A stretch of 32,000 bases of DNA from Sutcliffiella cohnii. Lineage in GTDB: Bacteria > Bacillota > Bacilli > Bacillales > Bacillaceae_I. The translations under genes and the position numbers were made by a program. Shown here piece by piece: positions 1 through 32,000 of this stretch. How positions within the stretch are numbered: position 1 is the first letter of the stretch; each line of letters begins with the position of its first letter. The stretch covers positions 3,870,869 through 3,902,868 of the forward strand of contig NZ_CP018866.1 in assembly GCF_002250055.1 (NCBI RefSeq), read 5' to 3'. The notes under the pieces were generated by a model. The model was given only the letters and a program-made list of their open reading frames with translations, made no database searches and was not told where the DNA came from.

Positions 1-290
1 GAGACTCCAGCGGGAGGTAGAGGGAAGGTCGAGACCCCACAGGCGAAGCCGAGGAGGCTCGAATCCACGAAAGGCGTAAGCGCATCGGTCTGGCCCGTAC
101 AAACTGGAGCAGTCCGGTAGGAGATAAAGGAAACGCTTTGGGAAACGTTAGTTGAGTCGATGTTGACTTATCGTACGGACGGACTGGGAAGTTTGATAGG
201 GCCAATGCGCTGGAGCTAGACATCTCCCCGCGGAAAGCGAGCACCTGTAGCGCAGTGGAACGAACAAACTTTAACCAACTTTCCTATTTT
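1..290. other. G+C-rich ORF-free segment, cut by the window start; candidate interspersed element or structured RNA
   Basis: Visibly richer in G+C than the flanking DNA. No ORF of 60 aa or more appears in the supplied track. It contains GC-rich words such as GAGACCCCACAGGCGAAGCCGAGGAGGCTCGA and CTCCCCGCGGAAAGCGAGCACCTGTAGCGCAGTGGAAC, plus a repeated TGGAGC. It lies downstream of the terminator of the 350..577 gene. I found no match to any RNA family I can recognise. Confidence 0.3.
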
Positions 291-315
291 TAAGGTGCCC
301 TCTAAAATATTCACG

Positions 316-349
316 AAAAAAAGAGCATGCAACCAAACGTTACATCCTC
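316..349 (-). terminator. Rho-independent terminator of the 350..577 gene
   Basis: Arms 323-333 (gagcatgcaac) and 339-349 (gttacatcctc) pair with one mismatch and one G-U. The loop is 5 nt. An A7 run at 316-322 gives U7 on the minus strand. The hairpin starts directly after the stop codon. Confidence 0.7.
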
Positions 350-577
350 TCACTTTAAATTTCTGATTACCCTTCTCCCATACAAAAACCCGACAAGTAA
401 GGACATCATATCAATCGCAATAATGTACCACTCATCTGTATAACCTTTATAATATGAAGCAATAAGGAGCGCTAAGGCTAAACCAGTGCCTACATATAGG
501 TTGTACGTTACCCTCGTAAACAAAACAACTAATAATGCTGGCAAAAAGAGCGCAACAATTATTTTAATAGCTAACAA
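350..577 (-). CDS. Small hydrophobic membrane protein (75 aa)
   Basis: The ORF has a TTG start with AAGAGG 8 nt upstream. The sequence is dominated by two or three hydrophobic helices. It is followed by a terminator. Confidence 0.55.
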   Translation of the reverse strand: MLAIKIIVALFLPALLVVLFTRVTYNLYVGTGLALALLIASYYKGYTDEWYIIAIDMMSLLVGFLYGRRVIRNLK

Positions 578-637
578 TTCGAAAACCTCTTTCTATTCAC
601 TCGTACGTATATTATAACAGGTTTCCGATTATTTTCC

Positions 638-1039
638 TTACGCAAATGATAGTTCTAGCGAAGTTTCTACCACTCTACTTAAATTTTTATTTTTATTAGC
701 TAGTTGTAAAGTATTAACGAATTGGAAAAGATCATCTTCTTCTTTCATGTTTTGAGTTTCATACATTACCATATACGTAAACTGTCCTTCTTTACTGTTC
801 GGAATCCATTTATCAATTTTCGCCTTTAACGTGTACGGTTTATTTTTCACTGTAAATTGAAACTGTAAAAGAGTATCTGTTCCTTCTGGGAAATTAATGT
901 TACTAATAATAATCATCCCTTGCATCGACAGCTTGTATAAAAAAATGGAGCACTTACCTGTTTCTATTTCCCGCCCATTCAATTGTAAAACTGTCATATG
1001 ACCAGTTACATATTTACTGAGTTCCTTCATGATATTCAC
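638..1039 (-). CDS. Hypothetical protein, PilZ-like beta-barrel with a degenerate N-terminal RxxxR motif
   Basis: 133-aa ORF with a GTG start at 1039 and an alternative ATG at 1030. LSMQG fits the PilZ D/NxSxxG position. It is followed by alternating beta-strand-like segments (LLQFQFTV, YTLKAKIDKW, FTYMVMYE) and then an acidic helix. No RxxxR pair is present. Confidence 0.55.
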   Translation of the reverse strand: MNIMKELSKYVTGHMTVLQLNGREIETGKCSIFLYKLSMQGMIIISNINFPEGTDTLLQFQFTVKNKPYTLKAKIDKWIPNSKEGQFTYMVMYETQNMKEEDDLFQFVNTLQLANKNKNLSRVVETSLELSFA

Positions 1040-1100
1040 TTCTTTCAGCGTTCTTTTCCTTTATATCGACAGAATGCGCACTTTTTCAATATAAAAATAG

Positions 1101-1131
1101 AAAAAGGCTCTAAAACTACAGAGCCTTTTTT
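1101..1131 (-). terminator. Rho-independent terminator after prfC (symmetric A/T flanks)
   Basis: GGCTCT at 1106-1111 pairs with AGAGCC at 1120-1125, with an 8-nt loop. A-run and T-run flanks extend the stem. The minus strand reads a hairpin followed by TTTTTCTATTTTT. Confidence 0.75.
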
Positions 1132-1135
1132 CACC

Positions 1136-2707
1136 TTATTCTTCATCTTGAGCCATAATATCAATAAGTTTGATTTTAGGGTTTTTATCTTGGAACCAGC
1201 GTAATGAGAAGTCGTTGTCGAATAGTGCAACATAATCGCCATTACGGTCTTTTACTAACATGTTACGGGAATCAAACAAGTTCGTATCGACTTTTTGATC
1301 TTCTAACCAACGAGGGATTTTCGATCCAATCATTTGGTATACAACTTCGACGTTGTATTCCCCTTTCATACGGTATTCAAATACATCTAACTGTAGCTGA
1401 CCAACCGCACCTAAGATGTAATCGTCTGTTCCGTATTGACGGTATAATTGGATGGCACCTTCTTGAACGAGCTGCGTAATACCTTTCCCAAATTGCTTCC
1501 CTTTCATGACGTTTTTCGCTGTTACTTTTACGAAAAGCTCTGGAGCAAACGTTGGGATTTCATCAAACTCGACTTGTTGGTTTCCACTATATAAAGAGTC
1601 ACCAATTTGATACACTCCTGGATCGTAAATACCGATAATATCACCTGGATAAGCGTGCTCTACTGTTTCACGGTCAGATGCTAAAAACTGTTGAGACTGC
1701 GTTAACTTAATCGCTTTATCAGTGCGACTAACTTTTACCGTCATTCCTCTTTCAAACACTCCGGAACAAACGCGTAGGAATGCTAGACGATCACGGTGAG
1801 CCGGATTCATGTTCGCTTGTATTTTGAAAATAAAGCCAGAAAACTGTTCAGATTGCGGCTTCACACTTTCCGCCACTGTTTGACGCGGTTGTGGCTCATT
1901 TGCAAGGTCGATAAACGTTCGGAAAAACATTTCTACACCGAAGTTCGCAATCGCACTTCCGAAAAAGACTGGTGTTTGAAGTCCATTCTTCACTTTTTCA
2001 ATGGAAAAATCGTTTCCTGCCTCTTCTAACAGTTCAAAGTCATCTTTCGCTTGAACAAACGTTGGATGTTCTGAAATTTCTTTCACATCATCTAGCTCAG
2101 AAAAAGGAATATGTTGCTCTTCTTCTTTTCCTTGCCAACGAATGAACACTTCATTGTAACGGTCATACACTCCTAAGAAGCGTTTCCCCATACCAACTGG
2201 CCAGTTCATCGCGTAAGACTCAATTCCTAACACTTCTTCAATTTCTTCTAACAGCTCTAACGGCTCTTTTCCTTCACGGTCTAACTTATTGATGAACGTA
2301 AAGATTGGAATACCACGCATACGACAAACTTTGAAAAGCTTAATCGTTTGTGGCTCCACACCTTTTGTACAGTCGATAATCATTACTGCACTATCTACTG
2401 CTGTTAACGTACGATACGTATCTTCACTGAAGTCTTCGTGTCCTGGAGTATCCAGAATATTAATATGACGGTCCATATATTCAAAACTCATAACACTGGA
2501 AGTTACCGAGATTCCACGTTTCTTCTCAATTTCCATCCAGTCAGACGTAGCAAATTTACCTGATTTTTTACCTTTTACGGTACCCGCTGAACGAATAACG
2601 TTACCAAAAACTAATAATTTTTCTGTTAACGTTGTTTTTCCAGCATCCGGGTGAGAGATAATCGCAAACGTCCTACGACGATCTATTTCATTAGTTAAGT
2701 TGTTCAC
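1136..2707 (-). CDS. prfC: Peptide chain release factor 3 (GTPase)
   Basis: 523 aa. The translational GTPase motifs [17 protein letters not shown] and NKLD are present. Length and overall sequence are typical of RF3. The start codon is GTG. Confidence 0.93.
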
Positions 2708-2800
2708 AAATTCAACCTGCCTCTTCTCATTTTTAGGAATAGAAATATTATAGCAGATATCATTTGTCCGAAGAAATAAAGTTTTTTCCTTTTTACGACT

Positions 2801-3151
2801 TGTGTATAATTAACAGCTATTTTGCGGACTTCTTTCCATATTATTCTGAATATTATCCACATTTCTTACCTAAATATGTTTAATGTACAAACTATTGTGT
2901 ATAACTAGCAAAAATATTGTGAATATAAAATATTTTTCTCAACTACTAATCCACAGACCCTCCATTTTCGCCCTTATTTACTAACAATTGTGCATTTCTT
3001 TTGTGTTTTTGTGTATAAACACTTCGGTAATAGTGAATTAAACCTTTACAGTTGCCGGTATTTATCCACATTTATAGTAATTGTGTATAACTATTTATTT
3101 AATATTGATCATACACAGTTTTATAAACAAGTTGATCGAAAATGTGTATAA
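2801..3151. promoter_or_regulatory. DnaA-box cluster in the prfC / small-ORF divergent intergenic region
   Basis: Perfect TGTGNATAA sites lie at 2801-2809, 2896-2904, 3010-3018, 3082-3090 and 3143-3151 (all TGTGTATAA). Perfect TTATCCACA sites lie at 2853-2861 and 3062-3070. One-mismatch sites lie at 2918-2926, 2947-2955, 3109-3117 and 3121-3129. The last box overlaps a TATAAT at 3147-3152, just upstream of the 3184 ATG. Confidence 0.65.
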
Positions 3152-3183
3152 TAGAAGAAACAGAGAGGAAAGGATGATACAGT

Positions 3184-3447
3184 ATGGCAAAAAGTAAAGC
3201 AAAGAAATATCGTGAAAAGCTAGAACGAGAAGGAAAGCGTAATCCTGAAAACGGTCGTGGAGTGTATGCACTAGCGAACTTAACGACGAAGAAAACAAAA
3301 ACAAAGCAAGAAAAACTTCAGCAATTATACAAAAAAGAACGACAATCCCGTTATCTAGATGATAGAGGTGAAAAGTCGTTCTTTTATTTTTGTATTTTTA
3401 AACAAACCATACGAGATATATTCCAAGAGCCGCAAATGATAAAATAA
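3184..3447 (+). CDS. Small basic hypothetical protein (87 aa)
   Basis: ATG start with GAGAGGAAAGGA 9 nt upstream and a TATAAT at 3147-3152. The N-terminal 60 aa are Lys/Arg/Glu-rich. The last ~50 nt overlap the 3' end of the convergent 3398..3592 gene, so the C-terminus is uncertain. Confidence 0.45.
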   Translation: MAKSKAKKYREKLEREGKRNPENGRGVYALANLTTKKTKTKQEKLQQLYKKERQSRYLDDRGEKSFFYFCIFKQTIRDIFQEPQMIK

Positions 3448-3592
3448 TAACAACTGTATAAATTAACGATAAATTAATGCTATTTCTTTTTGCAGCACCA
3501 CGATAGTTTTCATCACTCTTTCCACCTAACATCAATGTCGCAATTGCAGATCCCACTCCGATAAGCAATGCTACCACAATGGCAATTTCCAT
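3398..3592 (-). CDS. Small two-helix membrane protein (64 aa from the preferred start)
   Basis: The track ORF is 3398..3622. The ATG at 3592 is preceded by AAGGAGG and begins the first hydrophobic helix (MEIAIVVALLIGVG...). A second helix lies at the C-terminus. Confidence 0.55.
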   Translation of the reverse strand: MEIAIVVALLIGVGSAIATLMLGGKSDENYRGAAKRNSINLSLIYTVVIILSFAALGIYLVWFV

Positions 3593-3744
3593 TTTTCCGA
3601 AAACCTCCTTAACCATTTGCAATGAATACCTTTACATCTAGATTATCATAATTACCATAAATATGTTATCTACAATTACAACATAAATATGGCAGAAATA
3701 TCTTAAATGAAAGAAAAGATTACCTTTTCAAAAAAAGCAAACTT

Positions 3745-5415
3745 TTAATATTCCTTTTCTGTTAAAGGGTTAGTAGTCTCATAAATTAGCTGTTCCAACT
3801 CTTGTTTATACTCTTTGTACTGCTCATCTGTCCATCGGAACACTTTTTTCATAAATATTGTAACAGAATTCTTATGCTCAAGTACCCAACGAATATTAAA
3901 GAAGATTGCCCCAGTACGTCTAATGAAGAAGTCACTCGGTGTAAATGCCAGCTCATAATCGATACTATATTTTAAGCAAGCATAAACAACTGGATCAAGT
4001 CCTTCCTCTTTAGCCTTTTCTTTCTCTTTTTTGTATATGTTAAAAACTATATCTACATTAGATCCGTAGCGGTAAATTAGTTGTTCTGCAATTTCTTCGC
4101 TAAAACCAATATTCTTTACTTCCATCCGCTTTAGAGTAATAAATTTTTTAAATCCTTCCGAACCACCTACATCCCCACCGGAGATTGGTAAGGACTTCGT
4201 ACTAGCATTCGGAAATCTAATTCCTTCTTCTTTATGAATTTGCCTAGCAACTACATCTACTATTTGTTCGGCCATTTTCCGATACCCGGTTAATTTACCT
4301 CCTGCAATGGAAATAAAATTAGATTCCGAGATAAATATTTCATCCCGCCGAGAAATTTCAGATGGAGATTTTCCATCTTCATGAATTAACGGTCTAAGCC
4401 CAGCCCAGCTTGATTCAACATCATTAGCTGATATTTTTACGTCAGGAAACATAAAGTCAATCGCTGTTAAAACATAATCACGGTCTTCAACTGTAACTTT
4501 CGGATGAGCAATGTCCCCTTTATATACTGTGTCTGTCGTACCTACGTAAGTTTTTCCGTCTCTCGGAACAGCAAAGATCATCCGCCCATCCTTTGTATCA
4601 AAATAAATAGCCTGCTTGAGCGGAAACCTTTTTCCATCAAACACTAAATGAATTCCTTTCGTTAATTGCAACGTTTTCCCTTTTTTTGACTTATCCATTT
4701 CTCTTAACGTATCGACCCATGGACCTGCCGCGTTCACCGTTTTTTTCGCACGTATTTCTACTATAGACCCATCTATTAAGTCTTCCGCTTTCACACCAAC
4801 TACTTTATTATTTTCGTAAACTAATGCAACAACCTGCATATAATTAAGAGCTTGTGCTCCCATTTCAACAGCCTTTTTCATCACTTCAAGCGTTAAACGG
4901 GCATCATCGGTTTTATATTCCACATACAAACCCGACCCCTTCAAACCAGTCCGTTTTAATAGGGGTTCTCGTGCTATTGCAACTTCAGGCTTTAACATTT
5001 TTCTTCGTTCACTTTTTTTAACACCAGCTAAAAAATCATACACTTTCAATCCGATACTCGTCGTGAGAGGGCCAAACGTTCCTCCTTTGTAGAACGGTAA
5101 CATCATCCATTCCGGTGTTGTGACATGTGGGCCATTTTCATACACAATCGCACGCTCTTTCCCAACTTCTGCAACAACTCCGATTTCGAATTGTTTTAAA
5201 TACCGTAATCCACCATGGACAAGTTTTGTTGATCGGCTCGATGTGCCCGCAGCGAAGTCTTGCATTTCCACAACGGCAACCTTCATTCCCCTCGTAGCTG
5301 CATCTAAAGCAATGCCAGCACCAGTAATTCCACCACCAATAACTAGTAGATCTAACGGTTCACTTTGCATTTTTTTCTTTATTTCTACTCTATTTACATT
5401 AGAAAATTGCATCAT
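3745..5415 (-). CDS. glpD: Aerobic glycerol-3-phosphate dehydrogenase (FAD)
   Basis: FAD-binding DLLVIGGGITGAG motif. The STKLVHGGLRYL and GGKLTGYRKMAE blocks are close to B. subtilis GlpD along the full length. The preferred start is MMQFS at 5415, with AAAGGA 6 nt upstream. The track ORF starts at 5430. Confidence 0.95.
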   Translation of the reverse strand: MMQFSNVNRVEIKKKMQSEPLDLLVIGGGITGAGIALDAATRGMKVAVVEMQDFAAGTSSRSTKLVHGGLRYLKQFEIGVVAEVGKERAIVYENGPHVTTPEWMMLPFYKGGTFGPLTTSIGLKVYDFLAGVKKSERRKMLKPEVAIAREPLLKRTGLKGSGLYVEYKTDDARLTLEVMKKAVEMGAQALNYMQVVALVYENNKVVGVKAEDLIDGSIVEIRAKKTVNAAGPWVDTLREMDKSKKGKTLQLTKGIHLVFDGKRFPLKQAIYFDTKDGRMIFAVPRDGKTYVGTTDTVYKGDIAHPKVTVEDRDYVLTAIDFMFPDVKISANDVESSWAGLRPLIHEDGKSPSEISRRDEIFISESNFISIAGGKLTGYRKMAEQIVDVVARQIHKEEGIRFPNASTKSLPISGGDVGGSEGFKKFITLKRMEVKNIGFSEEIAEQLIYRYGSNVDIVFNIYKKEKEKAKEEGLDPVVYACLKYSIDYELAFTPSDFFIRRTGAIFFNIRWVLEHKNSVTIFMKKVFRWTDEQYKEYKQELEQLIYETTNPLTEKEY

Positions 5416-5503
5416 AATCGTTCCTTTCATAATAGCAATATATTATTCAAGACAACTGTTTAGCACTCACTTTAAAAATCTAGCAATGAGAGGCGAAAAA
5501 TAA

Positions 5504-5565
5504 CAAAAAAGAGACCACAAATCAACTCTATTTTCGTTTCCGAAAAGTAGAGTGATGTGGTCTCT
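5504..5565 (-). terminator. glpD leader hairpin plus U-tract, the probable GlpP-controlled terminator
   Basis: A long imperfect hairpin pairs 5510-5530 with 5548-5565 (outer stem AGAGACCACA / TGTGGTCTCT, inner stem TTTTCG/CGAAAA). On the minus strand it is followed by a U6 run (5504-5509). It lies between glpP and glpD, about 90 nt upstream of the glpD start. Confidence 0.7.
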
Positions 5566-5642
5566 CGAGTTCTCCGCCCAAATTATTAACTTAGTTTCAT
5601 TATAACAATATTCTAAAAAAATATAAAGCAATGAATCATCTA

Positions 5643-6176
5643 TTACCAAAGATTCCTATTGGAGGTCGTAACAGCAATGGCACCACTTTTTAAAGAATGC
5701 TGCACATCCTCTTCTGTACGGATTAATCCACCCGCTATTAGGGGAATGCCTGTTTTTTCGATAATTTCTTTATTAACACTCGGTATAATTCCGGGAAGTA
5801 CTTCTATGTAGTCCGGCTGAACTTTTTTGCATAGCTTTAAATTATGATCAAGTGCATGACTATCTAAGGCGAATAACCGTTGGATTCCAATTACTTGGTG
5901 CTTTTTTGCAAAAGTTATAACGTTCGCTCTCGTTGATATAATCCCATCTATTTTCACGTTATTAATTAAATACTCTAGTCCATATTCATCCACTTTTAAT
6001 CCTTGAATGAGATCAGCATGCATCAATACTTTTTTGTTATGCTGTTTCGCATGCTTCACGATACTGTCTACTTGGGAAAGTCGTGTTTCTAAAAATATAA
6101 TATGCTCATGGTCTTTTTTTAGCACATATTCAAAGTCCTTTATATTACGGATAGCAGGGATAACAGTAGGAAACAA
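5643..6176 (-). CDS. glpP: Glycerol uptake operon antiterminator GlpP
   Basis: 177 aa. The blocks ISTRANV, IQRLF.LDS and EVLPGIIP...TGIP.IAGG.IRTEED are characteristic of B. subtilis GlpP. Confidence 0.9.
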   Translation of the reverse strand: MFPTVIPAIRNIKDFEYVLKKDHEHIIFLETRLSQVDSIVKHAKQHNKKVLMHADLIQGLKVDEYGLEYLINNVKIDGIISTRANVITFAKKHQVIGIQRLFALDSHALDHNLKLCKKVQPDYIEVLPGIIPSVNKEIIEKTGIPLIAGGLIRTEEDVQHSLKSGAIAVTTSNRNLW

Positions 6177-6282
6177 TTGACCACCTCTACATGGTAATTT
6201 TCTTCTATCTTATCATGAGAAGTGCAAATAGTATTACTTAAACGTTCTTTTTTACATGCACATAACAAAACTTTAATACAAG

Positions 6283-6317
6283 AAAAAACTACTTAGACTA
6301 ATGCTAAGTAGTTTTTT
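6283..6317 (-). terminator. Rho-independent terminator after the minJ-like gene (bidirectional shape)
   Basis: CTACTTAG at 6289-6296 pairs with CTAAGTAG at 6304-6311, with a 7-nt loop. It is flanked by an A-run on one side and a T-run on the other. Confidence 0.75.
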
Positions 6318-6323
6318 CTATTG

Positions 6324-7514
6324 TTACACCGCTTCTTTTTTCCATCTCTTCCCCTCTTGAACGAGTAAGAAACCTAATTCGTGGTGTTCTCCTTCGTATA
6401 GGGCACGTTGCTCGAAACGGAGTTCGTTATTTTCGTCAAGTACTTGTAGTTTACAAAAAGCTCGATTCGATTGTAATGCTTCATAATATTGTTGTACAGA
6501 TGACACTGTCATGCCGTTTACTTTTAAAATAATTTCACCAATTTCTACATTCATTTTCTCCGCTACACTATTTGGTATAATACCAAGCACAATTAACCCT
6601 TTGTCGCGATGAACGAAAATAGGTGGGGCTTCTTCTTCTCTTTTCCTACCCATATAAGTAATCAATTCTTTTCCTACAATTGCTAAAATAACTGCAGCTA
6701 ATGTTAACCATTCTACCCATATAGTACCAACTGCTAGTAGAAATAATACAATCCCTAATGCAAAGATTTGTCTACCTGTAAGAGCAAAGGCTTGTTTCGG
6801 TACAGCAGTATACGATCGTTGCGAGAAACCTAATGCAAACGGAACAATCCAAAGAGAGAAAGTTTGTTCTCCGTAAGAAAATACTGGCCACCATTCGACT
6901 GTTGATTGAAGGCCTGTCCCAGGTAAAAATAAAAATAACGGAATGAGCCATACTCGACTAGTTTCATGCGCTCCGACTGGTAAACCACGCTTACTTTTCT
7001 CTAGTTGCGGCGTCGTCAAACGGGACCCTTGCTTCCAAATTAACAACCCTTCTACGATCACAAACGTAGCTAAAAGGAACGTTATGCTCGGAATATGAGT
7101 CGTCGCCATTGATTGAATTTGATCATCAATTAATGATACGCCTGTAGTAAATTGAGGCAACACTAGAATAGCTAGTATTGTTACTCCAAATATAAAGCTT
7201 GCCGATAGCCATTTTGGCCTTAATGTGAGAGCTAAAAGGACAGTAATAATACTAATAAAAAATATTGTACTGAACGGTATGATTACTCCTAGACCTATTG
7301 TGAAAATAGAGAGAGCTAATCCCATCAGCATAGGTTGAATGGCAAATCGAAGCTCATGAAAAATATCATATACTCTTATATGGAAGTCATATCGTTCTCT
7401 TTTTATCCGCATATAACCAAGGAGTAATGCTACAGCAACAATAACGTAAGGTACAGGATGGATAAAAAAACGACCAATTGCTTTTAATAATTCAATTCCC
7501 CAAGCCTCAAACAC
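6324..7514 (-). CDS. minJ: Polytopic membrane protein with C-terminal PDZ domain, MinJ-like
   Basis: 396 aa with multiple N-terminal transmembrane helices. The C-terminal PDZ-like segment reads GLIVLGIIPNSVAEKMNVEIGEIILKVNG. The N-terminus (WGIELLK...GYMRIKRER.DFH) and the position next to ctpB match B. subtilis MinJ (YvjD) as I recall it. Confidence 0.75.
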   Translation of the reverse strand: MFEAWGIELLKAIGRFFIHPVPYVIVAVALLLGYMRIKRERYDFHIRVYDIFHELRFAIQPMLMGLALSIFTIGLGVIIPFSTIFFISIITVLLALTLRPKWLSASFIFGVTILAILVLPQFTTGVSLIDDQIQSMATTHIPSITFLLATFVIVEGLLIWKQGSRLTTPQLEKSKRGLPVGAHETSRVWLIPLFLFLPGTGLQSTVEWWPVFSYGEQTFSLWIVPFALGFSQRSYTAVPKQAFALTGRQIFALGIVLFLLAVGTIWVEWLTLAAVILAIVGKELITYMGRKREEEAPPIFVHRDKGLIVLGIIPNSVAEKMNVEIGEIILKVNGMTVSSVQQYYEALQSNRAFCKLQVLDENNELRFEQRALYEGEHHELGFLLVQEGKRWKKEAV

Positions 7515-7680
7515 ATTTACACCGCCTATTCAGCTCATTTTACTCTTTATTTTATCATAGAAAAGGCGATAAGAAGTATAGAAAATTTCCACAACTAACA
7601 AAGGTACGACACTTTTCACCTGTTTTTTTTCATATAAGTTAGAAAATGGTAGTTAGAATGTGAAAATTTTAACATAAGCC

Positions 7681-7733
7681 AAAAAGAGGTGCCCGATTAT
7701 AAGTGAAATGAACACTTATATCGGACAACCTCT
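7681..7733 (-). terminator. Rho-independent terminator after ctpB
   Basis: A long imperfect hairpin pairs 7685-7705 with 7713-7733. On the minus strand it is followed by TTTTT (7681-7685 region). It starts 4 nt after the stop codon. Confidence 0.7.
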
Positions 7734-7737
7734 TTTA

Positions 7738-9213
7738 TTAACGACCTAAAACTTTAATTGCTTCTTGAAGTTGAGCATCATTTTCTTCTGCACGAACTGC
7801 CTCTAGTAAGTCCGTTTGGATCAATTCAGCTGTTTCACTATTGACCTTTCCAGTAACGGAAATGCCTTTATCCTTTTGGAATTGACGGATTACTTCTTCA
7901 GTTTGCTTACTGAAATAGCCATCCGCACGACCAGGCTCTAGTCCTAACCCTTGAAGCATCACTTGCACATTTTTTACTTTTTCATTGTTAGAATCAAACA
8001 CTAACTCTTCTCCGTCTTCTAACACAATTGGACTAGCGTAAAAATAGTCAGGTTGACGTACTTCTATTGTAGGCGTAACTCCATCGTTATGAATCCAGTT
8101 ACCATCTGGAGTTAACCATTTGTAACGCGTTAATTTTATGTTACTACCATCCGTAAATGGAACTGCTTGCTGTACCGTTCCTTTACCAAATGAAGCTTCA
8201 CCAATAATGTCGTATCCTCCAGCTTCTTTTAAAGCACCTGCTAAAATTTCAGAAGCGGAAGCACTACCTTTATCAATTAATGCTACGATTGGATACGATT
8301 TTTCTTCAGTTAAAGAGGAGAAATATCTCTGCTTCTCGCCGTTTCGTTGTTCTATTTGAACATACGGTTTATCTTTCGTAATAAACTCTGATGAAATCGT
8401 CTGAACTTGATCTAACAGCCCACCTGGATTTCCACGAACATCAATGATTAATCCATCAATACCACTGTTTTCTAGTTCATTAAGTTGATCTTGAAAATCA
8501 GCCGACGTTTCTTGGGCAAAAGAAGTAATTTGAATGTACCCTATCGTTTTCCCATCTTGCTCAAACGTTTTTGAATAAACGGTATCTAACGGAATCGTAT
8601 CTCTCGTTACATTTACGACAAACGATTCATTTACTCCTGGGCGTTCCACTTCTAGTTTAACGACCGTACCTTTTTCGCCACGAATTTTTAACACCGCTTG
8701 GTATAAATCTAAGCCGGCAATGTCTTCATCATCTACTTTTATAATTTGATCATTTGGCTGTAACCCTGCCTTTTCAGCGGGAGAGTCACGAAATGGAGAA
8801 ATAATCGTTACTTTACCATTTTGCATACCAACCTCTGCACCAATTCCTTCAAAAGAAGACTCTAATGATTGTGTAAATTGTTCTGCCGTATCTTTATCCA
8901 TATATGTAGAATAAGGATCTTCTAACGTGCTAACCATCCCTTGAATAGCACCTTCAATTAGTTCCATTTGGTCGACTTGCTCGACGTACTCTGTTGAAAT
9001 TAATTCAAACGCTTGTTGAATTTTTTTCATTTGCTCATCAACATTAATGACTACTTCTTTCTCTTTTTTTGCATTTGAATTTTCATTTGAAGAATTTGGT
9101 GAAGTAGTTGTTGATACAGGTGAATCTCCAAAAACTTGGAGTCCAACGTACATTGCGCCGGCACCTAATAAAAGTGAAAGCACCATTACGGCGGTCACTA
9201 ATTTACGATTCAT
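7738..9213 (-). CDS. ctpB: S41 carboxy-terminal processing protease with PDZ and C-terminal peptidoglycan-binding domain
   Basis: It has a signal-anchor N-terminus, a PDZ segment (SPAEKAGLQPNDQIIKVDD), an S41 core (GLIIDVRGNPGG, GSASASEILAGALK) and a PG_binding_1-like tail. The preferred start is MNRKL at 9213, behind a GGGGG ribosome-binding site. The track ORF starts at 9231. Confidence 0.85.
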   Translation of the reverse strand: MNRKLVTAVMVLSLLLGAGAMYVGLQVFGDSPVSTTTSPNSSNENSNAKKEKEVVINVDEQMKKIQQAFELISTEYVEQVDQMELIEGAIQGMVSTLEDPYSTYMDKDTAEQFTQSLESSFEGIGAEVGMQNGKVTIISPFRDSPAEKAGLQPNDQIIKVDDEDIAGLDLYQAVLKIRGEKGTVVKLEVERPGVNESFVVNVTRDTIPLDTVYSKTFEQDGKTIGYIQITSFAQETSADFQDQLNELENSGIDGLIIDVRGNPGGLLDQVQTISSEFITKDKPYVQIEQRNGEKQRYFSSLTEEKSYPIVALIDKGSASASEILAGALKEAGGYDIIGEASFGKGTVQQAVPFTDGSNIKLTRYKWLTPDGNWIHNDGVTPTIEVRQPDYFYASPIVLEDGEELVFDSNNEKVKNVQVMLQGLGLEPGRADGYFSKQTEEVIRQFQKDKGISVTGKVNSETAELIQTDLLEAVRAEENDAQLQEAIKVLGR

Positions 9214-9421
9214 CCGAAAAACCCCCTGCATTTTTTAAGTCTCGTTTCGTTCATACTATGTAGAAATGAAAACGGCGATGCCTTAAGTTACAGCAACTTA
9301 CAAGTGCGCAATATGACGCAAAATCGAATTTCTACACTTCCATTTAAAGACTATTGTAACATAGTCATATAGCAAAACGAAAAGTTGAGCCTATCATTTA
9401 CTTGTGGAAATATGTGTAGAA

Positions 9422-9452
9422 AAGGCATTACACGTTTAAAGTGTAATGCCTT
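9422..9452 (-). terminator. Hairpin after the M23 peptidase gene (weak U-tract)
   Basis: A perfect 12-bp stem pairs AAGGCATTACAC with GTGTAATGCCTT around a 7-nt loop. The minus strand then reads only TTTTC. Confidence 0.5.
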
Positions 9453-9495
9453 AATTAATAACTAGTATATGAAAAGCTTGTACATTTTATGCAAA

Positions 9496-10803
9496 TTAGA
9501 AATTAATGTAATTTCTCGGATTTACAGCGTTAACACGCGGGAACTGATAAGGTCCTTTGTGTAATTCAAAGTGTAAGTGTGGTCCAGTAGAATGACCTGT
9601 ATTCCCCATCATGCCGAGGTATTGACCTTTTTCTACATACTGACCTTCACCAACTGCACGGTTTTCTAAGTGAGCGTAAACCGTAGTCCAAACTTGTCCA
9701 TCAATATTGTGAGTAATAAATATCGCATTACCGTAAGATGGAGTATAGCTAGAACGGAATACTGTACCAGATGCTGCTGCAACAATAGGAACATCTTCTT
9801 TTCTACCGTTTTTACCGATATCGATACCGTAGTGGAACGTTCCCCAACGTGGGCCAAATTCTGATGTTACACGCCCTGTAGCTGGTCTCATAAAGTTACC
9901 ACTAGTTACTGCAGGGGCTGGTGCTGTACCAGTTGAATTATTACCACCCGAGCTGCCACCACTATTACTAGAAGCTTGTTTTGCTTGCTCTGCTTCACGG
10001 CGTTTGCGCTCTTCTTCTTCACGCTTTTTACGTTCTGCTTCTGCTTTAATTTGTGATTGAATCGCTCTTTCTTGTGCTCTTAAGAATGCAGCTTCATCTT
10101 CAATTTCATGAATTTCATGCATCGCTTCTTGTTCTTGTTTCTTTAATTTATCCATAATTTTTGCTTTTTCCGCAATTTGACCTTCTAGACTCTTCTCTAA
10201 GCCTTCTAGCTCTGTTAATTGCGTTTCTAAGTTAGTAAGTTTACTACGTAGTTCTAATTCTTTATCTTCTAAAAGCTTTAAGTCATCTTCATGTGCTTGG
10301 ACGATATCTCTGTCAGCTTGCAAAATAAGGGCAACTGCATTTACTCGGTCAATGAAGTCGCTAAAGCTTTGCGCTCCTAAAACTACATCGATATAGTTAA
10401 TAGCGCCTCCACCTGTTTGGAACGTACGCGCTCTATCTTCTAATAATGCAGTACGACGTTCGATTCTTTCCATTAATACTTCAATTTCTTTCTTTAACTG
10501 TTCAATTTCTTGACGAGTCGTTTCAATTTCATCTTTTTTCGTACGGATTTTAGCCTTCGTTTCTTCCACCGCTTTGTCTAAACGAGTAATTTCCGCTTCA
10601 GTTTGAGCTTGTTCTGCTTGTAATTTGTTCACTTCTTCTTGTTTTTCATTTAAAGAAGATTCAAGATTTGATTGAGCTTCCTTATTTTCGTTAAGTTTTT
10701 CTTGCAACCCATTTGCGAATGTTGTATCTGAGTAGTTCGTTGAAAATACAACAGATAAACCGATGACCGCTGCAATAATACCTATGCCGATTTTCCTTCT
10801 CAT
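9496..10803 (-). CDS. Coiled-coil M23 (LytM-type) peptidase, EnvC/PcsB-like partner candidate for FtsEX
   Basis: A transmembrane/signal segment is followed by ~250 aa of Glu/Lys/Gln/Leu-rich coiled coil, a Ser/Gly linker and a C-terminal M23 domain. The domain has intact HYGIDI (HxxxD) and HLHFELH (HxH) motifs. The preferred start is MRRKIG at 10803, behind GAGGAGG. The track ORF starts at 10866. Confidence 0.85.
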   Translation of the reverse strand: MRRKIGIGIIAAVIGLSVVFSTNYSDTTFANGLQEKLNENKEAQSNLESSLNEKQEEVNKLQAEQAQTEAEITRLDKAVEETKAKIRTKKDEIETTRQEIEQLKKEIEVLMERIERRTALLEDRARTFQTGGGAINYIDVVLGAQSFSDFIDRVNAVALILQADRDIVQAHEDDLKLLEDKELELRSKLTNLETQLTELEGLEKSLEGQIAEKAKIMDKLKKQEQEAMHEIHEIEDEAAFLRAQERAIQSQIKAEAERKKREEEERKRREAEQAKQASSNSGGSSGGNNSTGTAPAPAVTSGNFMRPATGRVTSEFGPRWGTFHYGIDIGKNGRKEDVPIVAAASGTVFRSSYTPSYGNAIFITHNIDGQVWTTVYAHLENRAVGEGQYVEKGQYLGMMGNTGHSTGPHLHFELHKGPYQFPRVNAVNPRNYINF

Positions 10804-10933
10804 TTTGATCCTCCTCAAACGTTTATGTATACGAGGAGGTATAACCCTCCTCAAAAAGACGAGCATTTCATGTTTTCCTTAATCGTTTTAAGGGAACACT
10901 ATTTATATAGCAATCTACTAATACTCGACTATT

Positions 10934-11833
10934 TTATACTTTTAAAAACTTACGGACAGACATCATACTACCCCAAATTCCGATAAACGCACCGATAGCA
11001 ACTAAAATGCCAACAACTTGGAATGCGAACGGGAAGAAAGGTAAGAATTGTAAAAATTGAGATGTTACTTTTGGTTGAACTAGATCAATGAGGTAATAGT
11101 ACGATGTTAAAATAATCGCAATTGGTAAAAATGCACCAAGAACACCTAACCAAAGACCTTCTAGGAAAAACGGCCAGCGGATAAACCAATTTGTTGCCCC
11201 TACTAGTTTCATAATTTCAATTTCTTTTCTTCTTGCAAAAATAGTTATTTTAATAGTGTTAGATATTAGGAACATCGCCGTAAATACTAACCCTAAAATT
11301 AATGCGAGTCCGATGTTACGAGCTATATTAAAGATTTGGAAGAGCCTTTCCACCGTTTCTTGACCAAACACTACTTTCGCAACATTGTCAAAGCCCTCAA
11401 TTTGTTTTGCTACATCAAAGGTATCTTGTGGAGTCTTTGTTTTGACAATAAACACATCATATAGTGGATTACTTTGTTCAAAAAGGTCTAAAATAGCGCC
11501 ATCTTCACCAAAGCTATCCTTTAAACTTTCTAATTCACTATCTTTAGATGAAAATACAACAGATTCAGCTTTCGAAACTTTTTCTAAATCTGCTTGTAAT
11601 TGATTTTGCTCTTCTTCTGTTGCTGTCATTTCTATATAAACTTTAATTTCAACGTCTTGTTCAATTTCCTTCGCCACGTTATTTAAGTTCATCATAATAA
11701 CGAGGAATACACCGACTAATAGTAGCGTTACAGTAACGGCACTAATGGATGCAAATGTCATCCAACCATTACGAGCTAAACTTTTGAAACTTTCTCTGAA
11801 ATGTCGGAGTAATGTTCTAGGCTTCATAGCCAT
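10934..11833 (-). CDS. ftsX: Cell-division ABC transporter permease-like protein FtsX
   Basis: 299 aa with one transmembrane helix, a large extracellular loop and three C-terminal transmembrane helices (FtsX topology). The start overlaps the ftsE stop by 17 nt. Confidence 0.92.
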   Translation of the reverse strand: MAMKPRTLLRHFRESFKSLARNGWMTFASISAVTVTLLLVGVFLVIMMNLNNVAKEIEQDVEIKVYIEMTATEEEQNQLQADLEKVSKAESVVFSSKDSELESLKDSFGEDGAILDLFEQSNPLYDVFIVKTKTPQDTFDVAKQIEGFDNVAKVVFGQETVERLFQIFNIARNIGLALILGLVFTAMFLISNTIKITIFARRKEIEIMKLVGATNWFIRWPFFLEGLWLGVLGAFLPIAIILTSYYYLIDLVQPKVTSQFLQFLPFFPFAFQVVGILVAIGAFIGIWGSMMSVRKFLKV

Positions 11834-12503
11834 AATCCCCCTTCACTTCGTCTCTAGCAATTTTTCCGTATTCTATTGCAATAACACGTCTTTTCATCGT
11901 GTTAACAATCTCTTTGTTGTGTGTTGCCATCACAATCGTCGTGCCTCGTTCATTAATTTCTTCGAACAACTTCATAATTTCCCATGAAGTATCAGGATCT
12001 AAATTCCCGGTAGGTTCATCGGCAATCATTACTTTCGGGTTATTAACGATAGATCGCGCGATAGATACACGCTGCTGTTCTCCACCTGAAAGTTCATTTG
12101 GAAAGGCTCTCGCTTTATGCTTTAGCTTTACTAAATCTAGCACTTCCATGACACGTTTTTTTATACTTTTTGGCGTTTCTTCAATAACTTCTAGCGCAAA
12201 TGCTACATTTTCATAAACTGTTAGTTGTGGTAACAGTTTAAAATCTTGGAACACGACGCCTATTTTTCTACGTAATAATGGAACGTGGCGCTCTTTAAGC
12301 TTAGATAAATCGATTCCGTCAATAATAATGGAACCGCTTGTCGGCTTTTCTTCGCGGTACATCATTTTAATAAATGTTGATTTCCCTGCACCACTAGGTC
12401 CTACGACGTAAGCAAATTCGCCTGCTTTAAATGTTATATCTATACCATTAACTGCTTGTACACCATTTGAATATTTTTTAAATACATTATGCATTTCAAT
12501 CAT
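11817..12503 (-). CDS. ftsE: Cell-division ABC transporter ATP-binding protein FtsE
   Basis: 228 aa with Walker A GPSGAGKST, signature LSGGEQQR and Walker B VMIADEPTGNLD. Length and context are those of FtsE. Confidence 0.95.
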   Translation of the reverse strand: MIEMHNVFKKYSNGVQAVNGIDITFKAGEFAYVVGPSGAGKSTFIKMMYREEKPTSGSIIIDGIDLSKLKERHVPLLRRKIGVVFQDFKLLPQLTVYENVAFALEVIEETPKSIKKRVMEVLDLVKLKHKARAFPNELSGGEQQRVSIARSIVNNPKVMIADEPTGNLDPDTSWEIMKLFEEINERGTTIVMATHNKEIVNTMKRRVIAIEYGKIARDEVKGDYGYEA

Positions 12504-12534
12504 GTAATCACCTTTTTAGTAGAAAATGTATTTT

Positions 12535-12578
12535 CTCTATATCAATCCATTGTCTTCTCTATATTAATCCATTGTCTT
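12535..12578. repeat. Tandem 22-bp duplication upstream of ftsE
   Basis: CTCTATATCAATCCATTGTCTT (12535-12556) is immediately repeated as CTCTATATTAATCCATTGTCTT (12557-12578), with one mismatch. It lies 32-75 nt upstream of the ftsE start codon. Confidence 0.8.
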
Positions 12579-12902
12579 AAACGGCAAGTATCCTCAATCT
12601 CAAAATTGTTCAGACTCATTATAACATCATATTCCGACAAAAAGAGCATTATTTATATTACATTTTCTTTTCAATTTAAAACGATTATTGGGAATATAGG
12701 TTTATTTTGTCATATTTCATCTTAATTTGGTAGAGGTAGAAAAAAATAATAGTTTTGTTGTGGGGGAAGTTTGAAATTTTTGTGTTTATTTTGATAGTAG
12801 CTGTGGGATCTTGCTTTTTTTCGTGGGGATGCTTTGACGTGAATGGACTTTGGATTGTGCTACCGGGGTCCTATTATAGGCTAAAGGAACTGTGGTATGC
12901 AT

Positions 12903-13238
12903 CAACTGAGCTACTTTTTCGGCCAACTGAGCTACTTTTTCGGCCAACTGAACGGGCTTTTACGCCAGCTGGGCTGCTTTTTCGGCCATCTGAACGGTTT
13001 TTTGCGCCAACTGATTCACTTTTTCGGCCAACTGAATGGACTTTTGCGCCAACTGAGCTACTTTTTCGGCCAACTGAACGAGCTTTTGCGCCAGCTGGGC
13101 TGCTTTTTCGGCCAACTGAACGGACTTTTGCGCCAACCGGGTTACTTTTTCGGCCAACTGAACGGACTTTTGCGCCAACCGGGTTACTTTTTCGGCCATC
13201 TGAACGGGTTTTTGCGCCAACCGTACGGACTTTTGTGC
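12903..13238. repeat. 21-bp-period tandem array 1 (16 units)
   Basis: There are 16 contiguous 21-bp units (336 bp). They tend to alternate ...CTTTTTCGGC and ...CTTTTGCGC endings, for example CAACTGAGCTACTTTTTCGGC and CAACTGAACGGACTTTTGCGC, giving a loose 42-bp doublet. The 5-6 nt between the conserved ends vary. Three overlapping ORFs on both strands are open across the array. Confidence 0.95.
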
Positions 13239-13290
13239 CAACTCATGTTTCAAAGCTTGTTGGCTCAGAATCATTACTACTAGTCTGGAC

Positions 13291-13329
13291 AAAAAAAGGT
13301 CCAAAAAGTTAATTTCTACTTTTTGGACC
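13291..13329 (-). terminator. Rho-independent terminator after the vpr-like gene
   Basis: A perfect 12-bp stem pairs GGTCCAAAAAGT (13298-13309) with ACTTTTTGGACC (13318-13329) around an 8-nt loop. An A7 run at 13291-13297 gives U7 on the minus strand. Confidence 0.85.
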
Positions 13330-13336
13330 ATTACTA

Positions 13337-15772
13337 TTATTCGATTGTTAATACATCTGCTGCTGCGACAGCACGTTCACCGTTGCCTTTTTTCGCATAG
13401 ATTGCCACGCGGTAGTTACCAGCAGGTAGTACGGTACCATCTACTAATGTACCATCCCACACATGCTCAGCATATCCAGCAGGAAGGTTAGAATCGTAAA
13501 GTGCATCTCCAACATAAGAACCTAATCCACCAGTTGCTGTTGCAGAGTAGATCCACACTTCGTACTCATCTGCGCCACCTGGTAAGTAAGACCAAATGTC
13601 GAATGTGTTGTTTCCTAAGCTATCGAACCCTAAAGAAGTTACTCGTGGGAAGTCTGGTTCACCTACGAATAGAATTGTAGGAACTTCTACTACTGTTTCA
13701 CCTTCTGTAACTGTTAAGTAGCCTTCATAATAGCCGGAGTCTAATTTAGAAGCATCTACTGTTACATTTACATTTACTTTTTGTGTTTTACCTGGGTTTA
13801 CTCTTGTATTGTTACTTGTTGTAACTTTTACATGTTTGCCTACTTCGTTTTTGAATGTGAATTCGACGTTGTAACGTTTAGCTTCATTAGAAAGGTTTTG
13901 GATTTCGAAATGTTGACGTGCACTTTCTTTTCCTTTTGCCTTTTCAAATACTCCGAAAGAATAGCTTCCAGGGTTAACTAATGTTTCTGCATTGATTGCA
14001 TCTAGTACACGGATACTACCAGCACCTTGTGTATTGTGTGGATAGCTTTCCCCAGTTGCTGGATTAATTAGATCTTCTGCAGTATTCATTAACGCAGATT
14101 TTACTTGGAATACATCCCAATCAGGATTAGCTTGTAATACTAATGCCGCTGCTCCTGCTACGTGTGGACTTGCCATTGAAGTACCTTGCTTTGCTCCGTA
14201 TCCGTATGGATTTGATGGATCAAATGTTGGTACTGTACTTACGATTGCAACACCAGGTGCTGAAACGTCAGGCTTGATCATCCAAGTATCCATTACTGGA
14301 CCACGAGATGAGAAGTCTGCTACTGTTTCACCTACTTGGTGAGAAAATGCAATGTTAAAGCTTACTGTTACGTCATTAACTTTTGCTTTTAACGCTTCCC
14401 CATCTGCTTGGTTAAGCATAATTGTTGGAACGTCCATTCCTGGAATTAGTGGCATATCACCAGCTACGTTATTGTAAAGAACTGCACCAACTGCGCCAGC
14501 TTTTTTAGCTTCTGTCGCTTTGTCCACGAATGGGATACCTGCTCCACGGCTAATTAATGCGATTTTACCTTCTAATTCTTTACCTGCAAACTCTGCTGGA
14601 GAACCAAAGCCTACATCTACTAAATCAAAGTTTTGTCCATTTAAAGCCTTTAACGCATCTTCAGATGGGAATCCTTGAACTGCTGAGGAAGCGTAAGATA
14701 CTCCGTCAGAAGAAGTTGTTGTTGCTGTAAATACGTTGTACGGTAATTGAGTTGCACCAACAGAGATAGCATCGCGAGAAGTTCCAGGAGAACCTACTGT
14801 CCAGTTGTTTGGACCGCTATTTCCGTTAGAAGTTACTGCTACTACACCTTCTGCCATTGCCCAATCTAATGCGATAGACGTTGCAAAGTCAGGGCTGTTT
14901 AACGTGTTACCTAAAGATAGGTTCATAACATCAGCGCCATCTTGAACTGCGCGCTCAATACCTGCGATAACGTTAGCTGTCGTACCGCTACCACCAGGTC
15001 CTAAAACACGGTATGCTAAAAGCGTCGCTTCTGGAGCTACCCCTTTAATTAGACCGTTCGCTGCTACTGTACCTGCAACGTGTGTACCGTGAGTTGTTTC
15101 TGCACCACGCGGATCATTTTTAGGTGTTTCTTGTGGATCTTCGTCGTTATCTACGAAATCATATCCTTTGTAAGCACCAAATTGTCCAGCTAAATCTGGG
15201 TGTGTGTAATCTACACCAGTATCGATAACTGCTACTGTTACACCTTCACCAGTGAAACCTGCATCCCAAGCTTCGTTAGAACCGATAAATGGAGCGGAAT
15301 CTAACATTTCTGGGCTATAAGATTCTTCTACAACATATTCAGTGGAAGAATCTACTGTATATGTAACGTTCGGATAAACTGCTTTTACGCCAGGAGTTGC
15401 TAGTAAGCTAGGAATCTCGTTTTGTGGAACTTCCACAGCGAAACCAGAAAATACGTAATCATATTCACGTTCTACTTTTGAAGTAGAAACACGTTTCCCA
15501 ACTTCATTTTTTACTTGGTTACGAACATTATTCAAGTTTTTCTTCGTTTGTGCTTTTCCTTTATGCTTTGCTTCGACAAGAGACTCTTCTTCTAGTTCGA
15601 CAATAACTGTTGTCGGCTTCGAGCTAGATAAATCATACTCGCCGTATAGAGTTGCTAATTCTTCTACTTTAGTTACTTTCCCTTGGTTCACTTGTGCACC
15701 AGCAGAAAAAGAACTAAACACTAATAGGATGGCACTAACAATCATTAGTGCTGTAACCAGTTTGTTACGCAA
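13337..15772 (-). CDS. vpr: Secreted S8 subtilisin-family serine protease with PA-domain insertion, Vpr-like
   Basis: It has a signal peptide, an I9-like propeptide and the catalytic motifs VIDTGVDYTHPDL (Asp), HGTHVAGTVAANG (His) and GTSMASPHVAGAAAL (Ser). A PA-type insertion lies between His and Ser. Length and blocks are very close to B. subtilis Vpr. The start is either TTG at 15772 (GGGGAG 8 nt upstream) or GTG at 15781. Confidence 0.85.
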   Translation of the reverse strand: MRNKLVTALMIVSAILLVFSSFSAGAQVNQGKVTKVEELATLYGEYDLSSSKPTTVIVELEEESLVEAKHKGKAQTKKNLNNVRNQVKNEVGKRVSTSKVEREYDYVFSGFAVEVPQNEIPSLLATPGVKAVYPNVTYTVDSSTEYVVEESYSPEMLDSAPFIGSNEAWDAGFTGEGVTVAVIDTGVDYTHPDLAGQFGAYKGYDFVDNDEDPQETPKNDPRGAETTHGTHVAGTVAANGLIKGVAPEATLLAYRVLGPGGSGTTANVIAGIERAVQDGADVMNLSLGNTLNSPDFATSIALDWAMAEGVVAVTSNGNSGPNNWTVGSPGTSRDAISVGATQLPYNVFTATTTSSDGVSYASSAVQGFPSEDALKALNGQNFDLVDVGFGSPAEFAGKELEGKIALISRGAGIPFVDKATEAKKAGAVGAVLYNNVAGDMPLIPGMDVPTIMLNQADGEALKAKVNDVTVSFNIAFSHQVGETVADFSSRGPVMDTWMIKPDVSAPGVAIVSTVPTFDPSNPYGYGAKQGTSMASPHVAGAAALVLQANPDWDVFQVKSALMNTAEDLINPATGESYPHNTQGAGSIRVLDAINAETLVNPGSYSFGVFEKAKGKESARQHFEIQNLSNEAKRYNVEFTFKNEVGKHVKVTTSNNTRVNPGKTQKVNVNVTVDASKLDSGYYEGYLTVTEGETVVEVPTILFVGEPDFPRVTSLGFDSLGNNTFDIWSYLPGGADEYEVWIYSATATGGLGSYVGDALYDSNLPAGYAEHVWDGTLVDGTVLPAGNYRVAIYAKKGNGERAVAAADVLTIE

Positions 15773-16038
15773 TGGACCCACTCCCCTTTTTAACTATTCT
15801 TACAGCTAACGTCGCAACATTAGACTGCAATCGACACTAATTTCCTACAATTATTTCGGAAACTAAAATAAATTATATTTTTAATTATTTAAATATTCAA
15901 TAGAGTTTGAAATAAACAGGATGAAAGTCCAAGCTGTTTTTTGAAAAATAGATATTGAGGCATGATTTTTAATTTCGAAGGTTAGTGCTAATTACTTATG
16001 TTTTGAAAAAAGACGAGGGGGAAACTACATAGAAATAG

Positions 16039-16071
16039 AAAAAACTCCCCAATGATTTTTCACTGAGAAGT
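16039..16071 (-). terminator. Rho-independent terminator after cccB
   Basis: A 12-bp stem with three G-U pairs joins 16044-16055 to 16060-16071 around a 4-nt loop. On the minus strand it is followed by U5. Confidence 0.65.
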
Positions 16072-16086
16072 TTTGTACTAGGACTT

Positions 16087-16425
16087 TTATTTATGTTCTG
16101 CTAACCATGCAGCAACAGTAGATGCTTCTTCACCTTTTAAGAAGCCACCACGCATATTACCTTGTCCATTTAAAATAATGTCTTCAATTTCTTCTTTAGA
16201 ATATTTATTTCCTACTTGCGATAGTTGTGGTCCGAAGCCACCTTCTAAATTACCACCGTGACAGCTTTGACAGCTTTGTTGATATAGCTTTTCAGCATCT
16301 GCACTGACAGCATCGCCTGTTGCATCTTGTGCAGGAGCTTCCGTTGCATTATCTCCTCCACCACCACAAGCACCAAGGACAATGAGAGTACTAACGAAAA
16401 CGAATGTTAATAACCATTTTTTCAA
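16087..16425 (-). CDS. cccB: Membrane-anchored (lipoprotein) cytochrome c-551
   Basis: It has a CQSCHG haem-binding motif and a lipobox (LGAC) after a short hydrophobic N-terminus. The preferred TTG start at 16425 lies 7 nt after AAGGGGGA and gives 112 aa. The track ORF extends to 16473. Confidence 0.85.
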   Translation of the reverse strand: MKKWLLTFVFVSTLIVLGACGGGGDNATEAPAQDATGDAVSADAEKLYQQSCQSCHGGNLEGGFGPQLSQVGNKYSKEEIEDIILNGQGNMRGGFLKGEEASTVAAWLAEHK

Positions 16426-16520
16426 GGTAAAATCCCCCTTAGCAATAATTTTGTAGTTAAAAAGGATGCGCATTCCTTATACTTAAAAAATACCACATTC
16501 CATTGGTTATTATAACCATC

Positions 16521-17393
16521 CTACTCCCGTTTAAACCCTTCTCCTAACACTTCTGAAGCATTCATAACGACGACAAAAGCAGACGCATCAATGCTTTGCA
16601 CCACTTGTTTCAACTTTGTGAATTCTTGCTGATTTACTACACACATAAGCACCGGCTTTTCATTTAAAGTGTATCCACCATGGGCTGTTAGCTTTGTCAC
16701 ACCGCGATCTAATTTTGTTAGTATTGCTTCACGAACTTCCGCTTCTTTTTCGGAAATGATAATAATTGTCTTCGAATATCCGATACCGACTTGAACCATA
16801 TCAATTGTTTTACTTGTTACGTATAGAGATAAAAGCGCGTATAAACCAAGTTCAATATCAAAAACAATTGCAGCAGAAATTACAATTAAACCGTCGATAA
16901 TGGCAACGCACGTCCCTAGAGATAGCCCGGTATATTTATGTATAATTTGCGCTGCTAAGTCCGTTCCTCCTGTAGACGCTCTTCCTCTAAACACAAGCCC
17001 AAGCCCAATTCCGACCCCAATTCCTCCGAAAAGACTTGCAAGTAACGGATCCATCGTCGCAGGTTGAATATCTCTCGTCCATAAAACCATTAATGGAAGT
17101 GTTACCGTTCCTACTAACGTTTTTAATCCAAACTGACGTCCTAGTAAAACGACTCCTGCAAAAAATAGCGGAATATTAAAAGATAATTGAACGATACCAG
17201 GTTCCCAGCCTAACACTGCATTTAATATAGTACTAATTCCACTAACTCCACCCGATGCTACACGGTTAGGAAGTAAAAATAAATTAAAAGCTAACGCGAC
17301 AAAAGCCGCTCCGATAATAACGTACCCATATTCTTTCGCCCTTTGCATAAATGGGCTGTCTACTTTTCGATCATTCTTTTTACGTTTGCTCAA
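16521..17393 (-). CDS. yvjA: YitT-family membrane protein with C-terminal DUF2179 domain (YvjA-like)
   Basis: It has multiple transmembrane helices with GGVSGI and GGTDL motifs, and a soluble C-terminal domain. The track ORF starts with TTG at 17408, but that codon is part of the GGAGGGAG ribosome-binding site. The preferred start is TTG at 17393. The position between cccB and prfB matches B. subtilis yvjA. Confidence 0.85.
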   Translation of the reverse strand: MSKRKKNDRKVDSPFMQRAKEYGYVIIGAAFVALAFNLFLLPNRVASGGVSGISTILNAVLGWEPGIVQLSFNIPLFFAGVVLLGRQFGLKTLVGTVTLPLMVLWTRDIQPATMDPLLASLFGGIGVGIGLGLVFRGRASTGGTDLAAQIIHKYTGLSLGTCVAIIDGLIVISAAIVFDIELGLYALLSLYVTSKTIDMVQVGIGYSKTIIIISEKEAEVREAILTKLDRGVTKLTAHGGYTLNEKPVLMCVVNQQEFTKLKQVVQSIDASAFVVVMNASEVLGEGFKRE

Positions 17394-17565
17394 AGATGCT
17401 CCCTCCAACTACGCTAACATATAAACCACAAACAGAAAGAGTATAGCACGCACTTTTTTCGATGTAAACGATGCTCGAATAACGTGTTAAAGCGCTAAAA
17501 GTTAGTTTGTGGTAAGAGGGGGAATTTCATGCATGGGTAGAGGGGGAGGGTGGTGGGTTTTTACG

Positions 17566-18425
17566 GAAACCAGGCTTCGTTTTGTGTAGACCGAATGGTT
17601 TTTGTGCCAACTGAGTTCGGCTTTGTGCCAACCGGATTCGCTTTTGCGTCAATCGAGATCACTTTTGCGCCAATCGAGCTGGCTTTTGTGCCAACCGGAT
17701 TCGCTTTTGTGCCAACTGAGTTCATTTTTGCGCCAATCGAGCTGGCTTTTGTGCCAACCGGATTCGCTTTTGTGCCAACCGAGTTCACTTTTGCGTCAAT
17801 CGAGCTGGCTTTCGTGCCAACCGGATTCGCTTTTGTGCCAACCGAGTTCGGCTTTGTGCCAACCGGATTCGCTTTCACGCCAACTACAACACGGTTTCGG
17901 CCAAACTGACTTCCTTTCACGCCAACTGCAACGCGGTTTCGGCCAAACCGACTTCCTTTCACGCCAACTGCAACACGGTTTCGGCCAACTCGACTTCCTT
18001 TCACGCCAACTACAACGTGTTTTCGGCCAAACTGACTTCCTTTCACGCCAACTGCAACGCGGTTTCGGCCAACTCGACTTCCTTTCACGCCAACTACAAC
18101 ACGGTTTCGGCCAAACTGACTTCCTTTCACGCCAACTGCAACGCGGTTTCGGCCAAACCGACTTCCTTTCACGCCAACTGCAACGCGGTTTCGGCCAAAC
18201 CGACTTCCTTTCACGCCAACTACAACGTGTTTTCGGCCAACTCGACTTCCTTTCACGCCAACTGCAACGCGGTTTCGGCCAAACCGACTTCCTTTCACGC
18301 CAACTGCAACACTATTTCAGCCAACCGAACTCACTTATTGATGCACTTGCGGATTTAATTGACGCACACGGCCAATTTTTTGACGCAGCTGAAAAATTAA
18401 TTGACGCACTTGACGTTATTTTTAA
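17566..18425. repeat. 21-bp-period tandem array 2 (39 in-phase units plus ~2 degenerate leading units; three sequence families)
   Basis: 17607-18425 is exactly 39 x 21 bp with no phase slip. Family A (17607-17879) has 13 units such as CCAACCGGATTCGCTTTTGTG, with a 63-bp super-repeat. Family B (17880-18299) has ten 42-bp doublets. Family C (18300-18425) has six diverged units ending ...TTGA|CGCA. Four overlapping ORFs on both strands run through it. Confidence 0.95.
17880..18299. repeat. Family-B sub-array: ten near-identical 42-bp doublets
   Basis: The unit is CCAACT(A/G)CAAC(AC/GC/GT)G(G/T)TTTCGG CCAA(ACT/ACC/CTC)GACTTCCTTTCACG. All differences between copies fall at these few positions. 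Four of the ten copies contain the perfect palindromic hairpin CGGTTTCGGCCAAACCG. Confidence 0.95.
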
Positions 18426-18450
18426 CCCGCTAGCTTTCTTCCTTGCTGGC

Positions 18451-18485
18451 AAAAACAAAACCCCTGCCGCGTTGCACGACAAGGG
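18451..18485 (-). terminator. Rho-independent terminator after prfB
   Basis: On the minus strand the hairpin CCCTTGTCG...CGGCAGGGG (plus coordinates 18461-18485, includes G-U pairs) is followed by TTTTGTTTTT (18451-18460). It begins 12 nt after the stop codon. Confidence 0.7.
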
Positions 18486-18497
18486 TAGGAATGACAA

Positions 18498-19596
18498 TTA
18501 AATTTTTGAACGTAAATATGCATCAATGAACGGATCGAGTTCGCCGTCCATGACTGATTGTGTGTTTCCGATTTCTGTGTTGGTACGGTGATCTTTTACA
18601 AGGGAATAAGGGTGGAAAACATAGGAACGAATTTGACTTCCCCAGCCAATGTCTTTTTGTTCGCCACGGATTTCATCTAATTCCGCTTGTTGCTCTTCTA
18701 GTTTACGTTGATAAAGTTTTGCTTGGAGCATTTTCATCGCACGTTCACGGTTTTTAATTTGGGAACGTTCTGTTTGACACGTTACGACTACATTCGTTGG
18801 AATGTGTGTAATACGGACTGCGGAGTCAGTTGTGTTAATATGCTGACCACCTGCTCCACTTGCACGGTACGTATCAATTTTTAAATCTTCCGTGCGGATG
18901 TCGATTTCAATTTCATCATTAAACTCTGGCATTACGTCGCAAGATACGAACGACGTATGACGACGGCCGGATGAGTCAAATGGAGAAATACGTACAAGAC
19001 GGTGCACTCCTTTTTCTGCCTTCAAATACCCGTATGCGTTATGCCCTTTAATTAAAAGAGTTACGCTTTTAATTCCAGCTTCATCACCTGGAAGGTAATC
19101 TAACGTTTCTACTTTGAAACCTTTTTTCTCTGCCCAGCGTGTGTACATACGTAGTAGCATAGAGCCCCAGTCTTGAGATTCCGTTCCACCAGCGCCAGGA
19201 TGCAATTCTAAAATCGCATTATTTTTATCGTAAGGCTCGCTTAATAAAAGCTGTAGTTCAAATTTATTAAACTCACCTGTTAGTTCTTTTACTTCATTTA
19301 CTAGTTCAGCTAGCAGTTCTTCGTCTGGCTCTTCTTTCACTAGCTCATACGTTACATCTAAGTTTTCATAGCTTTCATGAAGTTCATGAAATTGACCAAC
19401 TGAATCTTTTAACGCATTCGCCTCACTAATTACTACTTGGGCTGCGTTTTGATCATCCCAAAAGTTAGGATGACTCATAAGCTCATCTAATTCGGCGACT
19501 CTCTTTTCCTTATGTTCTAAGTCAAAGAGACCCCCTAAAGTCCGCTAAACGTTTAGCCATTTTCTCAAGTTCGTTTCTAATTTCTGCAAGTTCCAT
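18498..19596 (-). CDS. prfB: Peptide chain release factor 2, expressed through a programmed +1 frameshift
   Basis: Frame 0 runs from ATG at 19596 ([24 protein letters not shown]) to an in-frame TGA at 19524-19522. The +1 frame continues [22 protein letters not shown]... into the 326-aa track ORF, which carries SPF and GGQ motifs. Confidence 0.95.
19521..19536 (-). promoter_or_regulatory. prfB: RF2 autoregulatory +1 frameshift site (SD-like AGGGGG, then CTT TGA C)
   Basis: The minus strand reads AGGGGG TCT CTT TGA C. AGGGGG is at plus coordinates 19531-19536 and CTTTGAC at 19521-19527. This is the canonical prfB recoding signal. Confidence 0.9.
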
Positions 19597-19671
19597 TCTG
19601 TTCACCTCTACAATTATTGTAACCATATCATATCATTTATGACGATTTTCTCCTAAATGCTTTACACCGGC

Positions 19672-19700
19672 AAAAAGGTGAGGCAATGAAAGCCCCACCT
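19672..19700 (-). terminator. Hairpin plus U-tract between secA and prfB
   Basis: AGGTGAGGC (19676-19684) pairs with GCCCCACCT (19692-19700), including one G-U pair, around a 7-nt loop. The minus strand is followed by TTTTTG. It starts 12 nt after the secA stop. Confidence 0.65.
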
Positions 19701-19712
19701 TCCTATCATATA

Positions 19713-22223
19713 TTAACGTCCGCAACATTGCTTATATTTTTTTCCGCTACCACAAATACATGGGTCGTTACGGCCAATATTAATAGCTTTTGTAACAGGA
19801 CGTTTTTTCGCTTTTTCTTTTCCGTCTTCGTTCGGTACAACAGCTGTACCTTTAGCTACTTCTTGACGCTCTAAATTGTTGCGAATTTGAGCTTTCATGA
19901 TGTATTTCGATACATCTTCTTCAATCGCAGCAATCATCGTTTCAAACATCGCGAAACCTTCCATTTGGTATTCACGTAACGGATCAATTTGACCGTAAGC
20001 ACGTAAATGAATTCCGCGACGAAGCTGATCCATTGCGTCGATATGGTCCATCCATTTACTATCAACTGCGCGAAGAACCACTACTTTTTCGAACTCGCGA
20101 ATTTGTTCTGGCTCTAGCTCTTGTTCTTTCTCGTCGTAGCGCGCGATTACTTTTTCCGTAATGAGCTCGATCATTTCTTCTGGCTCTTTACCACGTAAGT
20201 CGCCTTCAGTCACGTCGCCTTCCCTTAAAAGGTTTGCCTCTAAATAGTCGACAATTCCTTGTAAGTTCCATTCTTCTGGAAGGTCGGCAGCTGGCGTGTA
20301 TAGACGAACATTACGCTCGATAGTAGACTTTAACATTTTTTCAACGATTGAACGTAAATTTTCAGAATCTAATACTTCAAAACGTTGCTTGTAAATAACT
20401 TCACGTTGTTGACGCAGTACATCGTCGAATTGTAAAAGCTGTTTACGCGCATCGAAGTTGTTTCCTTCTACACGTTTTTGCGCTGATTCTACGGCACGAG
20501 ATACCATTTTACTTTGAATTGGTTGCGTATCGTCCATACCAAGTCGTTCCATCATATTTTTCATATTGTCAGAACCGAAGCGGCGCATTAATTCATCTTC
20601 CATGGAAAGGTAGAATTGCGTTACCCCTGGGTCTCCTTGACGACCGGAACGGCCACGAAGCTGGTTATCAATACGGCGTGATTCGTGACGCTCTGTACCG
20701 ATAACAGCAAGACCTCCCGCTTCTTTTACACCTTCGCCAAGCTTAATGTCTGTACCACGACCTGCCATATTTGTCGCGATCGTTACAGATCCTTTATGAC
20801 CTGCCTCTGCGATAATATCGGCTTCGCGAGCATGATTTTTCGCGTTTAAGACGTTATGTTTAATGCCACGTTTGTTAAGTAGCTTAGAAATAACTTCTGA
20901 CGTTTCAATCGCAACTGTACCAACAAGAACTGGTTGGCCTGCTTTATGGCGCTCTGCGATATCGTTCGCAACAGCATTATGCTTTCCTTCAATCGTTTTG
21001 AAAATTAAATCAGCACGGTCATCACGTGCGATCGGTCTGTTCGTAGGGATTGCGACAACGTTCATATTGTAAATGTTACGGAACTCTTCTTCTTCTGTTT
21101 TCGCTGTACCTGTCATACCAGAAAGCTTTTCGTACATACGGAAGTAGTTCTGGAACGTAATCGTTGCAAGTGTCATACTTTCGTTCTGAATTTCTACGCC
21201 TTCTTTCGCTTCAATCGCTTGGTGTAGTCCGTCAGAAAATCGACGACCTTTCATAAGACGACCAGTAAATTGGTCAACAATGACGATTTCGCCTTCTTGT
21301 ACAACGTAATCCACGTCATTATGCATCGTGACATGCGCCTTTAACGCTTGATTAATATGATGGTTTAACGCGACATGCTGGATGTCAAATAAGTTATCGA
21401 TTCCGAACGCTTTTTCCGCTTTCGAAATTCCGTCTTCTGTTAATTGAACACCTTTTGTCTTTTCGTCATATGTGTAATCTTCTTCCCGCTTTAACTGACG
21501 TACGAAACCGTTCGCTTGTAAGTAAAGAGCAGCGGATTTTTGAGCACTACCTGAAATAATTAATGGGGTACGCGCCTCATCAATTAAAATCGAGTCTACC
21601 TCATCAATAACAGCAAAATGAAGTGGGCGCTGTACCATTTGCTCTTTGTACAGCACCATGTTGTCACGTAAGTAATCAAAGCCTAATTCATTGTTCGTAC
21701 TATATGTAACATCTGCTTTATATGCTTCTATTTTTTCTTCACGTGTAAGTCCGTTTAAGTTTAATCCTACTGTTAAGCCAAGGAACTCAAAAAGTTGTCC
21801 CATTTCGTTCGCATCACGGCTTGCTAAATATTCGTTAACTGTAACAACGTGTACGCCTTTTCCAGTAAGAGCATTTAAATATACAGGTAGTGTTGAAGTT
21901 AATGTTTTACCTTCCCCTGTTTTCATCTCGGCGATATTTCCTTCATGAAGGGCAATCGCTCCCATTAACTGCACTTTGTATGGGTGTAAGCCTAAAACAC
22001 GACGTGCTGCTTCACGAACTACTGCAAATGATTCAACGAGTAGGTCATCTAACGTTTCGCCTTTTTGATAACGTTCTTTAAACTCTTCTGTTTTGGCACG
22101 CAATGCATCGTCGGAAAGCTTTTCCATATCACTGCTTAGCGCATCTATTTGGTCGGCCAATTTCTCTGATTTTTTAATTTGGCGCTTATTCATGTCAAAA
22201 ACTTTGTTCAATAATCCACGCAT
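19713..22223 (-). CDS. secA: Preprotein translocase ATPase SecA
   Basis: 836 aa, collinear with B. subtilis SecA. Shared features are MKTGEGKTL, the DEAD-like [19 protein letters not shown] block, [13 protein letters not shown] and the C-terminal zinc motif [14 protein letters not shown]. Confidence 0.98.
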
Positions 22224-22390
22224 AGTAACGCTCCCTTTTCGATGTTGTTAATAAAAAGATTCTCGACAAATGGGAAAAATCCTTTTATTTCCGCTCATCT
22301 TTTATAACCATATTTATTCCTTTATTTTATCACTTCTTTATAGTGGGGACAACTTTCGGGTCGGATAGTGGCTGAGGAAGCAGAAAACAG

Positions 22391-22420
22391 AAAAAAATCG
22401 CCAAGTGTCACGTACTTGAC
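22391..22420 (-). terminator. Rho-independent terminator after the DoxX-like gene
   Basis: On the minus strand GTCAAGT pairs with ACTTGGC (one G-U pair) around a 7-nt loop, followed by GATTTTTTT (A7 at 22391-22397). Confidence 0.65.
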
Positions 22421-22429
22421 GAATGAAGA

Positions 22430-22969
22430 TTATTTTTCTGATTGATTCCATGGAGTACCTAAACGTGGAAGCGCCCATCTGTCTAAACCATACCAACCTG
22501 CTACTTTCCAAGCTAATACTAGCCAAGTCGCTAGGATGAAAAGAATTGGGTTGGTGCTTAGTGTCCCTGCGAATAAAAATGTGACGTTCATTAATGATCC
22601 AAAAAAAGCAGCAATTCCTGTTAGAAATCCAACAATTAGTCCTAAACCTACTAATACTTCACCGTAAGCTACTAAATAGGAGAACACTGTGGCATTTGGT
22701 AAAACAATATTTTCTAAAAACGCTGCGTACCAACCAGTTACATCTGGACCTTCTCCTGCTTTGGCGATTGCTCCTTTAATAAACCCTTCTATCGCAACAC
22801 CTGCGTTCTCTCCTGTCCAAGCATCTGACGTTACTTTCCCCCATCCTGCCTTTAACCATGCGTAACCAACATATAAGCGAACAATTAACCAAAATAGAGC
22901 AAGCTTTGTGCTGTTAAATAAATAATGAGAGACAGGATTTTCTGTAATTTCGATTGCATCTCGTTTCAT
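22430..22969 (-). CDS. DoxX-like polytopic membrane protein
   Basis: 179 aa with four hydrophobic helices. The VRLYVGYAWLKAGWGK and GE.LVGLGLI.G motifs resemble DoxX/DoxD-family proteins. I could not verify the family assignment. Confidence 0.6.
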   Translation of the reverse strand: MKRDAIEITENPVSHYLFNSTKLALFWLIVRLYVGYAWLKAGWGKVTSDAWTGENAGVAIEGFIKGAIAKAGEGPDVTGWYAAFLENIVLPNATVFSYLVAYGEVLVGLGLIVGFLTGIAAFFGSLMNVTFLFAGTLSTNPILFILATWLVLAWKVAGWYGLDRWALPRLGTPWNQSEK

Positions 22970-23090
22970 GACTACATTTCACATCCTTTTCTTCATTAAA
23001 TTCACCAATTCCATGCTAATTTATGTTGAAGTTGATACATTTGCTCCGTTTTTACCAGTTCAGCGGTAAATTTTATAATACAGTTTTTCC

Positions 23091-23126
23091 AAAAAAATAA
23101 AAAACCCCGATCAATTAAAATCGGGG
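23091..23126 (-). terminator. Rho-independent terminator after hpf
   Basis: CCCCGAT (23105-23111) pairs with ATCGGGG (23120-23126) around an 8-nt loop. The minus strand is followed by TTTTTTATTTTTTT. Confidence 0.85.
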
Positions 23127-23146
23127 TATTACGTTATTTTTATTTT

Positions 23147-23692
23147 TTAGTGAGCTTCAATTATACCGTATTTGCCGTCGTTTCGTTTGTAGACGACGTT
23201 TGTTTCGTTTGTAGCTGCGTTAAGGAATACGAAGAAGTTGTGGCCAAGCATGTTCATTTGTAAAATTGCTTCTTCGCTGTCCATCGGTTTTAAGTTGTAA
23301 CGTTTTGTACGTACTAACTCATCTTCTTCGTCTGCAACAGCAACACTACCATTTTCTACTGCTTCATTAAATAAGTATTTCGGAGCACCCGTATCACGTA
23401 GCTTACGGTTCACTTTTGTTTTATGTTTACGAATTTGGCGTTCCAATTTGTCGACTACTAGGTCGATTGCTGCATATAAATCGCTATGGCGTTCTTCAGC
23501 TCGTAACACTAGTCCAGTCATCGGAATCGTCACTTCAATTTTTTGTGTGTTGTTATTTACCTTTAAGTTTACTTTGCATTCTACCGTTTCTGTGGAATCA
23601 AAATATCTTTTGATTTTACCAATTTTGCTTTCCACATATTCACGGATTGCTGGAGTTACCTCAATGTTTTCACCGCGTACGTTGTACTTCAT
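23147..23692 (-). CDS. hpf: Long-form ribosome hibernation promoting factor
   Basis: 181 aa with an N-terminal S30AE/YfiA domain (MKYNVRGENIEVT...IREY) and a C-terminal dimerisation domain (KPM..EEA..QMN.LGH.FFVF). The position upstream of secA matches B. subtilis yvyD. Confidence 0.95.
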   Translation of the reverse strand: MKYNVRGENIEVTPAIREYVESKIGKIKRYFDSTETVECKVNLKVNNNTQKIEVTIPMTGLVLRAEERHSDLYAAIDLVVDKLERQIRKHKTKVNRKLRDTGAPKYLFNEAVENGSVAVADEEDELVRTKRYNLKPMDSEEAILQMNMLGHNFFVFLNAATNETNVVYKRNDGKYGIIEAH

Positions 23693-23813
23693 AAACGAAC
23701 TCCTCCTTTAAACTCTTGATAGAAAACATCTCTATCATTTTGCATATAACCGGGGATAATATACTACCTTCCCCTCACCTTTATTATAAAGGCTATGTAT
23801 ACATATTTCTACA

Positions 23814-23839
23814 ATACCCGCCTCCATTCCTGCTAAAAC
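23814..23839 (-). promoter_or_regulatory. SigB-type promoter upstream of hpf
   Basis: The minus strand reads GTTTTA (23839-23834), a 14-nt spacer, then GGGTAT (23819-23814). The consensus is GTTTAA-N12-15-GGGTAT. It lies about 120 nt upstream of the hpf ATG. B. subtilis yvyD is known to be SigB-dependent. Confidence 0.6.
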
Positions 23840-24023
23840 ATCGACATTTTTCAAACTTTTTGTGAAATAATTCCTTCTTCTGTATAAACTTCACATTTTC
23901 GTCAAATGGCAAGGCAGTTACGTAGTTGAATAAGTATATGCACTACATATGCGTTTCTTTCCTTAAAGGTGGAAGTTGTTTATTTTGTGACCATGTTTAG
24001 TATTTTTGCTGTAGAAACGTCAT

Positions 24024-25958
24024 TCACATTCTATTATTTACATCTCTTCCTACAACGACAAATTGTTTTACAGTTCCGCTTTCTTCCATGACTGGTGCTA
24101 CTTGCACTTCAATTTTTACCCAGCCTCCGTTAGTATGTTTTGCACGGAAAATAACAAGGCTTTGCTGTTTTGCGTTTAAAACATTTTTGAAATGTTCATC
24201 TACTATCGGTATATCTTCCGGATGTACCCAACTATGTCCTTTTTTTCCTTTGTAATCTTCAGGGTTAAATCCTAATACTTTTTTATGAGAGGGAGAAGCG
24301 TATATAACGTTTCCTTCTAAGTCCCAAACGCCTACTAAATCGAGCATATTTTCCGTAATGATTCTATAATTTGCTTCCCTTAACTTTAACTCTTCCTCGA
24401 TTTTTTTCCGAGGTGTAATGTCAAAGGAAGAACTGATTACTTCGACAACCTGACCCATTTTCTTTACCGGCTGCAAAGAGGTAATATAGAATACATCGTT
24501 TAATTTTGCTTCATACACTACTTTCTCGCCAGACCAAGCACGTTCATAATATGGAAGCTTTTCATTTACTAATTCTTTTTCAAGAAAGTCTTTAAGCTCT
24601 TTTCCGATGATTTGTTCTGGAATTAATCCAAATTTGTAAATTAACTCCCCACCACATAATGTGTGAATGAATGCATTTCCTTTTTTGATAAACTTCATAA
24701 TCATTCCTTGCTGCTTACTAATCGTATCGATAAGTTCTTGGCGATCTACACTATTCGCTTCTTCAATCCAATGTTGGTTGGAAAGGTCTTTTGGTAGCCC
24801 GCTTGTAGGAATAACTTGCTCGACATCTTTTAAAATACAAATCAACTCTTCCGGTGGAAGCGGCTTACTAAATAAATAACCTTGTGCTTCATCACAGACG
24901 TGTCGCTGGAGGAATAAAAGATGTTCTTTAATTTCTACTCCTTCGGCAATAACTTCTAGGTTTAATTGATGTGCCATCGCAATAATAGTTTTAACGATTG
25001 TTGCATCATTCGTATCGATAGAACAATTTCGAACAAATGATTGATCAATCTTCAGCCGGTCAATCGGAATATTTTTTAAATAATGGAGAGAACTATAACC
25101 TGTTCCAAAATCATCTAAGCTTATTTGCACTCCGAGGTTTTTTAAGTCTCTTAATACAGGAATACTTTTTTCATGATCCATTAGCATGCTTTCCGTTATT
25201 TCAAGCTCTAAGTATGAAGGGTCCAACTCTGTTTCGTTTAAGATTTGCTGAACAATCGGGACAAAACCAGGTTGATGCAGTTGTCTAACAGATAGGTTTA
25301 CAGACATTAACATGGGAGGATGACCTTCTTCTTGCCAAGCTTTATTTTGGCGGCATGCTTCACGAAGTGTCCATTCTCCTATTGGGATAATAAGCCCGCT
25401 TTCTTCTGTAATAGGAATAAACTCTCCAGGTGAAATCAATCCTCTTTTTGGATGTTTCCAACGAATAAGCGCTTCTACACCGACGATTTTTCCAGTCGTT
25501 AAGCTTAATTTCGGCTGGTAAAATAAAGTGAACTGCTTTTTATCCAGCGCATACTGTAGCTCAAATGCGGTAATCCATTCTTTCTTTATTAAGGCGTCTT
25601 TTTTCACTTGCGGTGAAGGATTATTGACCTCGCTTTGATCTTTTACAACGAGAAAATATCCTTTTAATTCACCCTTTTCTACAATTGGAATAACCTGTAC
25701 TTCCACGTCCACCTGATCGCCATTTTTATAAGTAAGCTGTGAAGCCATTCTATCTTCATGGGAAATGGAAAAATCGACACGGAGAATTGTTTTTATATGT
25801 TTATGTAATAAATCATTGATGCTGTACCCATATTTAATGAGATTTTGGTTCGCACCTACGATCTCTTCTTGGAGATTTATTATAAATACTAGCTCTGCAT
25901 GATAAAGATATAACAACTTGTAGTATTGATCATAGCTAGTTAACTTTAAAGATTTCAT
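24024..25958 (-). CDS. PAS/EAL-domain protein, predicted c-di-GMP phosphodiesterase (no GGDEF domain)
   Basis: 644 aa. It has an N-terminal PAS-like segment and an EAL domain with a complete motif set: EALIRW, SVNLS, ELEITE, DDFGTGYSS, KIDQSF, EGVE and QGYLFSKP. Two C-terminal PAS-like modules follow. It has its own upstream intergenic region of 208 bp. Confidence 0.85.
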   Translation of the reverse strand: MKSLKLTSYDQYYKLLYLYHAELVFIINLQEEIVGANQNLIKYGYSINDLLHKHIKTILRVDFSISHEDRMASQLTYKNGDQVDVEVQVIPIVEKGELKGYFLVVKDQSEVNNPSPQVKKDALIKKEWITAFELQYALDKKQFTLFYQPKLSLTTGKIVGVEALIRWKHPKRGLISPGEFIPITEESGLIIPIGEWTLREACRQNKAWQEEGHPPMLMSVNLSVRQLHQPGFVPIVQQILNETELDPSYLELEITESMLMDHEKSIPVLRDLKNLGVQISLDDFGTGYSSLHYLKNIPIDRLKIDQSFVRNCSIDTNDATIVKTIIAMAHQLNLEVIAEGVEIKEHLLFLQRHVCDEAQGYLFSKPLPPEELICILKDVEQVIPTSGLPKDLSNQHWIEEANSVDRQELIDTISKQQGMIMKFIKKGNAFIHTLCGGELIYKFGLIPEQIIGKELKDFLEKELVNEKLPYYERAWSGEKVVYEAKLNDVFYITSLQPVKKMGQVVEVISSSFDITPRKKIEEELKLREANYRIITENMLDLVGVWDLEGNVIYASPSHKKVLGFNPEDYKGKKGHSWVHPEDIPIVDEHFKNVLNAKQQSLVIFRAKHTNGGWVKIEVQVAPVMEESGTVKQFVVVGRDVNNRM

Positions 25959-26131
25959 TTACTCCATACCCTTCTGTTATGTAGAAATATCGTATAGTAT
26001 TCAGTAATATTTCGTAAATAATGTGAGATTTTTCCTCACTCTATTATAATAATACAAATTTCGTGTAAATTCGATACTTTTCGTCAAAATTAGACATTTT
26101 ATTAGGATGATTTTACTAGGGAAGGTAGTTT

Positions 26132-26166
26132 AGAAGAAAAGGATGCTAGTGGGAGATAGGCATCCT
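26132..26166 (-). terminator. Hairpin ending the flaG-fliD-fliS-fliT-orf operon
   Basis: AGGATGC (26140-26146) pairs with GCATCCT (26160-26166) around a 13-nt loop. The minus strand is followed by TTTCTTCT. The hairpin abuts the stop codon. The large loop and interrupted U-tract lower confidence. Confidence 0.5.
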
Positions 26167-26538
26167 TTAATGAAATATAACTGTTTTTAAGTGTGACTGT
26201 AAATGAATCTTCCAAGCTTCAAAAGCTGGTATAATATGATGTTGAAAAATTTCGTTAGAAGCATGAACCGGTTCCGTACTAATTTTATCTAATTCATGCA
26301 CTACTACCTCAAATGAAGCAATTGCTTGCACTTTCTCTGTATCATCATGAAAAATATCCAACAACGCCTCATTCATTTGTTGTATTTTAAGAAACGCTAA
26401 TAAAGAATCGTAGTAGACACGCTCCTCCATTTCGCTACCAGCATTCGTTCGGTCCGAACCTAAATATCGAAGCGCCTCTACTGTTACTTCTAAAAGTTCA
26501 TTGTATTCTCGGATAAAGGTGATTTGTTCTTCTGTCAT
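26167..26538 (-). CDS. Hypothetical helical protein coupled to fliT (123 aa from the preferred start)
   Basis: The track ORF starts with GTG at 26547, abutting the fliT stop. The ATG at 26538 has AGGTGA 5 nt upstream. The protein is acidic and predicted all-helical. I recognise no family motif. Confidence 0.55.
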   Translation of the reverse strand: MTEEQITFIREYNELLEVTVEALRYLGSDRTNAGSEMEERVYYDSLLAFLKIQQMNEALLDIFHDDTEKVQAIASFEVVVHELDKISTEPVHASNEIFQHHIIPAFEAWKIHLQSHLKTVIFH

Positions 26539-26547
26539 GCAGGTCAC

Positions 26548-26898
26548 CTAGTTTCGTTTGTCGTAGTATGTGCCGTCAAGGCTAGGTGCTTGAAAAGAAT
26601 TAGCATAAGCTTTATTCACCTTTTTTGATTGCTTTATTTTCATCATTTCCTCGCTAATTCTAACTTTACGGTTTTGAAGTAATTGTTGAATTTTTATATC
26701 TAACTGCACTACACTTTTACCAATTACCTTTTCTTCTTCTGAGTAGGGAGGTTTTATCACCTCTAATAAAACCTCTCTTTTTTGCAGTAATTCATTCATT
26801 GGTTGCAAGTAGTCATCATCTTCTTTAATAGGTGGTAAGTTTTGAAGAAGGTGAAGTAATTCTAAACTAACATCGTTATAAGCTTGCATTCGATTCAT
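26548..26898 (-). CDS. fliT: Flagellar export chaperone FliT (Bacillus type)
   Basis: 116 aa and helical. The C-terminal ...DGTYYDKRN tail and the position directly after fliS resemble B. subtilis FliT as I recall it. Its ATG overlaps the fliS stop (TAATG). Confidence 0.7.
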   Translation of the reverse strand: MNRMQAYNDVSLELLHLLQNLPPIKEDDDYLQPMNELLQKREVLLEVIKPPYSEEEKVIGKSVVQLDIKIQQLLQNRKVRISEEMMKIKQSKKVNKAYANSFQAPSLDGTYYDKRN

Positions 26899-27299
26899 TA
26901 CACTTGTCCACCTTGACCAAATTGCTTCTGGCGATTAATTTTAATTACTTCTTTCCACGTATCTCTTAACTCTACTAAGTATCCTTCCGCTTCTACTAAT
27001 ACATCTGCACTATTCGTCGTATTTGCTTCTACTAATCTACGATTAATGTAATCATACATCGCCATTAACGATTTTGAGATTTCAATGTCCATATTTAATG
27101 TCACCATTAGTTCTCTCACGATATCTTGAGCTTTTATTAAATGTGTATGTTTAGCAGAAATGTTACTATCTTGGATTGCTTGTTTTGCTAGTTTCACATT
27201 TTTAATAACACCATTATATAGCATAATAGTTAACTCTCCTGGAGATGCTGTTGAAACACTATTTTCTTGGTAAGCTTTGTAAGGATTATTCATTGCCAT
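26898..27299 (-). CDS. fliS: Flagellin-specific chaperone FliS
   Basis: 133 aa with the typical FliS N-terminus (NPYKAYQENSV.TASPGELT.MLY) and four-helix-bundle blocks (MYDY...RL.EAN). Confidence 0.92.
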   Translation of the reverse strand: MAMNNPYKAYQENSVSTASPGELTIMLYNGVIKNVKLAKQAIQDSNISAKHTHLIKAQDIVRELMVTLNMDIEISKSLMAMYDYINRRLVEANTTNSADVLVEAEGYLVELRDTWKEVIKINRQKQFGQGGQV

Positions 27300-27315
27300 T
27301 TTTTATTTCCCTCTC

Positions 27316-29100
27316 TTAACTCATAAATTGAGAATATAAGTAGTTCGCTTGACTGTTCATTTGTGATAATGCTTTTTCCATAGCAGTGAACTGGCTCCAG
27401 TACCTATTTTCAATTCCTACTAATCTTCGTTCAAAATCTGTAATTCTTTTTTCAACGTCGATTAACTCACGCCCTAATGAAAACTGTTGATTTGTTCGGT
27501 ATTGATTTCCAGCTTTCGTTTCAATACTTTTAATCGTATTGTCGGCGATAGTACGAAGTCGTTGAGCAAGCCCCTTCTCCGCTTGTGTTGGACCATTTTG
27601 TCCAAAAAGCTTCCTTACTTCATCCGGGTTGGAAGCAAGTGCTTCTCTTAGTTTTCCTTCATCAACAATAAGTTTCCCACCTTCACGGAAATCACGGGAA
27701 GTTGTTATACCTATTTTCGCTAGTTGGTTGAACGCTGGGTCTACACCTTCTACTATGTTGAACATTTCTCGTCTAAACTGATCTAACGCGCTACGTAATG
27801 TCGAATCACTCTGGAGTAATCCACTACGAGCTTTCTCTTCCCAAAGTTCCACTTCACGGTCACTCAATTCACGCTTTTGTTCATCCGTTAGCGGTGGGTA
27901 ATTTCTATTCTTTTGCTCGTTTACCTTCCCACTTATTTCTCCAATAAGCTCATTATACGTGTTTACAAAGTTCATAACCTCATCAAACGCTTTATCCGTA
28001 TTAGCATTTACTGTTAAGTTGATGGACTCATTACCAACTGTGTTGCTTTTTAGTGTGATGGTCATGCCGTTCATCGTAAATGTATTACTTTTACGAGACG
28101 TTTCTAAACCATTAATGGTGAACCTTGCGTCCGAACCACCTGTTTCTCTAGAAGGATCCATTTGTAAAACACTCGTTAAAAACGCTCCTTCAAAAGTCAT
28201 TTCTGGTCCTTCAATATTAAAATTCCCTGTTTCTTTTCTAGTAAAAACAATTTGGTCCGATTGACTATCGTAAAGTGCAGTGACACCAGCTGCTGATGTA
28301 TTTATCCCAGAAATAACTTGGTTTAACGTTGCGGTACCGTCAAATTCGAGCGGAGTTGCTTTTGCCGTGCCGTTCGCATCATACGTTGTAATCGAAAAAT
28401 TAAAGGAATAATGATCATAAGAAAACGACTGAAGTTCATCTCCCTCTTCAAATGTTTCACTAAAGGTTACTTGTCCGGTGTTTGTGTCAACGAAAAATGC
28501 TTGACCACCATTCTCTAATTCTTCAAGCGAATTTACTCTTGTAAAATCACGTGAAGATACAGTTAATGTATTAGGGAATGTCTCGCTATTGATAGCTCCT
28601 TTGGAGAGACGAACCGAGTTTTTGTTCGAGAGAGATACTGCTGACTGTTCAAAAGAATTCTCTACCCAAACGTCAGAACCTTCTACGTTTGCTAAACCGG
28701 CTACTTTATCACGTTGACTCCATAAACTTTGTGTAGGATCTAATTTATTTTGTTCATCCGAAGAGATCGTCCCGGCGCTAATATTTGTAGCTGCACTTGC
28801 TAACGTGATGTTTTCCAGTTTATACGAACCAAACGCAGCCGATGAAGAGGCCGTTGCCGTTGCGATATTAGTATTAGATGTTGAAACTGTTTTTGCTCCT
28901 AATGAAGTAGAGAGCGTTAAATTCCTAGATAAATCACGGAAATTGGCTAACATCGTATTCATTTCGCGATACGCATCACGTTGCCATTCTATTGTCGTTC
29001 TTCTTTGATAAAACTTGTCCAAAGGTATACGTTCGGCTTTCATTAAGTCTTTTACCATTTGGTCAATGTCCATACCACTTGCAAATCCACTTATTCTCAT
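27316..29100 (-). CDS. fliD: Flagellar filament cap protein FliD
   Basis: 594 aa with the FliD N-terminal block (ISGFASGMDIDQMVKDLMKAER.PLD) and the C-terminal block (RYW.QFTAME.A...MNSQ...L). The central region is long compared with B. subtilis FliD. Confidence 0.9.
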   Translation of the reverse strand: MRISGFASGMDIDQMVKDLMKAERIPLDKFYQRRTTIEWQRDAYREMNTMLANFRDLSRNLTLSTSLGAKTVSTSNTNIATATASSSAAFGSYKLENITLASAATNISAGTISSDEQNKLDPTQSLWSQRDKVAGLANVEGSDVWVENSFEQSAVSLSNKNSVRLSKGAINSETFPNTLTVSSRDFTRVNSLEELENGGQAFFVDTNTGQVTFSETFEEGDELQSFSYDHYSFNFSITTYDANGTAKATPLEFDGTATLNQVISGINTSAAGVTALYDSQSDQIVFTRKETGNFNIEGPEMTFEGAFLTSVLQMDPSRETGGSDARFTINGLETSRKSNTFTMNGMTITLKSNTVGNESINLTVNANTDKAFDEVMNFVNTYNELIGEISGKVNEQKNRNYPPLTDEQKRELSDREVELWEEKARSGLLQSDSTLRSALDQFRREMFNIVEGVDPAFNQLAKIGITTSRDFREGGKLIVDEGKLREALASNPDEVRKLFGQNGPTQAEKGLAQRLRTIADNTIKSIETKAGNQYRTNQQFSLGRELIDVEKRITDFERRLVGIENRYWSQFTAMEKALSQMNSQANYLYSQFMS

Positions 29101-29115
29101 GTTGTCGTGTTCCTC

Positions 29116-29430
29116 CTATATTTTTTGGTCTACAAATAATCCCATAAACTTGGCCATTTCTGCATACATGTCTAACAATTTCTTAGGTGGAATTTCCTTC
29201 ACAACCTCTTTCGTTTCTTGGTCCACTATCGAAACATAGTACTCATTTAATTCATCATGAAAAGAAAATTGCACCGATGTATTTAAAGGTTTTAAAAATT
29301 GGTTAATACTATCGACAACATTTTCTACGTTTTTATGTTCTTTTGCAATTTCTACCTCTGAAGTTTCTGTCTTTACGTTGTAAGTGTTAGTAGAAAGAAA
29401 ATTTGTTAATTTAGAAGAGTTAATCTCCAT
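29116..29430 (-). CDS. flaG: FlaG-family flagellar protein
   Basis: 104 aa. The C-terminal FSFHDELNEYYVSIVDQETKEVVKEIPPKKLLDM block is typical of FlaG/YvyC. It is the first gene of the operon, upstream of fliD. Confidence 0.8.
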   Translation of the reverse strand: MEINSSKLTNFLSTNTYNVKTETSEVEIAKEHKNVENVVDSINQFLKPLNTSVQFSFHDELNEYYVSIVDQETKEVVKEIPPKKLLDMYAEMAKFMGLFVDQKI

Positions 29431-29469
29431 TCCCCATCCCCGCTTTCTAACAATACAGCTTTTCTTTTT

Positions 29470-29496
29470 ATATCGGTTATTTTGGTGAATTCTTTA
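29470..29496 (-). promoter_or_regulatory. SigD-type promoter for flaG-fliD-fliS-fliT
   Basis: The minus strand reads TAAA (29496-29493), a 15-nt spacer, then ACCGATAT (29477-29470). The consensus is TAAA-N15-GCCGATAT. It lies about 40 nt upstream of the flaG ATG. Confidence 0.75.
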
Positions 29497-29499
29497 GAC

Positions 29500-29530
29500 A
29501 AAAAAAAGAGAGCCAAAAAACTTGGCCCTC
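29500..29530 (-). terminator. Rho-independent terminator after the large surface-protein gene
   Basis: On the minus strand GAGGGCC pairs with GGCTCTC (one G-U pair; plus coordinates 29508-29514 and 29524-29530) around a 9-nt loop, followed by T8. Confidence 0.7.
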
Positions 29531-29541
29531 TTAAGTAATAA

Positions 29542-32000
29542 TTAAAACTTCATATTTTTCCCGTTATTATTGCCACTATTACTTTGAACTTTAACTGTTG
29601 TATAGCCTACTACAAGCTGCCCATCAACATAACCTCTAAATTCCAGGACTTGCTCATATTGATTCCAAACAAATTCGTCTCGATTGAATTTGAATTGTCC
29701 ATTTTCGGCTTGCTTTTGGCTTCCATTGCTCTTATTAATAGCGTTTACTCCATTTATTGTTACCGTATTAAGATTAATACCTTTTGTATTAAATTTCCCC
29801 GCTAAGTTAACTTTTACTGTAAACACACCTGTATTTGGTGCAATTACTTTAGGTAATACTTCAAAGTCTACTAGTGGAATGTAAACGACAAATTCTGATT
29901 CAAGTGTTGTAACATTACCTGCATTGTCTACCACTTCGAATTTTAACGTATATTTTCCTGGTTGGTCAAGTGCAACAACATCGCCATTGTTGTATTGCTT
30001 ACCATTAAATAACAATGTTTCTGATTGAATACCGGAAAGTGCATCAAAGGCATCATAAGTTAATGTTAATTCTGTACCTAATGCATACTCATCTTCGTAA
30101 TCCCAGCTAACAGCAGGAGCTGTTTTATCAATTTTTACGTATTCCGTTTGTTCAGCTTCCACATTGCCTGCTTGATCGACGCTATAGTAGCTTACTTCGT
30201 ATAGACCTTCTTCTTCAAACGTAATGTTTGTGTTTTCTTCATAGTTAGATCCATTTACAGATACGTATGTTTTCATTACACCACTTAAATTATCCGTTGC
30301 AGCTAGTTGTAGTGTAAACGCCTCTGCTAACCAAGCATCTACTATATTTGAACTAGTTTCTGGAACTGTGAAATCAAGCTTCACTTGCTCTGTTTTCACT
30401 TCTTCTACATTGACAGCGTTGTCTACACTGTAATAGCTTACTTCATGGATGCCTTCTTCTTCGATTGTGAAGGATGTTCCTTCTACAAAGTCAGAACCGT
30501 TTAATGAATAGTACGTAGTTGCTACTCCGCTTTTTTCATCAGTAGCAGTCAATTGTACGCTATACACTTCTTTTAGCCAGCCTTCTTCAATGTTCGAAGT
30601 TGTTTCTGGCAGTGTGAAATCAAGCTTCACTTGCTCTGTTTTCACTTCTTCTACATTACCAGCCTTGTCAACACTGTAGTAGCTTACTTCATGGACACCT
30701 TCTTTGGAGATAGTAAAGCTTGTTCCTTCTGTAAATGCTGATCCGTTAATAGAGTAATAGGTGTTACCAACACCACTCTTACCGTCTTCAGCTGTAAACT
30801 CAACCTTGTAAGCTTCATTTAACCATTTTTCATTACTTATGTTTGATGTCGTTACTGGAGATGATTGGTCTATCTTCACTTTCACCGTCTGAACTTCTTC
30901 TTTATTCCCTACTTTATCAACAGAGTAGAAGGATATAGTATGAATCCCTTCGCCCTCTACTACAAAACTCTTTCCTTCCACAAAGGCACTATCATTAATT
31001 GAATAATACGTGTTTGCTACTCCTGTATCTTCATCTGTAGCAAATAAAGTTAAAGTAACTGATTCATTTGTCCAATTTTCCGGTGCATTGATGGTAGTAA
31101 CCGGTGGTTCAGTATCAACGATTAATTTTGCTAAAACGATATTGGAACGTGCTGATTCACCAAATGAGTTACTATAAGACGTTACAACATATTCATGGTT
31201 TCGATAAGATAAATCCCTAACTGTGTAAGATAGGTTGTTTACCCTTTCTGCTATTAAAACAGCTTCTCCATCTATTAATTCATAAATATTGTAGCCATTT
31301 GCATATGTAACAAAATCCCACGAAATTCGAGCACTCGTCTCACTTAATAAAACTAAGTTTGCTACCGGTGGCTCCATAATTGGATAAATAATCGTTTCTG
31401 TTATTCTATTTGACGGTTTTGATTCCCCAAACCTTGTATTAAAAGAAGTAACCTCAAAGGAATGAGTCTCCTCTGTCAAATTGTGAACGGTATAATTTCT
31501 CGCTGTACCTTTATAAAGCAACTCTCTGCTTTCATTATTCACTTTATACACACGGTACTCATTTGCCCATGTGGAAGCTGGCCATGATAACGTAACATTA
31601 TTTGCATTTACAACTGTGCTCGAGATTTGTGGTGACTGTACAGTTGGCCATACTAACGTAAAATCGAGTGTGCTACCTTCTGGAGATTCATCAAAGCGAT
31701 TACTAAAGGAATGAACAACATACTCGTAATTTCCTTCAGGCATATTCGTAAAAGTAACGGAAGTACCAGATACCGTTCTTTCTAATACTAATTCCTCATC
31801 GATGACTCGGTATACTTTATAGTTGTTAGCAAATGTTGAAGCACTCCACTTTAGTGCAATATCATTACCGTTTGAAATACTATTCGTTAAATTACCTGGT
31901 GGCTGCATAATTGGATGAAAAAGAGTAAAGGAAATAGTTTCTCCTTCAAACGACTCACCAAAGCGGTTACTGTTCGAGTGAACCACATAATCATATTCCC
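29542..32000 (-). CDS. Large secreted/surface repeat protein (N-terminus outside the window): FN3-like repeats, five Ig-like/OmpL47-type repeats, C-terminal beta domain
   Basis: The frame stays open to the window edge. The codons upstream of the track start read ...EYDY, continuing the repeat motif NYEYVVHSFSNRF. There are at least three ~90-aa FN3-like repeats (W...Y.VYR...). Five ~80-aa repeats follow, with the motif SGV..TYYS.NGS.F.EGTSFTI..EG.HEVSYYSVD.AGN.E. The stop is at 29542. Confidence 0.8.
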   Translation of the reverse strand, partial: EYDYVVHSNSNRFGESFEGETISFTLFHPIMQPPGNLTNSISNGNDIALKWSASTFANNYKVYRVIDEELVLERTVSGTSVTFTNMPEGNYEYVVHSFSNRFDESPEGSTLDFTLVWPTVQSPQISSTVVNANNVTLSWPASTWANEYRVYKVNNESRELLYKGTARNYTVHNLTEETHSFEVTSFNTRFGESKPSNRITETIIYPIMEPPVANLVLLSETSARISWDFVTYANGYNIYELIDGEAVLIAERVNNLSYTVRDLSYRNHEYVVTSYSNSFGESARSNIVLAKLIVDTEPPVTTINAPENWTNESVTLTLFATDEDTGVANTYYSINDSAFVEGKSFVVEGEGIHTISFYSVDKVGNKEEVQTVKVKIDQSSPVTTSNISNEKWLNEAYKVEFTAEDGKSGVGNTYYSINGSAFTEGTSFTISKEGVHEVSYYSVDKAGNVEEVKTEQVKLDFTLPETTSNIEEGWLKEVYSVQLTATDEKSGVATTYYSLNGSDFVEGTSFTIEEEGIHEVSYYSVDNAVNVEEVKTEQVKLDFTVPETSSNIVDAWLAEAFTLQLAATDNLSGVMKTYVSVNGSNYEENTNITFEEEGLYEVSYYSVDQAGNVEAEQTEYVKIDKTAPAVSWDYEDEYALGTELTLTYDAFDALSGIQSETLLFNGKQYNNGDVVALDQPGKYTLKFEVVDNAGNVTTLESEFVVYIPLVDFEVLPKVIAPNTGVFTVKVNLAGKFNTKGINLNTVTINGVNAINKSNGSQKQAENGQFKFNRDEFVWNQYEQVLEFRGYVDGQLVVGYTTVKVQSNSGNNNGKNMKF

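Follow-up and report, generated by a model that had tools for sequence, protein, structure and literature searches.

A dense DnaA-box cluster in the divergent prfC-brfA spacer of Sutcliffiella cohnii, a candidate extra-origin DnaA-binding region

Results

The prfC-brfA locus

The stretch of DNA analysed here (the window) comprises 32,000 nucleotides (3,870,869-3,902,868) of the S. cohnii genome, which is 4.9 Mb in size, assembled as a single contig, and has a G+C content of 35.8%. Positions refer to the window unless given in kb or Mb or with a contig name. Two genes diverge from an AT-rich spacer, and the locus has the following features:

1136-2707, minus strand: prfC, peptide chain release factor RF3, with GTP_EFTU, EF-G_D2, and RF3_C domains
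2708-3183: divergent prfC-brfA spacer, 476 bp, delimited by the flanking ORFs
2747-2755, minus strand: predicted extended -10 element of prfC, TGCTATAAT, conserved in other Sutcliffiella
3124-3152, plus strand: predicted sigma-A promoter of brfA, TAAACA, 17-bp spacer, TATAAT (10/12 consensus, the best match of the region)
3184-3447, plus strand: brfA (yqkK homologue), predicted RF2-dependent back-up ribosome rescue factor, nominally 87 codons, about 68 of them upstream of the terminator T-tract
3334-3391, both strands: intrinsic terminator within the brfA frame, stem 3334-3343 / 3375-3384 followed by a T-tract

A preliminary description of this DNA had placed a 476-bp divergent spacer between prfC and an ORF for a small basic protein. 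The ORFs and the GTP_EFTU and RF3_C domains agree with the former, and the ORF at 3184 stands as a real protein-coding gene with an identity that can now be assigned. A profile of 22 homologues compared with the PDB matched one chain only, chain y of 6SZS, 'YqkK' (E=1.8e-11, residues 1-62), and R25 is invariant in the alignment of the 22 BrfA sequences. In B. subtilis, YqkK is known as BrfA and serves as the RF2-dependent back-up factor for ribosome rescue, and its Arg25, a residue that every BrfA retains, stacks on U1915 of the 23S rRNA (PMC6881298). Moreover, across 79 homologues the first 44 codons show 0.27, 0.20, and 0.55 differences per site at codon positions 1, 2, and 3, respectively; since the differences fall mostly in the third position, the ORF is protein-coding. 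Neither Pfam nor NCBIfam contains a family model for BrfA. By homology, the gene at 3184-3447 is brfA (YqkK). A second candidate for the small ORF, an Sda-like checkpoint gene, was rejected because sda is located elsewhere in the genome with boxes of its own and the ORF is brfA. BrfA has been described as limited to a subset of the Bacillaceae (PMC6881298); homologues were also observed in Neobacillus, Priestia, Fictibacillus, Cytobacillus, Fredinandcohnia, Paenibacillus, Amphibacillus, Chengkuizengella, and Listeria, including L. monocytogenes. The gene for RF2, the partner of BrfA, is likewise present in the window, with prfB located 15 kb away.

In B. subtilis, a rho-independent terminator in the brfA ORF gives rise to a non-stop mRNA, and the protein is normally destroyed after tmRNA tagging (PMC6881298). 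The corresponding hairpin of S. cohnii folds with -24.6 kcal/mol (z = -5.5). The T-tract ends at position 3391 and the nominal ORF continues 55 nt past it, with the stop codon at 3445-3447; the main transcript is probably too short for the annotated C-terminus of BrfA ever to be translated from it. Past 'FYF', the tails of the BrfA proteins show no relation in either sequence or length. Inspection by eye revealed hairpins of differing sequence at the same place in other genera (CGAC/GTCG, CCAT/ATGG, and GATTATC/GATAATC), the stems of which differ between genera yet stay complementary. RNAalifold returned no consensus structure for the brfA 3′ ends because the stems are offset between genera, and an Rfam scan of positions 2500-3800 yielded sub-threshold matches only, located on the brfA terminator hairpin. 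Because either strand of the hairpin reads as a terminator, it is predicted to end the convergent ORF for a 74-aa membrane protein (3398-3622, minus strand) as well, which accounts for the tail-to-tail overlap of the two ORFs by 50 nt.

Downstream of brfA (3745-6176 region), S. cohnii carries this 74-aa membrane ORF and then glpD-glpP. At that place, S. horikoshii and S. halmapala (L012, L017) harbour a putative FGGY sugar-kinase gene and a putative gene for a large permease-like membrane protein, and in S. deserti minJ and ctpB are found approximately 2 kb downstream of brfA, with no match to glpD or glpP between.

The spacer contains an array of DnaA boxes

Seven perfect matches to the DnaA-box consensus TTATNCACA are located within 351 bp of the spacer (2801-3151), and eight in the whole 32-kb window. 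In shuffled versions of the window 1.58 +/- 1.16 matches are expected, and the number of eight was attained in none of 100 shuffles. The individual sites are:

2801-2809, minus strand: box 1, perfect, TTATACACA; about 65 bp upstream of the predicted prfC transcription start
2853-2861, plus strand: box 2, perfect, TTATCCACA (strict consensus)
2896-2904, minus strand: box 3, perfect, TTATACACA
2918-2926, minus strand: one-mismatch box, ATATTCACA
2947-2955, plus strand: one-mismatch box, TAATCCACA
3010-3018, minus strand: box 4, perfect, TTATACACA
3062-3070, plus strand: box 5, perfect, TTATCCACA
3082-3090, minus strand: box 6, perfect, TTATACACA
3109-3117, plus strand: one-mismatch box, TCATACACA; just upstream of the predicted brfA -35 element
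3121-3129, plus strand: one-mismatch box, TTATAAACA; covers the predicted brfA -35 hexamer
3143-3151, minus strand: box 7, perfect, TTATACACA; overlaps the predicted brfA -10 hexamer

The seven perfect boxes, five on the minus and two on the plus strand, lie at exactly the coordinates claimed for them in the preliminary description. The at least four one-mismatch sites that it mentioned were recovered at 2918, 2947, 3109, and 3121, and a fifth one is present at position 2700, over the start of prfC. In total, the array holds seven perfect and four to five one-mismatch boxes in about 350-450 bp, spaced 12-63 bp centre to centre. In line with the earlier statement that such a motif should occur much less than once in this span, approximately 0.018 boxes are expected per 351 bp.

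The perfect boxes follow a 10.4-bp phase, with a resultant length of R=0.885 (seven boxes; P ~0.005 if 10.4-10.6 bp alone is considered, 0.04 when scanning 9-12 bp), an outcome that over 340 bp is sensitive to the exact helical repeat. Boxes phased in this manner would share one face of the helix, favouring cooperative binding, which we regard as a hint only. Helical phasing was absent from the other clusters tested.

Three short ORFs (41-53 aa) within the spacer were considered as coding genes and are probably not genes; those at 2946-3071 and 2990-3151 are affected by 1-bp indels between strains.

The prfC-brfA cluster ranks first in the genome

The S. cohnii genome contains 253 perfect boxes in 4.9 Mb, corresponding to about 0.05 per kb, and the prfC-brfA locus is the only place in the whole genome where seven of them fall within 500 bp. 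For a genome-wide comparison, windows of 400 bp were scored with 3 for each perfect and 1 for each one-mismatch box, and the resulting loci were named through the ORFs flanking each:

Rank 1: prfC-brfA locus, score 25
Rank 2: rpmH-dnaA, score 20
Rank 3: ywlC, score 18
Rank 4: gcp-ydiF, score 16
Rank 5: yydA, score 15
Rank 6: dnaA-dnaN, score 13
Rank 7: locus at 102.5 kb, score 11
Rank 8, shared: upstream of sda, score 10
Rank 8, shared: jag-thdF, score 10

The scan, which had been proposed in order to rank the locus against oriC, thus places the prfC-brfA cluster first, above both halves of oriC, with or without one-mismatch sites being counted. B. subtilis DnaA occupies eight regions in vivo (PMC3245932, PMC4447404), and for seven of them the orthologous position appears in this ranking; the box score is meaningful because these known targets are recovered. 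The prfC-brfA cluster is located at 3.874 Mb and dnaA at 4.596 Mb, 722 kb or 53 degrees apart, which puts the cluster about one third of the way down one replichore.

Two further loci of the list deserve description. The cluster at 102.5 kb (G000:C1:102457-102856), comprising three perfect TTATCCACA and two one-mismatch boxes, is without a B. subtilis counterpart. It is flanked by the 3′ end of a gene encoding 647 aa, in which MutS domain V is the sole Pfam domain matched, and by a gene for a 117-aa membrane protein, and it lies approximately 406 kb from oriC on the other replichore than the prfC-brfA cluster. The sda gene carries its box cluster directly upstream (G000:C1:3153469-3153868), as in B. 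subtilis, and a second ORF of the Sda family (51 bits) is present at 1.016 Mb (G000:C1:1015570-1015689).

The cluster is confined to one lineage and conserved within it

The preliminary description had suggested examining the conservation of the boxes in related genomes, and the outcome is twofold: the boxes are kept in S. cohnii-like sequences and are absent from 80 other brfA loci and from other Sutcliffiella. None of 80 brfA loci of other species contains a perfect box within the 700 bp upstream of the gene. General control of brfA or prfC by DnaA was accordingly rejected, both on this count and because other Sutcliffiella are without the cluster. In other Sutcliffiella and allied strains, brfA likewise diverges from prfC at 15 loci, where the spacer measures about 155-165 bp as compared with 476 bp in S. 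cohnii. This divergent pairing was seen in S. cohnii and at the 15 loci (L009-L023); none of the remaining genera sampled showed it. Of the S. cohnii spacer, the 70 bp or so next to prfC, which include the predicted prfC -10 element, are all that aligns with the spacers of the relatives; the ATTATAGCAGA block of the prfC promoter is kept in 9/9 aligned spacers. The brfA promoter and ribosome-binding site differ between S. cohnii and the other Sutcliffiella. Given the short spacers of the relatives and an alignment limited to 70 bp, the approximately 315 bp that carry the boxes and a new predicted brfA promoter are specific to the S. cohnii lineage, as judged from the genomes compared.

As to the source of the extra DNA, a mobile or plasmid origin was rejected, because the 315 bp gave no plasmid or phage match and have no second copy in the genome. 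Relocation of the cluster from vpr, which is located 10 kb away in the window, was rejected as well, since the region upstream of vpr is free of boxes here and wherever a vpr locus was recovered in the 22 other genomes of the family. A metagenome scan for closer relatives returned distant brfA loci only.

Within the lineage, all boxes covered are kept in a further genome (L091) and in two metagenome contigs (L092, L093), and all seven perfect boxes are kept in the three S. cohnii-like sequences window, L091, and L093. These three differ at 19 sites. None of them touches a perfect box (seven boxes, P=0.067), and the same is true of the combined set of seven perfect and four one-mismatch boxes (P=0.012). 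The bases adjacent to boxes vary at 3019, 3074, and 3079, and the 9-mers are fixed. Because the three sequences are very close, this is modest evidence that the boxes are under constraint within the S. cohnii lineage.

A single genome of the sister genus (G001) contains a cluster of its own, with seven perfect boxes in 330 bp and several one-mismatch sites (L138, G001:C1:3282000-3286000, positions 2028-2354). The spacer that houses it separates a DoxX gene from a divergent gene for an FGGY carbohydrate kinase. The cluster is located approximately 650 kb from the dnaA gene of G001, and there are no boxes at G001 prfC. This agrees with candidate clusters having been found upstream of different genes in different Bacillus species (PMC3245932). 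Turnover of such clusters seems to be normal in the family.

A neutral explanation was also considered, in which small duplications recently expanded an AT-rich spacer and happened to multiply a box unit, so that DnaA may bind while nothing depends on the binding. The confinement of the cluster to one species-level lineage would fit, as would the weak direct-repeat families around several boxes (20-31 nt, 71-80% identity), the common orientation of all five TTATACACA boxes, and a conservation argument drawn from three near-identical sequences. However, the flanks of the repeats are poorly alike outside cores of 9-10 nt, yet all seven cores are perfect, unlike what decay after duplication would leave behind. 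Moreover, the boxes contain no variable sites, two of them are of the other type and in the opposite orientation, and the segment has no other copy in the genome, in plasmids, or in phages. We therefore regard a purely neutral origin as rather improbable, and favour an array that serves DnaA binding.

The boxes resemble the DnaA sites of B. subtilis

The DnaA protein of S. cohnii matches B. subtilis DnaA (PDB 8BTG) over its full length with 848 bits, and owing to this closeness the same sequence preference can be assumed for both proteins. In B. subtilis, DnaA binding in vivo is limited to regions with box arrays (PMC4447404). The tightest of these is ywcI-vpr, with an apparent Kd of 0.13 uM, lower than that of any other region. 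It lies upstream of both divergent genes and has 11 sites in the 300 bp surrounding the peak; its predicted sites include four TTATACACA and one TTATCCACA (PMC4447404). The main box type of the S. cohnii spacer is, by sequence, the one that dominates this highest-affinity cluster.

A different regulator could nevertheless own the five TTGTGTATAA(C/T) sites, their match to the DnaA consensus being coincidental. A T precedes TGTG in four of the five TTATACACA sites, all five point in the same direction, and a 14-mer, ATTGTGTATAACTA, is present twice. Flanks conserved beyond the needs of DnaA, which had been named as the mark of such an operator, were not found: in the five copies the 9-mer is followed by T, C, A, C, and T, and this base varies between strains at 3019, so that the flanks change by strain and by copy around fixed 9-mers. 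In the genome, TTATACACA occurs at 56 sites and clusters at no second place, nor does the extended word TTGTGTATAA(C/T) form another cluster. In addition, the sites showed no palindromic partner, they are interspersed with two canonical TTATCCACA boxes and with several boxes of other types that have one mismatch, and the 9-mer TTATACACA is itself a measured DnaA site in B. subtilis. An operator for another protein is thus quite unlikely, and the rank of the cluster, the box type, the initiator, and the flanks all support what the preliminary description had proposed, i.e., an extra-oriC DnaA-box cluster and/or a DnaA-repressed promoter.

Boxes overlap the predicted brfA promoter

As noted before, box 7 overlaps the TATAAT at 3147-3152, which turned out to belong to the best sigma-A-like match of the region. 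An alternative reading is that the TGTGTATAA(T/C/A) words are not boxes for a protein and form a row of -10-like promoter elements aimed at brfA. All five are directed toward brfA, and two of the five copies read TGTGTATAAT, which contains a perfect TATAAT (2805-2810 and 3147-3152). An acceptable -35 partner, however, exists for the copy at 3147 only, the other three copies are TATAAC or TATAAA, and the two TTATCCACA boxes and the one-mismatch sites would be left unexplained, which makes a row of promoter elements very unlikely as compared with DnaA boxes.

Finally, it is highly unlikely that the segment is an additional replication origin or the relic of one, such as an integrated element might have left, even though the spacer is AT-rich and holds more perfect boxes than either half of oriC, because the cumulative GC skew of the genome shows a single minimum at dnaA (4.58 Mb), a single maximum (2.34 Mb), and no sign of a second origin, both flanking genes are core genes with conserved synteny, a replication gene and plasmid or phage matches are absent, and no unwinding element or DnaA-trio run was seen when the sequence was read by eye.

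Discussion

Taken together, these results suggest that the S. cohnii spacer is a recently evolved extra-origin cluster (DBC) of the B. subtilis type, which binds DnaA, probably represses brfA, and may titrate DnaA. We assign this reading a probability of roughly 65%. The three activities differ in how well they can be predicted. From the number of the boxes and the similarity of the DnaA proteins we infer occupancy, and it is quite likely that the fragment is a strong DnaA-binding region: DnaA would bind cooperatively to the seven perfect and four to five one-mismatch boxes over 350 bp.

With regard to transcription, brfA is predicted from the geometry of the boxes to be repressed by occlusion, and prfC should be affected directly to a small extent or not at all. 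As boxes lie over the predicted -10 and -35 elements of brfA and just upstream, their occupancy would block RNA polymerase and thereby repress the gene. We consider repression of brfA through the array somewhat better than an even bet.

Concerning replication, the array, which lies 722 kb (53 degrees) from oriC, could hold about a dozen DnaA molecules and would thereby join the chromosomal sites that titrate DnaA and restrain initiation. A measurable effect on initiation is nonetheless doubtful. This low estimate reflects that only two of six B. subtilis clusters measurably affect initiation and that the titration effect in B. subtilis falls with the distance from oriC (PMC3245932). Clusters of this kind usually sit near the origin, with sda as an exception. 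In B. subtilis, gcp-ydiF lies about 54 degrees from oriC (coordinate in PMC4447404) and sda about 136 degrees; at 53 degrees, the prfC-brfA cluster falls within the range of the B. subtilis clusters, farther out than most of them.

More speculatively, DnaA might directly gate BrfA in S. cohnii, and possibly RF3 too, which would place BrfA under control at two levels, by DnaA at transcription and by tmRNA tagging of the non-stop product. The array might then represent a helically phased DnaA sink that arose de novo, and an example of rapid turnover between sister lineages. We put this extended scenario forward tentatively.

The pairing of a DnaA cluster with brfA is new, and extra-origin DBCs as a kind are already known from B. 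subtilis. Our literature search found no paper linking DnaA with BrfA or with prfC, and yqkK is absent from the supplementary tables of DnaA-bound regions of B. subtilis (PMC4447404). If the proposed control is true, the initiator would govern the ribosome-rescue factor BrfA in S. cohnii. This would suggest that ribosome rescue may be linked to the state of replication, a connection unreported before and restricted to one lineage. To our knowledge, Firmicutes are without the Hda, SeqA, and datA systems, and extra-origin clusters help to set the timing of initiation. The prfC-brfA locus bears on what determines the effectiveness of a cluster and on how fast clusters are gained and lost. It is a natural case of a newly gained cluster that is on paper stronger than oriC, and the box-free close relatives together with a sister genus that made a different gain allow comparison.

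Several known systems share parts of this arrangement. The S. cohnii gene has in common with B. subtilis brfA the sequence homology, the invariant Arg25, and the intrinsic terminator within the ORF that gives a non-stop mRNA. Autoregulation of the dnaA promoter relies on the same boxes over promoter elements, with occlusion implied; the predicted target here is a translation quality-control gene and not dnaA. The proposed repression of brfA likewise mirrors the action of DnaA at the B. subtilis dnaA, ywlC, yydA, and ywcI/vpr promoters. E. coli datA is also a chromosomal cluster of high-affinity DnaA boxes off oriC that lowers the initiation potential, and the likeness is one of functional analogy only. 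datA works with IHF and promotes the hydrolysis of DnaA-ATP; in datA and DARS, an IHF or Fis site together with a defined arrangement of boxes drives DnaA-ATP hydrolysis or nucleotide exchange.

Like the extra-origin DBCs, the prfC-brfA locus carries a box array outside rpmH-dnaA and dnaA-dnaN, in a chromosome with a single skew origin. Of the B. subtilis clusters, ywlC-ywlB, yydA-yycS, gcp-ydiF, thdF-jag, and yqeG-sda have counterparts in the S. cohnii genome, which keeps box clusters at all five orthologous positions; the organism therefore clearly uses the extra-origin cluster system. These five positions are conserved across genera, whereas the prfC-brfA cluster is found in one lineage only. 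The closest parallel in layout is DBC[ywcI-vpr] of B. subtilis, which is likewise an extra-oriC spacer between divergent promoters with about 11-12 sites, TTATACACA being the main perfect box accompanied by TTATCCACA. It helps to restrain initiation (PMC3245932), and DnaA appears to repress both of its flanking units. The two clusters differ in their flanking genes, which are prfC and brfA in S. cohnii, in their angle from oriC (53 degrees versus about 28), and in the spacing of their sites, which are mostly 8-38 bp apart in B. subtilis and 12-63 bp apart, centre to centre, in S. cohnii.

Follow-up and report, generated by a model that had tools for sequence, protein, structure and literature searches.

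Intergenic variable-number tandem repeats (VNTRs) are known from the MIRU and ETR loci of Mycobacterium tuberculosis and from the Bams and vrr MLVA loci of Bacillus anthracis. The STAR elements of Staphylococcus aureus, in which a GC-rich conserved core is combined with variable spacers, are likewise intergenic; their cores lie about 40 bp apart and the elements are dispersed genome-wide. Here we analyse a tandem array (array 1) between the gene of an S8 peptidase and the ftsEX operon of Sutcliffiella cohnii, within a stretch of 32,000 nucleotides of contig NZ_CP018866.1 that we refer to as the window. As in MIRU/ETR and Bams/vrr VNTRs, head-to-tail units of tens of base pairs occupy an intergenic spacer, the copy number varies among near-identical strains, variant units are organised in higher-order blocks, and contigs of short-read assemblies end there (loci L082-L085 and L088). 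In contrast to these VNTRs, the array has so far been found only in S. cohnii and its unit sequence is unrelated to theirs; furthermore, its register is strictly 21 bp, equal to 7 codons, and one of its frames resembles heptads. With STAR elements it shares a GC-rich core followed by a short variable block, the AT-rich Bacillota host, the intergenic location, the presence at more than one locus and the variability among strains, whereas its period is exactly 21 bp and it is known from only two neighbouring loci, the sequences of the two having been compared visually only.

A third comparison is offered by the (Q/K)R(F/L)DxID genes of Anoxybacteroides, Bacillus sp. FJAT-27445 and Bacillus sp. 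PS06, which also have a period of 21 and encode amphipathic heptads, and with which the S. cohnii arrays share the secA-prfB-yitT gene neighbourhood. However, the (Q/K)R(F/L)DxID arrays are part of intact ORFs whose N- and C-terminal domains are unique, contain no stops and show pN/pS values of 0.21-0.33, while the frame of array 1 is broken by stops in each strain, is flanked by no domains, found no homologues and has a value of 0.52. To our knowledge, neither a typing scheme nor a function has been described for array 1 of S. cohnii, and our literature search on 21-bp intergenic repeats in Bacillus, Bacillaceae or B. cohnii returned nothing relevant.

Anatomy of the array

The repeat region consists of the following elements.

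12903-13238, no strand: array 1, 16 gap-free contiguous 21-bp units
13239-13259: degenerate 17th unit (CAACTCATGTTTCAAAGCTTG) at the S8-proximal edge of array 1

Stepping by 21 from position 12903 yielded 16 units without indels, the same number that a first-pass annotation of this DNA had counted. On the ftsE (minus) strand the unit logo gave the consensus yTGGC-ss-AAAA-r-nnnnnn-C-r-G, and reading out the units bore out the layout proposed earlier, a conserved core with a variable block of 5-6 nt. Two unit types alternate, TTGGCCGAAAAAG... and TTGGCGCAAAAG... on the minus strand, also described by their endings ...CTTTTTCGGC and ...CTTTTGCGC. The loose 42-bp alternation of ...TTTTTCGGC and ...TTTTGCGC endings noted in the first pass holds in units 3-15; the exceptions are units 1 and 2, both of the first type, and unit 16, which is a GTGC variant. 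An A4-5 tract and a TTGGC core occur once in each unit, and the GC content of the array is 51% compared with 38% for the window.

Tandem Repeats Finder (TRF) called a period of 42 (7.3 copies, 85% matches, score 427) and one of 126 (90% matches, score 493), in addition to a period of 21. Self-identity of the array reached 0.64, 0.83 and 0.84 at lags of 21, 42 and 126, respectively, as opposed to 0.39-0.40 at the off-register lags 20 and 22. Moreover, a 17-nt core of the array occurs nine times in the window, where shuffles gave an expectation of 0.03. The repetitiveness of array 1 thus exceeds chance by a wide margin.

Identical units recur as had been claimed, CAACTGAGCTACTTTTTCGGC three times (units 1, 2 and 8), CAGCTGGGCTGCTTTTTCGGC twice (units 4 and 10) and CAACCGGGTTACTTTTTCGGC twice (units 12 and 14), and we found one further case, CAACTGAACGGACTTTTGCGC, in units 11 and 13. 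The non-adjacency of such copies had been taken as a sign of shuffled unit types rather than simple slippage, an assumption that proved unnecessary. In the unit mismatch matrix, units 2-7 correspond to units 8-13 as a 126-bp block with 0-5 mismatches per unit, and units 11-12 are an identical copy of units 13-14, a 42-bp block. Nested multi-unit duplications therefore suffice to place identical units apart, and such nested block duplication is ordinary minisatellite behaviour.

Genomic context and the ftsE promoter

The array and its paralogue (array 2, see below) are embedded in a cluster of genes transcribed from the minus strand.

10934-11833, minus strand: ftsX (NCBIfam)
11817-12503, minus strand: ftsE (NCBIfam)
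12616-12674, minus strand: ftsE promoter block shared by the genus Sutcliffiella; its extended -10, TGtTATAAT, is at 12618-12623
13298-13329, minus strand: intrinsic terminator of the S8 gene (12-bp stem, 8-nt loop, T7 run)
13337-15781, minus strand: S8 peptidase with I9 and PA domains (Vpr-like)
16087-16473, minus strand: cytochrome c551 (cccB)
16521-17408, minus strand: YitT-family protein
17600-18328, no strand: array 2 in the prfB-yitT spacer, with degenerate units to about 18440
18498-19478, minus strand: prfB
19713-22223, minus strand: secA

The genes named vpr and ftsEX in the first pass were correctly identified, the former as an S8 peptidase by its I9 and PA domains and the latter by NCBIfam. 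The distance from the S8 stop to the ftsE start is 833 bp (13336 down to 12504), in agreement with the gap of about 830 bp given before, and the array indeed lies between the terminator and the promoter region. The terminator ends about 38 nt before the degenerate edge unit. The DNA found only in S. cohnii spans roughly 12710-13296 and encloses the array.

We delimited the promoter block by aligning the ftsE-proximal spacers of S. horikoshii, S. halmapala and a third Sutcliffiella species. Array 1 is located about 280 bp upstream of the conserved ftsE -10, beyond the promoter block; judging from the conservation of this promoter, it would lie outside the ftsE leader. The regulatory link to ftsEX implied by the first-pass annotation is not borne out, since the promoter is this far away, three sister species keep the promoter without the array and the copy number varies between about 16 and 28. 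An element 280 bp upstream, and absent where the promoter is kept, does not behave as a promoter or leader element of ftsEX.

Two other features of this spacer were observed. A 22-bp tandem duplication (TTCTCTATATCAATCCATTGTC, 2.1 copies) at 12533-12578, in the presumed ftsE 5' leader, is present as a single copy in strain L082 and constitutes a second length polymorphism, much nearer to ftsE than array 1. In addition, just upstream of the extended -10 the promoter block contains TTTTGTCGAAAT in the three sister species, where it lies about 120 bp ahead of ftsE (L092, L093 and L094); its counterpart in S. cohnii (window 12630-12645, minus strand) is TTTTGTCGGAAT. We take this motif to resemble a Spo0A box (TGTCGAA), and it may be a candidate for sporulation control of ftsEX.

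Variation among strains and sister species

Four S. cohnii strains were compared. The window corresponds to L083 (contig BCUW01000097, Bacillus cohnii NBRC 15565T), with which it is 100% identical over the common region; an FtsE 99% identical to that of the window is likewise named Sutcliffiella cohnii. An origin in the Bacillus cereus group, with array 1 as a Bams MLVA locus, was rejected because the FtsE matches and the BCUW01 accession point to S. cohnii. The sizes of array 1 were as follows.

Window (L083): 16 units and one degenerate edge unit
L082: about 18 units
L091: about 20 units
L081: about 28 units

All four strains carry the array at the same site, with flanks that are 96-100% identical and a differing unit content. 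Across the 41-43 distinct units of these strains, conservation is far higher in the unit core (TGGC..AAAA....C.G) than in the variable block of 6 nt. In strain L081 all segments flanking array 1 match the window at 99-100% and array 2 does so at 99.9%, yet its array 1 contains about 12 extra units of the AQKSERL/AQKECQL type (in the heptad reading described below) on the S8 side. The two sequences show 55 differences over 6,240 ungapped positions, 30 of which fall at 13251-13646, within 400 bp beside array 1, and 21 in a patch inside prfB (18612-19089), mostly at third positions. The 3.7 kb of S8-cccB-yitT between 13646 and 17338 contain none. Since the differences cluster next to array 1, the differing version of the array probably arrived, or was rebuilt, through a local recombination event.

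The mosaic patch adjoining array 1 extends into the S8 gene, with 22 mismatches in 55 bp within its last 25 codons (window 13355-13409, L081 6843-6897), so that the C-terminus of the protease reads VAIYAKKGNGERAVAAAD in the window and VVVFAQKGELNRAVLATD in L081. Gene conversion of this 3' end from a second ORF of 814 aa in the window was considered and rejected because the two proteins are unrelated.

None of the sister species has an array at the orthologous position. The S8-ftsE spacers of S. horikoshii (L092; 371 bp) and Sutcliffiella sp. (L094; 377 bp) and the cccB-ftsE spacer of S. halmapala (L093; 490 bp) contain the same promoter block and no array. The first-pass annotation had proposed to compare relatives for presence and unit number, and would have taken spacers without any array, together with ftsEX expression unchanged on deletion, as a sign of a neutral minisatellite; the comparative part came out this way, with about 16, 18, 20 and 28 units within S. 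cohnii and none in three sister species.

A probable non-coding VNTR between terminator and promoter

Taken together, we consider array 1 to be a non-coding, species-specific minisatellite (VNTR) filling the gap between a terminator and a promoter, driven by slippage and recombination and lacking a conserved product, a reading to which we assign a probability of roughly 0.62. Its units are arranged head-to-tail and belong to the class of about 10-100 bp, their number changes from strain to strain and no product is conserved. The anatomy, the variability among strains, the absence from sister species, the broken reading frames (see below) and the position relative to terminator and promoter were all observed directly, and slippage and recombination are the mechanism we infer. 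A seed sequence, possibly a long-decayed coiled-coil micro-ORF, would have left the 21-bp period and the heptad-like reading. Replication slippage and recombination, unequal or ectopic, of blocks of one, two and six units would then let the array grow and shrink and would reshape it, and its 21-bp register would be kept because slippage happens in whole units. Array 1 is probably neutral, and it possibly descends from a decayed heptad micro-ORF.

Four observations sit less comfortably with this reading. The core is far better preserved than the variable block, a difference that would not be expected under pure neutrality but that can arise through concerted evolution. The low pN/pS of the heptad frame hints at a past or weak constraint at the protein level. 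Furthermore, the array is predicted to be strongly curved, and such curvature could be functional. Finally, the period of 21 is over-represented among the arrays surveyed (14 of 29 in 80 loci). These points are taken up in the following sections.

The heptad reading frame

As 21 bp equal seven codons, a point absent from the first-pass annotation, one frame of array 1 on the ftsE strand reads as heptads resembling a coiled coil (AEKVAQL/AQKSVQL).

12960-13274, minus strand: heptad pseudo-ORF, MILSQQALKHEL-[AQKSVQL/AEKVAQL]n, 104 aa, ended by a TAA in unit 3
12786-12959, minus strand: in-frame continuation past the stop, two and a half heptads and a unique tail of 37 aa

The frame opens with MILSQQALKHEL and continues as AQKSVRL AQKPVQM AEKVTRL AQKSVQL ... 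AEKVAQL. The array could thus be, or have been, the gene of a small coiled-coil heptad protein on the ftsE strand with a product of polymorphic length (MILSQQALKHEL-[AEKVAQL/AQKSVQL]n-tail), which we judge unlikely. In its favour, the heptad frame is clean, with invariant L, A, E/Q and K, and the variation falls on third positions of Ala and Lys codons and on the synonymous first position of Leu. Over 41 distinct units of the four strains none of the other five frames had a pN/pS as low as its 0.52, and permutation of the columns placed this value at about the 5th percentile of the null distribution (mean 1.08); genuine heptad genes used as controls nevertheless gave the lower values quoted above for the (Q/K)R(F/L)DxID arrays. 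A tail of 38 codons is open and in frame in all four strains. The NCBIfam model TIGR03057 scored the 104-aa pseudo-ORF at 31.7 bits against a cut-off of 18.6. However, all 16 heptads (xxxL, then A-E/Q-K) lack the Gly that defines this X-X-X-Leu-X-X-Gly family, and the match therefore reflects generic heptad periodicity. Pfam detected no family above threshold in the array ORFs, only sub-threshold coiled-coil noise.

The frame is interrupted in all four strains, at differing places. In the window, a TAA at 12960-12962 precedes the end of the array by two and a half units. The same stop (A*KPVQL, the asterisk denoting the stop) is present in L091, which also lacks the MILSQQ start region, while L081 has two different ones (A*KECRL and AHK*SEL) and L082 combines two stops of the K*S type with one frame-shifting unit of 22 nt. 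The predicted products would consequently range from 20 to 104 aa over the four strains. Only 24 nt separate the end of the S8 terminator from the ATG of the pseudo-ORF (13274), so that there is no room for a promoter. No Shine-Dalgarno sequence precedes this ATG in the window and no usable one in the other strains; in L081 and L082 an AGGAG lies only 2 nt from it. Hence an uninterrupted ORF with its start and ribosome-binding site, conserved among strains as expected of a coiled-coil gene, was not observed, and neither was a hydrophobic residue at both core positions: the d position is always L, but at the a position units and strains vary among V, A, S, P, T, L and E, and in many units it is S, E, P or T. 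The absence of the array from sister species argues in the same direction.

Homology searches pointed the same way. A 123-aa minus-strand ORF had no homologue among 5.8 billion proteins, the single match being a chance low-complexity hit from a high-GC organism, and the 57-aa in-frame tail had no match among 1.84 billion representative proteins; the HMMER composition filter may hide further array-derived ORFs, and protein searches cannot count other copies of the array. Altogether, the codon-like signal of the heptad frame hints at an old coding origin rather than a current gene.

Helical phasing and DNA curvature

As 21 bp also equal two turns of B-DNA, each unit presents its A4-5 tract and its TTGGC core once every two turns. 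Array 1 might on these grounds be a helically phased DNA element, intrinsically curved or cooperatively bound by a nucleoid-associated or regulatory protein, that would insulate or modulate the S8 terminator and the ftsEX promoter. We regard this as quite unlikely. The conservation of the core next to a variable spacer would suit such an element, as would the use of the same core by array 2 at a distance of 4.4 kb and the existence of non-coding-looking 21-bp arrays with GC-rich cores of their own in several other Bacillaceae. In a dinucleotide wedge model, with parameters after the Bolshoy/Trifonov table, the array of three strains had a predicted ratio of end-to-end distance to contour length of 0.12-0.27, compared with about 0.9 for shuffles and neighbouring coding DNA. 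However, two coding heptad arrays of other species (L005 and L007) were equally curved in the model, whereas the non-coding arrays of L012 (195-450), L017 and L021 were uncurved. We thus rejected curvature as a diagnostic feature: being shared by unrelated coding 21-bp arrays and missing in some non-coding ones, it would be a by-product of the period, and the predicted curvature of array 1 is not evidence of function. The distance from the -10 and the intact promoter of the array-free sister species also speak against phasing with a regulatory purpose, as do the unconstrained copy number and unit content among strains, and our analysis yielded no candidate binding protein.

Opposite-strand ORF and other readings

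A second ORF covers the array on the other strand.

12897-13283, plus strand: open reading frame of 128 aa (MHQLSYFFGQL..., MHQLSYFFGQLNGLLRQL...)

It runs antisense to the genes on either side, and that it represents a genuine gene appears very improbable. No stop interrupts it within array 1 of the window, L081 or L091, its ATG is preceded at a distance of 8 nt by an AAAGGA, and a gene caller annotated an ORF of 148 aa on the same strand in L091. Yet the units give a pN/pS of 1.13 in this frame, L082 and L091 lack its ATG, L082 is frameshifted, and searches of Pfam, NCBIfam and protein collections returned neither a family nor a homologue. The frame is open mainly because the plus strand is poor in A, and a second plus-strand frame is equally open.

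That array 1 specifies a non-coding RNA with a structure, or is left over from a phage, a plasmid or another mobile element, is hardly credible. Only the repetitive sequence and the occurrence of GTAGCTCAGTTGG in the unit, presumably resembling a tRNA D-arm, can be adduced for it. Rfam gave no match at E<=1, folding of the two strands was slightly worse than that of dinucleotide shuffles (z of +1.13 and +0.49), ARAGORN detected no tRNA in the array region, no inverted repeats other than the terminator flank the array as they would a mobile element, BLAST against plasmids and phages and searches of viral collections gave no match, the exact two-unit pattern was found nowhere in metagenomes or viral contigs, and a looser three-core pattern retrieved four metagenome loci, all of them unrelated QL-coding heptad arrays or chance matches. 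The inverted-repeat scan also returned one weak pair in the promoter region. An arm of the S8 terminator also shares a 12-nt match with the unit core, which is too weak to interpret.

Array 2 and 21-bp arrays in other species

Array 2, in the prfB-yitT spacer, is paralogous to array 1, having periods of 21, 42 and 63 bp, the same orientation and the core TTGGC(A/G)CAAAAG. It consists of a 63-bp higher-order block of 21-bp units followed by a 42-bp block in 11 copies, and the two arrays form direct repeats that bracket yitT-cccB-S8. We detected no further copies in the rest of the window or in the 10 kb past its left end. The length of array 2 is the same in L081, while L091 has expanded units of a GCGTCAA type that are mere edge remnants in the window. 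In the homologous heptad frame of array 2, units with a stop recur at regular intervals, which implies that amplification proceeds regardless of that frame.

Subsequently, 80 ftsE loci of other species, mostly Bacillaceae with some other Bacillota, were surveyed. Fourteen of the 29 tandem arrays of at least 80 bp had a period of 21. Five of these lie inside intact coiled-coil genes with unique termini:

L003, 3707-4138, minus strand: intact coiled-coil gene
L005, 1858-2586: intact coiled-coil gene
L007, 1165-1809: intact coiled-coil gene
L009, 5543-6127, minus strand: intact coiled-coil gene
L010, 1898-2371: intact coiled-coil gene

The remaining nine are intergenic and look non-coding, each with a species-specific GC-rich core and often an A-tract. 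The arrays of this appearance are:

L008, 12842-12935: non-coding-looking 21-bp array
L011, 12903-13371: non-coding-looking 21-bp array
L012, 195-450 and 9788-10165: non-coding-looking 21-bp arrays
L017, 5760-5986: non-coding-looking 21-bp array
L018, 4603-4717 and 11139-11253: non-coding-looking 21-bp arrays
L021, 12554-12863: non-coding-looking 21-bp array
L045, 7485-7584: non-coding-looking 21-bp array
L093 (S. halmapala), 5834-5952: short 21-bp array in the prfB-yitT spacer

One core is reused at two or more intergenic sites in L011, L012 and L018, as it is in arrays 1 and 2 of the window.

The coiled-coil genes with (Q/K)R(F/L)DxID heptad arrays form a family with conserved C-terminal domains (...SE(F/L)RSNFK... 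and ...ALNKRLLRVEATIEQLQSQV) that sits in the secA-prfB-yitT neighbourhood of several Bacillaceae. We considered array 1 as a pseudogene of the (Q/K)RFDxID genes near prfB and rejected it, as the two are on opposite strands and share no unit similarity. Arrays with a period of 52 bp were also encountered, in the prfB-yitT spacer of S. horikoshii (L092, 3201-3422) and the secA-prfB spacer of Bacillus sp. FJAT-27445 (L009, 4003-4167). The spacers of the secA-prfB-yitT cluster seem generally prone to tandem arrays. A Tn7-like module (TnsA, TnsB, TniB/TnsC and TniQ/TnsD) was observed at 11212-16687 of L094 (Sutcliffiella sp., CP152003.1), inserted downstream of an M23 peptidase gene.

The excess of period 21 is the only aspect of array 1 that goes beyond an ordinary VNTR, and given this over-representation the period itself may be favoured. 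A wider habit of Bacillaceae, in which intergenic arrays locked to 21 bp would serve as helically phased scaffolds for a DNA-binding protein or as a nursery and graveyard of coiled-coil micro-ORFs, is conceivable from the survey, though we hold it to be doubtful.

Implications

For the biology of ftsEX, array 1 is probably irrelevant, being located outside the conserved promoter and dispensable in sister species. As a minisatellite, it provides a ready-made and highly discriminating VNTR marker for S. cohnii strains and is a likely cause of contig breaks in short-read assemblies; in addition, it appears to mark a patch of local recombination. In Bacillaceae, the excess of 21-bp intergenic arrays, if it does not just represent decayed heptad genes, would point to a selection or a mechanism tied to the helical phase of DNA.

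What the first reader, a model, noticed from the sequence alone, without database searches (positions are those of the whole stretch)
12903..18425. The two arrays are one family: shared core, same orientation, same context, and phased T-tracts
Three properties link the two arrays.
- Both carry the T-tract / GCCAA(C) core on the plus strand. In one plus-strand frame, array 1 and family A both read as x-P-T-(E/G)-x-x-F heptads.
- Relative to the minus-strand genes, each array begins within about 25-55 bp past an intrinsic terminator (vpr: 13291-13329; prfB: 18451-18485). Each ends a few hundred bp before the next gene start.
- T3-5 tracts recur every 21 bp, which is in phase with the DNA helix. 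Phased A/T tracts are known to add up to intrinsic curvature.

My inference is that the arrays act at the DNA level. They could be a curved or protein-coated insulator between transcription units, or an array of sites on one helical face for a nucleoid-associated protein. The two arrays are direct repeats bracketing the vpr-cccB-yvjA block, so recombination between them is conceivable. vpr is not at this locus in B. subtilis.
Basis: partly seen in the sequence, partly recalled or inferred. Interest (0 to 1): 0.6.

Follow-up and report, generated by a model that had tools for sequence, protein, structure and literature searches.

The report
21-bp repeat arrays with nuclease partner
The two repeat arrays are real, non-coding members of a published but unexplained class of fixed-length (21-base) Bacillus repeats. 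In this genome each repeat family sits in front of the gene of its own uncharacterised DNA-cutting protein, which gives the class a testable partner.

Summary
Observation confirmed. Array 1 (12903-13242) and array 2 (17580-18425) share a TTTT-nn-GCCAAC-yG core, one orientation and a strict 21-bp register.

They are 2 of 15 GCCAAC arrays and 81 arrays of 20-21/42-bp period (at least 8 core families) in this 4.9-Mb Sutcliffiella cohnii-like chromosome. The class is published (Subirana & Messeguer 2020/2021), with function unknown.

They are not coding, match no Rfam family and fold no better than shuffles. They lie between a terminator and the next promoter.

New here:
- **Replichore polarity:** 62 of 70 arrays follow it. 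It recurs in two Sutcliffiella genomes but not in a more distant one.
- **Terminus gap:** 1.06 Mb holds no array.
- **Hot spot:** the prfB-yvjA gap carries unrelated arrays across genera.
- **Partner protein:** all three NERD + zinc-ribbon + helix-turn-helix-like nuclease paralogues have an array of a different family directly upstream. The GCCAAC one lies 12 kb beyond the window.

In relatives, 24 of 30 such genes have upstream arrays. The putative recognition helix changes with the repeat core. A fourth, decayed paralogue matches the orphan TTACTTAACA family.

Earlier follow-ups of this scan found the nuclease link on other DNA; I re-tested it here.

Binding, cleavage and function are untested.

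The parts
12903..13242 (+). Array 1: 16 units of 21 bp. TTTTTCGGCCAACTG and TTTTGCGCCAACTG units alternate, giving a 42/126-bp higher-order period. T-form on the + strand, which is the A-form GTTGGC..AAAA on the leading (gene-sense) strand.
17580..17878 (+). Array 2, part A: about 14 units TTTTG(T/C)GCCAA(C/T)CG with a 63-bp higher-order period.
17879..18331 (+). Array 2, part B: about 11 doublets of 42 bp (TTTCACGCCAACTGCAACGCGG / TTTCGGCCAAACCGACTTCC), in the same register as part A.
18332..18425 (+). Array 2, part C: 4 units of the TTGACGCAC sub-family, still in the 21-bp register. TTGA-CGCAC aligns with TCGG-CCAAC, so this is a diverged variant of the same unit.
13298..13329 (-). Intrinsic terminator hairpin plus T-run of the vpr-like gene, about 55 bp before array 1 in the direction of transcription.
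18460..18486 (-). Intrinsic terminator of prfB, about 35 bp before array 2 in the direction of transcription.
17440..17468 (-). Promoter-like site (TTTACA-17-TATACT with TG) between array 2 and the yvjA-like start. It places the array upstream of the promoter, outside the transcript.
   Evidence: consensus match only
12684..12720 (-). Promoter-like sites between array 1 and the ftsE start.
   Evidence: consensus match only
18498..19478 (-). prfB (main frame), the upstream gene of array 2.
16521..17408 (-). yvjA-like (YitT/DUF2179) gene downstream of array 2. The gap before it is a recurrent array site in Bacillaceae.
13337..15781 (-). vpr-like subtilase gene upstream of array 1.
11817..12503 (-). 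ftsE, downstream of array 1.

Best explanation
**What the arrays are (shown)**
The two arrays are copies of the GCCAAC family. This is one of at least eight families of non-coding tandem arrays with a fixed 20-21-bp unit in this Sutcliffiella cohnii-like chromosome. They belong to the published class of 'constant-size, variable-sequence' Bacillus tandem repeats.
- Each unit has a conserved core of about 14 bp (cTTTTnnGCCAACyG) and about 7 variable bases.
- The arrays fill the dead zone between a terminator and the next promoter.
- Their A-rich strand is the leading strand.
- An array of the same family lies directly upstream of a gene at G000:3915128-3916102, about 12 kb beyond the window. That gene encodes a 324-aa protein with a NERD (PD-(D/E)xK) nuclease domain with intact D81/E94/K96, a CxxC-x14-CxxC zinc ribbon and a C-terminal three-helix plus hairpin domain.

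**How it probably works (inferred)**
- Each 21-bp unit is one binding site for that protein. The core is read by the C-terminal domain.
- Two helical turns per unit put successive protomers on one face of the DNA. That would make the period a property of the protein and not of the sequence.
- The array in front of the gene would serve autoregulation or cis-action.
- The dispersed arrays, including the two in the window, are further cognate sites. They were seeded and resized by slippage or recombination, possibly stimulated by the nuclease. The logic resembles REP sequences and their RAYT.

What the bound arrays do for the cell is not known. Candidates are a barrier between transcription units, a polar interaction with replication, or nothing (a selfish pair).
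For: **Non-coding and DNA-level**
- There is no Rfam match, and RNA folding gives z = +1.5 and +1.1.
- No Pfam family passes its cut-off.
- Arrays of the same class with 20- and 41-bp periods cannot keep a reading frame.

**Core under constraint**
- Over 363 units from 15 arrays, the T-tract and the AAC-yG flank keep 0.6-1.5 bits.
- The spacer keeps only 0.2-0.4 bits.

**Gene-array pairing in this genome**
- Three of three NERD-Zn-ribbon paralogues have an array directly upstream. The families differ: GCCAAC, TGTTGAACAGAA and TGGTGCAAC.
- Only 1.1% of genes have an array within 400 bp upstream.

**Pairing in relatives**
- 24 of 30 best-hit loci have a 20-21/40-42-bp array upstream, against 6 of 30 downstream.
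- Phased core words occur in nearly all of them.
- In five genomes, dispersed arrays share the core of the array in front of a paralogue of the same genome: G000, G013, G024, G018 and G009.
- The 81%-identical orthologue in Sutcliffiella sp. NC1 has 26.7 units of TCGGTTGGCGCAAAAGTGAAT upstream.

**Co-variation with the protein**
- The putative recognition helix (residues 294-304) is 82-100% identical within a core group and 7-36% identical between groups.
- For the same pairs, the NERD domain stays 34-64% identical.

**A decayed fourth paralogue**
- G000 holds a pseudogene fragment 74% identical to the C-terminus of a protein whose own gene is preceded by TTACTTAACA arrays. The match includes the helix CRVDASRQLSK.
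- G000 keeps 12 TTACTTAACA arrays.

**Co-occurrence**
- 200-kb samples of two genomes without the gene hold 0 and 0 arrays of the class.
- Samples of two genomes with 7-8 paralogues hold 12 and 12.

**Structure**
- The AlphaFold model has pLDDT 90.6. Its nuclease domain weakly resembles Can2, Bax1, the R2 endonuclease and Hjc.
Against: - **No experiment.** Binding and cleavage are inferred from adjacency and co-variation only.
- **Shared descent.** Orthologues inherit their upstream array, so part of the co-variation is not independent evidence.
- **C-terminal fold.** No solved structure matches it significantly. The best E-value is 0.37. The top hits are OmpR/PhoB-type winged helices and zinc ribbons.
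- **Families without a partner.** GATAAATAAA and CGCAAATAA have no partner gene in this assembly.
- **Orphan arrays.** TTACTTAACA arrays persist although their putative partner is a pseudogene. Arrays therefore do not need the protein to stay, at least for a while.
- **Dispensable sites.** Presence or absence in the prfB-yvjA gap varies among close Sutcliffiella species, which argues against an essential local function.
- **Polarity not universal.** Replichore polarity is absent in a more distant genome with TTATGCG arrays.
Confidence: 0.58

Rival explanations
1. Neutral or selfish minisatellites with no protein partner. The arrays arise and turn over by replication slippage and unequal recombination wherever they do no harm, that is, between terminator and promoter. 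The arrays next to NERD genes are one more such site, or only that gene's own operator.
For: - Array edges are degenerate, and higher-order periods of 42, 63 and 126 bp occur.
- The families are lineage-specific. The GCCAAC pattern was found in none of 22 same-family genomes.
- Presence and absence varies among close species.
- Arrays are depleted in divergent promoter gaps, as for most bacterial intergenic repeats.
- TTACTTAACA arrays outlive their putative partner.
Against: - The period stays fixed at 20-21 bp across unrelated sequences and genera.
- The core is conserved while the spacer is nearly random.
- Three of three paralogues in G000 and 24 of 30 in relatives have upstream arrays of the cognate family.
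- The recognition helix co-varies with the core.
- Genomes without the gene had no such arrays in the samples.
Confidence: 0.17
2. The arrays are intrinsically curved DNA, or sites for an abundant nucleoid-associated protein. They act as insulators between transcription units, recognised by shape (phased T-tracts) and not by sequence.
For: - A T3-6 tract recurs every 21 bp in both arrays.
- GCCAAC arrays are predicted to be strongly curved. End-to-end over contour length is 0.71-0.75, against a control median of 0.93 and a 5th percentile of 0.79-0.80. A period-26 control abolishes the effect.
- The arrays sit just past terminators.
- Subirana & Messeguer also propose nucleoid proteins (PMC8161180).
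Against: - Curvature is not common to the class. Only 15 of 58 arrays fall below the control 5th percentile, and several families are not curved.
- A shape reader would not explain family-specific conserved cores, or their pairing with separate paralogues.
- The wedge parameters were recalled from memory and were not checked against their source.
Confidence: 0.12
3. RNA-level function. The arrays are transcribed, by read-through or from their own promoter, and act as small RNAs or as a sponge for an RNA-binding protein. This has been proposed for the 52-nt Bacillus repeats.
For: - Transcription of 52-nt repeats in B. coagulans is reported (PMC8161180, PMC8625621).
- Most arrays are co-oriented with the flanking genes.
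Against: - The arrays lie downstream of intrinsic terminators and upstream of the next promoter-like sites.
- Neither strand folds better than shuffles, and there is no Rfam match.
- In the four arrays where both flanking genes run against replication, orientation follows the replichore and not the genes.
- RNA data could not be consulted.
Confidence: 0.05
4. The arrays encode heptad-repeat proteins, for example the minus-strand QLAEKVx ORF in array 1 or the 245-299-aa ORFs in array 2.
For: - Long open frames exist, and one has coiled-coil-like heptads.
- A crude codon-usage gene caller accepts one of them.
Against: - Three to four of the six frames are open at once, as expected for a stop-free 21-bp unit.
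- The heptad frame of array 1 is broken by a stop codon.
- No Pfam family passes its cut-off.
- Sister arrays of the same class have 20- and 41-bp periods.
- The variable bases do not respect codon positions.
Confidence: 0.01

Closest known systems
Constant-size (20-21 nt) variable-sequence tandem repeats of Bacillus (Subirana & Messeguer, J Bacteriol 2020; Int J Mol Sci 2021, PMC8161180)
   Same: - The unit is 20-21 nt, with 40-42 nt doublets.
- Several species-specific families occur per genome.
- A short conserved signal sits inside each unit.
- The arrays are non-coding and abundant in some Bacillaceae and absent in others.
   Different: - The held 2021 paper does not mention orientation, the leading strand, terminators or intergenic context, and names no partner protein.
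- Added here: polarity, a terminus gap, association with gene 3' ends, a recurrent site, and a candidate nuclease partner.
- The 2020 paper could not be read.
REP/REPIN sequences and their RAYT (TnpA-REP) in Gammaproteobacteria
   Same: - One protein gene is flanked by its own repeat family, and dozens of cognate copies are dispersed in intergenic 3' regions.
- Several protein-repeat pairs occur per genome.
- Orphan repeats remain after gene loss.
- Copies are rare between divergent genes.
   Different: - The protein is a PD-(D/E)xK NERD nuclease with a zinc ribbon, not an HUH Y1 transposase.
- The repeats are non-palindromic head-to-tail arrays with a strict 21-bp phase, not hairpins.
- No mobilisation has been shown.
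Iterons and OmpR/PhoB-type direct-repeat operators
   Same: Direct repeats of a short core are spaced at whole helical turns (about 11 or about 22 bp), so winged-helix proteins line up head-to-tail on one face. The best, though non-significant, fold matches of the C-terminal domain are AdeR, PhoP, PhoB and YycF.
   Different: The arrays hold 10-50 units, lie far from any replication origin or regulated promoter, occur at about 80 sites, and the protein carries a nuclease domain.
Polar chromosomal sequences (Ter/RTP sites, KOPS/SRS, Chi)
   Same: Orientation flips between the replichores.
   Different: - The arrays are long tandem arrays specific to a family and a lineage, not a single conserved short word.
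- They are depleted near the terminus, not concentrated there.
- Polarity is not seen in every genome.

Membership tests
Constant-size 20-21-nt tandem repeats of Bacillus (Subirana & Messeguer) | Tandem unit of 20-21 nt (or 40-42 nt doublets) kept constant while the sequence varies between families | tested here: met
   81 arrays have their best autocorrelation at 20, 21 or 41-42 bp, in at least 8 core families. The window arrays hold a strict 21-bp register.
Constant-size 20-21-nt tandem repeats of Bacillus (Subirana & Messeguer) | Non-coding | tested here: met
   The arrays are intergenic. Several frames are open at once and the heptad frame carries a stop. No Pfam family passes its cut-off. 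Sister arrays have 20- and 41-bp periods.
Constant-size 20-21-nt tandem repeats of Bacillus (Subirana & Messeguer) | Families specific to a species or lineage, with a short conserved signal in every unit | tested here: met
   The GCCAAC triple pattern gave 124 hits in G000. It gave 0 hits in 22 same-family genomes and 1 hit in 18 genomes of other families.
REP-RAYT-like nuclease/repeat partnership (works-like comparison, not membership) | The repeat family is adjacent to the gene of its cognate protein, one family per paralogue | tested here: met
   Three of three paralogues in G000. 24 of 30 loci in relatives. The NC1 orthologue has the same core.
REP-RAYT-like nuclease/repeat partnership (works-like comparison, not membership) | HUH/Y1 transposase and palindromic REP hairpins | tested here: not met
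   The protein is NERD / PD-(D/E)xK. The units are not palindromic, and the strands fold no better than shuffles.
REP-RAYT-like nuclease/repeat partnership (works-like comparison, not membership) | The protein binds and cleaves its repeat | not testable with these tools
   This needs a gel shift, a footprint and a nicking assay.
NERD (PF08378) PD-(D/E)xK nucleases (the partner protein) | NERD profile match with the catalytic D...ExK | tested here: met
   PF08378 scores 60.7-74.9 bits against a cut-off of 22.1. D81, E94 and K96 are invariant in 11 sequences. Foldseek gives weak hits to PD-(D/E)xK nucleases.
Winged helix-turn-helix DNA-binding domains (C-terminus of the partner protein) | Three-helix bundle plus beta-hairpin wing, with structural similarity to solved wHTH domains | tested here: inconclusive
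   The full model shows H266-277, H284-291 and H296-302, then strands 307-309 and 316-318, at pLDDT above 89. For the isolated domain model (pLDDT 73) the best Foldseek E-value is 0.37, to AdeR, PhoP and PhoB DNA-binding domains.
Intrinsically curved DNA (phased A/T tracts) | A/T tracts in phase with the helix and predicted curvature above background | tested here: met
   Met for the GCCAAC family only. Not general to the class.

The most novel reading that the evidence does not exclude
The fixed-length 20-21-bp repeats of Bacillaceae are the cognate DNA of a family of NERD + zinc-ribbon + winged-helix nucleases, with one paralogue per repeat family. The protein's footprint sets the two-turn period. 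The protein-array pairs form a chromosome-wide system that is polar with respect to replication and excluded from the terminus region. The system would either be a new kind of selfish nuclease/satellite partnership or a new layer of chromosome organisation.
Probability: 0.45. Interest if true: 0.85.

Novelty: new member of a known kind. Interest (0 to 1): 0.62.

Why it matters
Repeats of constant size and variable sequence were catalogued in 2019-2021 as enigmatic. No partner, position rule or function was known.

This genome gives the question concrete handles:
- a named candidate protein for the very family found in the window;
- a specificity code to test (recognition helix against repeat core);
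- natural controls, namely orphan arrays of a decayed paralogue and related genomes without gene or arrays;
- chromosome-scale regularities (replichore polarity, a terminus gap, a recurrent site after prfB) that any functional model must explain.

If the pairing holds, it would be a Firmicute counterpart of the REP-RAYT relationship, built from different parts.

Tried and rejected
- **Coding:** rejected. Several frames are open at once, the heptad frame has a stop, and there are no families.
- **Structured RNA:** rejected. There is no Rfam hit at E <= 1, and folding z-scores are positive.
- **Transposon-like ends:** flanks of the 15 GCCAAC and 6 TTGACGCA arrays share no unique sequence. They show only decaying units and the neighbour's terminator.
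- **Recombination deleting the vpr-cccB-yvjA block:** unlikely. The longest exact match is 13 bp at about 70% identity, and vpr lies at this locus throughout the clade.
- **Array 1's position conserved?** No. Only 1 of 23 relatives has an array upstream of ftsE. This served as an internal control for the prfB-yvjA gap.
- **Polarity universal?** No. The TTATGCG arrays of G026 lie in both orientations between co-directional genes.
- **Curvature as a class property?** No.
- **Defence-system membership of the NERD protein:** no PADLOC family and no NCBIfam family passes its cut-off.
- **The 52-nt array of G009 as a dispersed family:** it matched only itself.
- **The J Bacteriol 2020 paper:** not held.
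- **Literature link between NERD and these repeats:** none found in the held library.
Full report
**1. The observation**

The window is G000:C1:3870869-3902868 of a 4.90-Mb single-contig chromosome with 35.8% G+C. All genes in the region lie on the minus strand. In order they are secA, prfB, a yvjA-like gene, cccB, a vpr-like subtilase, ftsE and ftsX.

Tandem Repeats Finder reports array 1 at 12913-13242 with periods of 21, 42 and 126 bp. It reports array 2 at 17600-18328 with periods of 21, 63 and 42 bp.

Written in rows of 21, array 2 keeps one register from 17606 to 18425. It has 34 GCCAA-type units, then four TTGACGCAC units whose TTGA-CGCAC aligns with TCGG-CCAAC. Array 1 has 16 units in one register. 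Every unit carries a T3-6 tract at a constant phase.

Intrinsic terminators of vpr and prfB lie about 55 bp and about 35 bp before the arrays in the sense of transcription. Promoter-like sites lie between each array and the next start codon.

**2. Not coding, not a structured RNA**

- Three or four of the six frames are open across the arrays, and the coiled-coil-like minus frame of array 1 is broken by TAA.
- No Pfam family passes its cut-off.
- No Rfam family matches at E <= 1.
- Both strands of array 1 fold no better than dinucleotide shuffles, with z = +1.5 and +1.1.

**3. Genome-wide picture**

TRF over the whole chromosome finds 81 arrays whose best autocorrelation is at 20, 21 or 41-42 bp. 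They fall into core families:

| Core | Arrays |
|---|---|
| GCCAAC | 15 |
| TTGACGCA | 6 |
| TTACTTAACA | 12 |
| GATAAATAAA | 9 |
| CGCAAATAA | 13 |
| TGTTGAACAGAA | 7 |
| CACATAAA | 6 |
| TGGTGCAAC | 4 |

A few arrays fit none of these. TTGACGCA units regularly abut GCCAAC arrays, and CACATAAA arrays abut TGTTGAACAGAA arrays.

Over 363 GCCAAC-family units, the T-tract and the AAC-yG flank keep 0.6-1.5 bits. The remaining seven positions keep 0.2-0.4 bits. The anchor GCCA itself is circular in this measure.

**4. This is a published class**

Their 2021 paper (PMC8161180) describes tandem repeats of constant size (20-21 or 52 nt) and variable sequence in Bacillus. The families are species-specific, each unit holds a short conserved signal, and the function is unknown. 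The authors suggest a nucleoid protein that polymerises on the DNA, or small RNAs.

That paper contains no mention of orientation, the leading strand, terminators or intergenic context. Their 2019 and October 2021 papers likewise do not discuss orientation, terminators or the leading strand. The J Bacteriol 2020 paper is not held.

**5. Position rules in this genome**

dnaA lies at 4,595,920. Cumulative GC skew has its minimum at 4.59 Mb and its maximum at 2.35 Mb. A crude ORF- and codon-based gene call gives 4,538 genes, of which 78% are co-oriented with replication.

- **Polarity.**
  - After merging arrays split by an insertion sequence, 62 of 70 arrays have the family's majority orientation relative to the leading strand. 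The unmerged count is 64 of 72, with permutation p <= 5e-6.
  - Without any family definition, the A-rich strand is the leading strand in 68 of 81 arrays (p = 4e-10).
  - In five arrays both flanking genes seemed to run against replication, and all five follow the replichore. One of the five is flanked by an insertion sequence, so four clean cases remain.
- **Gene 3' ends.**
  - Array loci lie in 51 co-directional, 18 convergent and 5 divergent gaps. Expectation is 48, 11 and 15 (chi-square p = 0.003).
  - The median distance to a facing 3' end is 103 bp, against 191 bp to a facing 5' end (p = 2e-6).
  - Where my simple scan finds a terminator, the array starts a median of 64 bp after it.
- **Terminus gap.** The largest array-free stretch is 1.06 Mb (2.08-3.14 Mb, around the terminus), with p about 3e-5 under uniform placement. 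Intergenic gaps themselves are evenly spread.

**6. Is polarity general?**

In G026 (same order, another family) the TTATGCG arrays lie in both orientations between co-directional genes on one replichore. There the answer is no.

In two Sutcliffiella genomes I compared 200-kb samples on either side of dnaA. Words that recur in right-replichore arrays appear as reverse complements in 14 of 17 left-replichore arrays (7 of 9 in G018, 7 of 8 in G009; p = 0.013). This includes the 52-nt arrays. The A-rich strand is the leading strand in 41 of 59 arrays.

Polarity is thus a property of this clade and not of the class as a whole. Kin are not independent, and the gene-orientation confound is resolved only by the four cases in G000.

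**7. Relatives and the prfB-yvjA gap**

The GCCAAC pattern is confined to G000 among 41 genomes searched. The nearest relatives are Sutcliffiella species.

Many relatives nevertheless carry an array of a different sequence but the same size class (20-21, 40-42 or 52 bp) in the syntenic prfB-to-yvjA gap. Across 80 Bacillaceae loci, the gap upstream of yvjA holds a non-ORF tandem array in 13 of 72 genomes. Other gaps of the same loci hold one in 4 of 175 cases (odds ratio 9.4, p = 4e-5; kin not independent).

Empty gaps measure about 210-240 bp and filled ones about 430-610 bp. The gap upstream of ftsE has an array in only 1 of 23 relatives. Array 2 therefore sits at a recurrent site with rapid sequence turnover, and array 1 does not.

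**8. Curvature**

I used three wedge models whose parameters I recalled from memory: Bolshoy-Trifonov, AA-wedge and De Santis. Arrays 1 and 2A bend 16-27 degrees per 21 bp. Their end-to-end over contour length is 0.62-0.85 over 126 bp, which is 4-9 SD from shuffles. A period-26 control is straight.

Across families, only GCCAAC lies clearly beyond ordinary intergenic DNA, at 0.71-0.75 against a control 5th percentile of 0.79-0.80. In all, 15 of 58 arrays fall below that percentile. Any sequence repeated at two helical turns adds its bend coherently. Curvature is real for this family but is not a class property.

**9. The partner protein**

Earlier follow-ups of this scan on other genomes (e1-3142348, e1-5245909, e1-4132950) reported that such arrays sit beside genes for a NERD + zinc-ribbon + winged-helix nuclease. 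I tested this here.

*In G000*
- G000 has five NERD genes. Three share one architecture (307-324 aa, 32-34% identical).
- Each of these three has an array directly upstream:

| Gene (G000 coordinates, strand) | Upstream array |
|---|---|
| 3915128-3916102 (-) | GCCAAC array at 3916294-3917021 |
| 4793642-4794595 (+) | TGTTGAACAGAA array at 4792581-4793448 |
| 2913049-2913972 (-) | Eight TGGTGCAAC words at 21-bp spacing |

- Only 1.1% of genes have a listed array within 400 bp upstream.

*The protein*
- Pfam sees only NERD, at residues 42-155.
- D81, E94, K96 and the four zinc-ribbon cysteines are invariant in 11 sequences.
- The AlphaFold model (pLDDT 90.6) shows the nuclease fold, a zinc ribbon and a C-terminal three-helix plus hairpin domain.
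- Foldseek gives only weak matches (E 2e-3 and above) to PD-(D/E)xK nucleases: Can2, VC1899, the R2 endonuclease, Bax1 and Hjc.
- The isolated C-terminal domain gives non-significant top hits to OmpR/PhoB-type winged helices and zinc ribbons.
- No PADLOC or NCBIfam family fits. No paper in the held library links NERD to these repeats.

*In relatives*
- The gene is present in 31 of 41 genomes searched, G000 included, with 2-8 matches per Sutcliffiella genome.
- 24 of 30 best-hit loci have a 20-21/40-42-bp array upstream, against 6 of 30 downstream. Phased core words are seen in nearly all of them.
- Dispersed arrays share the core of the array in front of a paralogue in the same genome:
  - CGGGCGAAA in G013, including its prfB-yvjA array;
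  - TTAGACCGAAT in G024, likewise;
  - GGCACGAAC in G018;
  - TTCTTGATATAT in G009.
- The 81%-identical orthologue of Sutcliffiella sp. NC1 lies between degU and degV. It has 26.7 units of TCGGTTGGCGCAAAAGTGAAT upstream.
- Within a core group the putative recognition helix is 82-100% identical. Between groups it is 7-36% identical, while the NERD domain stays 34-64% identical.
- 200-kb samples of two genomes without the gene hold no arrays of the class. Two genomes with 7-8 paralogues hold 12 each.

**10. Orphan arrays**

A 47%-identical relative from a metagenome contig has TTACTTAACA arrays upstream. G000 holds a pseudogene fragment at 4095681-4095959 that is 74% identical to that protein's C-terminus. 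The match includes the helix CRVDASRQLSK. The fragment has an in-frame stop and a broken zinc ribbon.

G000 still has 12 TTACTTAACA arrays. This supports the pairing. It also shows that arrays can outlive their protein.

GATAAATAAA and CGCAAATAA have no partner in this assembly. Similar cores stand before paralogues in G015 and G037.

**11. Reading**

Shown:
- The arrays are a non-coding, phase-locked family of a published class.
- They lie in terminator-to-promoter spacers.
- They are polar with respect to replication in this clade.
- Each of three nuclease paralogues carries a separate family in front of its gene, and the helix co-varies with the core.

Inferred:
- The 21-bp unit is the protein's binding site.
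- The two-turn period reflects its footprint.
- The dispersed arrays are cognate sites.

Unknown:
- whether the nuclease cuts them;
- how arrays reach new sites;
- what they do.

A sequence-specific nuclease paralogue fits the data better than a general nucleoid protein or curvature alone.

**12. Limits**

- Gene calls and terminator calls come from my own crude scripts.
- The wedge parameters were recalled from memory.
- Comparisons among relatives are not phylogenetically independent.

Noticed in passing
G000 genome, outside the window: IS copies starting at 508103, 1379319, 1703731, 3136523, 3980435, 4066337, 4322932, 4347xxx: All 8 copies of an IS256-family insertion sequence (391-aa transposase, identical copies) sit inside CGCAAATAA-family 20-bp arrays. 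Each has an 8-bp target duplication in the A-rich part of a unit (for example AAATAAAA). The IS lies in either orientation relative to the array. This looks like a strong target preference for this repeat family.
   Followed up: partly
G000:4095681-4096044 (minus strand), outside the window: A truncated pseudogene of a fourth NERD/zinc-ribbon paralogue. Only the C-terminus remains, with an in-frame stop and lost zinc-ribbon cysteines. It is 74% identical to a metagenomic protein whose gene is preceded by TTACTTAACA arrays.
   Followed up: yes
window 17580-18425 and syntenic loci L003-L021, L064-L136: The gap between prfB and the yvjA-like gene holds tandem arrays of unrelated sequence but the same size classes in Sutcliffiella, Metabacillus, Neobacillus and Peribacillus. 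The count is 13 of 72 genomes, against 4 of 175 other gaps in the same loci. Some 42/126-bp repeats in Metabacillus and Thermolongibacillus gaps of about 890 bp may be coding, and I did not resolve them.
   Followed up: partly
G000 genome 2.08-3.14 Mb: No array of the class lies in a 1.06-Mb stretch around the replication terminus, although intergenic gaps are evenly spread. One NERD paralogue with TGGTGCAAC words upstream lies inside this stretch, at 2913049-2913972.
   Followed up: partly
G000 genome, e.g. 49939-51346, 222419-225137, 269046-270545, 285932-286924, 4792581-4793448: Composite arrays with periods of 103-114 bp are built from three to five 21-bp sub-units (TGTTGAACAGAA or CACATAAA cores) plus a non-repeated segment. 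The two core types lie side by side at several loci.
   Followed up: no
G000 genome, e.g. 593879, 752994, 861485, 965291, 2604941, 3639261, 3705958, 4422486 (about 153-155 bp) and 207628, 3092460, 4447224, 4618092 (about 121-126 bp): Two further dispersed tandem repeat families have long G+C-rich units that contain CCTCCGCTTTTC / GAAAAGCGGAGG. They are unrelated to the 21-bp class and are probably hairpin-type intergenic elements.
   Followed up: no
G009 and G018 (Sutcliffiella) 200-kb samples, loci L193-L232: 52-nt arrays co-exist with 20-21-nt arrays and show the same flip of orientation between replichores. No partner gene was sought for the 52-nt class.
   Followed up: partly
window 17516-17560: A G-run-rich stretch (GGGGG, GGGGGAGGGTGGTGGG) lies at the promoter-side edge of array 2, and a similar GTGGGGGAAG lies about 140 bp beyond array 1. 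Flanks of the other GCCAAC arrays show no common motif.
   Followed up: partly

Follow-up and report, generated by a model that had tools for sequence, protein, structure and literature searches.

We find that the gap between prfB and yvjA in Sutcliffiella cohnii is taken up by a tandem array of 39 consecutive 21-bp units (array 2, positions 17600-18418) with zero phase slip, and that this array is probably a non-coding intergenic minisatellite (VNTR), belonging to an S. cohnii-specific family of 21-bp units with at least two arrays in the window, i.e., in the whole 32,000-nucleotide stretch of DNA that we analyzed. The family itself is so far undescribed, and our literature search found no description of such arrays in Bacillaceae or in S. 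cohnii; the kind of element to which it belongs, the bacterial VNTR, is known.

Organization of the 21-bp arrays

The original prediction described 39 consecutive 21-bp units without phase slip, among them 13 family A units with a 63-bp super-repeat, filling most of a 1.09-kb intergenic gap, and our analysis confirms all of these points. The gap spans positions 17409-18497 (1089 bp), and Tandem Repeats Finder (TRF), which had been suggested as a check, returned periods of 21, 42 and 63 with scores of 286-703: period 21 over 17600-17875 (13.1 copies), period 63 over 17600-17849 (4.0 copies, 91% matches), and period 42 over 17858-18328 (11.2 copies, 89% matches, score 703). When the region is laid out in 21-nt rows, the core columns are fixed from 17600 to 18334, and the four TTGAYGCA units at 18335-18418 are also in the 21-bp register, i.e., array 2 consists of head-to-tail tandem copies of a unit in the 10-100-bp range that is typical of a VNTR. 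The sequence TTTNNNGCCAA is present 34 times in the window, compared to 2.3 ± 1.6 times in shuffles, with all 34 copies on the + strand, all 34 in phase, and all confined to array 2 and a second array (12916-13241). Array 2 is not an assembly artefact, since the independent complete genome CP115153.1 also contains these 39 units, with 2 substitutions. In several draft assemblies, contig breaks fall exactly within the arrays.

Three unit families are present in array 2. Family A (17600-17872) contains 13 units of 21 bp, made up of TTTTGYGCCAAYCG and a 7-nt variable part, and its 63-bp super-repeat is evident from the TRF periods of 21 and 63, the row layout and the column profile; this family is also predicted to be the most curved DNA of the window. 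Family B (17873-18334) contains 22 units that form 11 doublets of 42 bp (TTTCACGCCAACTRCAACRYG / KTTTCGGCCAAMYYGACTTCC; TRF period 42 and row layout), the final (11th) doublet being diverged, and family C (18335-18418; row layout) contains four diverged units that keep the 21-bp register and have TTGA(C/T)GCA in place of GCCAA. The partition into three families proposed earlier stands, with our recount giving 11 B doublets and four C units rather than 10 doublets and six C units, and the GCCAA core that had been assigned to every unit occurs in families A and B and is missing from all four units of family C. At the left edge of array 2, two degenerate 21-mers (17558-17599) keep the T-tract register in 21-nt rows with a degraded core, as is expected from the edge decay typical of tandem arrays.

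The unit sequences had been regarded as unrelated, but our analysis demonstrated that the families are related, with the core TT-N3-GCCAA (TTGGC-N3-AA in gene sense) common to families A and B, and with a minimum spanning tree of the units (54 distinct) connecting the families. Columns 2, 3, 7, 9 and 10 are invariant (51 units), and the core block is depleted in changes on the spanning tree (P=2e-5; changes per column 4, 0, 1, 4, 8, 8, 0, 3, 1, 2, 5, 3, 8, 8, 8, 7, 12, 4, 8, 14 and 9). The core is altered in family B (TTGGCGTGAAA) and in family C (TTGACGCA), yet both were amplified.

A sister array that the original prediction missed (array 1, 12895-13251) contains about 16-17 units of the array 2 unit family, with the same core and with a 42/126-bp higher-order repeat (TTTTCGGCCAACTGAACGGRC / TTTTGCGCCAACTGAGCTACT; TRF periods 21, 42 and 126, and row layout). 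Degenerate units border both arrays. The evidence for a dispersed family in S. cohnii consists of these two arrays, located 4.3 kb apart within the 32-kb window.

Both arrays start just past an intrinsic terminator and upstream of the promoter region of the next gene, and their neighbours are housekeeping genes (secA, prfB, yvjA, cccB and ftsEX). Directly upstream of array 2, in gene sense, is the prfB terminator (18460-18486, - strand), with a 12-bp stem containing 7 GC pairs and followed by TTTGTTTTTG, and in the equivalent position upstream of array 1 is the terminator of the S8 protease gene (13298-13329, - strand), with a 12-bp stem followed by TTTTTTTG. A scan of positions 12400-18700 for promoters identified a yvjA promoter-like site, TTTACA-17-TATACT with a TG (17440-17468, - strand), as a joint-best match (10/12); in gene sense, about 110 bp separate it from the last recognizable array 2 unit, which precedes it. 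The same scan identified only weak promoter-like matches between array 1 and ftsE, and no promoter-like site within array 1 or array 2.

Variation between strains

The copy number of these arrays varies between strains by whole units. For example, array 1 contains about 24 units in CP115153.1 and 16 in the window; strain L085, which is 94% identical, contains 8 family A units rather than the 13 of the window, and in strain L217 family B is absent, family C is expanded to about 13 units and family A numbers about 10, in 21-bp rows throughout, although L085 and L217 are draft assemblies and their copy numbers are possibly affected by collapse. The comparison with related genomes that had been called for revealed length polymorphism. 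The identity of array 2 between two strains is uninformative on its stability, because it sits within a near-identical 5-kb tract.

The families share a core, the array edges decay, and strains gain and lose entire units as well as entire families. A single ancestral 21-bp array that underwent slippage or unequal exchange in register therefore accounts for the phase lock. The kept register had previously been read as a sign of constraint on the period itself; these three features suffice, and such a constraint is not needed.

Coding potential and RNA structure

The view that array 2 is a stop-poor non-coding repeat rather than a gene holds up, in that the array is flanked by a terminator and a promoter-like site, keeps no frame and no frame ends across strains, and has no protein homologues. 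The coiled-coil-looking sense frame (LA*K) contains a TGA in each family B doublet, the LAQK frame is interrupted by stops in every strain, and there is no conserved start or C-terminus across strains in any frame of the arrays, nor an uninterrupted frame with a start and an RBS that is kept between strains. Changes by codon phase (33/50/34) do not differ significantly (about P=0.1). Searches of the window ORFs against Pfam and NCBIfam found nothing coiled-coil-like, and protein searches (5.8 and 1.8 billion proteins) returned only the species' own spurious ORF and chance low-complexity matches. Individually, the 245-aa sense ORF had no match in the protein database, the LIDAL frame matched only the species' own partial ORF, and the LAEK-frame translation matched only one unrelated high-GC metagenome protein, in a search that missed even ORFs called in CP115153.1 and is unreliable for low-complexity queries. 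An exhaustive search of 1.84 billion representatives returned the species' own fragment and three unrelated low-complexity repeat proteins.

Two ways in which the arrays could nevertheless be tied to a protein were weighed against these results. The arrays could be the relic of a heptad-repeat (coiled-coil) gene, with 21 bp corresponding to seven codons and with the repeats having kept expanding as non-coding DNA after inactivation. The sense frame does give canonical heptads (VAQLAEK, LAQKSIQ, LAEKVAQ) and has only a single stop in array 1, real heptad-repeat coiled-coil genes fill the prfB-yvjA gap in Metabacillus and Thermolongibacillus and have homologues in Anoxybacillus and Geobacillus that are located about 4.5 kb upstream, and metagenomes hold real xxQLAEK-heptad ORFs encoded by ...CAGTTGGCGGAAAA... 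(L108, L148). However, when the N- and C-terminal parts outside the repeats of these gap coiled-coil genes (the L036 and L038 proteins) were used as tblastn queries, neither the window nor any Sutcliffiella locus gave a match. The apparent start of the 123-aa ORF of array 1 falls inside the S8 terminator hairpin, and the sense frame has no third-position excess and a weak excess on its first positions. In addition, the heptad-like reading stems largely from the fixed TTGGC..AA core, and a codon origin is impossible for the analogous arrays whose periods are 20 and 41 bp, so that a relic gene appears improbable. The other proposal is a translated + strand repeat protein, antisense to its neighbours, encoded by a 299-aa ORF (17602-18501) and, in array 1, by a 128-aa ORF (12897-13283), the product of which would have LLRQxxx / FFGQLNG / LIDALxx heptads. 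This frame is stop-free in all complete versions of array 2 (the window, CP115153.1 and L217) and open through array 1 in two strains; a Shine-Dalgarno-like site and an ATG precede it in L217, and AAAGGAA, 8 nt and an ATG are present at the array 1 ORF; its third position is the most variable codon phase (50 changes vs 33 and 34), and its tail is annotated by NCBI as a partial hypothetical protein. One open frame of six is unremarkable, however, because the fixed core would be unable to encode a stop in this frame, and the third-position excess is not significant (about P=0.1). Moreover, the ORF in the window that has a Shine-Dalgarno sequence and an ATG (at 17533) meets a TAG (17587-17589) ahead of array 2, with a stop still earlier in L085; L217 and the window read the C-terminal tail in different frames; the array 1 ORF lacks its ATG and has a broken frame in L085 and L087; the promoter scan found no + strand promoter-like site upstream of array 2; and the search of 1.84 billion representatives returned nothing beyond the species' own fragment and the three unrelated low-complexity proteins noted above. 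Judged from its sequence, translation of the + strand frame is unlikely, and a repeat protein of this kind is a highly improbable account of the arrays.

A functional repeat RNA, transcribed for example via read-through of the prfB terminator and acting as a multi-site sponge or a structured RNA, is hardly credible. Short GCCA/UGGC hairpins do give family A a better fold than its shuffles have (z=-3.2), and STAR elements are expressed in Staphylococcus (PMC5294841). Against this, a search of the whole window against Rfam gave zero matches, family B (z=+1.2) and array 1 (z=+0.5) fold no better than shuffles, and we found neither a conserved stable fold nor one common to the families; the family B hairpin CGGTTTCGGCCAAACCG is disrupted in most doublets; array 2 begins past a strong terminator and lacks its own promoter-like site; and the family make-up varies between strains.

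Predicted curvature and arrays in other Bacillaceae

The non-coding minisatellite that we favour has A/T tracts phased with the 10.5-bp helical repeat, a property that places the arrays in the top ~1% of 3179 windows. There is one T-tract per two helical turns, and the DNA is therefore predicted to be intrinsically bent, strongly so for family A and array 1. In a wedge model, the predicted end-to-end/contour ratio was 0.27-0.47, compared to 0.90 ± 0.09 for the background, shuffling the units 300 times never gave an array as curved, and the optimum was a period of 21; curvature in this model was strong for family A and array 1 and weak for family B (ratio 0.70). As in phased A-tract curved DNA, the spacing of the T3-5 tracts is an exact multiple of 10.5 bp, and the predicted curvature is comparable to that of a phased A6 control. 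The arrays differ in having one tract per two turns rather than one per turn, in that family B has T3 tracts only, and in their length, typical promoter-upstream bends being far shorter than the 0.3-0.9-kb element found here.

Our survey of related loci demonstrated that in about 21 of 71 Bacillaceae loci the prfB-yvjA gap holds unrelated arrays of an 8-14-nt core plus a variable spacer, with periods of 20, 21 or 41 bp and with cores that are usually genome-specific. Across 80 related loci, the periods of non-coding arrays cluster at 20-22, 52-53 and 9-11 bp, with 31 of 52 non-coding arrays having a period of 20-22 bp. Curvature is not consistent in other genera, for example with the arrays of L066, L055, L060 and L032 predicted to be straight. 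The suggested helical-phase constraint on the period may be reflected in the 10.5-bp T-tract phasing and in the period clusters, but is not consistently mirrored in predicted curvature across genera. The 20-21-bp arrays at prfB-yvjA in other Bacillaceae, together with the in-phase T-tracts, make a structural DNA role possible. A metagenome and viral scan for three phased cores returned at least 120 tandem repeats with a 21-bp period that are unrelated to one another and stem from widely different organisms, and is uninformative on the S. cohnii family because, in any tandem array, only 8 bases of the pattern are still required.

These observations bear on a further alternative, which we regard as rather unlikely, that array 2 is an iteron-like protein-binding array in which the core TTGGC-N3-AA is the putative site of a lineage-specific DNA-binding protein. 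A period of two helical turns might, on this doubtful reading, load the copies onto one DNA face between transcription units, and such an array could, tentatively and by analogy with REP/BIME or STAR, nucleate nucleoid organization or insulation; the variable 9-10 nt would then be a neutral spacer, and the genome-specific cores a speculative case of protein/site co-evolution. Consistent with protein binding are the conservation of the core relative to the variable spacer (P=2e-5) in the absence of codon periodicity, the recurrence of core-plus-spacer arrays with unrelated cores in the same interval of other genomes, the frequency of the 20-22-bp period (31 of 52), and the use of the genome's own core by the arrays in 6 of the 7 genomes that carry two or more arrays per 20 kb. 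However, core conservation could also reflect gene conversion and shared ancestry, the core changed in families B and C, which were both amplified nonetheless, and close relatives have no array at all, with a gap of 222 bp. Furthermore, we found no candidate binding protein, and the window contains no replication, partition or recombinase gene; the orientation of the core relative to the genes is inconsistent in L060 (and consistent in Mesobacillus), and L066 contains four arrays with four different cores. An informal comparison of the core by eye with Spo0A, AbrB, CodY, DnaA, LexA and sigma-54 motifs, Chi and parS gave no convincing match.

Comparison with known repeat systems

Close parallels are found among other intergenic direct repeats. 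MIRUs, studied by Supply et al. in 1997 and 2000, are reportedly intergenic head-to-tail tandem repeats of tens of bp, present at several loci per genome and with strain-variable copy number, and are said to have units of 40-100 bp and to be located inside operons, often with short ORFs that overlap the flanking genes. The S. cohnii arrays are likewise head-to-tail and intergenic, with a strain-dependent copy number and with slippage or unequal exchange as in MIRU/VNTR loci, but differ in their 21-bp unit, their post-terminator site, their 42/63/126-bp higher-order structure and the coexistence of several unit families. The cores of STAR elements, according to Cramton et al. (2000), are reportedly separated by ~40 bp of recurring sequence, in contrast to the strict 21-bp head-to-tail unit found here. 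Core/spacer structure is present at two loci in the 32 kb. Our arrays resemble STAR elements in being intergenic direct repeats with a core and a variable spacer, species-specific and strain-variable; they differ in genus and in that STAR arrays are short, whereas array 2 contains 39 units in perfect register. STAR elements are interspersed intergenic direct repeats of unknown function, with a conserved GC-rich core and variable spacers, which are species-specific, vary in their location from one species to another, and grow or shrink from strain to strain in a locus-specific manner (PMC3532100, PMC5294841). Their signature core, T[GAT]TGTTG[GT]GGCCC[CA] (PMC5294841), is missing here, where the units read TTTTGYGCCAAC...

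Other systems share some properties with the arrays. Iterons on plasmids and chromosomes also consist of direct repeats, about 20-22 bp long, that have a conserved core and lie on the same face of the helix; a Rep/initiator gene, DnaA boxes, an AT-rich unwinding element or other origin features were not seen near the arrays, a blastn search of the array against 72,556 plasmids and 50,697 phages gave zero matches, and 39 copies is far above usual iteron sets. The REP/BIME elements of enterobacteria are species-specific and intergenic, at the 3′ ends of transcription units, for which structural and protein-binding roles have been proposed, and REPs are imperfect hairpin-forming palindromes linked to RAYT transposases. 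The arrays are also species-specific, intergenic and at the 3′ ends of transcription units, but they are built from direct repeats that show no conserved dyad symmetry. As in eukaryotic satellite DNA, with its higher-order repeats and its “library” model, variants of the same period coexist, multi-unit blocks are amplified, abundance depends on the lineage, and the edges are the most diverged, although the scale here is hundreds of bp rather than Mb, on a bacterial chromosome and with no link to centromeres or chromatin. A CRISPR array, in which 23-47-bp repeats alternate with unique spacers about as long and cas genes are usually present, was considered and rejected, as the core is about 10 nt, the “spacer” is about 10 nt and recurring, and there are no cas domains in the scanned window ORFs.

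Discussion

The S. cohnii 21-bp arrays look like an ordinary fast-evolving bacterial minisatellite. We propose that all units would derive from one ancestral 21-mer with the core TT-N3-GCCAA, and that in-register slippage at replication or unequal homologous exchange would add and remove whole units, as well as the higher-order blocks of 42, 63 and 126 bp. Variants A, B and C could then grow, shrink or vanish by strain, with the 21-bp phase inherited automatically, and the edges of the arrays, which would be the least homogenized, would decay. An array of this kind would yield neither a protein nor a structured RNA, and would occupy a transcriptionally quiet stretch that begins after an intrinsic terminator and ends before the promoter of the following gene.

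If these arrays have a function, it would most likely be that of a structural spacer between transcription units, acting as predicted curved DNA or as a one-face platform for a nucleoid protein. Set against purely neutral turnover, the conservation of the core above uniform drift and the genome-specific cores common to loci in other genera are sequence features that hint at sequence-specific recognition. A broader proposal, to which we attach a low probability, is that many Bacillaceae maintain, at the boundaries of their operons, non-coding arrays in which the period rather than the sequence is under constraint, with periods of about two helical turns (20-21 bp, and 41-42-bp doublets) and possibly five (52-53 bp), with each genome using its own short core at its various loci, and with the prfB-yvjA gap as a recurrent site. 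Such arrays might serve as helically phased platforms, either as curved DNA or by loading a DNA-binding or nucleoid protein specific to the lineage onto one face, with a function like that of REP/BIME or STAR but in a tandem, period-locked form.

The arrays are a clean bacterial case of satellite-style evolution, with one period, several families, block amplification and abundances that are swapped between strains. The array 2 family provides a ready VNTR marker for Sutcliffiella cohnii, and the arrays explain contig breaks and are a source of spurious “hypothetical proteins” in annotations. If the wider Bacillaceae pattern holds, i.e., a recurrent gap, genome-specific cores and near-whole-turn periods, these arrays would represent an undescribed structural DNA element at the boundaries of transcription units.

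Results

Tandem Repeats Finder bears out the array in the prfB-yvjA gap (array 2), reporting period 21 at 17600-17875 (13.1 copies; this block also has period 63, 4.0 copies, 91% matches) and period 42 at 17858-18328 (11.2 copies, score 703). In 21-nt rows, T3-4-N2-3-GCCAA keeps its column from 17600 to 18334, in agreement with the absence of phase slip in the original prediction; four more units, TTGA(C/T)GCA, hold the register at 18335-18418, and two decayed units lie ahead of the array at 17558-17599. The predicted total of 39 units stands, with the split by family revised to 13 A, 22 B and 4 C units, the B units forming 11 doublets of which the last is diverged. Shuffles yield 2.3 +/- 1.6 matches to the motif TTTNNNGCCAA; the window has 34, all of them on the + strand, in phase and confined to array 2 or a second array (12916-13241). 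This second array (array 1, 12895-13251), absent from the original prediction, is built from the same 21-bp unit family with 42/126-bp higher-order structure, and sits in the interval that separates the S8 protease terminator from ftsE. Four B units contain a + strand hairpin, CGGTTTCGGCCAAACCG (17934-17950, 18144-18160, 18186-18202 and 18270-18286), flagged as terminator-like by a scan; it is probably incidental, since it is disrupted in the remaining B doublets.

All genes in the window are on the minus strand, in the order flaG-fliD-fliS, EAL-PAS protein, hpf, DoxX protein, secA, prfB, array 2, yvjA (YitT family), cccB, S8 protease, array 1, ftsE, ftsX, M23 peptidase, ctpB and PDZ protein, with a release factor 3 gene past the last, close to the window's low end; no replication, partition or mobile-element genes were seen among them. 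Read on the gene strand, both arrays start directly past an intrinsic terminator, that of prfB (18486..18460, minus) for array 2 and that of the S8 protease gene (13329..13298, minus) for array 1. A promoter-like site for yvjA (17468..17440, minus) lies ~110 bp past the end of array 2, the stretch from array 1 to ftsE has weak promoter-like matches only, and the promoter scan found no such sites inside either array. The block also contains the canonical prfB +1 programmed frameshift site AGGGGGTCTCTTTGAC (19521-19536, minus strand; Shine-Dalgarno-like AGGGGG, then CTT TGA C), because of which the prfB ORF is listed as two pieces. A 22-nt sequence, GACAATGGATTRATATAGAGAA, is present twice in tandem (12533-12578, minus strand; TRF score 85), ~30-75 nt upstream of the ftsE start codon and just ahead of the ribosome-binding site, and may be a regulatory site or leader element.

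Relative to the Sutcliffiella cohnii window, the draft GCA_001591425.1 (100% identity) has contig ends within array 2, and the complete CP115153.1 (97-98% identity) has the same 39 units with 2 substitutions. This sameness is uninformative on stability because 13500-18500 is near-identical overall; array 1 has 16 units in the window and ~24 in CP115153.1. Between the two, the 13500-18500 tract (yvjA through the S8 protease, with array 2) shows ~3 differences, secA differs by 2-7%, and divergence in the tract flanks (secA/prfB region and S8 3' end) is 2-12% per 250 bp; from these sequences it looks like a segment recently shared or recombined. Locus L085 (94% identity) has 8 family A units rather than 13 and an out-of-frame join in array 1. 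Locus L217 (GCA_054053245.1), with a YvjA protein identical to the window's, lacks family B and carries ~13 C units as 42-bp doublets and ~10 A units, all in 21-bp rows, in a gap of ~730 bp compared with 1089 in the window. In S. cohnii and relatives, assemblies from short reads are broken inside both arrays (contig ends in L081/L086, L082, L083, L085, L087, L088 and L221), and gene callers place conflicting "hypothetical proteins" on both array strands; the + strand ORF tail is "hypothetical protein, partial [Sutcliffiella cohnii]" at NCBI.

Columns 2, 3, 7, 9 and 10 of the unit are invariant across 51 units. A minimum spanning tree linking 54 distinct units, which come from four assemblies, gives per-column change counts (4, 0, 1, 4, 8, 8, 0, 3, 1, 2, 5, 3, 8, 8, 8, 7, 12, 4, 8, 14, 9) that are over-dispersed (P=1e-4), with fewer changes than expected in the 10-column core block (P=2e-5). 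Judged by their sequences, families A, B and C are related. Units at the array edges are decayed, 42-, 63- and 126-bp higher-order repeats are amplified in the interior, and the family amplified differs from strain to strain. This points to satellite-like evolution by in-register slippage or unequal exchange, with the 21-bp phase inherited by descent. The phase lock had been read as a sign of constraint on the period; as the families are related and in-register turnover suffices, this extra constraint is unneeded.

We sampled 80 yvjA loci from other Bacillaceae, 71 with prfB upstream; these loci are phylogenetically non-independent, and the counts are descriptive. In ~21 of the 71, the gap contains a non-coding array with a period of 20, 21 or 41-42 that pairs a conserved core of 8-14 nt with a variable spacer, the cores being mutually unrelated (for example GGCGATTAAAT, AATCGCYGATAAAT, AATCACTACGAAAA, AATCCCGTCACAAG, CGCCCGATAA and, in 22 copies, ATATCGGTCGTCAGG). 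Sutcliffiella itself shows four or five kinds of array in this gap, or a bare 222 bp in which no single-copy progenitor was found. The 52 non-ORF arrays fall mostly at periods of 20-22 bp (31 arrays), 52-53 bp (7) and 9-11 bp (7). Seven genomes have two or more arrays within the 20 kb, and in six of them a core specific to that genome recurs from array to array. Such 20-21-bp arrays with a common core at separate intergenic sites are seen in L024, L027, L031 and L032 (~6.4-6.9 kb and ~16.4 kb), L060 (9636-9716 and 14793-14853), L074 (9810-9853 and 20099-20140) and L076 (5388-5472 and 14834-14855); one example of a core is AATC[AT]CTAC in Mesobacillus. Core orientation tracks flanking gene direction in Mesobacillus but not in L060. 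Non-coding 52-53-bp arrays (~5 helical turns) occur in several genera, some in the prfB-yvjA gap (L013 9503-9765, L072 9477-9697, L036 14656-14820, L049 14761-15086, L007 17563-17836, L018 16-357, L022 20208-20374); the units of L036 and L072 show homology (z=8.5) despite their different loci, and the others are unrelated. Two Cytobacillus species have purine-rich 51-bp-period arrays of 17-18 copies (L021 18431-19301, L025 1-924), one directly upstream of yvjA, which are possibly coding since 51 is a multiple of 3.

Discussion

That the array is a decayed heptad gene is suggested by its sense frame, which reads as coiled-coil-like heptads (VAQLAEK, LAQKSIQ), and by four loci whose gap carries a genuine heptad coiled-coil gene, with homologues upstream of secA in Anoxybacillus and Geobacillus. 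These genes have no homology to the window, and Pfam and NCBIfam searches found nothing coiled-coil-like in the window ORFs, unlike the genuine coiled-coil genes at related loci. Each B doublet puts a TGA into the sense frame (LA*K), array 1 interrupts this frame with stops in all strains, its 245-aa ORF (VGVKGSRFGRNR...) has no homologue in a protein database search, and the ATG of the 123-aa ORF over array 1 falls within the S8 terminator hairpin; we consider this origin improbable. The coiled-coil family itself (~180-220 aa, 7- or 14-residue tandem repeats, conserved C-terminal IKETVxRIE..., no Pfam family above threshold) sits in the gap or ~4.5 kb upstream (L036 9171-9719, L038 9193-9846, L037, L039, L041 5409-6074 and ~15 other Anoxybacillus/Geobacillus loci). 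A translated + strand protein is very improbable. Its frame (LLRQ.., FFGQLNG, LIDAL..) is free of stops in all complete array 2 versions, but one open frame of six is no evidence for a gene, as the fixed core cannot encode a stop there. Neither its start nor its tail is kept between strains: the window's SD+ATG at 17533 meets TAG at 17587-17589, the L085 ORF ends earlier, and L217, alone open from an ATG, has its C-terminal tail in another frame; over array 1, the ORF's ATG is missing in L085 and L087. The codon-phase split of changes (33/50/34) is not significant, and an exhaustive search through 1.84 billion protein representatives returned nothing beyond the fragment from the species itself and three repeat proteins unrelated to it. 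Sense stops, unconserved + strand ends and the lack of outside homologues thus uphold the view of a stop-poor repeat rather than a gene.

A functional RNA is the least credible reading: family A alone folds better than shuffles (z = -3.2, short GCCA/UGGC hairpins), while family B (+1.2) and array 1 (+0.5) do not, the unit families have no common fold, and Rfam gave no match. A binding array, in which the core repeats would form a one-face protein-binding platform, is unlikely, though less so than the preceding readings; curved DNA between transcription units is the other functional alternative. The A/T tracts (at least 4 bases long, or at least 3 in family B) show a 10.5-bp phasing that puts the arrays in the highest ~1% among 3179 windows of 210 bp. 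A wedge model with approximate parameters, reportedly those of Bolshoy et al. from 1991, predicts peak curvature in the 32 kb at family A (ratio of end-to-end to contour length 0.27-0.34) and array 1 (0.41-0.47), against a background of 0.90 +/- 0.09 and 0.36 for a phased A6 control; family B is weaker (0.70). None of 300 shuffled-unit arrays was predicted to be as curved as A or array 1, and predicted curvature is maximal at period 21 and gone by periods 18 and 23. In arrays of other genera it is inconsistent.

Among known systems, STAR elements (PMC3532100, PMC5294841) and MIRU/VNTR minisatellites are the closest in working, and higher-order satellite repeats in the way of evolving. The array lacks the STAR signature, a CRISPR array was ruled out, and nothing around array 2 matches the setting of replicon iterons. 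The literature searched held no description of such arrays. The best-supported reading places array 2 in a non-coding, species-specific minisatellite (VNTR) family that is undescribed and whose phase lock is a product of tandem array growth. A functional reading still has in its favour the conserved core and the 20-21-bp core-plus-spacer arrays that recur in this gap across genera.
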